Of a stretch of 32,873 bases of DNA, positions 1 to 32,873 are shown piece after piece (positions within the stretch are counted from its first letter, which is position 1; the number at the start of each line of letters is the position of its first letter). The stretch is taken from the sequence record SRR22947727_3747; one strand, given 5' to 3'. Under the pieces are notes generated by a model. That model saw nothing but the letters and a program-made list of their open reading frames with translations. It ran no database searches and was not told the origin of the DNA. Made by a program: the position numbers and the translations under genes.

Positions 1-188
1 CCCGCCCAGGCCGGCGCTGCCCTCATTTCAACACTGTCCGGTGTTTTCACCGGGCAAAGTGTTCTGACTGGGCGGCTCTGTAGTGCACCGGTCCTTAACA
101 AAAAATTTACATCCCTAGGCCTTCAACGCTTGCGAAAATCATTCGGCAGTGACATTCTCTGTCGAATTCAGTTCTGCGGGAGGCAAAG

Positions 189-1631
189 ATGATCGAGAAG
201 CGCCAATTTTATATAAACGGCCAATGGGTTAACCCAGCAACAGCGCATGACTTTGATGTCATAGATCCAAGCACAGAAGACGTGGTTGGGGTGATCTCCT
301 TAGGCGGCCAGGCCGATACAGATGCAGCGGTCGCAGCGGCCAAGGCGGCCTTCCCCAGCTGGTCCCAGACCAGCAAAGCGGAACGTTTGGAGCTCTTGGA
401 AAAACTCCTCGAAGTTTACAAAGCCCGGCAGGCCGATATGGCCGAAGCCATCAGCCTTGAAATGGGCGCGCCACAGAAATTGGCCCGCAATCAGCAGGTC
501 GGTGCTGGGACATGGCATTTGCAAGGCTTCATTAATGCTTTCAAAGACTTTGAATTTGATCGCCCGCTTGGTCCCCAAGCGCCCAATGAGCGCACGGTCA
601 TGGAACCAATTGGTGTGACCGCTTTGATCACCCCTTGGAACTGGCCCATGAATCAAATTGTGCTCAAAGCCGTGCCCGCGCTGGCCTCTGGCTGCACCAT
701 GGTGTTGAAACCTTCGGAAGTCGCACCGCTCTCAGGCCTGTTGTTTGCTGAGATGATCCATGAGGCAGGCTTTCCGGCCGGTGTTTTCAACCTCGTCAAT
801 GGCGATGGACTGGGCGTTGGCACGCAATTGTCTGTGCATCCTGATGTGGATATGGTTAGCTTCACAGGGTCATCCCGTGCAGGCATCGCCATTTCGAAAG
901 CCGCCGCAGATACGCTCAAACGCGTAAGCCTCGAGCTTGGCGGAAAAGGGGCAAATATCATTTTCGCCAATGCCGCTGAAGATGCGGTGACCAATGGCGT
1001 CGCCCGCTGCATGCGCAATTCCGGCCAATCATGCAACGCCCCGACCCGTATGTTGGTGGAGCGGTCTCGCTATGCAGAGGCTCTGGAGCAAGCCGCAGCC
1101 GCAGCCGAGGCCACCAAGGTTGGCCCCGCTTCCGAAGAGGGCAACCACATCGGTCCGGTGGTCAGTCAAATGCAGTTTGACAAAATCCAGGCCCTAATCG
1201 AAGTGGGTATCAAAGAAGATGGCGCCACATTGATCGCCGGCGGGCTTGGTCGCCCTGAAGGGTTAAACCGCGGCTTTTATGTCCGCCCGACCATATTTGC
1301 GGATGTGGACAACACCGCCCGCATCAACCGCGAGGAAATCTTTGGCCCCGTCATGAGCATCATGCCTTTTGATACGGAAGAGGAAGCCATCGCAATCGCC
1401 AATGACACGCCCTACGGTTTGACCAATTACATCCAATGCGGCGATCAAGAACAACGTCAGCGCGTGGCGCGGCAGTTGCGCTCTGGCATGGTCGAAACCA
1501 ATTCCGTCGGCTTCGGCATGGGCAGCCCCTTTGGCGGCTATAAGCAATCGGGCAATGGCCGCGAAGGCGGTATATTTGGCCTGCATGAGTTCATGGAAAT
1601 CAAAGCTGTGAGCTGCTGGGAAGACGTGTAG
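189..1631 (+). CDS. Aldehyde dehydrogenase family protein
   Basis: 480 aa ORF with ALDH motifs ITPWNWP, LKPSE, SFTGS, LELGGKG, GQSCNAP (catalytic Cys), EEIFGP, PFGGYKQSG; GGGAGG RBS upstream. Confidence 0.95.
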   Translation: MIEKRQFYINGQWVNPATAHDFDVIDPSTEDVVGVISLGGQADTDAAVAAAKAAFPSWSQTSKAERLELLEKLLEVYKARQADMAEAISLEMGAPQKLARNQQVGAGTWHLQGFINAFKDFEFDRPLGPQAPNERTVMEPIGVTALITPWNWPMNQIVLKAVPALASGCTMVLKPSEVAPLSGLLFAEMIHEAGFPAGVFNLVNGDGLGVGTQLSVHPDVDMVSFTGSSRAGIAISKAAADTLKRVSLELGGKGANIIFANAAEDAVTNGVARCMRNSGQSCNAPTRMLVERSRYAEALEQAAAAAEATKVGPASEEGNHIGPVVSQMQFDKIQALIEVGIKEDGATLIAGGLGRPEGLNRGFYVRPTIFADVDNTARINREEIFGPVMSIMPFDTEEEAIAIANDTPYGLTNYIQCGDQEQRQRVARQLRSGMVETNSVGFGMGSPFGGYKQSGNGREGGIFGLHEFMEIKAVSCWEDV

Positions 1632-1645
1632 CTCTTACGCCCAAA

Positions 1646-1715
1646 GCCCCATCAAAATTTCCGTTCCCAGGACAAGCTATAGGCGCAGGGACGGGGGTTT
1701 TGGTGGGGCACTTTT
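1646..1715 (+). terminator. Long 22-bp stem-loop between convergent genes (terminator or degenerate palindromic element)
   Basis: 1646-1667 pairs with 1688-1709 using 17 Watson-Crick and 5 G-U pairs on the + strand; followed by ACTTTT. Confidence 0.55.
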
Positions 1716-1762
1716 GATCTTGATCACACCGCGCGCCGCGCTCGAAAGACCAAGCCGCCATT

Positions 1763-2407
1763 TTAGAACGGTATTTTTGCGCGAAAATCCATCATTTCGC
1801 CGCCATCCGGATGGCGCAGGCGCAGGCGGTGGGAATGGAGCATAAGGCGCGGAGCCGCTTGGCTTTCCGGCGTGCCATAAAACGGATCTCCCAAAATCGG
1901 GTGCCCAAGCGCCAACATATGCACCCTAAGTTGATGCGAACGACCCGTTTTTGGGCTCAATTTCACGCGCGTTTCCTGGGGGCCACTTTTAATCACTTGC
2001 CAATCGGTCTGTGCCGCGCGGCCAGTCTCATGGCAAATCATCTGCCGTGGCCGGTTTGGCCAATCTACAATGATCGGAAGATCAACCGTGCCGCTTTGCT
2101 CCACCATTTGCCCCCAAACCCGCGCCACATAGGTCTTTTGCGTCTGGCGTTTTTCAAATTGCAGACCCAAATGACGTTGCGCGTGAGGTGACAGAGCAAA
2201 GACCATGACTCCAGAGGTGTCGCGATCCAACCGATGCACCAGAAGCGCCGTGGGATAATCGGCCTGAATGCGAGAGATCAAACAATCGGCCAAAAGCGGT
2301 CCACGCCCGGGCACAGACAGAAGACCCGAGGGCTTGTTGACCAGCAAAAGTTCATGATCCAGGTGGATCACATCCAAAGGGTCCATCGGAGGGTTATAGG
2401 CTGTCAT
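1763..2407 (-). CDS. rluA: RluA-family pseudouridine synthase
   Basis: NKPSGLLSVPG, HRLDRDTSG (catalytic Asp), TGRSHQLRVH, HPILGDPFY motifs. Confidence 0.92.
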   Translation of the reverse strand: MTAYNPPMDPLDVIHLDHELLLVNKPSGLLSVPGRGPLLADCLISRIQADYPTALLVHRLDRDTSGVMVFALSPHAQRHLGLQFEKRQTQKTYVARVWGQMVEQSGTVDLPIIVDWPNRPRQMICHETGRAAQTDWQVIKSGPQETRVKLSPKTGRSHQLRVHMLALGHPILGDPFYGTPESQAAPRLMLHSHRLRLRHPDGGEMMDFRAKIPF

Positions 2408-2533
2408 GCCCCGCCCATAGCTCTTTCGCGCCTATAGGTAAATTGCCCAGCAAAAAATATCCATTTTCTAGATCCACAGTTTACAAACTTCGTATTTTCA
2501 AGGTAACCTAAGACATTGTTAAGGATTTAATTA

Positions 2534-4659
2534 ATGAAATTATTTTGGCCTGTCCTCAGTGGTGTTTTGTGTACCGCGCATATTTCATTCGCCGAACCAA
2601 GGGTCACATATAACTCCTATGGCATGCCCGGTCTGGTCGATATGCCCAGCGCGCAATCGGCACCGGATGCAGAGTTGAGTTTTTCCGTTTCGCAATCGGG
2701 CGAGAGCCTGCGCAATACGTTAACGTTTCAGATTGCCCCCCGGCTGACGGGTGCCTTTCGCTACTCATCTATCGAAAGGCCACAAGGAACACTCTACGAC
2801 CGATCTTTTGATCTGCGCTACCGGCTGCTTGACGAAACGCATCTCCGGCCCGCCGTTGCCGCAGGTTTGCAAGATTTTATCGGTACGGGCGTCTATAGCG
2901 GCGAGTATGTCGCAGCGAGCAAAACCTTCGGCCCGGTGTCGCCACCGCAGGCATTGGGTGGGGCCGTTTGGGATCACATAATAGTTTTGACAATCCTCTT
3001 GGCGTGATTTCCAGCCGCTTTGATACCCGTGACGCGGGCTATACCGGCACTGGAGGGCGCATCGAATCCGCGCGCTGGTTTCGCGGTCCAGCGGCCTTTT
3101 TTGCCGGCTTTGCTTGGCCAGTGACCGACAAGGTCACGCTCAAAGCTGAATATTCCTCGGATGCATACACAAAGGAAGTTTCCTACGGCCATTTTGAGCA
3201 TCGCTCTCCTTTCAATCTGGCGCTTGATTATCAGATCAAACCCACCGTCCAGCTCACCGCCTATGCGCAACATGGTGACGAAATAGGCATTTTGGCCAGT
3301 CTGACGAGCAATCCAAAACACAGCCCGGGCGGCGCAACCCGCGATCCGGCCCCTATGCCGGTGTTACCGCGTGCCAAAGCCCAGGTCGCTCCTGCTGGGT
3401 GGTCAGAAATCCCATCCTTGCGCAACGCGCTGATCACCGCGCTGACCCCGGTGCTTCGGCAGGATGGCATCCAACTCATCGGTCTATCGCTGACCGATAC
3501 GACCGCCATTGCGACCGTCGAAAACCACCGCTATCAGTCGCAACCCCAAGCCATTGGCCATGTCGCGCGACTGTTGTCCAATGTCCTCCCAGCTTCCGTT
3601 GACACCATCGCCGTGGTTCCGATGGTCAAGGGCATTGCCGGCTCTCAAGTGATTTTCCCGCGCGATGCACTAGAAACCCATGAGGCCACCGCCACGGGCG
3701 CATCCGACATGCGCGCCGCGACAATCGTGACAGATGCCGCAGCCGTAGATCACAGAGCCGCGGCAGCCGAGGGCGTTTTTCCTCAATTCTCATGGTCCTT
3801 TGGGCCAGACGTCTCCGGATCCTTATTTGATCCAGATAATCCCGTGGCCTTATCACTTGGGGCAAAGCTGACAGCGGAGTGGGTGCCCGCAAAGGGGGTC
3901 TATGTCACCGGCACGCTTCGGCAAAATTTCGTGGACAACTACACCTCCACACCAAGATATTCCGATTCCATCATCACGCATGTGCGATCAGATTCCACGT
4001 TTTACGATCGCACCAACGGCCCGGTGCTTCAAGATCTCACCGCCAATTATCGCTTTCGGCCAGGAACCAATCTCTATGGCCGGTTCAGCGCCGGATATTT
4101 GGAGCGCATGTATGGCGGCCTATCTGCCGAGCTCTTGTGGAAACCTGTTGACAGCAAATTCGGTCTTGGCTTCGAGGTCAGCGCCATTCGCCAAAGAAGT
4201 TTCGACGGGCTTGGCTTTGCCCCGCTCACCGTCACGACAGCAGGTCTGGGCGCCCCAAGATCCTATGACACCATTACCGGGCATTTGTCCGGCTATTATG
4301 CTTTCGACAACGGGCTGCATGCACAACTCGATGTCGGTCGGTATCTGGCAAAAGACTGAGGGATGAGTGTGCAATTGAACCGGGAGTTCAACAACGGTTG
4401 GAAGGTCGGTGCCTATGCGACGCTGACCGATATTTCCTTTGATGATTTTGGCGAGGGATCTTTTGACAAAGGTATCGTCATGGAAATTCCAACCGCTTGG
4501 AGCATTGGCCGCCCAAGCCGTGTGAAACGGTCCGTGGTCATTCGTCCCCTCCTGCGCGATGGCGGTGCGAAATTGGATCTTTCGGATCGGCTATATGACC
4601 TGGTTCGTGACACCCATGTTCCGCAGCTTGAGGCCCAATGGGGCCGGTTTTGGAGGTAG
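2534..4659 (+). pseudogene. yjbH: YjbH/GfcD-family outer-membrane polysaccharide export protein, interrupted by a frameshift (~2939) and an in-frame TGA (4357-4359)
   Basis: Three consecutive ORFs carry successive parts of YjbH (YGMPGLVDMPSA..DRSFDLRY..GLQDFIGTG / GIGWGRLG..GYLERMYGG..GRYLAKD / FGEGSFDKG..WGRFWR); rejoined length about 708 aa. Confidence 0.85.
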
Positions 4660-4661
4660 AC

Positions 4662-5324
4662 ATGCGCAGACTCATCGCTCTGGGCCTGATGGCTCTTTTG
4701 GTCGGTTGCGGCTCCCCATCCCCAGATGGCACTCAACCCTGGTCCCAGAAAATTTTAGATCAAGGTTTGTCACTGCTCAAACCCAAAGCTCCGGAACCGG
4801 CGCCCGAACCAGAAGTATTCACACGCGCCAGTGTCACCGAAGGCCAAACAGGCCCAGTTATTTTGGTCAGCGCACCAAAGCTGGAGGCCAAGGCCTCGCT
4901 GAACATGATCCAAGAAAACGGTCCAACCAGAACCTATGTCTCGGATGACGGTATTGCTCTGCTGTTGCAAAATGGCTTGCTTGCAGGATCGCGCGGCTTT
5001 GGCGATGACCTGATGAGCTCAGATCATGCGGCAGCACATCGCGCTATTCTCAAAGGGTCCGGGCAATATGAACGGGTGCTGCGCTATATAAACTCGCAAA
5101 ATCATCTTGAAGCCGTCCCCCTGACCTGCGGCCTCACCGATCATGGTGCTCAGACGATCACCATTTTAGGCGACAAACATAGGGTTATCAGACGCGTAGA
5201 GATCTGTGATCTGGTCGGGCGGCAGATTGAAAACACCTTTTGGATCTCAGGAAAAACTATTTGGAAATCGCAACAATGGGTCAGTGATCGGGTCGGTAGC
5301 TTGACCATTGAGCAAGTTCAGTAG
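4662..5324 (+). CDS. yjbF: YjbF/GfcB-family lipoprotein
   Basis: Lipobox LLVG-C after MRRLIAL; motifs SRGFGDDLMS, IENTFW, KSQQW; GGAGG RBS; follows yjbH. Confidence 0.8.
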   Translation: MRRLIALGLMALLVGCGSPSPDGTQPWSQKILDQGLSLLKPKAPEPAPEPEVFTRASVTEGQTGPVILVSAPKLEAKASLNMIQENGPTRTYVSDDGIALLLQNGLLAGSRGFGDDLMSSDHAAAHRAILKGSGQYERVLRYINSQNHLEAVPLTCGLTDHGAQTITILGDKHRVIRRVEICDLVGRQIENTFWISGKTIWKSQQWVSDRVGSLTIEQVQ

Positions 5325-5342
5325 CTTCGCTAGGATAACCCG

Positions 5343-6353
5343 ATGGGACGCAAAATATTACTCACAGGCGGGGCGGGCTATATTGGGTCGCATACTTATG
5401 TTGCCCTCATCGAAGCGAGGTTTGAGGTTGTCATTTTAGACAATTTCTCAAATTCAAACCCCAGTGTTTTGATCCGTTTGGGACAAATCACCGGGCAAAA
5501 TCAGGTCATCTGCTACGAAGGCTCGGTGCTGGACAAAGCGCTGTTGGCACAGATTTTCACCGAACATGATATCTCCGCCGTGATCCACTTCGCAGCGCTC
5601 AAGGCAGTGGGCGAGAGTGTTGAACAGCCGCTTGCGTATTTTTCAACCAATGTCACCGGTCTTTTATGTCTGCTAGAAGAGATGAAGGGCGCCGGCATCA
5701 AGCATTTGGTGTTTTCCTCTTCCGCAACCGTATATGGCGAGCCAAAAGAGGTTCCCATAACCGAAAACGCTCCATTACAATTCACAAGCCCCTATGGGTT
5801 CACCAAAGTCGCCAGCGAGCAAATTTTGACCCAAGCTGCGGCCGCTGACCCCTGGGCCTTTGGCGTGCTGCGCTATTTCAATCCAGCCGGGGCCCATCCC
5901 AGCGGATTAATTGACGAAGATCCGTCCGACATTCCCAACAACCTCATGCCCTATATCGCAAAGGTTGCGAGCGGCGCATTGCCACATCTCAATGTATTTG
6001 GGAATGACTACGACACCCGCGATGGCACAGGCGAACGCGATTACATTCATGTCTGCGACCTAGCGCGCGGCCATGTGTTATCTGTGCAAAAATTACTCTC
6101 CACCGATGAGGGGCATGTGGTCAACCTCGGCACAGGGCAGGCCTATTCCGTTCTAGAAATGAACACCCCCTATGGCAAGGCCGCCGGCCGAGACCTGCCC
6201 TATGTCATCGCCCCCCGCCGCGCAGGCGACGTGCCAACCTGTCTGGCCGATGTGCGCAAAGCGAAAGCGGTTTTGGGCTTTGAGACTCACTTCGGTCTGG
6301 ATGATATGTGCCGAAGCTCGTGGAATTGGATCGAAACACAAGCCCGCAGCTAG
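5343..6353 (+). CDS. galE: UDP-glucose 4-epimerase
   Basis: GGAGYIGSH, HFAALKAVGES, SSSATVYG, YGFTK, LRYFNP, NNLMPY, RDYIHV motifs. Confidence 0.93.
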   Translation: MGRKILLTGGAGYIGSHTYVALIEARFEVVILDNFSNSNPSVLIRLGQITGQNQVICYEGSVLDKALLAQIFTEHDISAVIHFAALKAVGESVEQPLAYFSTNVTGLLCLLEEMKGAGIKHLVFSSSATVYGEPKEVPITENAPLQFTSPYGFTKVASEQILTQAAAADPWAFGVLRYFNPAGAHPSGLIDEDPSDIPNNLMPYIAKVASGALPHLNVFGNDYDTRDGTGERDYIHVCDLARGHVLSVQKLLSTDEGHVVNLGTGQAYSVLEMNTPYGKAAGRDLPYVIAPRRAGDVPTCLADVRKAKAVLGFETHFGLDDMCRSSWNWIETQARS

Positions 6354-7777
6354 GCGGCCCTGGGCGGCAGAACGGCCCCAGGGTTCAAAATGCCTTGGGG
6401 ATCCAGCGTATCTTTGATCTGGCGCATCAATTGCAATTTCACAGGATCGCCAAAACGCGCAATATCCGCCACCTTGAGCCGCCCAACGCCATGCTCCGCA
6501 GAAACAGATCCCCCCAATTCATGCGTAAGGCGATGCACCTCTGCCTGCAAATCTGCGCGCATGTCGACGTAGTTTGAGGCCGGTACACCCTCAGCCGGGA
6601 AAAGGTTGTAATGCAGGTTCCCATCCCCTAGATGACCGAAACAATTAATTCGGATGTCGCCAAAACGGGCAAGCGTTGCAGGCATCTTGGCGATAAACCC
6701 GGCAATTTCTGACAGCGGCAAAGAAATATCCGACGAACAGATCGCGCCAATTGCGCGGTTAGCAAGAGGGATGGTTTCTCGCAAGCTCCACAGATCCTGC
6801 GCCTGCTGCGCAGATTGGGCGATCACCCCATCACGGATCAAATCGGATGCCTGCTCAAAGAGGGTTTCAATTGCCTGTTCCGCCCCTGTGCCATTCGAAA
6901 GACCGAGATGCAGCAAAACCGACCAATTGGGCGGCGAAGACCATGGCTGACGCATCTGCGGGTGAGTCTCGGCCAAAAAGCGCAAGCCCTGTCCAGAAAT
7001 CAACTCAAACGCAGAGATGCTCTCACCCAATAGGCCCCTAGCCCGCCCCAACAGATCCAGCGCCGCGCTTGGACTGTCTACCGCCAAAAGCGCCGTGCCC
7101 TCAGATTGGGGCCGCGGCGCCAGCTTGAGACTCGCTGCGGTAATAATGCCTAAGGTGCCCTCAGACCCAATGAGCAAATGCCGCAGATCATAGCCCGTAT
7201 TATCTTTTCGCAGTCGTTGCAGACCGTTGAAAATCCGGCCATCTGCCATCACGGCTTCAATGCCCAAAACTTGGTCGCGCGCCATGCCATACCGCAGGAC
7301 ATTTACCCCGCCGGCATTCGTCGCAAGCAAGCCGCCAATCTGCGCCGTGCCTTCAGAGGCCAGCGATAGTGGAAACAATCGATCGACATCGGCCGCGCTT
7401 TGTTGAACCTCCGCCAACACCGCACCAGCTTCAGCCACCAGAACATTCTCCTCAGGGTAACGGGCCCGAATCCGGCGCATTCGCCCAAGGCTCAAGATCA
7501 GCGGGCTTGGGGCGCCAGTCTTGGATTCTGGCAAGATTTGTCCCCCAACAAGACCGGTTCCGCCTCCATAGGGCACAACCCCGATCCGAGCCGCCGCCGC
7601 CGCCGCGATGACCTGCGCCACTTGAGCCGTGCTTTCCGGAGCCACCAAAAGCCCAGCAGATCCCTGGTAATATCCGCGCGGCTCGGTCAGATATTTATCG
7701 CTCAGCTCTGGAAAGGCTGCGGCCGGCAGGAGGCGTTGCAATTGGCTTGTAAATTCTGCCGTCACTGGATTTAACAT
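6350..7777 (-). CDS. FAD-binding oxidoreductase (D-2-hydroxyacid/D-2-hydroxyglutarate dehydrogenase-like)
   Basis: GGGTGLVGG, FPLSLASEG, RKDNTGYDL, GSEGTLG, FGHLGDGNLH, SAEHGVG, LNPG motifs; start placed at MLNPV (uncertain). Confidence 0.88.
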   Translation of the reverse strand: MLNPVTAEFTSQLQRLLPAAAFPELSDKYLTEPRGYYQGSAGLLVAPESTAQVAQVIAAAAAARIGVVPYGGGTGLVGGQILPESKTGAPSPLILSLGRMRRIRARYPEENVLVAEAGAVLAEVQQSAADVDRLFPLSLASEGTAQIGGLLATNAGGVNVLRYGMARDQVLGIEAVMADGRIFNGLQRLRKDNTGYDLRHLLIGSEGTLGIITAASLKLAPRPQSEGTALLAVDSPSAALDLLGRARGLLGESISAFELISGQGLRFLAETHPQMRQPWSSPPNWSVLLHLGLSNGTGAEQAIETLFEQASDLIRDGVIAQSAQQAQDLWSLRETIPLANRAIGAICSSDISLPLSEIAGFIAKMPATLARFGDIRINCFGHLGDGNLHYNLFPAEGVPASNYVDMRADLQAEVHRLTHELGGSVSAEHGVGRLKVADIARFGDPVKLQLMRQIKDTLDPQGILNPGAVLPPRAA

Positions 7778-7905
7778 AACGCCCTTGCCCCCTTGTCGCC
7801 CACCGTACAAAAACGCCGCGCTGCCCCCGTGTCAGTAATGACAGACCTCCGCTTTGGCAATTTTTTTCTCCATGGTCGCCATACAAGCCCCGGCACATGC
7901 AGCGC

Positions 7906-7935
7906 TTGACTCTGAACGCGGGACACGTGTAAACG
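7906..7935 (+). promoter_or_regulatory. Putative sigma70 promoter of ffh
   Basis: TTGACT-N18-TAAACG upstream of the structured ffh leader. Confidence 0.45.
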
Positions 7936-7987
7936 CAGGCAAATCCCGGAAGTTGTAGTCTTCCGGTCCTCAGGCTTTTGCCAGGAT

Positions 7988-8035
7988 CGCCATCCGTCAG
8001 CGCGTTGCGCCCACGGGTGCTTTTTCGGTTTGGGA
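7988..8035 (+). ncRNA. ffh leader RNA motif (alphaproteobacterial)
   Basis: CCGTCAGCGCGTTGCGCCCACGGGTGC core with GCGCCC/GGGTGC hairpin directly upstream of ffh; resembles the known ffh motif (from memory, not searched). Confidence 0.7.
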
Positions 8036-8098
8036 CTTTGGAAATTTACGCGGCCTGCGCTATTGCGGGATCGTGTGCGGAGCGAAAGGGGCGGACCC

Positions 8099-9595
8099 AT
8101 GTTTGAAAATCTATCCGAACGCCTTGGCGGTGTATTTGATCGGCTGACCAAGCAAGGTGCGCTGTCGGAAGAGGATGTGAAAACAGCCCTGCGTGAGGTG
8201 CGCGTTGCGCTCCTAGAGGCCGATGTCAGCCTGCCTGTTGCCCGCGAATTCATTAAGAAAGTTCAAAGCAAAGCCACTGGATCGGCTGTCACAAAATCAA
8301 TCACCCCCGGCCAGCAAGTGGTCAAGATCGTCCATGACGCTCTGATTGACACGCTGCGCGGTGAAGGCGAACCGGGTGATCTGAAGATCGACAACCCACC
8401 CGCTGCGATTTTGATGGTGGGTCTGCAAGGCTCCGGTAAAACCACGACCACCGGGAAACTGGCAAAGCGCTTGGCCGGCCGCGAAGGTAAAAAGGTTCTG
8501 ATGGCCTCATTGGACATCTACCGCCCCGCCGCGATGGAACAACTCGCGATTTTGGGTGCGCAGGTGGGTGTTGATACCCTGCCCATCGTCGCCGGTGAAA
8601 CCGCAGTCCAAATTGCCAAACGTGCCAAACAGCAGGCCACATTGGGCGGCTACGACGTCTATATGCTCGACACTGCCGGGCGTCTGCAAATCGACGAAAC
8701 CCTGATGCAGGAAGTTGAGGATGTGCGCGATGCGGTTGAGCCGCGTGAAACACTCCTCGTCGTCGATGGGTTAACAGGCCAAGTGGCCGTAGAAGTCGCC
8801 GAAGAATTTGACGGCAAAATCGGCATCTCTGGCGTGGTTCTCACCCGTATGGATGGGGACGGTCGCGGTGGTGCGGCGCTTTCCATGCGTGCGGTCACCG
8901 GCAAGCCGATCAAATTTGTAGGCTCCGGCGAAAAAATGGATGCGTTGGAAACTTTCGAGCCCGAGCGCATCGCGGGACGCATTTTGGGCATGGGCGATAT
9001 CGTCGCTTTGGTCGAAAAGGCACAAGAAACGCTTGAAGCTGAACAAGCCGAACGGATGATGCGTCGCCTGCAAAAGGGCATGTTCAACATGAACGACCTG
9101 CGCAGCCAGCTTGAGCAAATGCAAAAAATGGGTGGTATGCAGGGCCTGATGGGCATGATGCCCGGCATGGCAAAAATGAAGGGCAAGATTGATCAAGCCG
9201 GCCTCGATGACAGCCTGTTAAAGCGCCAAATTGCCTTGATCAATTCCATGACAAAAAAAGAGCGGGCCAATCCCGCTTTGCTGCAAGCCAGCCGGAAAAA
9301 GCGGATCGCAGCGGGGGCGGGGCTTGAGGTGAGTGATCTCAATAAATTGCTCAAACAGCATCGCCAAATGTCAGATATGATGAAGAAAATTGGCAAAAAA
9401 GGCGGGTTGGGCGCTCTCAAGGGCATGCTCGGCGGCCAGGGCGCCCCAAGTCAAGCAGAGCTTGCCGCAGCACAAGAGCAAATCGCCAGTGGCGCTATGG
9501 GCGGCCTGCCCAAAGGCATGAGCTTGCCCAAAGGAATGGGCGGATTGGGCGGCGGTTTGCCCGGTGGCCTGAGCGGTTTGGGAAAAAAGAAATGA
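8099..9595 (+). CDS. ffh: Signal recognition particle protein
   Basis: MFENLSERL start, ALLEADV, GLQGSGKTTT, DTAGR, DGDGRGG, Met-rich M domain. Confidence 0.98.
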   Translation: MFENLSERLGGVFDRLTKQGALSEEDVKTALREVRVALLEADVSLPVAREFIKKVQSKATGSAVTKSITPGQQVVKIVHDALIDTLRGEGEPGDLKIDNPPAAILMVGLQGSGKTTTTGKLAKRLAGREGKKVLMASLDIYRPAAMEQLAILGAQVGVDTLPIVAGETAVQIAKRAKQQATLGGYDVYMLDTAGRLQIDETLMQEVEDVRDAVEPRETLLVVDGLTGQVAVEVAEEFDGKIGISGVVLTRMDGDGRGGAALSMRAVTGKPIKFVGSGEKMDALETFEPERIAGRILGMGDIVALVEKAQETLEAEQAERMMRRLQKGMFNMNDLRSQLEQMQKMGGMQGLMGMMPGMAKMKGKIDQAGLDDSLLKRQIALINSMTKKERANPALLQASRKKRIAAGAGLEVSDLNKLLKQHRQMSDMMKKIGKKGGLGALKGMLGGQGAPSQAELAAAQEQIASGAMGGLPKGMSLPKGMGGLGGGLPGGLSGLGKKK

Positions 9596-9626
9596 ACCAT
9601 TCAGATATGACACCCGGAGGCCTGTT

Positions 9627-9923
9627 ATGACGGACGATACCACACGCGCCGCAGAGCTGCTGAAATCACACCGCGAGAGCATTGATCGCTTGGATGCCAT
9701 CTTGGTTTATACTCTGGGCGAGCGTTTTGCCCACACCCAAGCCGTGGGGCAGCTCAAAGCCAAACATGCTCTACCACCATCGGATCCCGCCCGTGAGACG
9801 CAACAAATTACCCGTCTGCAAGATCTGGCGCAACGCGCCGATCTCGACCCCGAATTCGCCAAGAAATTTCTGAACTTTATTGTTCAAGAAGTCATCCAGA
9901 ACCACAAAACTTATCAAGAATAG
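9627..9923 (+). CDS. Chorismate mutase
   Basis: RESIDRLDAILVYTLGERF, PPSDPARE motifs; typical position between ffh and rpsP; GGAGG RBS. Confidence 0.9.
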   Translation: MTDDTTRAAELLKSHRESIDRLDAILVYTLGERFAHTQAVGQLKAKHALPPSDPARETQQITRLQDLAQRADLDPEFAKKFLNFIVQEVIQNHKTYQE

Positions 9924-9968
9924 ACCGCAATATCTGCTGCCTATTTGCCATTTTCAAGGAGATTAACA

Positions 9969-10355
9969 ATGGCTATGAAAATCCGTTTGGCCCGTGGTGG
10001 GTCCAAAAAGCGCCCCTTTTACCGTGTTGTTGCTGCTGATGCGCGCATGCCGCGCGATGGTCGCTTTATCGAAAAACTGGGCACATATAACCCACTTTTG
10101 GCCAAGGACAGCGAAGAGCGCGTAAAGCTCGACATTGAGCGCATTCAGCACTGGCTCGGTCAAGGCGCACAGCCAACAGATCGTGTGTCCCGTATGCTAG
10201 AAGCCGCAGGCGTGATCCCGGCCAAAACACGCAACAACCCAATCAAAGCCAAACCTGGCAAGAAAGCCATTGAGCGCGCTGAAGAAAAAGCCGCAAAAGC
10301 GGCCACTCCAGTGGAAGAAGCGGCCCCTGCAGAAGAAGCCGCCGCAGAAGAGTAA
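9969..10355 (+). CDS. rpsP: 30S ribosomal protein S16
   Basis: [42 protein letters not shown]. Confidence 0.98.
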
Positions 10356-10393
10356 TCTTCCGCGCAGCACGGCCTGCGCTTCGAAAAATAATG

Positions 10394-10418
10394 AACCCCG
10401 CCTCTTTGGCGGGGTTTT
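10394..10418 (+). terminator. Intrinsic terminator after rpsP
   Basis: AACCCCGCC-TCTTT-GGCGGGGTT followed by TT. Confidence 0.8.
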
Positions 10419-10449
10419 CCATTTTAAGGTTTCGCATTAAGGGTAAGGC

Positions 10450-10596
10450 ATGTTGTTGCGCCCTATTCGTTCTTTGATGCTGATCGGAACATGCTTTTTG
10501 GTTGGGTATTTTTACGCCCGCCATCAAGCCAGCGAGATGTGTATCGAGGATGGTGGCAAAATGAAAAACGGCTATTGTTTAGGAGTGACCCAATGA
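10450..10596 (+). CDS. Small 48 aa membrane protein (not in the ORF track)
   Basis: [48 protein letters not shown]; hydrophobic segment followed by C-x3-GG-x6-C; its stop overlaps the rimM start (ATGA). Confidence 0.7.
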
Positions 10597-11096
10597 CAGC
10601 TTTGATCTGTGTTGGCATGATTGCAGGTGCTTATGGAGTGCGCGGCGAATTGCGAGTGAAAAGCTATTGCGCCACTCCAAGCGATATTGAAAACTACGCA
10701 CCTTTACTCGATGAATCCGGGACTCGCAGCTTTGAGCTGTCGTTGATCGGCCAAATCAAAAACGGGTTTTCAGCCCGGATCATTGGGGTGGAGACCAAAG
10801 AACAAGCCGATATGCTGCGCAGCACACAGCTGTTCGCCCGCCGCGAAGATTTGCCGGCTTTGCCAGATGATGAATATTATTATTCAGATTTGATCGGCCT
10901 GCAGGTCTGCGACACCGGCGGAGTTGAAATTGGCCATGTGAAATCCGTGATGAACCACGGCGCCGATGATTTGCTTGAGGTGACAGTTCCCGGTGCGTCA
11001 GATACGGCCTTAATCCCCTTTACCAAGGCGATTGTGCCCACTGTAGAGCTGGCGGCGCGGCGAATTGTTATTGACCCGCCTGAAGGGTTGCTATGA
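10593..11096 (+). CDS. rimM: Ribosome maturation factor RimM
   Basis: [32 protein letters not shown] motifs; AGGAG RBS. Confidence 0.96.
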
Positions 11097-11875
11097 CCGC
11101 ACCCAGCAAATCTCATGGGCGTAAGTCGATCCGTGCAACGCTCAAACCCCGGACCCTGGACGGCGAAACGCCAGATTTGGCCGGTGTCTGGCGTGCGGAT
11201 GTGATCACACTTTTTCCTGATCTATTCCCTGGCGTTCTGGGCGCCTCCCTCACCGGGAAGGGTCTAAAAGACGACAAGTGGCAATTGCACACCCATGATC
11301 TGCGCCCCTATGGCGAGGGCAAGCATCGCAATGTTGATGACACCCCAGCCGGCGGGGGCGCAGGTATGGTCATGCGTGCCGATGTATTGGGTCGCGCCTT
11401 GTCGGATATATTGCTGCGTCGCCCGCCCTGCCCAATCATCTACATGTCGCCCCGCGGCCGTCCCTTGACCCAAGCGCGCGCGCAAGCTCTGGCCGATGGG
11501 CCCGGCGCTGTGGTCCTATGTGGCCGGTTTGAAGGAATAGATCAAAGGGTGATTGATCACTTCAAAATCGAAGAAATCAGCATTGGGGACTATGTGCTCT
11601 CCGGTGGCGAGTTGGCGGCGCAGGTGATGCTCGACGCCGCTGTCCGCCTCATTCCCGGCGTGTTGGGCAACCAGGCCAGCACAGAGCAAGAGAGCTTTTC
11701 CAACGGCCTGTTGGAGCACCCGCAATACACACGCCCGCCCGTTTGGGAGGGACGTGAAATCCCGCCTGTGTTGCTGTCTGGTGATCATGGCAAGGTGGCA
11801 CAATGGCAGGCCGAACAATCCGAAGCCCTCACCCAAGACCGCCGGCCAGATCTTTGGGAAAAATATCGGAAATAA
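11093..11875 (+). CDS. trmD: tRNA (guanine-N1)-methyltransferase
   Basis: [43 protein letters not shown]. Confidence 0.97.
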
Positions 11876-11910
11876 GGCGCGCTTGAGCGCCACAGTCCCA
11901 ATCTATCCTC

Positions 11911-11939
11911 TTGCTTTGCCCGCAGTCTCGAAATATACG
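11911..11939 (+). promoter_or_regulatory. Putative sigma70 promoter of rplS-rpmE
   Basis: TTGCTT-N17-TATACG followed by a GC-rich discriminator. Confidence 0.55.
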
Positions 11940-12165
11940 GCGCAAGTCTGGTCCAGAGATGGATTCGGGCGGCTGTGCTATTGCGTTTTCGATTATACGT
12001 GCACCCTTTCTTCGGGGCCTGCGGATCCACAAACCCATTCTTACAGCAAAAAGCAACGACGACCTGATCTCTAGCGGGCACTGCGGTGGACCCGGAAGAA
12101 GACTGAGAGCTCTGAGGTGGTATCAAACTTCGTGGAACAACCACGAGCAACCAAAGGAGCGTCAG

Positions 12166-12537
12166 ATGAATCTGATTGCACAATTAGAGGCGGAACAAAT
12201 TGCCGCCCTCGGGAAAGACATTCCCGATTTCAAAGCCGGTGACACCGTGCGTGTTGGTTTTAAAGTAACCGAGGGCACCAGAAGCCGGGTTCAGAACTAC
12301 GAAGGCGTATGTATCGCACGCAACAATGGCGTCGGCATCGCAGGATCGTTCACTGTTCGTAAGATTTCGTTTGGTGAAGGCGTGGAACGTGTGTTCCCTC
12401 TGCATTCCACAAACATTGACAACATCACCGTTGTCCGCCGTGGTCGCGTACGTCGCGCCAAGCTGTATTACCTCCGGGATCGTCGTGGTAAATCCGCACG
12501 TATCGCAGAGCAAACCAACTATAAGCCCAAGTCTTAA
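12166..12537 (+). CDS. rplS: 50S ribosomal protein L19
   Basis: [47 protein letters not shown]. Confidence 0.98.
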
Positions 12538-12548
12538 GGAGCGGGACC

Positions 12549-12770
12549 ATGAAAAAAGATACCCATCCAGACTATCACTTCATCAATGTCAAAATGACCA
12601 ATGGCGACATCGTACAAATGCGCTCCACCTATGGTGCAGATGGCGATCAGCTGTCTTTGGACATCGACCCCTCCGTGCATCCAGCTTGGACCGGTGGCGG
12701 CGCGCGTTTGATGGACACTGGCGGCCGTGTGTCAAAGTTCAAAAAGAAATACGAAGGTTTGGGCTTCTAA
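12549..12770 (+). CDS. rpmE: 50S ribosomal protein L31
   Basis: [30 protein letters not shown]. Confidence 0.97.
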
Positions 12771-12795
12771 GCCATTCCCCTTCACGAATTCAAAA

Positions 12796-12823
12796 GGCCG
12801 GCTTCTTGGAGCCGGTCTTTTTT
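12796..12823 (+). terminator. Intrinsic terminator after rpmE
   Basis: GGCCGGCTTC-TTG-GAGCCGGTC stem followed by a T-run. Confidence 0.8.
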
Positions 12824-12946
12824 GTTGGCTTTGGTCCATAAGTCAAAAAACATCGAAAGGCGCAGAGGTCTTGCGCAAGGTGCTTTCCTTGATCGCGTTG
12901 CGCGTCTATATCCGGGGCAAAATACACTAAATTTGTGAGGCATGAG

Positions 12947-13756
12947 ATGGCGCATATTATTGTCGTGGGCAACGAAAAGGGTGGTTCCGGCAAGTCGACC
13001 ACAACCATGCATCTGGCCACGGCTTTGGCGCGTATGGGTCACCGGGTGGGCGGCCTGGATTTGGACTTACGCCAGAAAACATTCGGCCAATATGTCACCA
13101 ACCGTATCCGCTATGCAGCCCAAAGCGACATCACGCTCCAATCGCCCAATTACATTGATTTACCTGAAATTGCCGAAGCCGATCTTAACCCAGGTGAAAA
13201 CCTGATGGACCGCCGCCTTTCGGTCGCTGTAGAACTGCTGGAGCCAGAGTCTGATTTCATCGTGATTGATTGTCCAGGCAGCCACACGCGCCTGTCTCAA
13301 ATGGCCCATGCTATGGCCAATACCCTTATCACACCGCTTAATGATAGCTTCGTCGACTTTGATCTTCTGGCAAAAATTGAGAGTGATGGGATCACGGTAA
13401 AAGGCCCATCTGTCTATTCCGAAATGGTGTGGAGCGCGCGGCAATTGCGCGCCAAGGCCGGGTTGGCGCCCTTGGATTGGATCGTGGTGCGCAACCGCCT
13501 CGGCACGCAAAACATGATCAACAAACAAAAAATGGGAGATGCCATCGCGCTCCTCGCAAAGCGAATCGGGTTTCGCGTGGCGCCCGGATTTGGCGAAAGG
13601 GTGATCTTTCGCGAATTATTTCCCCGCGGTCTCACCCTGCTTGATCTTAAGGATGTGGGGATCAATCAATTGAGCATATCCAATATCGCCGCAAGGCAAG
13701 AGCTGCGCGAATTGGTCAAGGCCCTAAACCTGCCCAATGTGTCGGTTGCTTTTTAA
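12947..13756 (+). CDS. mipZ: Division-plane positioning ATPase MipZ
   Basis: GNEKGGSGKST, DLDLRQ, NDSFVDFDLL, ERVIFRELFPRGLT; position after rpmE. Confidence 0.93.
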   Translation: MAHIIVVGNEKGGSGKSTTTMHLATALARMGHRVGGLDLDLRQKTFGQYVTNRIRYAAQSDITLQSPNYIDLPEIAEADLNPGENLMDRRLSVAVELLEPESDFIVIDCPGSHTRLSQMAHAMANTLITPLNDSFVDFDLLAKIESDGITVKGPSVYSEMVWSARQLRAKAGLAPLDWIVVRNRLGTQNMINKQKMGDAIALLAKRIGFRVAPGFGERVIFRELFPRGLTLLDLKDVGINQLSISNIAARQELRELVKALNLPNVSVAF

Positions 13757-14685
13757 AGCAATTCCGCGCTGCTGGGCGGATCACAGCCTTCACGTCCACA
13801 GTTGATCGCAGCCGCTTTGGCAGCCCGGCTCAAAAGGTCTTGCAGCCCGTCCTGCGTCAGCTCTGACAAGGCGGTTTGCGTGAGCAGATCTGCACCGTTG
13901 AGGCCGCTTAATACCGTTCCCATGAAGGTATCGCCAGCGCCAACCGTATCGATCAATTTCCCCACCGGATGAGCCGGCACGATGACCCGGTGACCATTGC
14001 AATATCCAAGGGCGCCCTCGGCACCTTTGGTAATGATGGTCAGCTTAGCTGTGGCCTTGGCCAACAAGGCCTCGCAAGCCGCTTCAAATGACAACTCAGG
14101 ATAAATCCACTCCAGGTCTTCATCACTGAGCTTGATGACATCCGAATGCCACATCAAATACCAAAGGCGCGCAAGGTAGGACTCGCGGTCCTCAATCAGC
14201 ATTGGGCGCACATTGGGATCCAAAGTGGTCACGATACCCGCTTTGTGTTTCGCAACAAAAAATTCAGCCCAAGCCTCCGCATCCGCCCCAGCGATGATTG
14301 ACAAAGAGGTCAGATGAAAAGCGCGGCCATTTTTCGGGAAATGGGCGTTGAGAGAGGGTAAATCCACCTGCCGTTCAGCCGTATCGCCTCGGTAAAATTG
14401 ATAACTGGGCTGGCCGTTGACCAAAGTTACCACCGCCAATGACGAGGGTTTTTCTGATCGCGGGCTGAGCAGCGCCACCCCATCAGCGACCATTCTATCC
14501 GCCAGAAAATGCCCCAGATTATCCTGCGCTATGGGGGTAATGAAGCCCACATCTTGCCCCTGCCGCGCCGTCGCGCGGGCCGTGTTATAACCAGAGCCGC
14601 CACGGGCACCCGCGAATGAGACCGCAGCATCGTCGCGCGATATCTCGATGAGATCAATTAAATTGTCTCCCCCAACAACCAGCAT
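13753..14685 (-). CDS. PfkB-family carbohydrate kinase (fructokinase-like)
   Basis: GDNLIDL, DPNVRP, KLSDEDL, DTVGAGDTF. Confidence 0.88.
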   Translation of the reverse strand: MLVVGGDNLIDLIEISRDDAAVSFAGARGGSGYNTARATARQGQDVGFITPIAQDNLGHFLADRMVADGVALLSPRSEKPSSLAVVTLVNGQPSYQFYRGDTAERQVDLPSLNAHFPKNGRAFHLTSLSIIAGADAEAWAEFFVAKHKAGIVTTLDPNVRPMLIEDRESYLARLWYLMWHSDVIKLSDEDLEWIYPELSFEAACEALLAKATAKLTIITKGAEGALGYCNGHRVIVPAHPVGKLIDTVGAGDTFMGTVLSGLNGADLLTQTALSELTQDGLQDLLSRAAKAAAINCGREGCDPPSSAELL

Positions 14686-14900
14686 AAAGCCCCCTTTGGA
14701 ACACGTTCGCGCCACCCTAGTGATAACCTGGGATGAAGCGAAAATATATTTTTGACTTTTACTAGTGTTTTTTTGCCATTGCGCAATGGGCGATTGCCCT
14801 TGCACTGCCCAGATGTCTCGGTGCTTGAACTCTCGCCCGGATTGGACCACTGTTTCACGGGCGCGTCTAATGCGTAGATTTGATCATTGCGAGACAGGTT

Positions 14901-16079
14901 ATGAGTGAGCCTAGGACACAAATTGTCATTATCGGCGGCGGCCCTTCCGGGCTGCTTTTGTCGCAATTGCTGCATAAACGCGGCGTTCAATCGGTGGTAT
15001 TGGAGCGAAAATCTAAAGACTATGTGCTCAGCCGTATTCGCGCGGGCGTCTTGGAACGCGGTCTGCTCGGGCTGATGGAGGAGGCCGGGATCGGTGGCCG
15101 TATGGCCAAGGAAGGCTTCGCCCATGACGGCACGCTCATCTCTTACGGCGATGAGATGTTTCGCATCGATTTCAAAGAGCTGACTGGGCATTCCGTCATG
15201 GTTTATGGGCAAACTGAGGTCACCCGAGATCTTTATGATGCGCGCGAAGCTATGGGCGGTCAAATTGAGTATAATGTGGAAGAGGTAGAGATTCACGATC
15301 TTGAAAGCGACGCGGCCACTGTCACCTATCGCAAAGACGGGCAAACCCATAAGATCAGCTGTGATTTCGTGGCCGGCTGTGATGGGTATCACGGGGTTAG
15401 TCGCAAAACCATTCCGAGCGAGATTCGCAAAGAATATGAGAAAATCTACCCCTTTGGCTGGCTTGGAATTTTGTCGCGCACGCCTCCGGTCAGCCATGAG
15501 CTGATCTACGCAAACTCCGAACGTGGATTCGCACTTTGCTCTATGCGCAACGAAAACCTCAGCCGCTACTACATTCAATGCGACCTCACCGACCGACCAG
15601 AGGATTGGAGCGATGCGGCCTTTTGGGCCGAATTGAAACGCCGGCTACCACCAGAGGTCGCGGAAAAAATGGTCACGGGTCCTTCGATAGAGAAAAGCAT
15701 CGCACCTCTGCGGTCATTTGTCAGCGAGCCAATGCGTTGGGGCCGCTTGTTCCTCTGCGGCGATGCGGCCCATATCGTGCCGCCCACCGGCGCAAAAGGC
15801 CTCAATACAGCCGCCTCTGATGTGCATTATCTTTATAATGGCTTGCGGCAGTTTTACGAGACAGGCGATGCGGCGGGGATTGATGGCTACTCCGAGCTGG
15901 CCCTGGCCCGGGTTTGGAAGGCCGAACGCTTCAGCTGGTGGTTCTCATCGCTCATGCATCGCTATCCAGAACAAAGCGCCTTTGATTTTAAGATGCAGCT
16001 GGCAGAAATAGAATTCTTGCGCAGCAATCGTGCCGCGCAACAAGCTATGGCTGAAAACTATGTGGGCCTACCCTATTGA
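14901..16079 (+). CDS. pobA: 4-hydroxybenzoate 3-monooxygenase
   Basis: RIRAGVLE, YGQTEVT, YPFGWLG, GDAAHIVPPTGAKGLN, AENYVGLPY. Confidence 0.97.
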   Translation: MSEPRTQIVIIGGGPSGLLLSQLLHKRGVQSVVLERKSKDYVLSRIRAGVLERGLLGLMEEAGIGGRMAKEGFAHDGTLISYGDEMFRIDFKELTGHSVMVYGQTEVTRDLYDAREAMGGQIEYNVEEVEIHDLESDAATVTYRKDGQTHKISCDFVAGCDGYHGVSRKTIPSEIRKEYEKIYPFGWLGILSRTPPVSHELIYANSERGFALCSMRNENLSRYYIQCDLTDRPEDWSDAAFWAELKRRLPPEVAEKMVTGPSIEKSIAPLRSFVSEPMRWGRLFLCGDAAHIVPPTGAKGLNTAASDVHYLYNGLRQFYETGDAAGIDGYSELALARVWKAERFSWWFSSLMHRYPEQSAFDFKMQLAEIEFLRSNRAAQQAMAENYVGLPY

Positions 16080-16142
16080 TCGCACCAGGTGACTAAAGAT
16101 AATAATAGGTTACCGATAGCTTAAGACCGAGAGGGAGACTCA

Positions 16143-17339
16143 ATGACCGATTTTGCGAAGACCCGACAGATGTTCGATATTCCACCCGGTGTGATCTATC
16201 TCAACGGAAATTCCCTTGGACCTATGCCAAAAGCGGCTCCCAATGCGATCAACAGCTTTTTAATGGATGAATGGCGCACGGAATTGGTCCGGGGCTGGAA
16301 CACGAAAAACTGGTTCATGCAGAGCAATACGCTCGGTGATAGGTTAGGGCGTTTGATCGGTGCCCCTGCGGGCAGTACCGTGGTCGGAGACACACTCTCG
16401 ATAAGGGTCTTCCAAGCGGTCGCCGCGGCGCTCGCCTTGGCCCCCAAGCGCCGTGTGATCCTGTCAGACAGCGGCAACTTCCCCACAGATCTTTACATGG
16501 TTGAAGGGCTCATGGGTTTGCGTGATGTGGGCTACGAACTGCGCACCCCTGCACCTGAGGATGTTTTGGATCACATCACCGAAGAGGTGGCCACCGTCAT
16601 GGTCACAGAGGTTGATTACCGCAGCGGCCGCAAACATGACATGCAGGCCATTATCAAAAAAGCACACAGCGTTGGGGCAACGGTGGTTTGGGACTTGGCC
16701 CATTCCATCGGTGCTATTCCTGTTGATATGTATGGCACAAATGCCGATTTTGCAGTCGGATGCACCTATAAATTCCTAAATTCTGGCCCCGGCGGGCCGG
16801 CGTTTATCTATGTCGCTCCCCGCTTGATTGATCAGGTGGAGCCCGTGCTCTCAGGCTGGTTTGCACATGAGGCACCTTTTGCTTTTGATCTCAACTTCCG
16901 TCCGATGCCAGGAAAAATTGATCGCATGCGGATCGGCACCCCTTCAATTGCGGCCTTCTCTTTGCTTGGGGCCGCGTTGGATATTTGGGATGGGGTAGAT
17001 ATGTTGGATTTGCGCGCCCGGTCAATTGAGCTTTCAGAAGCGCTGATTTCCGGTGTTGAAGCCAAATGCCCCGGCTTAACCCTCGCCAGCCCCCGCGATC
17101 CCGAGCAGCGCGGTAGCCATGTGGCTTTCAAGTTTGAACATGGCTATGCCTGTATGCAAGCTCTGATTGCGCAAGGGGTCATCGGAGATTTTAGAGCGCC
17201 TAATATAATGCGCTTTGGCATCACACCCTTATTCACCAGCTTGGAAGATATCACCCAAGCAGTTGATATTTTGGCCAATATATTAACTGAAAAAACTTGG
17301 CAGAACCCAGAATTTCAAAGTAAAGCCTTGGTGACCTAA
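16143..17339 (+). CDS. kynU: Kynureninase
   Basis: YLNGNSLG, NFPTDLY, WDLAHS, VGCTYK (PLP Lys), RGSH, GDFRAP. Confidence 0.88.
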   Translation: MTDFAKTRQMFDIPPGVIYLNGNSLGPMPKAAPNAINSFLMDEWRTELVRGWNTKNWFMQSNTLGDRLGRLIGAPAGSTVVGDTLSIRVFQAVAAALALAPKRRVILSDSGNFPTDLYMVEGLMGLRDVGYELRTPAPEDVLDHITEEVATVMVTEVDYRSGRKHDMQAIIKKAHSVGATVVWDLAHSIGAIPVDMYGTNADFAVGCTYKFLNSGPGGPAFIYVAPRLIDQVEPVLSGWFAHEAPFAFDLNFRPMPGKIDRMRIGTPSIAAFSLLGAALDIWDGVDMLDLRARSIELSEALISGVEAKCPGLTLASPRDPEQRGSHVAFKFEHGYACMQALIAQGVIGDFRAPNIMRFGITPLFTSLEDITQAVDILANILTEKTWQNPEFQSKALVT

Positions 17340-17405
17340 AGCGGCCGGGCGCAGCGGTCGCTTGTTTTGGCCCAATTGGCCCCTCATAGTTTATTGGAAG
17401 CACGA

Positions 17406-17436
17406 AAACCTCTTTCAGTTGAAATGAAAGAGGTTT
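17406..17436. terminator. Perfect 12-bp inverted repeat, probable (bidirectional) terminator after kynU
   Basis: AAACCTCTTTCA-GTTGAAA-TGAAAGAGGTTT. Confidence 0.6.
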
Positions 17437-17793
17437 CCAGAGCTTGGAATAGCAAGCCACGCGGTGTTCGGCTTGGGTTTGGTGGCAGAACTAAGTGACC
17501 GCTACAGTGATCTCGTTACCCCAGGTTCTAGACTAACTAATAGCGGATAATTTTCCTCCTGCATGTAAAATTCCCGATTTTCGGGACTCGACCTCAGGCG
17601 GGCAAATTATGGCCGCACAATGGGTCAAATTCACCTTAGTAGGCGTTTATTATGTGGAATAAAAATATGCTATAAACTTAATCTTTTTTGTTATTTTGTA
17701 TGATGAAAATTTAATCGTCTGATTTTATTGATTCGCAATTTTCACTTTATGATCACATTTGGACCCACTGAAAATTTCAAAGCTGGAGCCACT

Positions 17794-17866
17794 ATATCAG
17801 ATATTATCTTATATAAATGAGATAATAGGCTTCATATATATGGTAGTTAAATTTTTATCAGATATT
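17794..17866. promoter_or_regulatory. AT-rich operator cluster upstream of the GntR regulator
   Basis: TATCAGATATT at 17795 and 17856 (first copy within the palindrome ATATCAGATAT); TATTATCT-N10-AGATAATA at 17802-17827. Confidence 0.5.
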
Positions 17867-17932
17867 CTGTTATGTTGAGGAACTCCCTGAAAATGTGTAT
17901 GATTATTTTATAAGCGAAGCAGGGTAGCGCAA

Positions 17933-18586
17933 ATGACGAGTGCCGCGACAACGGTCGGATCTTCGGTTTATTTGAAGATTAAATCCGACATTATCACCGG
18001 CGCTCTAACGCCGGGGAAAAAGCTGAAATTAGACGCCTTAAAAGTGCAGTACTCAGCCAGTGTTTCAACCTTAAGGGAAACACTTAACCGGCTGGCTAGT
18101 GATGGTTTTGTGGACGCGCCCGAGCAACGCGGTTTTTTGGTTCGTACAATGTCCAACGAGGACCTGATTGAGCTGTCCAATCTCCGCGTATTACTGCAAT
18201 GTGCTGCTCTCAAAGCCTCCTTGGCTTTTGGTGATGAAAATTGGGAGGGCAATCTGGTCTCTGCCCACCACAAATTGGCCATGACTGGCAAGAAAATTAT
18301 GGCCGGCGAGGACGTTTCTCTAGAACGCCAACTGCACTATGATTGGGAGTTTCATTTTGCCTTGGTGCGGGCCTGCAACTCTCGGCACATGATCGCAGTC
18401 TTCCAAAATATTTACGAAAAACACATTGGCTACCAACTGGTGCTGCGCAATTATCGCTGGGCAAAAGCCCTTGAAGAACAGCACCTGATTTTTGAAGCCG
18501 CACTCGCGCGTGACGCCGAGGCGGCAACAGAACATTTGAAATCCCATTTGCGTAAAAGCCTTTCTTTCTCCCTCGCAGCCAATTAA
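17933..18586 (+). CDS. GntR/FCD-family transcriptional regulator
   Basis: wHTH LTPGKKL..SVSTLRETLNRL..QRGFLV; FCD domain DWEFHFALV. Confidence 0.92.
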   Translation: MTSAATTVGSSVYLKIKSDIITGALTPGKKLKLDALKVQYSASVSTLRETLNRLASDGFVDAPEQRGFLVRTMSNEDLIELSNLRVLLQCAALKASLAFGDENWEGNLVSAHHKLAMTGKKIMAGEDVSLERQLHYDWEFHFALVRACNSRHMIAVFQNIYEKHIGYQLVLRNYRWAKALEEQHLIFEAALARDAEAATEHLKSHLRKSLSFSLAAN

Positions 18587-18652
18587 CGCCCTTCGCCATT
18601 GTGTTTCCGACTGCCCTACCTATGTTGAGGTGCGAAGACATTGGAGAATAAA

Positions 18653-19492
18653 ATGGCCTATACCCCTCCCGCGACTTGGACATGGGACGCCCAAAATGGC
18701 GGCAAATTCAGCAACATCAACCGACCGATTGCCGGAGCAACCTTCGACAAAGAGCTTCCGCTTGGCCAGCACCCTTTGCAGTTATATTCTCAAGGTACGC
18801 CCAATGGTGTGAAGGTCACAGCGATGCTTGAGGAGCTGCTCGCGCTTGGGCATGAAGGTTCGGAATATGACGCCTGGCTGATCCCCATCAGCGAAGGGGC
18901 CCAGTTTGGCAGCGGTTTTGTTGGCCTCAACCCCAATTCCAAAATTCCAGCCATGCTGGACCAAGACACCGGGCTTCGTATCTTCGAAAGTGGATCAATT
19001 TTGATTTATCTGGCCGAAAAATTTGGGGAATTTCTTCCCAAGGATATCGCCCAGCGTACCGAAACATTGAATTGGTTATTTTGGCTCCATGGATCTGCCC
19101 CCTATTTGGGTGGCGGCTTTGGCCATTTTTACGCCTATGCACCAGAAAAGTTTGAATATCCCATCAACCGCTTCTCAATGGAGGCGAAACGCCAACTCGA
19201 TGTGCTCGACCGCAACTTGGCAGAGCGGCAATTTTTGGCCGGAGACAGCTATTCCATCGCAGATATCGCGACCGCGCCATGGTACGGTGCCTTGGTCAAA
19301 GGCCTGCTCTATAATGCGGCAGAGTTCCTTGATGTGACCAGCTACAAAAACGTGACGCGTTGGGCCGATGAGATCTTTGCCCGCCCTGCCTTTCAGCGCG
19401 GCCGCATGGTCAACCGCACCCATGGGCCGGCCGCTGAACGTCTGGCGGAGCGTCACAGCGCAAGCGATTTTGACACCCAAAACACGGCATAA
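18653..19492 (+). CDS. yghU: Glutathione-dependent disulfide oxidoreductase (Nu-class GST)
   Basis: NRPIAGA, QLYSQGTPNG, NPNSKIP, FESGSIL, APYLGGGFGHFY. Confidence 0.92.
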   Translation: MAYTPPATWTWDAQNGGKFSNINRPIAGATFDKELPLGQHPLQLYSQGTPNGVKVTAMLEELLALGHEGSEYDAWLIPISEGAQFGSGFVGLNPNSKIPAMLDQDTGLRIFESGSILIYLAEKFGEFLPKDIAQRTETLNWLFWLHGSAPYLGGGFGHFYAYAPEKFEYPINRFSMEAKRQLDVLDRNLAERQFLAGDSYSIADIATAPWYGALVKGLLYNAAEFLDVTSYKNVTRWADEIFARPAFQRGRMVNRTHGPAAERLAERHSASDFDTQNTA

Positions 19493-19592
19493 ACGCCGCT
19501 GGCCCTGCCAATCTGCGCCCAATGGTGCTTTCAAACTTGCCAATCTGAGCGCCTTGCCGGCATGATGCGCTCAGCTTCATCGGAGGGGTCTC

Positions 19593-20531
19593 ATGTTCAA
19601 AACAGCATTGGTCACAGGCGGCAATGGAAATCTTGGCCGTTTGGTGGCGCAGAATCTGGAGGCCATGGGCACACGCGTGGTCAGCTTTGACCTGCCCGGC
19701 AGCGAAGGCCCCCATTGTGATCCACGCCATGCCGTCGTCTTAGGTGATATGCGAGACCAGAGCCTCTTGGAGGACACGCTCGCGACCCATAAGCCCGACG
19801 TGGTGATCCACCTGGCATCCATGCTTTCGGGCAGCTCTGAAGCCAATCCCGAATTGGCTTGGGACGTGAACGCGTCGAGCTCCATTAGCTTGATGCGCCT
19901 ATGTTTGGACCGAAATATCGGACCTTTTTTCTTCGCCAGCACCGCGGCAACCTATGGTCCTGACCTTGCCAGCCCCGTGGCCTTGAACACGCCCCAATGG
20001 CCCGAAAATATTTATGGCGCAACCAAAGTTGCGGTAGAGCGCATGGGGGTTTACCTCAAATTAAAGCAAGGATTTGATTTTCGTTGCCTGAGATTCCCTA
20101 TGGTTCTGTCCCCCTCCGCCCCAGCCGGTGCCATGACCGCCTATCCAAGTCATGCCATCGCCGCTGCGGCCAGAGGCGACACCTTCGTGATGCCAGTTGC
20201 CCCAGATACCGGCATGTCGACGCTTTACCTCAATGATGTGACCCGCAGCATCGTTGAGATTTGCTCTGCCGAGCGGGCTGCATTGACCCAACATGCCTAT
20301 AATCTGCACAGCTTTATGTTCACGGCCCAAGACCTCGTGGAGGCAATCCAGAGCCGTTTTCCCGGCTTTAGCTGTACGTTCACCTCAGGCAGCCCAACTG
20401 ATGACCTGATCCTGCGCTGGCCAGATGTCTTTGATGACAGCGCCGCGCGCGCAGATTGGGGCTGGGCGCCGCATTATGATTTTGACGCCACCATTGAGGC
20501 GCTGGTGCAATTTGCGAATGCCCAAAGGTAA
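19593..20531 (+). CDS. NAD-dependent epimerase/dehydratase (SDR L-threonine dehydrogenase-like)
   Basis: TGGNGNLG, YGATK, DFRCLRFP, WPDVFDDSAARADWGW. Confidence 0.8.
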   Translation: MFKTALVTGGNGNLGRLVAQNLEAMGTRVVSFDLPGSEGPHCDPRHAVVLGDMRDQSLLEDTLATHKPDVVIHLASMLSGSSEANPELAWDVNASSSISLMRLCLDRNIGPFFFASTAATYGPDLASPVALNTPQWPENIYGATKVAVERMGVYLKLKQGFDFRCLRFPMVLSPSAPAGAMTAYPSHAIAAAARGDTFVMPVAPDTGMSTLYLNDVTRSIVEICSAERAALTQHAYNLHSFMFTAQDLVEAIQSRFPGFSCTFTSGSPTDDLILRWPDVFDDSAARADWGWAPHYDFDATIEALVQFANAQR

Positions 20532-20541
20532 AGGCCCTGAC

Positions 20542-21336
20542 ATGATGAGTTCCTATGACACCCTGTTGATTTCGAGACCTGCAAACCATGTCGTTCAAAT
20601 CACTTTGAACCGCCCGGATTTTGCCAATGCGTTCAACACGCAAATGGCGTTGGATCTGGTGGATATTTTTGAATCTCTGTCCATGGATCCCAGCGAAACC
20701 CGCGCGATCATTCTCACCGGATCTGGCACTCGCGCCTTTTGTGCGGGTGGAGATTTAAAGGAGCGCAACGGGATGAGCAACGCCGCATGGTCTAAACAGC
20801 ATTTGATCTATGAGCGCATGGCCCGCGCAGTGATTACCTGCCCGATTCCCGTGATTGGCGCCATAAATGGTGCAGCTTACGGCGGCGGATGCGAGTTGGC
20901 CGCAGCGGTCGATTTTGCCTATGTGGCCCGCGGCGCGCGTTTTGCACAGACCGAAGTTAAAATCGGCATCATTCCTGGCGCGGGCGGCACGCAGACCCTC
21001 GCGCGCGCGATTGGGGAGCGCCGGGCCAAGGAATTGATCCTCACCGGTGAGGTCTTCACAGCTGAGCAAGCTCTAAACTGGGGTCTTGCCAATGCCATAT
21101 ACCCAATTGAAGAGTTGCTCCCAGCCGCGCTCCAGACCGCTGAAACCATAGCCGCCAACGCGCCGATTGCAGTGCGGCAAGCCAAATTGGCGATTGGGCG
21201 CGGGGGCGGAATGGGGGTGTCAGATGGGTTGGCTATGGAGATTGAAGCCTATAATCGCACCATTCCGACCGAGGACCGCCGCGAGGGGGTGGCGGCCTTC
21301 AATGAAAAACGCCCGCCCGTGTTTCGCGGAGAATGA
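20542..21336 (+). CDS. Enoyl-CoA hydratase/isomerase
   Basis: LNRP, AFCAGGDLKE, GGGCE, PGAGGTQ, AFNEKR. Confidence 0.92.
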   Translation: MMSSYDTLLISRPANHVVQITLNRPDFANAFNTQMALDLVDIFESLSMDPSETRAIILTGSGTRAFCAGGDLKERNGMSNAAWSKQHLIYERMARAVITCPIPVIGAINGAAYGGGCELAAAVDFAYVARGARFAQTEVKIGIIPGAGGTQTLARAIGERRAKELILTGEVFTAEQALNWGLANAIYPIEELLPAALQTAETIAANAPIAVRQAKLAIGRGGGMGVSDGLAMEIEAYNRTIPTEDRREGVAAFNEKRPPVFRGE

Positions 21337-21354
21337 CCCGGGGCTGAGCGCGGC

Positions 21355-22278
21355 TCAGGTATCAAGAGCCTTTCGCGTGGCCAAGATGCCTATCAAAGCG
21401 GCATCGCGTTCTTGCTCCAATTGCGCAATGGATTTGCCCCCGGCCTCGGCCTCAACGCCTGCGATCAACGCGGCCCGCAGCTCTGGGGTCAATCGCGGGG
21501 TGCCAAGCGTGCTCCAACGCCCCTCCTGACTGTCACCGAGATGCTCAAGATAATGCGCCATGCCCCCAGCGCCGCCGCCCAGATGATAGGTCATATGCGC
21601 GCCCATAACGGCCCAGCGCAGCCCGGGCCCGTTCACCAACGCAAGATCCACTGCCTCCACATCCGCGATGCCTTCAGCAACGATATGCACCGCTTCGCGC
21701 CAGAGCGCAGACGCCAGCCGATTGGCCAAATGACCCACCGCCTCGCGTTTCATGCGCACCGGCACCCGGCCAATGCGGCGGTAAAGATCTTCGGCGCGGG
21801 CCAGACTCGCCTCCGCAGGGCAAAACAGCTCAACCAAAGGCACGAGATGAGGCGGGTTGTAAGGGTGGGCGTTCAGCAGACGCTCCGGCCGGTCCATCTG
21901 TGCGCTCAGACGCGACCAGGGCAGACCAGAGGCGCTGGAGGCAATCAGAGCATCGGCCTCGGCGTGTAGCTCAAAGCGGCGGTAAAGATCGTGTTTAACA
22001 TCCAGGCGCTCAGGTGCATTCTCTTGCACGAAAAACGCGCCTGAAAACACCTCTGTAAGCTCACCATGAACTGTCAAACGTCCTGGCCTGTCCGCGCCCG
22101 CACCCAATTGCCGCAGTTGCGCCATGGGCGCCTTGACCCGATCTTCCAGCGCATCCCGCGCCTCGGGATCAGGATCCCAAGCCTGCACATGCACTCCATG
22201 ATGCAAAAACAATGCAGCCCAGCTGACACCAATCAAGCCAGCTCCTAGAATCGCGACTGGGCGCTCTGTATCCAGCAT
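21355..22278 (-). CDS. 3-hydroxyacyl-CoA dehydrogenase family (carnitine dehydrogenase/lambda-crystallin-like)
   Basis: GAGLIG, QENAPERLDVK, HPYNPPHLVPLVE, ANRL, GPGLRWA. Confidence 0.88.
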   Translation of the reverse strand: MLDTERPVAILGAGLIGVSWAALFLHHGVHVQAWDPDPEARDALEDRVKAPMAQLRQLGAGADRPGRLTVHGELTEVFSGAFFVQENAPERLDVKHDLYRRFELHAEADALIASSASGLPWSRLSAQMDRPERLLNAHPYNPPHLVPLVELFCPAEASLARAEDLYRRIGRVPVRMKREAVGHLANRLASALWREAVHIVAEGIADVEAVDLALVNGPGLRWAVMGAHMTYHLGGGAGGMAHYLEHLGDSQEGRWSTLGTPRLTPELRAALIAGVEAEAGGKSIAQLEQERDAALIGILATRKALDT

Positions 22279-22287
22279 TTGGACGGT

Positions 22288-23055
22288 TTACCGCGGCGCC
22301 ATACGGATGGCGCCGTCCAAGCGGATGACTTCACCGTTCAGCATTTGGTTGTCGATGATATGTCCAACCAAATTGGCATATTCCGCCCCCTGACCCAAGC
22401 GGCGCGGGAAGGGCACCTGCGCGCCCAGCGCATCTTGAACCTCTTGCGGCATACCGTCCATCATGGGGGTGGCGAAGATACCCGGCGCAATGGCGCATAC
22501 ACGAATGCCTTTGTCGGCCAGATCCCGCGCCATTGGCAGGGTCATCCCTACGATTCCACCCTTGGATGCTGAATAGGCAACCTGGCCGATTTGCCCATCA
22601 TAGGCTGCCACGGAAGCTGTGTTGATAATCACACCCCGCGCGCCGTCGGGTCCGCATGGATCTGCGGCTGCCATTAAACAAGCGGCTTGAGATGCGCAGT
22701 TGAAACTGCCGATCAGATTAACCTGGATCGTCTTGGCAAATACCGCAGGATCATGCGCCGCGCCGCGTGACACGGTTTTAATGGCCGGGGCAATACCCGC
22801 ACAGTTGATCATGATGCGCGGCGTGCCGAGCTCCGCGACCACTGCGGCAAACCCTGCGGCGACGCTCACAGGATCGGCCACGTCAACATGTTGAAACAAC
22901 CCACCAACCTCCTGGGCCACGGCCTCACCTGCCTGCGTGTTCAGATCAAAAACCACCACCCGTGCGCCCATGTCCGAGAGCTTGCGCGCGGTGGCCGCAC
23001 CTAAACCAGAGGCGCCGCCTGATACAACGGCTACAGCAGAGTTTTCAAATATCAT
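22288..23055 (-). CDS. SDR 3-hydroxyacyl-CoA dehydrogenase type II (HSD10-like)
   Basis: GGASGLG, NCAGI, NTASVAAYDGQIGQ, YSASK, IRLDGAIRM; GGGGA RBS favours start at 23055. Confidence 0.9.
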   Translation of the reverse strand: MIFENSAVAVVSGGASGLGAATARKLSDMGARVVVFDLNTQAGEAVAQEVGGLFQHVDVADPVSVAAGFAAVVAELGTPRIMINCAGIAPAIKTVSRGAAHDPAVFAKTIQVNLIGSFNCASQAACLMAAADPCGPDGARGVIINTASVAAYDGQIGQVAYSASKGGIVGMTLPMARDLADKGIRVCAIAPGIFATPMMDGMPQEVQDALGAQVPFPRRLGQGAEYANLVGHIIDNQMLNGEVIRLDGAIRMAPR

Positions 23056-23125
23056 AAGCATTCCCCAAATCTTGCCGCAGGATCACGGCCAATCATTGCA
23101 CCATGGTATTGCAACCACCGGTGAG

Positions 23126-23150
23126 GTCAAACCGCATAATGCGTTTTGAC
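23126..23150. promoter_or_regulatory. 12-1-12 inverted repeat, putative operator in a divergent intergenic region
   Basis: GTCAAACCGCAT-A-ATGCGTTTTGAC, one mismatch. Confidence 0.5.
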
Positions 23151-23218
23151 AGGTCAGCACGTCGCCTGTAAGGCAACGATCCAGTCAGATACCTCTGACC
23201 AGCCATAAGGAATGCCCC

Positions 23219-23833
23219 TTGAGCCGTACAAACGCCCCCCGCTATCAAGCTGAAAATGGCTACCTCACACAGACCACCCGAAAATCCTACATAAAGCGAG
23301 CTGTAGAAGCCAGGCTTTTGCCCCCACGTGCGCGGCGCATGGAACAGATCACCTCACTGCAGGCGTCACAGGATCCGCAGATGCCCATCCAGTTTTGGCA
23401 GCTCTTTTCCGTTTTGGGGCCAGAGCCCATTGTCGGGATTGTTGCTGATTTTTATCAACGCGTGTTTGACGACGAGCCATGGTTCACATCGGTTTTCGCG
23501 CGGGTCGGCAACCTCAATCACCATATTTCAACGCAGGCCAGCATGTGGCTCGATGTCATGGGCGGCGGGCCTTATTACCACGGGGCAGAATTCAGGTTGA
23601 ATTTCCATCACACCCACAATGCCCATAGTTTGATGAATGAAGAAGGTGCGCGCCGCTGGGTCACACTCATGGTCGCTTCGCTAGAGGCCTCAAAGCCGTT
23701 AATGGGCGATGATCCTCGGGTGCGGGCGAGCCTCAACACGTTTCTCGCGCATTTCTTCGCAAAATATGCGCGGGATTTTCAGTTTGAAAACTGTGAAACA
23801 TTCGGGCCGATTAACCCGCCGGTCCTCCAATAA
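23219..23833 (+). CDS. Truncated (2/2) globin-like protein with N-terminal extension
   Basis: LG..IV..FY.RV..D...F...H......MGGG.YY.G....H pattern of truncated haemoglobins; TTG start after AAGGA. Confidence 0.6.
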   Translation: MSRTNAPRYQAENGYLTQTTRKSYIKRAVEARLLPPRARRMEQITSLQASQDPQMPIQFWQLFSVLGPEPIVGIVADFYQRVFDDEPWFTSVFARVGNLNHHISTQASMWLDVMGGGPYYHGAEFRLNFHHTHNAHSLMNEEGARRWVTLMVASLEASKPLMGDDPRVRASLNTFLAHFFAKYARDFQFENCETFGPINPPVLQ

Positions 23834-23859
23834 TCACAGATGACCGCAGCGGCCTGCAT

Positions 23860-24816
23860 TTAAATGCGGTCAAAATCGAGCGAGTCGGCGACGATATCAA
23901 CCCGATCTTGCAAAGTATTGGGAAAGAGGCGGGCATAGCGTTCGGTCATAGAGATATTGTAATGCCCCAGCAATTGCTGAACCTCATAAATACTTGCGCC
24001 ATTGTTAATCAAAAGGCTGGCATAGGTGTGGCACAAGTCATGCATCCGAACGGAGCTCAGGCCCGCGCTGTCTCGAGCCTTAAAAAACGCAATATGCAAG
24101 CTGGTGTAGGGTTGGCCCGTGCGGGGGTTGGCGAACACCCAGCTGTCCCGGGTGATCGGCAGGCCCAGAGCCTCAGACCGCAATTTCACCTGCTCCAGAA
24201 CCGCCAGGGCTTTTTTGCTCAAAACCACTGTACGGCTGCGGCCACTTTTACTGACGGCAACAAAAAGCTCGCCCTTTTGCAAATCAATACAGGTCCATTT
24301 GGCCAGGCGCAGTTCGCTCTTTCGTGCCCCGGTGAGCAAGAGCAATTTGACAAATAAATGCAAGAACGGATGCGTGCTGCGCTTACAAGCGCTCAGCAGA
24401 CTTTTGATCTCCGTATGGGTTAAGAAGCGCTGCATATAATCGCCTGTTGGCAATTTCTTGATGACGACAGCTTTAAATGGGTTTGTATCGAGATAACCCC
24501 ATTGCACGGCAATGTTTAGAATTCTGTTCAACATGCTGGAATGCTTGTTCACCGTCGCAGGCTTGTAGCCCGCCTCCAATTGCGCCGTCATCCATAGGTC
24601 GAGATCCTGGCTGGTAATCTCCGCCAGGGTTTTTGGCCCAAAGATTGGCCTAATGTGTTTGTCGAACACATAGAGCTCCAATTGGCTCCGACGCTTGGTC
24701 GCCTTAGAGAACGCATAGTATTTATGATCGAAGAAATCTGCGAAACAGGAGAATTCTTGGAGACTGTTAGACGAATTGAAATCGGTTGTTTTAAAAATAT
24801 TTGAAAAAATAGACAT
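23860..24816 (-). CDS. Tyrosine recombinase (SAM-like core-binding + catalytic domain), HxxR Arg replaced by Cys
   Basis: PATVNK, TGARKSE (Arg I), SKSG (Lys), HDLCH (canonical HDLRH), LGH, TERY (Tyr); GAGGAGG RBS before ATG 24816. Confidence 0.93.
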   Translation of the reverse strand: MSIFSNIFKTTDFNSSNSLQEFSCFADFFDHKYYAFSKATKRRSQLELYVFDKHIRPIFGPKTLAEITSQDLDLWMTAQLEAGYKPATVNKHSSMLNRILNIAVQWGYLDTNPFKAVVIKKLPTGDYMQRFLTHTEIKSLLSACKRSTHPFLHLFVKLLLLTGARKSELRLAKWTCIDLQKGELFVAVSKSGRSRTVVLSKKALAVLEQVKLRSEALGLPITRDSWVFANPRTGQPYTSLHIAFFKARDSAGLSSVRMHDLCHTYASLLINNGASIYEVQQLLGHYNISMTERYARLFPNTLQDRVDIVADSLDFDRI

Positions 24817-24907
24817 ACTGAGGCCCTCCTCGAGCGCCTTGATACTGACAAACAACACTATTTGGAACTGATTCGTCTAAAAAGCAGTACCAATGGCTAA
24901 CTTTAGC

Positions 24908-25962
24908 ATGAAAGCATTCTCCTTACTTCTAGTGCTCTGGTGATGACCGCTGGTGTTGCCGCTGCAGAAGTTACCTTCTCAGGCACAGCAAAATTTGGTT
25001 ACAACGACACAGATCACGCAACTGGCGCATCTGTTGGCGCTGCTTTTTCGGACATTGATCTGAACATCGCATTTTCACAAGAGCTGAACAACGGCTACAC
25101 AGCCGCCGCTTCTTTTGAGTTTGACGTTGCCAATGCGGACCAAGGCGCGAGTTTCAATGCCTCTGATGCTGTGATCTCTTTGACAAATGCTGATTCCGGC
25201 ATCCACTATGGTGACACGAAACATGGCGCTGAAAACGCATGGTCTGCGGTTGGCTCCACGGATAACGACGACTTCCGTGTCGCAAAAAACGAAATGGTGA
25301 CCCGTGCTGACATGACCTTTGGCGGCGCAAAAATCGGCATCTCTTTGGGCGATGATACAAACATCTCCGGTACTGAAAAAGATTACATTTCACTCGGCAT
25401 CACAGGCTCTGCTGGCGCATTCTCCTATGCACTGGCCCATCAAAACGAAAACACCGCTACGCTGGACCCTGTTGACAAATTAGCAGCGACGCAACTCGCA
25501 ACAACCGGTGTTCGTGTGAGCACAACTTTGGGTGGCGCAACTGTTGCACTGGGTTATGCCAAAAACGACAATGGCGGTTCAACCGGCATTGAAGTCAGCT
25601 ACCCAATGGGCGCACTCACCACAACAGCATCTTACGTTCAAGAAGGCGCAGCTAGCGCAGAAAACAAATGGGATGTGAAAGTTGCCTATGCCGAAGGCGC
25701 ATTGGGTGTGACAGTTGCTACAGACGAAAGTCAGGACTGGAATGTTGACGTGTCCTACGACATGGGTAACGGCATGAACCTCTTCGTCGGTGCTGATGAC
25801 GGTGGCAAAGACACATATGCTGGTGTGAGCTATGATCTCGGCGGCGGTGCATCGCTCTTGGCATCCTACGCAAATGACAGCGACAACGATGATACTGACG
25901 ACGAAGTTGGTGCAAAAGACTACAAAGAAGGCATGACCTTCCAGCTTTCTTTCGCATTCTAA
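24908..25962 (+). pseudogene. Porin 1 (Rhodobacter-type general porin) with intact body but disabled 5' end (silent cassette or frameshifted gene)
   Basis: Signal peptide SILLTSSALVMTAGVAAA-E in the frame of 24913, but ATG 24908 is 1 nt out of frame and an in-frame TAG lies at 24904; beta-strand pattern, YDLGGGAS, C-terminal FAF. Confidence 0.85.
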
Positions 25963-25985
25963 GTCGATTGAAATCGAACCTTGAG

Positions 25986-26012
25986 AAGGCGGCCCGAAAG
26001 GGTCGCCTTTTT
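25986..26012 (+). terminator. Intrinsic terminator of porin 1
   Basis: AAGGCGGCCC-GAAA-GGGTCGCCTT followed by TTT. Confidence 0.9.
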
Positions 26013-26141
26013 CATTTTTGGATGATGATTTTTCGGCATGGATCCCTTGGAGCTCTGGAAACCTGAGCCAAAGCAGCCTATGACTGGCGGCGGGCGCCTA
26101 ATCTGGGTTTGGCCCATGAATATATAGACGAGGCAGATCTC

Positions 26142-28700
26142 ATGAGCAGCTATTCCCCCGCCGAAATCGAAGCCAAATGGCAAGAGGCATGGGCCAAAGG
26201 CGAGACCTTCAAGGCCGTGGCCACTGCCGATCGTCCGAAATATTATGTCCTGGAAATGTTCCCCTATCCATCGGGCCGCATTCACATGGGCCATGTCCGC
26301 AATTACACCATGGGCGATGTGATCGCGCGTTATAAGCTGTCTACCGGGCATAATGTTCTACACCCGATGGGCTGGGACGCCTTTGGCATGCCGGCCGAAA
26401 ACGCCGCGATGGCGATCGGTGGGCATCCAAAAGAATGGACCTATGACAACATCGCAACCATGCGCACACAGATGAAGCCCTTGGGCCTGTCCATCGATTG
26501 GTCGCGCGAGTTTGCCACCTGTGACCCTGAATATTACGGACAACAACAGGCGTTGTTTCTCGATATGCTTGCCAATGGTTTGGTCTATCGCAAGAATGCG
26601 ATGGTCAATTGGGATCCAGTCGATATGACGGTTCTGGCCAATGAGCAGGTGATTGACGGCAAAGGCTGGCGTTCCAATGCCGAGGTGGAACGCCGCGAGT
26701 TAACACAATGGTTCTTCAATATCTCATCGATGTCGGGCGAATTGCTCAGCGCCTTGGATGGGCTGGAAAACTGGCCTGCCAAAGTTCGGTTGATGCAGGA
26801 AAATTGGATCGGCCAATCGCGGGGGTTGGAAATGACCTTCCCGCTGACGACACCCCAAGATGGTCATGAGGGCATCACCGTTTACACCACCCGCCCCGAT
26901 ACATTGGTGGGCGCCTCATTCATTGGACTGGCCGCGAACCACCCACTGACCCAAAGCCTGGCAGCTCAAAACCCTGCCTTGGCGGAATTCTGTGCCGAAT
27001 GTAAGAAAATGGACACAACAGAAGCCGCTATGGAAAAGGCTGAAAAGAAGGGCTTTGATACCGGCATCACCGTGCAAAATCCGCTTGGCGGCGCGCCATT
27101 GCCTGTTTGGGTCGCCAATTTTGTGATGATGGATTACGGCACCGGCGCAATCTTCGCCTGCCCCGCCCATGACCAGCGCGACCTTGATTTTGCGCGGAAA
27201 TATGATCTGCCCGTGATTGATACCTTCTTTGCGCTCAACGATGATACACCCGTGACAGATGTGGCTTTCGTGCCGGCCAAAACGGAAACGGTGCGCTGGG
27301 TCAACCAACCGGCCGGCCTGCAAGAGGCCACGGGGCAAGAGGCGGTTGACGCCACCATCGATTGGGCCGAAGCGCAGGGGCTTGGCATCGGCAAAACGCA
27401 ATATCGTTTGCGCGATTGGGGATTGAGCCGACAACGCTATTGGGGGTGTCCGATTCCGGTGGTGCATTGTGACAGCTGCGGCGTTGTGCCGGAGAAAAAG
27501 GAAAACCTGCCAGTCCGCCTGCCTGATGATGTGACGTTTGACATTCCGGGGAACCCGTTGGATCGGCACCCCACTTGGCGCAACTGCGCCTGCCCCGCCT
27601 GCGGCAAGGCCGCCCGCCGCGAGACCGATACCATGGATACTTTCGTGGATTCCTCTTGGTATTATGCGCGCTTCACGGCCCCCAATGCCGCCACACCTAC
27701 GGATATGGCGGAGGCCAGCTATTGGATGAACGTCGATCAATATATTGGCGGCGTGGAACATGCGATTTTGCACCTGCTCTATTCGCGGTTCTTTGCCCGC
27801 GCCATGCAGATCTGTGGCCATTTGCCCCCTTCCGCGATTGAACCTTTTGACGCGCTTTTTACCCAGGGCATGGTCACCCATGCGATCTATAAATCAGAGG
27901 GCAAAGACGGCCGGCCTGTCTATCACTACCCCGAAGAGGTGGCACTCCGGGATGGAAAGGCTTTCTTGCTTGATGGCGGCGCTGAGGTCACCATTGTGCC
28001 GTCCGCAAAGATGTCGAAATCAAAAAATAACGTGGTGGATCCGATCAGCATCATCAGCAGCTACGGAGCCGATACGGCGCGGTGGTTTGTTCTGTCTGAC
28101 AGTCCGCCAGAGCGCGATGTGGAGTGGACCGCTTCTGGTGCGGAAGCGGCGTTTAAGCATTTGAACCGCGTCTGGCAACTTTGCGATAAAATTGCCAATA
28201 TGGACAAAAATCAATCTGGCGAGGGGGATAAGGATCTCCTGCGCGCGCTCCACAAAACCATTGTGGACGTCACATCGGGGGTGGAGAGTTTTGGCTTCAA
28301 TGCAGCAATTGCCAAGCTCTATGGTTTCACCGCAACATTAGCCAAATCCAAGGCCGGATATGCCGCGCAGCATGAGGCAATCAGGACCTTGGCGCAATTG
28401 ATGGCACCGATGACGCCGCATTTGGCAGAGGACATTTGGGCGCATCAAGGCGGGCAGGGGCTTATTGCCAATGCGCCTTGGCCGAAAGCAGATCCGGAGC
28501 TCTTGATCGAAGATGAGGTCACTTTGCCCATCCAAATCAACGGCAAACGCCGTGATGAGATCACTGTGGCCAAAGATATGAGCAAAGAAGAGCTGGAAGC
28601 CTTGGTGTTGCAGAATAACGCTGTGATGAAAGCGCTTGATGGTGCTACACCTAAGAAACTTGTCATTGTACCCGGACGTATCGTCAATGTGGTTATCTAG
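26142..28700 (+). CDS. leuS: Leucine--tRNA ligase
   Basis: [41 protein letters not shown]. Confidence 0.99.
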
Positions 28701-29157
28701 CCGACGCGGATTTCTAAGTGCAGCTCTTGCTCTGGCGGGCTGTGGGCTTACTCCTGTCATGGAGCCCAGCTCGCAGCAGCTTTACAATCAGGTCCTGATC
28801 CAAGCCCCGGTCAATCGGGCGGAATATGAGCTGGTGCGGAACTTAGAAGCGCAGCTTGGAGTCGCAAAAAGCGCGCGTTTTGCGTTGCATTATGAATTGA
28901 ACGTCACAGAGGACAATATCGTTGTCTCCGCCGCCCAAGAGATCAGCCGCTATAGCCTTGTCGGCGAGCTGGAGTATTCCTTGCGGGACAACAATGGCGC
29001 CATCCTAACCCACCAGAGTGCAAAATCATTCACCGGCTACTCCGCCACAGGCACCACCGTCGCCACCCAGCGGGCTCAGCGAGACGCCCATGACCGCTTA
29101 ATGGTCATTCTGGCAGACCAAGTCTCCACGGCGCTGCTGACACTGGACCTCCCATGA
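28687..29157 (+). CDS. lptE: LPS assembly lipoprotein LptE
   Basis: MWLSSRR..LAG-C lipobox; position between leuS and holA. Confidence 0.85.
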
Positions 29158-30179
29158 AGCTCTCCGCCCGCGACGCAGCGGCGGTTTTTGCGAAGCCCGA
29201 TCCCAACAAAACGGGGGTGTTGATCTATGGCGCCAATGCGATGCGTGTGGCGCTGAGGCGACAGCAATTGATCAAGGGGCTGATCGGCCCGCAGGGCGAA
29301 GAGGAAATGCGCCTCACGCGCCTGCAGGGCGGTGAGTTGCGACGCGACGGGGCCGCGCTGAATGATGCCATCAAAGCGGTTGGGTTTTTCCCCGGCCCGC
29401 GCGTGGTTCTCGTGGAAGACGCCAATGACAATTGCGCCGATGCAATCCTGGCGGGATTGGCCGATTGGCAGGCCGGTGATGCGCAGATGGTTGTCATTGG
29501 CGGCGCTCTAAAGCCGACATCAAAAATCCGCAAAGCTTTTGAAGCCCATCCCAATGCCTGGTCTATCGCCATTTTTGATGAACCGCCCACCCGCGCCGAA
29601 GTGGAGGCCGCTTTGGCAAAAGTCGGCATGGGCGCGGTCGACGCTGAGGCCAGCGCGGCCATTACAGATCTTTCCAAGGCCATAGATCCCGGTGATTTCA
29701 GTCAATTCTTGGAAAAATTGTCTTTATATTGCATGTCTCAAGCCGGACCAGTCACCCTAAGAGATGTTGAGATCTGCGCGCCGCAATCCACCGAAGCGGC
29801 GCTCGATGATGTCATTGGGTTGGTGGCCGATTTGAAAACAAATGAGATTGCCCCAGTGTTGCACCGCGTGATCGCTCAGGGCGGAACCGCCACCGGGCTT
29901 TGCATTGCCGCTTTGCGCCATTTTCGCCTTCTCCACGCCGCAGCCTCTGATCCAGCAGGCGCGCAGCAAGGTGTGGCAAAGCTTCGGCCGCCGGTTTACG
30001 GGCCACGTCGAGATCGGATCCAACGGCAGGTCGGCGCTTGGCGTCGAGACCGGCTGGAACAGGTGATTTCGCTTTTGCTAGACACTGATTTGCAGCTACG
30101 ATCTGCGGGGCAAACCGCGCCGCAAATGGCACAGGTTGAGAGATGTTTCATCCGAATTTCAATGATGGGGAAAAGATAA
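29154..30179 (+). CDS. holA: DNA polymerase III delta subunit
   Basis: LIYG, GFFPGPRVV, LEKLSLY, LRPPVYGPR; leuS-lptE-holA synteny. Confidence 0.93.
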   Translation: MKLSARDAAAVFAKPDPNKTGVLIYGANAMRVALRRQQLIKGLIGPQGEEEMRLTRLQGGELRRDGAALNDAIKAVGFFPGPRVVLVEDANDNCADAILAGLADWQAGDAQMVVIGGALKPTSKIRKAFEAHPNAWSIAIFDEPPTRAEVEAALAKVGMGAVDAEASAAITDLSKAIDPGDFSQFLEKLSLYCMSQAGPVTLRDVEICAPQSTEAALDDVIGLVADLKTNEIAPVLHRVIAQGGTATGLCIAALRHFRLLHAAASDPAGAQQGVAKLRPPVYGPRRDRIQRQVGAWRRDRLEQVISLLLDTDLQLRSAGQTAPQMAQVERCFIRISMMGKR

Positions 30180-30767
30180 ATGTATACGGTATTGGGTTCG
30201 ACCAAAAATCGAACTTTGCGAGTGATTTGGACGCTTGAGGAATTGGGCTTGCCCTATGATCAGGTCAAAGGCGACCCTGGCTCAGCAGAGGCCAAGGCGC
30301 ACAACCCCAGTGGTAAAGTGCCGGCCTTGGTGGTCGATGGAGAGGTTCTACCTGATAGCGTTGCGATCATGAGTTTTTTATCTGACCGTCACAATGCCCT
30401 AACCTTTCCAGCCGGATCTGTCGAACGGTTGCGCATGGATGGGCATATTCATTTCCTGCTCGAAGAATTCGACAGCCTACTCTGGGTTTCGGCGAAAAAC
30501 TCTTTTGTTAATCCGCCTGAGCACCGTGCCGCCGAAGTGAAGCCCGTGTTGAAATGGGAGTTTGAACGCAGTTTAAAGCGGCTTGAAGCCCGGCTTCAGG
30601 GCGCGTTCCTCATGGGCGAGCAGTTTACAATCGCCGACATTTTGGCAGTGCATTGCCTCAATTGGGCCTATACGGCGAAATTCCCAGACGCCAGCCCTGT
30701 TTTAAAGGACTATGCCAAACGCTGCCGAGCGCGTCCGGCCTATGTAAGGGCTTTAGCGGAAAGATAA
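30180..30767 (+). CDS. Glutathione S-transferase family protein
   Basis: RTLRVIWTLEELG, NPSGKVP, DSVAI, FTIADI. Confidence 0.92.
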   Translation: MYTVLGSTKNRTLRVIWTLEELGLPYDQVKGDPGSAEAKAHNPSGKVPALVVDGEVLPDSVAIMSFLSDRHNALTFPAGSVERLRMDGHIHFLLEEFDSLLWVSAKNSFVNPPEHRAAEVKPVLKWEFERSLKRLEARLQGAFLMGEQFTIADILAVHCLNWAYTAKFPDASPVLKDYAKRCRARPAYVRALAER

Positions 30768-31963
30768 TCAGCGGCCGCGCGGCCAGCCCAACGGCCGGTC
30801 GCGAGGCAGGCGGTGATCAAATAACCGCCCGTCGGTGCGTCCCAATCTAGCATCTCACCGGCGCAAAATACGCCCGGGAAATCCCGAAGCATCAACTCGG
30901 GTGTCAATGCGTCCCATGACAGCCCACCAGCTGTTGAGATGGCCTCATCTATAGGGCGCGGTCCCGAGACCTGCAGCGGCGCAGCTTTGATTGCAGCAAT
31001 AAGCCCATCGGTATCGCGGGGCATAGGGCGGGTCAGCTCAAACAGCAGGGCTCGTTTTGTGGCATCCAGTTTGACGGATTTTCGCAAGAAATTGCTCAGA
31101 CTGTCCTTGGGCTTGCGATTTGAAATCATGTCCCTCAAGGCGTGGATCGAAAGCTGTGGCGCCAAATCAATCCGGGCCAAAGGGGTCTGCCGCAGCATCC
31201 GCCCCAGCGCATAGATTGCCCCACCTTCCACACCGGATTGTGTGATCACAAATTCACCACGGCTTCGCTGATCTGCGACGGTAAGCTCGATATTCTTTAC
31301 GGGTTGGCCAAAAAACGGGCGCATATGATCCGACCAAGCGCGCTGCAGTCCCACATTTGACGCTTGAATAGGGACAATCGGCACGCCCGCCGCCGCGACT
31401 GGCGTTTGCCAAGCGCCATCAGACCCTAAACGCGCCCAACTCGCGCCACCGAGCGCGAGGATCAACGCCCCGGCCGTCACGGCGACCTGGCCCTTTGGCG
31501 TGGCCAGCAGATGCGGCGCATCTGTGGTCAATGGACCGATCCATCGGTGGCGGCGCAGCAATACAACACCCAGCGCATCGAGCCGCGCCAGCCACGCCCG
31601 CAGAAGGGGAGACGCTTTCATGCGCGTCGGAAAAACCCGGCCTGTGCTGCCTGTGAAGACCTCCTGCCCAAGGCCTTGCGCAAAGCCGATGACCTCAGCC
31701 GGCCCAAATTGCGCTAGAATGGGCTTCAAGGGGGCGATGGTGTCAAAATGCTGCAAGAACGTGTTGGGCTCTTCTGCCTTGGTTAGGTTGAGACCAGATT
31801 TTCCAGCCATGAGAAATTTTCGTGCAGGGGAGGGCATCGCCTCAGCTATTGCCACACGCATCCCAGCCCGCGCGGCTTGCTCTGCCGCCATCAGCCCGGC
31901 TGGGCCCGCGCCCACAACCAATAGGTCAAACACATTTTGAGACTGGGCTTGGGCGTGATCCAT
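30740..31963 (-). CDS. NAD(P)/FAD-dependent oxidoreductase (HI0933/BaiN-like flavoprotein)
   Basis: GAGPAG, RKFLMAGKSGLNLT, GRVFP, EAISTAGG, GEMLDWDAPTGGY. Confidence 0.92.
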   Translation of the reverse strand: MDHAQAQSQNVFDLLVVGAGPAGLMAAEQAARAGMRVAIAEAMPSPARKFLMAGKSGLNLTKAEEPNTFLQHFDTIAPLKPILAQFGPAEVIGFAQGLGQEVFTGSTGRVFPTRMKASPLLRAWLARLDALGVVLLRRHRWIGPLTTDAPHLLATPKGQVAVTAGALILALGGASWARLGSDGAWQTPVAAAGVPIVPIQASNVGLQRAWSDHMRPFFGQPVKNIELTVADQRSRGEFVITQSGVEGGAIYALGRMLRQTPLARIDLAPQLSIHALRDMISNRKPKDSLSNFLRKSVKLDATKRALLFELTRPMPRDTDGLIAAIKAAPLQVSGPRPIDEAISTAGGLSWDALTPELMLRDFPGVFCAGEMLDWDAPTGGYLITACLATGRWAGRAAADYLSAKALT

Positions 31964-32112
31964 ATTAGGTGGATCCTTGCGAAGGTGCCGGTGAGCTTAT
32001 CATTTTGTGTTCCGTGACCGCTGCTGCCCCGTCGATAGCGCCGGCCCTTCTGCCGCGCAACGAAGAATTGCGCAATGTCACATCAAACGCGCTGCAATGC
32101 GACAGGCGCAAC

Positions 32113-32142
32113 AAAAAAGAGCGACGCCGAAGCGCCGCTCTC
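32113..32142 (-). terminator. Intrinsic terminator of porin 2
   Basis: Minus strand AGAGCGGCGC-TTCG-GCGTCGCTCT followed by a T-run. Confidence 0.9.
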
Positions 32143-32165
32143 TCTTTAACCGAAGTTGGTTTCGC

Positions 32166-32873
32166 TTAGAATGCGAAGTTCAGACCAACAGTTGTCAGGT
32201 CGTCGGCTGTACCAGCTTTGTCGTGTATTGCTGCGAAAGCAGATGCGCCGCCACCGAGTGCGAAATCAGCAATGATTGTAGTCGCGTCTGTTTCGTCAAG
32301 AGCGAAAGATGCAACCAATGCGCCCGCTGTGTATTTAACAGAAGCGTCCCACTCGTCACCGAAAGTACCGGCAGAACCTGGCTTGATTGTTGTGTAACCA
32401 ACAGTCAAAGCGTCCATTGCGTATGAGAAACCAACTGATGAATCGTCTTCAGCGTCGTTTGACTCGTCGGACATAGCAGCGCTCACAGTCAAATCACCCA
32501 TTGCGTAAGATGCAGAGATGCCAGTAGCGCTACCGCCAGCGTCGTCGTTGTTTGTGCCAGTGAATGTGAGTGCTACGCCAGCAATGTTGCCGCCGACTTT
32601 GTAAGAGCTTGTAGAACCTTCTTGATCGGATGTCATTGCGACACTCCAACCAGCAATGGAGCCAGCGATTCTTACGTCTTGTGCGCCATCAGTGTCATCA
32701 AACAAGTTGTCGATGCCAGCTTGGTCTACAGTCAATGTCCAGCCGTTGTATGAAACTGCAACGTCTGCGTCACCGACGGTGTTGCCTTGTGCTTCAAGCA
32801 CATCGTCATCGTTATAGTCGATTTTGCTACCAGCGCCCATCACCAAGTTGGCAAATGCTGGCATCAACGTGCG
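32166..32873 (-). CDS. Porin 2 (Rhodobacter-type porin), 5' part outside the window
   Basis: Amphipathic beta-strands, repeated SYAM strands, FALGGGAS, C-terminal FAF; ORF open to the window edge. Confidence 0.88.
   Translation of the reverse strand, partial: RTLMPAFANLVMGAGSKIDYNDDDVLEAQGNTVGDADVAVSYNGWTLTVDQAGIDNLFDDTDGAQDVRIAGSIAGWSVAMTSDQEGSTSSYKVGGNIAGVALTFTGTNNDDAGGSATGISASYAMGDLTVSAAMSDESNDAEDDSSVGFSYAMDALTVGYTTIKPGSAGTFGDEWDASVKYTAGALVASFALDETDATTIIADFALGGGASAFAAIHDKAGTADDLTTVGLNFAF

Follow-up and report, generated by a model that had tools for sequence, protein, structure and literature searches.

Does the tyrosine recombinase gene beside a porin gene in this locus take part in choosing which of two porins is made? 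Planktomarina (RCA cluster) ranks with the most abundant bacteria of coastal waters, and its major porin is a nutrient gate and likely phage receptor. We analysed the window, i.e. the whole stretch of 32,873 nucleotides from record SRR22947727_3747, together with related genomes and metagenome contigs. An earlier note on this DNA had proposed that a segment of about 8 kb flips between inverted repeats in the two signal-peptide coding regions, such that only one porin is fused to a single promoter and start. The features on which the analysis draws are as follows.

23860..24858, minus strand: tyrosine recombinase ORF (Pfam PF00589, Phage_integrase, E 3e-31)
24859..24913, no strand: intergenic recombinase-side arm, nearly invariant in 30 junctions of the window type
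24908..24943, plus strand: out-of-frame ATG with an 11-codon dead-end frame, closed by TGA 24941-24943
24913..25962, plus strand: start-less porin 1 body, 349 codons and stop 25960-25962 (Pfam Porin_4)
24914..24926, plus strand: candidate recombination core GCATTCTCCTTAC, signal-peptide codons 3-7
25983..26012, plus strand: intrinsic terminator of porin 1
26109..31963, both strands: housekeeping block of leuS, lptE, a holA-like gene and GST (plus) and an HI0933-like flavoprotein gene (minus), inverted relative to outgroups
about 32113-32143, minus strand: porin 2 terminator, a hairpin with a T-run, a 3' end common to several porin cassettes
32166..32873, minus strand: last 235 codons of porin 2, the body currently joined to the expression site

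The silent porin gene and the candidate core

The two porins that face each other on opposite strands are indeed distinct, with an identity of only about 27-30%, and each is followed by its own terminator. Porin 1 is recognised as a porin by its match to Porin_4 (E 4e-20, profile positions 7-309 of 310). The 235-residue piece of porin 2 has no Pfam match at E 1e-3, and it matches a porin profile built for the present analysis at 3e-47. It shares 74% identity with the complete porin 2 of G001, the nearest complete genome (97% identical and colinear), in which we read the porin 2 5' end that lies beyond the window edge.

Porin 1 had been described as one gene at 24908-25962. A porin is present there on the plus strand; the span itself joins two reading frames. 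The ATG at 24908 is offset by one base from the frame of the porin 1 body, and the dead-end frame that it opens is one base shorter than the in-frame form at the expression site. The frame of the body is closed by TAG 24904-24906 and open from 24907 to its stop. As the earlier note had stated, no usable start or RBS is found: no Shine-Dalgarno-like run precedes porin 1, and a simple scan of 24700-24940 detects no promoter-like site. The same out-of-frame start occurs in 30/30 junctions of the window type (the window, G001, G018 and 27 metagenome contigs) and is therefore not a sequencing error. A slippage-prone homopolymer was considered as the cause of the frameshift and rejected, as the run consists of three A's only and is invariant in all 30 junctions. 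Judged from the DNA, porin 1 is a silent cassette. The intergenic arm at 24859..24913 stays beside the recombinase regardless of the porin body that comes next, and blocks of it are partly conserved in two further recombinase lineages, L051 and L053.

The candidate core occurs once in the window and forms the border between locus-specific and body-specific sequence. It has CTCCTTAC (8 nt) and GCAT in common with the expression site. Confined to the window, a repeat search has no porin 2 5' end to match and so misses the predicted repeat. When this end is included, no inverted repeat of the locus is longer than that between the two porin 5' ends, and to this extent the proposed repeats in the signal-peptide regions are present. 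Their proposed near-identity is not: 59/79 nt match, the longest exact run is 8, the arms differ by an indel and a mismatch, and the porin 2 5' end starts with ATGAAACGC, not with ATGAAAAGC.

The 5' sequence of porin 1 is similar to the expression-site porins of outgroups, and its body apparently derives from the ancestral leuS-linked porin. Among 28 complete alleles, 21 are open and 7 are interrupted. Porin 1 is hypervariable (20/21 alleles unique, median dS 0.24, dN/dS 0.44) and its flanks are 99-100% identical. Such hypervariability beside near-identical flanks hints at selection and hence at expression at some time.

The expression site and the orientation of the block in Planktomarina

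The single promoter and start expected to the right of the window are found in G001, where the sole good promoter, an RBS and an ATG stand before porin 2, beside yggS. Promoter, RBS and ATGAAACGCATCC... are kept at this position in 10/10 genus loci read, and the body that follows varies. The window and seven clade genomes have the order SDR-globin-int-porin1-leuS...HI0933-porin2-yggS. In outgroup Planktomarina, the order is yggS-porin-leuS in 6/6 genomes with this flank visible and HI0933-globin-SDR in 2/2 with the other flank visible. The leuS-HI0933 block is thus inverted relative to the outgroup species. The leuS tree requires at least two orientation changes, the second of which depends on a single metagenome contig, L051. 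The globin-recombinase junction is unlike between the window clade and L051, for which independent events or a later deletion are possible.

Among the genomes and contigs, both orientations are found only between species and never within a strain or population. The window's orientation is present in 8/8 clade genomes and 32/32 informative metagenome contigs, with no flipped form. No porin 1-type body occupies the yggS site in the six clade genomes read there, and an un-inverted state with the module in place is not seen in any Planktomarina genome. Of the proposed flip of about 8 kb, the inversion against outgroups therefore stands, and both states exist in another genus (below); a second orientation within the clade does not appear. 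In the contigs of two DNA and two RNA runs, no strand-changing joint connects the two sites (L001:2500-13896). This search used Logan contigs, which drop rare variants and could miss rare flipped cells. The joints found are deletions (G003 type, 4305 to 4415) and porin allele replacements. Loose contig ends at the expression-site core lead to other bodies or other upstream DNA, and most simply come from other species. The RNA-library contigs have a flat depth over genes and spacers, which is uninformative on expression.

The module is degraded in several relatives. The recombinase gene is broken or reduced in G003, G012, G017 and G021, absent in G002, and split or reduced in 12/37 metagenome contigs, where some frameshifts may be assembly errors. 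G001, G018 and 14 metagenome contigs have a full-length copy with the Arg box. Several relatives have lost the recombinase gene together with porin 1. In G003 and L055 the ATG and the whole intergenic region are gone while the porin 1 body is still open. The Z body of G003 indicates that an expression-site body was replaced between strains without inversion. The system in the Planktomarina temperata lineage appears frozen in one state and decaying.

The recombinase and its family

The catalytic domain matches PF00589 with 108.9 bits (cut-off 27.1). The protein has 332 residues from a GTG or 318 from ATG 24816, the latter being the likely start. The gap to porin 1 is 50-92 bp, in line with the roughly 90 bp given before. 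The HxLRH box of the window copy is HDLCH, with a TGC codon (Cys) at 24031-24033 where the relatives have CGC (Arg). TGARKSEL, LLGH and ERY are all present; the full catalytic set of a tyrosine recombinase (Arg I, His, Arg II, His/Trp, Tyr) is incomplete in the window copy. The Cys lines up with the Arg of XerA (5hxy) and XerD (1a0p), and this HxLRH-box Arg (Arg II) we take to be a catalytic residue. Only one of 40 recombinase copies, that of the window, has Cys for Arg; G001 and 38 others have Arg. The catalytic arginine thus appears lost from the window's recombinase. None of the NCBIfam Xer, integron-integrase and invertase models reaches its cut-off, not even the top model XerA_Arch (98.6 bits, cut-off 220); integrase_gron has 49.8 (cut-off 265) and the invertase PRK09870 46.3 (cut-off 221). 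An integron reading was rejected, since the integrase is far under the integron model and a plain terminator, with no attC-like element, follows porin 1. No tRNA gene as integration target is found in the window.

Four recombinase lineages of the genus each adjoin a porin without in-frame start, and the junction is always at codons 1-3: the window type, L051 (85% identical), L053 (80%) and L031 of G003 (59%). A homologue is present in 15/401 Rhodobacteraceae genomes (E <= 1e-55). In 13/14 loci from other genera, whose recombinases are 43-77% identical to that of the window, a porin lies within about 515 bp of the recombinase. With the 30 junctions of the window type, the recombinase-porin adjacency extends well beyond one assembly. 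In 6 of the 13 porin-linked loci (5 genomes) the porin is divergent and start-less.

In genus g311, G338 is in one state and G452 and G454 are in the other. The bodies are 85.7% (L-L) and 86.2% (R-R) identical, compared with 74-76% for L-R, and the crossover is confined to a common core, 17 of 17 nt, at signal-peptide codons 2-7. This pattern points clearly to a reciprocal flip between species. G206 has a different arrangement, an integrated element between 74-nt perfect direct repeats that start right after porin codon 3, with an integrase at one end. In its genus, 8/13 genomes have room for just one porin at the element site, and direct repeats together with single-porin sites in relatives identify an integrative element. 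In the window, direct repeats around an integrase-bearing insert are absent; the sites are inverted, with no insert. The porin cassettes have conserved 5' and 3' ends in common, including an 80-nt terminator module.

Proposed mechanism, alternatives and known systems

We consider it rather probable that porin expression here relies on two sites, of which the recombinase and porin 1 make up the silent one, and that this system is frozen and decaying in the Planktomarina temperata lineage. The expression site beside yggS provides the sole promoter, RBS and ATG and currently drives porin 2; the silent site beside the recombinase has a porin body that lacks a promoter and an RBS and whose ATG is shifted out of frame by a single base. 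With the sites opposed, recombination in the short core (signal-peptide codons 3-7), presumably catalysed by the adjacent recombinase, would turn the leuS-HI0933 block around and swap the porin bodies of the two sites. The modules may arrive as small integrative elements that plug a promoter-less porin into host start signals. Points against this proposal are a core of just 8 nt plus 4 nt, a repeat of 59/79 nt, the lack, in the Planktomarina genomes, of an un-inverted state with the module in place, a second orientation change that depends on the single contig L051, and the hypervariability of porin 1 with its hint of expression at some time. The same map could also arise by another path, in which integration takes place at the porin start and int...HI0933 is later inverted in an unrelated event. 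The mechanism is plausible for the recombinase family, and present-day phase variation in the window strain is unlikely. As a frozen example, the window has its chief value as a lead into the recombinase-porin family.

A wider reading is a living, programmed porin exchange in abundant marine Roseobacters, where small modules, made up of a recombinase and a start-less porin, attach to the start codon and promoter of the major porin and then invert or excise, and where Planktomarina temperata with an intact recombinase flips rarely. We regard it as possible but doubtful. In such cells flips of the 8-kb block would be too infrequent to be visible in assemblies. Porin exchange, if true, changes the pore and so the phage receptor displayed. 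Free-living marine bacteria would gain a new route of surface variation if the mature porin is exchanged as a whole while its start signal stays fixed. This would bear on porin-locus hypervariability, on broken metagenome assemblies and on the strain-level diversity of Planktomarina populations. The modules would exemplify a mobile-element strategy in which the cargo is expressed from the host's own start signals.

An active reversible switch in the window strain or species, with the recombinase flipping the 8-kb block and cells alternating their porins, is unlikely. The anatomy is consistent with it, and so are the full-length Arg-box recombinases of G001, G018 and 14 contigs, the mostly open and diverse porin 1 bodies (21/28, dN/dS 0.44) and the two states in g311. 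However, neither the flipped form (0/8 genomes, 0/32 informative contigs) nor a porin 1-type body at the yggS site (six clade genomes) is seen, Cys replaces the catalytic Arg in the window, the core is short with an indel between its arms, and in relatives the module is in decay.

Homologous recombination between paralogous signal-peptide sequences might instead exchange the 5' ends, with the recombinase as a passenger. RecA-type exchange usually needs more identity than 8-17 nt. The exactly matching crossover stretch has 8 nt in the window locus and 17 nt in g311, and a recombinase gene is at the junction in every case. This explanation is thus quite unlikely, although it agrees with the conserved cassette ends, including the 80-nt terminator module, and with the replacement of expression-site bodies without inversion between strains (the Z body of G003).

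Could the two genes be neighbours by chance, porin 1 an ordinary decaying pseudogene and the recombinase a remnant of an unrelated island? The joint losses, the 7/28 interrupted bodies and a G+C that falls to 0.44-0.49 over the recombinase 5' half and the junction would fit. We consider it very improbable, given that the pairing recurs with a same-codon junction in four genus lineages and again in six loci of five other genomes, that a porin lies within about 515 bp in 13/14 family loci, and that g311 has a reciprocal exchange at the core. Expression of porin 1 as it is, from a non-canonical ATT 24916, CTG 24937 or GTG 24940 or by frameshifting, with both porins made and no flip, is highly improbable: the body is open with dN/dS <1 and RNA-library contigs span the region (their flat depth being possible DNA carry-over), but GTG or CTG starts would give a signal peptide of about 9-10 residues and ATT one without a charged N-region, RBS and promoter-like site are both absent, G003 and L055 keep an open body without ATG or intergenic region, and analogous copies in other genera are likewise start-less.

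The preferred two-site system can be compared with known ones. A full-text literature search found no description of a recombinase-linked porin expression-site system; we conclude that the system is real and, as far as searched, appears unpublished, with the window as a frozen example. A tyrosine recombinase gene is found at the vsa and vpma loci, and likewise at the window locus. Mycoplasma pulmonis vsa and M. agalactiae vpma have one expression site, composed of a promoter and N-terminal coding DNA, and silent genes without functional 5' end, to which inversion attaches the expression-site 5' part (PMC4534519, section 1.8). As in that description, the porin locus has one site with promoter, start and N-terminal codons and a silent gene without them. 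Unlike vsa/vpma, it carries a general Gram-negative porin (Porin_4), in Alphaproteobacteria, and has just two bodies, with an 8-kb essential-gene block between the sites; integrated porin modules flanked by direct repeats are found as well, and no flipping is seen in the window lineage.

At omp1 of Dichelobacter nodosus, outer-membrane protein genes are swapped by site-specific inversion in the 5' coding region. The likeness to the porin system is the proposed exchange of an outer-membrane protein at 5' coding sites; the bacterial class is different. Elements of the dusA-specific type enter host genes at the 5' end, supply a replacement end and repair the target gene. The G206 element resembles them in its position after porin codon 3, its 74-nt direct repeat and its integrase at one end, but it apparently borrows the host start signals to express the porin that it carries, and leaves the resident porin silent. 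The R64 shufflon (Rci) and the outer-membrane protein shufflons of Bacteroides combine an adjacent tyrosine recombinase and short sites in coding DNA with surface-protein change, and have many sites between which C-terminal segments or promoters are exchanged. The porin system likewise has its tyrosine recombinase encoded beside the locus and candidate short sites inside coding DNA; unlike the shufflons, it would exchange the whole mature protein behind a fixed start and signal-peptide stub.

The silent porin, the expression site and their arms

The gene content of the window, as read from the ORF listing and Pfam, is as follows.

23219-23833, + strand, globin-like gene
23860-24858, - strand, tyrosine recombinase (PF00589, E 3e-31)
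24907-25962, + strand, open body of porin 1 (Porin_4, E 4e-20)
+ strand, leuS, lptE, a holA-like gene and a GST gene
HI0933-like flavoprotein, - strand
32166 to the window edge, - strand, final 235 codons of a second porin, porin 2

Terminators are found for both porins, as the earlier note had stated. No tRNA, further porin, further recombinase or second site resembling the core, the short sequence in the signal-peptide codons where porin bodies would exchange, is present in the window. Porin 1 has no usable start. Its ATG at 24908 is off the body frame by one base and runs into a TGA after 11 codons, while the body frame itself is shut by a TAG immediately upstream; against the other porins of the genus, which start ATGAAACGC..., a base is missing. 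Of 36 aligned junctions, 30 are of the window type (the window, the genomes G001 and G018, and 27 metagenome contigs), and all 30 carry the identical out-of-frame start. The start-less state is a fixed feature. A 109-nt deletion joins recombinase codon 19 to the core in genome G003 and contig L055, and is also seen in one contig of run X16. At the other end, the recombinase 3' end lies 26 bp past the stop of the globin-like gene. In the window clade this gene (window 23219-23833) is about 45 codons shorter than its orthologues in G004, G005, G022 and contig L051, which have a C-terminal tail; the tail seems to have been lost where the recombinase 3' end joins the gene.

The 5' end of porin 2 lies beyond the window edge and was taken from G001, the nearest complete genome (a single 3.29-Mb contig), which is colinear with the window, 97% identical to it and has the same out-of-frame start in porin 1. 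The porin 2 of G001 is complete, starts at an ATG behind a GAGGGA-type RBS, and points away from yggS. A near-identical inverted copy of the porin 1 5' end, expected at this position by the earlier note, is absent from G001. The longest inverted repeat of the locus does consist of the two porin 5' ends, with only 59 of 79 nt identical and a longest exact run of 8. Only the short core CTCCTTAC, with GCAT before it, is shared between them. To be noted, the assemblies of the window (edge at 32873), G017 (L016) and G018 (L018) all terminate within porin 2, suggesting that assemblies break here because the gene is hypervariable at the population level.

Three more recombinase lineages adjoin porins whose frame has no start codon, and their junctions lie at codons 1-3. 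Their recombinases are 85% (contigs L051 and L052), 80% (L053) and 59% (L031, the second copy of G003) identical to the window type. The three closer lineages all have a recombinase-side sequence that terminates in AAGCATTCTCCTTAC, independent of the body, and on the yggS side the promoter, RBS and ATGAAACGCATCC... are likewise kept in 10 of 10 genus loci read. Since both arms are conserved whichever body is attached, the sequence left of the core is locus-specific and the body right of it is exchangeable.

The bodies themselves are diverse. The porin 1 gene is hypervariable, 20 of its 21 alleles being unique (median dS 0.24, dN/dS 0.44, near 0.9 in the closest pairs), with flanks 99-100% identical. 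Window porin 2 shares 86% identity with the silent porin of G003 (L031) and just 74% with the expressed porin 2 of G001, and a conserved 3' end with terminator is common to the porin cassettes. Because of these identities and common 3' ends, bodies move between strains and between loci. The porin bodies would have been under selection at some time, which calls for caution against the word "dead".

A second storage site in the genus is the dapF locus. In G003 (L031, G003:C2 about 810-812 kb) it holds a silent porin 2-type body and the 59% recombinase paralogue; it contains a porin fragment in G021 (L080), is empty in G012 (L081) and G017, and is occupied by about 3.4 kb of other DNA in G001. 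In G012 a frameshifted 62% recombinase paralogue (L015 14447-15312) has been inserted so that it separates yggS from its neighbour, some 1.2 kb away from the expression site, and porin 2 has small indels, perhaps assembly errors.

Orientation of the leuS-HI0933 block

We found leuS in 19 of 23 genus genomes and fetched 14 loci besides that of G001. The order and orientation of the window are common to seven genomes (G001, G003, G012, G017, G018, G021 and G002). Six outgroups (G004, G013, G015, G011, G008 and G022) show yggS(-) porin(+) leuS(+), and in G022 and G005 globin and then SDR directly follow HI0933. Because these outgroup orders (yggS-porin-leuS; HI0933-globin-SDR) differ from that of the window clade, the leuS-HI0933 block is inverted in the clade. 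Of the two porins, porin 2 has stayed on the promoter side of the ancestral arrangement and porin 1 on its leuS side; the signal-peptide sequence of porin 1 is similar to those of the outgroups' expressed porins. In the leuS tree the window clade is monophyletic (100/100), and contig L051, in the inverted state, groups with un-inverted G004 (100/100). Because of this grouping parsimony requires at least two orientation changes, a count that rests on one contig.

Two further observations concern the outgroups. In G004 an IS3-type transposase pair (L020 12422-13267) stands at the contig end just beyond HI0933, the place expected for the silent module if G004 represents the un-inverted state with the module. 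In G011 (L026, about 300-380 of the part read) a duplicated segment with RBS and start flanks an N run in the porin 5' region.

A reciprocal inversion, as put forward in the earlier note, is found between species of a sister Rhodobacteraceae genus, g311. The order in G338 is body L (silent), recombinase, holA, lptE, leuS, promoter/ATG, body R, yggS. The central block is inverted in G452 and G454, so that body L follows the promoter and the recombinase side holds body R; in G451 the module is absent. Orthologous bodies are 85.7% and 86.2% identical, versus 74-76% for L against R. The upstream arms remain on their own side, and the exchange point falls inside a common 17-nt core encoding signal-peptide codons 2-7. 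Inversion by the same mechanism plausibly made the present window map; integration followed by an unrelated inversion is a second path that may have led to it.

Decay and orientation in the window lineage

The module is decaying in the window lineage. The recombinase is broken in G003, fragmentary in G012, G017 and G021 and missing in G002; G012, G017, G021 and G002 have lost porin 1 or retain it with a truncated 5' end. In the 37 metagenome contigs, the recombinase is split over two matches in 8 cases and survives as a remnant in 4. Complete porin 1 bodies number 28, of which 7 are interrupted by premature stops, an identical one in three contigs, and 21 remain open. In the window recombinase alone, codon 24031-24033 (TGC) encodes Cys; the 39 other copies encode Arg here, with CGC in G001. 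This position aligns with the HxLRH-box Arg of XerA and XerD, an essential residue.

A metagenome scan with the recombinase as query gave 37 loci. In 22 the window-type recombinase (or a remnant) occurs with leuS, always in the window orientation; 10 further loci have it beside a porin 1-type body, one (L051) has the 85% lineage adjoining leuS, and four (L052, L053, L054 and L070) have no say on window-type orientation. The window-type recombinase is beside a porin 2 body or HI0933 in none of the 37, and a porin 1-type body is at the yggS site in none of the six clade genomes read there.

Based on these data, the window represents a single state of a porin expression-site system that is linked to a recombinase. 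The mechanism of the earlier note is well supported for the family. Present-day porin phase variation in the window strain is unsupported, with no flipped form in the 8 clade genomes or the 32 informative contigs, and it is unlikely given the Cys substitution. The data examined were contigs, and strains that have an Arg-type recombinase may still flip rarely.

Known relatives include D. nodosus omp1, the R64 shufflon, Bacteroides shufflons and elements targeting gene 5' ends. Our full-text literature search found no published account of such a porin system in Roseobacters or elsewhere. The closest systems on record are the expression-site inversions of Mycoplasma vsa and vpma (PMC4534519, section 1.8). 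The integrase and integration-site passages of an RCA-phage paper (PMC6918029) describe integration at a tRNA-Met gene and leave porins unmentioned.

The recombinase family and the G206 element

Homologues (E <= 1e-55) occur in 15 of 401 Rhodobacteraceae genomes; those besides G001's are 43-77% identical and belong to 14 other genera. From other genera 14 family loci were fetched, and Pfam was run on 8 of their porins. In 13 of the 14 a porin lies at most about 515 bp from the recombinase, mostly in the yggS/leuS neighbourhood. Six loci (five genomes) have the porin divergent from the recombinase and without a start; the remaining porin-linked loci are one divergent with a start, five porin-then-recombinase and one convergent.

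The order in G206 is yggS, start, porin b, a second tyrosine recombinase of 200 aa, small ORFs, recombinase, start-less porin a, leuS. A perfect direct repeat of 74 nt starts immediately past codon 3. In 8 of 13 genomes of this genus the gap between the leuS and yggS matches is only 0.76-1.26 kb, space for one porin. The G206 map is that of an integrated element expressing its own porin from host start signals. Another, small tyrosine recombinase (163-200 aa, PF00589), or a fragment of it, closely follows porin cassettes in convergent orientation in G004 (L020 5520-6011), G003 (L031 6713-6937) and G206 (L098 11857-12459); it may give the element a further recombination function.

Follow-up and report, generated by a model that had tools for sequence, protein, structure and literature searches.

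A porin gene lacking its start beside a tyrosine recombinase, the probable silent half of an inversion arrangement in marine Rhodobacteraceae

Porins serve Gram-negative cells as their principal gates for nutrients and are often used by phages as receptors. For other surface proteins, inversions that exchange the 5' ends of genes are known. In Campylobacter fetus, one promoter is located on an invertible segment between opposed sapA surface-protein genes with a conserved 5' block, and the sap inversion requires RecA and long 5' homology and is not known to depend on a dedicated adjacent tyrosine recombinase. In the SusC/SusD-type inversions of Bacteroides fragilis, outer-membrane protein genes swap their promoter-proximal 5' ends through Tsr tyrosine recombinases. 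Integrases can also target coding sequence, such as those of phage 21 and e14 in icd and of SXT in prfC, where the element brings its own copy of the displaced part. Also close are vpma/Xer1, vsp/Mbr and vsa/HvsR of Mycoplasma. There, a tyrosine recombinase gene adjoins a surface-protein family that has one promoter-bearing expression site, silent genes are switched on by inversion at a short 5' site and, in vsa, the 3' part of a silent gene is fused to the promoter, RBS and 5' coding portion (PMC2268961).

The locus analysed here resembles vpma and vsa in that 91 nt separate the ATG of a recombinase gene, int, from the ATG remnant of a porin gene, porin 1, and that there is one leader and start, on a second porin, porin 2. 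It lies in a window (the whole stretch of 32,873 nucleotides that was analysed) represented in public marine sequence data, both metagenome and metatranscriptome runs, of 14 studies. Porin 1 is probably the silent half of an arrangement of two porin bodies with one start, made by a porin-specific tyrosine recombinase.

An intact porin body with a broken start

The body of porin 1 (24913..25962, + strand) consists of the remainder of a signal peptide (24913-24966, + strand, predicted cleavage AAA|EV) and a mature Porin_4 barrel that ends in LSFAF followed by TAA. It matches Pfam Porin_4 (PF13609) over residues 2-317 (E 3.8e-20, 73.4 bits, cut-off 27), and its C-terminus TFQLSFAF, the aromatic end of outer-membrane beta-barrels, is invariant in 31 sequences; the in-frame start with an N-terminal Sec signal peptide that belongs to Porin_4 membership is absent. 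The frame is open over 340 codons from GTG 24940 to TAA 25960-25962, an intrinsic terminator follows (25983..26012, + strand; 13 pairs, 7 of them G-C, then a T run), and the codon use is common to porin 2 and unlike that of the neighbour genes (GC3 0.49 versus 0.56-0.63; 75% versus 14-34% GCT+GCA among Ala codons). The uninterrupted reading frame, GCT/GCA-rich codon style and strong terminator of the preliminary description are thus confirmed.

On the 5' side the porin 1 frame is closed by TAG 24904-24906 and reads, from 24907, H E S I L L T S S A L V M T A G V A A A E V. ATG 24908-24910, followed by AAA 24911-24913 and then GCA, is one base out of phase with it; this start remnant (24908..24943, + strand) reads ATG plus 10 out-of-frame codons, MKAFSLLLVLW, before its frame ends, after these 11 codons, at TGA 24941-24943, which overlaps ATG 24943. 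The first in-frame ATG, GTG or TTG of porin 1 is GTG 24940, then ATG 24943, and a start at either reduces the signal peptide to MMTAGVAAA, 9 residues before AAA|EV. No purine-rich RBS is present 5' of ATG 24908 (..AATGGCTAACTTTAGC ATG), and a scan of 24600-26150 for the sigma-70 consensus found no promoter-like site on the + strand before porin 1. The spacer between the divergent recombinase and porin 1 genes (24817..24906), the recombinase-side arm of the joint, contains neither porin leader nor RBS and has no likeness to the genus-wide porin leader; it is nearly invariant across 37 metagenome loci. All of this agrees with what had been described for the short ATG frame, the upstream TAG, the missing RBS and the loss of most of the signal peptide from GTG 24940. 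The proposal that the start is 'one A short' stands in so far as one added base restores a normal porin 1 start, but the base need not be A: leader-linked porin starts read ATG AAA CGC (MKR) in nine of nine cases in this genus and ATG AAA AGC (MKS) in two of eight in another, and the missing base may be A or the C of CGC, two equally good readings.

That a single base restores the frame is the one point in favour of an assembly or homopolymer error, by which the true sequence would be one base longer and porin 1 an ordinary expressed porin. The chance of this is negligible and the error is ruled out as the cause of the break, as the identical joint occurs in the independent genomes G001 and G018 and in 37 of the 38 metagenome loci reaching that position, and contigs of runs X13, X1 and X14 span it with no indel at 24911-24915. 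The extra A that formed part of the refuting case in the preliminary description is absent from the A-run 24911-24913 in the contigs of these three runs. Moreover, a single-base error leaves the lack of leader and RBS unexplained. Among the rows listed for the contigs of 4 runs, 55 further loose ends being outside that set, no strand-changing joint or loose end was found at ~24910; these run data are contigs, from which rare variants are dropped, and are uninformative on minority inversions, while coverage by the RNA-run contigs is even over the whole stretch and gives no evidence on transcription, its strand or its start.

The recombinase, the crossover site and the inverted block

The gene int (23860..24816, - strand; 318 aa from ATG 24816), with a GGAGG-type RBS directly 5' of its ATG, encodes a Xer-like tyrosine recombinase and is divergent from porin 1. 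The protein matches Pfam Phage_integrase (PF00589; E 3.2e-31, 108.9 bits) and has XerA, XerD and HP1 integrase as PDB relatives; it is under the cut-off in all 10 listed NCBIfam models for Xer, integron-integrase and FimB/E-type invertase, with a best score of 98.6 bits versus a cut-off of 220 and 49.8 versus 265 bits for the integron-integrase models. Searches with the recombinase in phage records, plasmid records and IMG/VR contigs gave nothing above 34% identity, and a narrow peptide-pattern scan of genome contigs matched in this genus only. Between the window and G018 its dN/dS is 0.05; in ~8 of the 22 metagenome loci covering the whole gene it matches as two pieces. The Arg of the H-x-x-R box of tyrosine recombinases is catalytic. 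Codon 262 of int (24031..24033, - strand) is TGC (Cys) in the window, which alone has HDLCHT, while Arg (HDLRHT) is found in every other box-bearing locus compared (G001, metagenome loci and other genera); position 24033 is A in the window and G, giving the Arg codon, in all 4 runs.

The probable crossover site CATGAAA-GCATTCTCCTTAC (24907..24926, + strand) is the sole stretch in common with the expression-site start CATGAAACGCATCCTCCTTAC, than which it is one base shorter. The two sites are in inverted orientation, and the stretch common to both, 20-21 nt long, contains one indel and one mismatch; in 15 kb of G001 they were missed by a repeat finder with a seed of 10, which is longer than any exact run that they share. 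Likeness to the porin leader of the genus (..GCAACNCGAGGGAA..ATGAAACGC) ends at CATGAAA.

The gene order on the far side of porin 1 differs between species. In the outgroups G011 and G013, yggS is divergent from a porin gene followed by leuS, lptE, holA, a GST gene and an FAD gene, whereas in the window, G001, G003, G018 and G021 yggS is divergent from porin 2, the genes from FAD to leuS are inverted and porin 1 is divergent from int. The leuS, lptE, holA, GST-like and FAD-protein genes (26109..31963) form the core of a block, from porin 1 and leuS to FAD and porin 2, which by synteny with the outgroup species comprises ~8.2 kb. As this block is inverted versus the outgroups, the single yggS-side leader and ATG now drive porin 2, the expressed partner, of which the window contains the 3' part (32166..32873, - strand); with G001 as stand-in, its start with leader, RBS and ATG would be located ~0.2 kb past the window end, by yggS. 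G001 has two Porin_4 genes only and one leader motif, on porin 2. The resident porin of the outgroups shows 38% and 31% identity to porin 1 and there is no match for porin 2; among the ORFs of at least 120 aa beside FAD in both outgroups, only one weak match to the window (30% identity) was found. The integrative-element test found the two sites of the window inverted, so the locus is not a simple insertion. The proposal that the 5' end of porin 1 is a crossover region and not a random lesion is thus borne out by the leader likeness that stops at CATGAAA and by the inversion of the block versus the outgroups.

Such a layout suggests a mechanism. The int lineage, which across Rhodobacteraceae adjoins porin genes and would recombine them within the first few codons, would in the window have made its exchange at ~24907-24926. 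In an ancestor of the clade, exchange of porin 1, the leuS-linked resident, with porin 2, which came in without a start, would have inverted the block porin1-leuS-lptE-holA-GST-FAD-porin2, whereby the sole porin promoter, leader, RBS and ATG, by yggS and past the right end of the window, would have come to drive porin 2, and porin 1 would have been left joined to the recombinase-side arm, without RBS and with its start remnant one base out of frame. Exported porin 1 would be possible only after a reverse inversion that rejoins its body to the yggS-side start, which would also restore the ancestral order leuS-porin-yggS. We infer that the recombinase made the joint of the window and that reversal still occurs in the genus. 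For the strain sequenced here a locked switch is possible, because of the Cys at the catalytic Arg and the sites that differ by one base in length; the 1-nt indel together with one mismatch in 20 shared nt may block strand exchange.

Related loci and the state of porin 1 across the genus

In a family-wide search int homologues were found in 16 of 401 genomes, and in 14 of the 16 loci of other genera a porin gene adjoins the homologue; eight of these 14 porins, from 7 genera, are startless from codon 1-4, yet open over 291-388 aa. G338 and G453 have the same pair of porin bodies in place, and the int-holA-lptE-leuS-leader segment between them is oppositely oriented, with leader and ATG on a different porin body in each. 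The crossover maps within ~17 nt, at equivalent codons 2-7, and the recombinases are only 44% identical to the int of the window; the opposite states are a between-species difference, not switching watched in one culture. Other loci take the form of insertions. In G206, an int-bearing element of ~5.5 kb with its own porin interrupts the resident porin at its 5' end, the two ends of the element being identical over at least 66 nt and the site being empty in 8 sister species; in G239, a startless porin with int makes up a 2.25-kb insertion relative to G457; and in G003, a startless porin with int forms a 3.6-kb tRNA-Lys island, the site of which is empty in G012. For this last, porin-2-type cassette a simple 257-kb inversion was considered and rejected, as FAD adjoins the expressed body in G003 just as it does in G001; a better fit is that the allele was replaced at the expression site. 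The insertion forms in G206, G239 and G003 point to a mobile element of two genes whose spread relies on seizing the host promoter.

A wider reading is offered tentatively, at slightly less than an even chance: small mobile porin-swap modules of Rhodobacteraceae, each a recombinase with a startless porin, would recombine with the main porin gene of the host, within the codons for its signal peptide, and capture its promoter, RBS and ATG, the resident porin would be parked intact next to the recombinase, and the pair would then be a reversible inversion switch, of which the window would present the state with the incoming porin on and the resident off.

That porin 1 is translatable only after recombination, as had been proposed, is supported in part by G338 and G453, where inversion at the corresponding place of the porin gene joins a startless body to promoter, RBS and ATG in a related genus; in the genus of the window, however, a porin-1-type body joined to the leader was found in none of 38 metagenome loci and none of 6 clade genomes, all of which are in the same silent state. 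The body is nevertheless under protein-level constraint. In 31 sequences, the 369 variable sites are distributed over the codon positions as 118/83/168, 1 nonsense change is observed where 11.7 would be expected from at least 442 mutations (P ~1e-4), and seven of seven gap runs are multiples of 3; these nonsense and gap counts uphold the claim that porin 1 is maintained by selection. The dN/dS comparison that had been recommended as a check came out less favourably, as pairwise values for porin 1 (0.46-0.96) are above those of neighbour genes (0.02-0.19) and count against an active cassette. Among the neighbours, the globin comparison is an exception with dN/dS 0.73, a value resting on 7 substitutions. 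The variation in porin 1 is mosaic, concentrated in few segments with others invariant.

Part of this record would also fit a frozen relic, by which the recombinase-linked inversion took place once and porin 1, functionless since, is slowly decaying, the constraint being residual or derived from allele exchange between strains. All 44 of 44 copies are in one state and 12 of the 36 assessable metagenome copies are broken, 5 by a common TCG>TAG nonsense change and 7 by other frameshifts or stops; int in two pieces, as in the loci mentioned above, and the R262C change in the int of the window point in the same direction, as do the genomes without int, in which porin 1 is truncated (G021, G017) or deleted (G012). 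That it is where int has been lost that porin 1 is truncated or deleted, or altered as in G003, is on the other hand counted in favour of the switch. Versus G001, porin 1 of the window has a dN/dS of 0.96, and its dN roughly equals dS in the neighbours. Set against the relic are the scarcity of nonsense changes, the third-position excess and the gap runs in frame, and the comparison with G018, in which dS (0.17) and dN (0.085) of porin 1 are far under the neighbours' dS of 0.40-0.55. No leader-linked donor of the porin-1 type was found among 47 metagenome loci, and in 7 other genera the startless cassettes have kept an open frame of full length. Decay since a single event is on these grounds regarded as improbable, though still the strongest competitor to a switch.

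Constraint on a gene that is always in its present state could alternatively mean that porin 1 is translated in place by an unusual start, whether at ATT 24916, through slippage by -1 behind ATG AAA, or through re-initiation in the TGATG of 24941-24945. The near invariance of the joint among strains would agree with this, and so would G003, which has lost int, and L065, where a 108-bp deletion sets a TTG in the porin 1 frame immediately before AGC ATT. Yet neither an RBS nor a + strand promoter-like site precedes porin 1, the frame overlap 24908-24943 contains no X XXY YYZ slippery heptamer as signal for a programmed -1 frameshift, and GTG 24940 and ATG 24943 leave the 9 residues before the cleavage site. 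In addition, the stretch from the 5' stop to the signal-peptide remainder in startless cassettes of other genera, inspected by eye in G206, G338 and partly G231, is free of ATG, GTG and TTG, so the pattern of the family is silence and not odd initiation. Translation in place is therefore considered quite unlikely, and silence of porin 1 as one of two bodies behind a single start is the preferred reading.

Comparison with known switching and integration systems

G001 has two Porin_4 genes only, one expressed and one silent, so the choice between them sets the main porin. On the wider reading of mobile modules, a porin switch would alter the phage-exposed cell surface in coastal bacteria that are among the most abundant. 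Swapping of porin bodies behind one start by a recombinase would bring a mechanism of surface variation, so far documented mainly in host-associated bacteria, to free-living marine plankton. It would also account for intact-looking porin 'pseudogenes' beside integrases, which bears on annotation and on the reading of hypervariable regions in metagenomes. Full-text literature searches found no description of recombinase-linked silent porins in Rhodobacteraceae; in the accessible part of PMC12379486, the only porin mention is a deletion in a metagenomic island.

Compared with the Mycoplasma loci, the window differs in the proteins and the organism, beta-barrel porins of a free-living marine alphaproteobacterium instead of lipoproteins of a host-bound mollicute, and in having two cassettes, not 6 or more, with the site in the first signal-peptide codons. 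Its inverted block also includes the essential leuS, lptE and holA, and the modules act as small mobile insertions as well. A further difference from vpma and vsa is that opposite orientations are known here between species (G338/G453), not within a population. The layout of sapA has its like in G338/G453 and in G239, while in the window the promoter is outside the invertible block. The Tsr system of B. fragilis differs from the porin switch in protein family (TonB-dependent transporters), phylum and recombinase lineage.

With respect to integration, G206 matches the icd and prfC type, with the gene product still made and empty sites in 8 sister species. Unlike those elements, it is the extreme 5' end that is targeted, the replacement is a whole different porin body on the host promoter, and the displaced host porin body stays intact beside the integrase. 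Integrons, finally, likewise have a tyrosine recombinase divergent from the site which receives promoterless cassettes, but here the cassette is without a start codon, not just without a promoter, and the promoter is not beside the recombinase.

The start region of porin 1

All details of the start of porin 1 (body at 24913..25962, + strand) contained in the preliminary description were confirmed upon re-reading. The ATG at 24908, followed by AAA GCA, opens a frame (MKAFSLLLVLW) ending at the TGA stop 24941-24943, while the porin frame, which reads HESILLTSSALVMTAGVAAAEV, is shut upstream by the TAG at 24904. The earliest common in-frame starts, GTG 24940 and ATG 24943, leave nine residues ahead of the likely cleavage site between AAA and EV. 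From 24940 onwards, 340 codons are open with a Pfam Porin_4 match (E 3.8e-20), a terminator of 13 pairs is located 3' of the gene (25983-26012), and codon usage is like that of the second porin of the window and unlike that of the adjoining genes (GC3 0.49 and 0.47 versus 0.56-0.63). Translation in place from an unusual start is quite improbable; a sigma-70 scan of the + strand 5' of porin 1 for a promoter-like site found none.

The possibility of an assembly error, raised in the preliminary description, is virtually inconceivable, as three independent lines demonstrate the joint to be real. Identical ATGAAAGCATTCTCC is carried by the nearest genome G001 (97% identity over 4 kb) and by G018 (93% identity). 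A metagenome scan with the porin as query retrieved 47 loci, of which 38 reach the joint; 37 show TTTAGCATGAAAGC directly followed by ATTCTCC, and the remaining one (L065) is a 108-bp deletion form also present in the genome G003. Finally, contigs of the sequencing runs X13, X1 and X14 span the joint with zero indels listed at 24911-24915.

The leader-linked porins of the genus possess a common leader and an RBS (TTTGGAATGCAACNCGAGGGAA) few bases 5' of ATG AAA CGC ATY CTY CTT AC (MKRILLT), a pattern seen in all nine starts read. Similarity of porin 1 to these starts begins at CATGAAA, one base short, and is preceded by unrelated sequence which reaches the divergent gene after 91 nt, so that the entire promoter, leader and RBS have been lost rather than just one base. 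Either the C of CGC or an A may be what is absent at the start itself, the latter since AAA AGC occurs in two of eight starts of another genus.

The recombinase and its porin pairs

Divergent from porin 1, the tyrosine recombinase gene int (23860-24816, PF00589, E 3.2e-31) encodes a protein of the simple Xer-like kind which stays under the cut-off of every curated subfamily model and is constrained (dN/dS 0.05 versus G018, dS 0.47). Beside it, one contig of the RNA run X14 omits 577 nt at 23141-23719, with 14 other letters instead, whereby most of the globin-like gene is lost. Elsewhere in the window, 17000-18500 is low in GC (0.43 versus about 0.55 around).

In a survey of 401 family genomes, one per genus (E <= 1e-45), 16 possessed an int homologue, with 33-77% identity outside the window's genus, and a porin gene adjoins it in 14 of the 16 loci of other genera. 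Eight such porins from seven genera (two in G412, one each in G206, G231, G049, G239, G338 and G069) are without leader, ATG and the first 1-4 codons, with an open reading of 291-388 aa; frequent neighbours of these loci are yggS, leuS or tRNA-Lys. The stretch between recombinase and porin can hold cargo, which includes a second Phage_integrase-domain protein (200 aa) and a DUF6626 protein in G206 (L120, 10800-14200) and, in G233 (L128, 6911-10002), a serine resolvase together with a protein of 490 aa lacking any Pfam match. G003 has a second int-porin pair on a 3.6-kb island 57 nt past tRNA-Lys (L085, G003:C2, 8613-12206). The pair comprises a startless porin-2-type cassette, in which ACACCG is joined to AAACGCATCC, and a recombinase paralogue of low GC and 59% identity. 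The corresponding place is an empty site in G012; in G021 it retains a decayed piece of porin (aa 112-307), and in G001 it is occupied by about 3.4 kb of different sequence.

Natural comparisons reveal the module in different states. G338 and G453, different species of one genus with about 82% identity across the locus, have both outward-facing porin bodies at the same places (90% and 91% identity), whereas the intervening int-holA-lptE-leuS-leader segment points one way in one species and the other way in the other. In G338 the yggS-side body bears leader and ATG and the other the int-side arm, with the converse in G453, and polymorphisms map the crossover to about 17 nt in codons 2-7. In G206, the resident porin contains, within its 5' end and in direct orientation, a stretch of about 5.5 kb that bears int, a porin body, a DUF6626 gene and a small second integrase; counted from codon 4, the two ends of the stretch are identical for 66 nt or more. 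The insertion is absent from eight sister species, which show leuS-porin-yggS, and their porins are closer to the displaced copy of G206 (45-47%; G439, G440, G442) than to the imported one (34%). A 2.25-kb insertion of int and a startless porin distinguishes G239 from G457. The module thus inserts as well as inverts, and in each of the states seen one porin body has a start and the other is startless, mostly directly adjoining the recombinase; the exception is G239, where the recombinase comes after the startless porin.

The inverted block and the state of the proposed switch

In the outgroup species G011 and G013 the gene order is ribA, LDT and yggS, then, divergent from yggS, the porin, leuS, lptE, holA, GST and FAD. 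In the window, G001, G003, G018 and G021, yggS is divergent from porin 2, followed by reversed FAD, GST, holA, lptE and leuS and then by porin 1, divergent from int, the globin-like gene and SDR. Compared with the outgroups, the block from porin body to FAD is inverted, and the yggS-side leader now precedes a second porin body. The outgroup resident porin matches porin 1 (38% and 31% identity) with zero match to porin 2, and G001 has two Porin_4 genes only and a single leader motif, on porin 2. Between porin and leuS the outgroups encode a small lipoprotein of about 147 aa (L010, 2689-3129), where the window clade has about 150 nt (25962-26109). As judged from G001, the right-hand junction would lie about 0.2 kb past the window end. 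The arrangement could have originated by insertion beside FAD followed by inversion, or by integration and a second inversion.

Leader-linked porin 2 (32166-32873, - strand, and beyond) is hypervariable among close strains: protein identity to G001 is 74%, with adjoining genes at 99-100%, and G003 versus G001 reaches 39%. Contigs of three of four runs part from the window at 32147-32171 and of three of four at 32838-32840. Over coding nt 1-60, G001, G003 and G021 do not differ, and G012 departs by a single change.

That porin 1 is kept by selection, as the preliminary description claimed, is borne out by protein-level constraint among 31 copies with a length that is a multiple of three. Their 369 variable sites are distributed 118/83/168 over the codon positions, one nonsense change was observed versus 11.7 for at least 442 randomly placed mutations (P about 1e-4), and none of the seven distinct gap runs, 3 to 36 nt long, shifts the frame. 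Variation is mosaic and packed into few segments, with other segments and the C-terminus nearly invariant; as an outside donor, a leader-linked porin-1-type gene was sought in the metagenome loci and none was found. Loss of the recombinase goes with a truncated porin 1 in G021 and G017 and with its absence in G012, and the G003 deletion removes the recombinase start and places TTG in frame ahead of AGC ATT.

Several findings speak against an active switch at this locus. No switched state was found in contigs of six genomes and 38 metagenome loci of the genus, and pairwise dN/dS of porin 1 is 0.46-0.96. Of 36 assessable metagenome copies of porin 1, 24 are open and 12 broken, five by a common TCG>TAG and seven by other frameshifts or stops, some from low-coverage contigs; the recombinase is a two-piece match in about 8 of 22 covering loci, and the two crossover sites have about 20 nt in common, including one indel and one mismatch. 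The Arg of the HDLRHT box is catalytic in tyrosine recombinases. In the window alone, codon 262 (24031-24033, minus strand) is TGC (Cys, HDLCHT), with Arg in all other copies from genomes, metagenome loci and other genera, and contigs of four of four runs have G at 24033, the Arg codon. With this residue replaced, the recombinase of the window strain is probably dead, provided that the base is not an assembly error; the Cys codon reflects such an error or else an inactivation specific to the strain. The A6 run at 24799-24804, 12 nt into the gene, is one base short in the X13 contig, which would frameshift that strain's recombinase. The switch may be locked in the window strain, perhaps in the whole clade.

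A reading of porin 1 as a frozen relic in slow decay, with which the broken copies agree and the constraint does not, is rather unlikely. We favour, with moderate confidence, porin 1 as a displaced resident, the silent half of a recombinase-made arrangement of two bodies and one start. The original resident porin would have been displaced by a recombinase-made exchange, retained as silent partner, and translated only once a reverse inversion across the roughly 8.2 kb that separate the 5' ends of the two porins restored the outgroup order. The earlier proposal that recombination renders porin 1 translatable is supported by the opposite orientations in G338 and G453, but not by the single state throughout the window's genus.

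Relation to known systems

Inversions at sapA of C. fetus and at SusC/SusD genes of Bacteroides resemble the porin arrangement, and the insertion form is like elements that enter the end of a gene and supply a substitute for it, such as phage 21 and e14 in icd and SXT in prfC. The Mycoplasma systems vpma/Xer1, vsp/Mbr and vsa/HvsR follow the same logic as the porin arrangement (PMC2268961). A description of a recombinase-linked porin system was not found by full-text searches of the literature, supplementary files aside. New with respect to the known systems are the habitat, the class of protein, the location of the site within the first signal-peptide codons, the essential genes on the invertible block and the two-gene mobile form.
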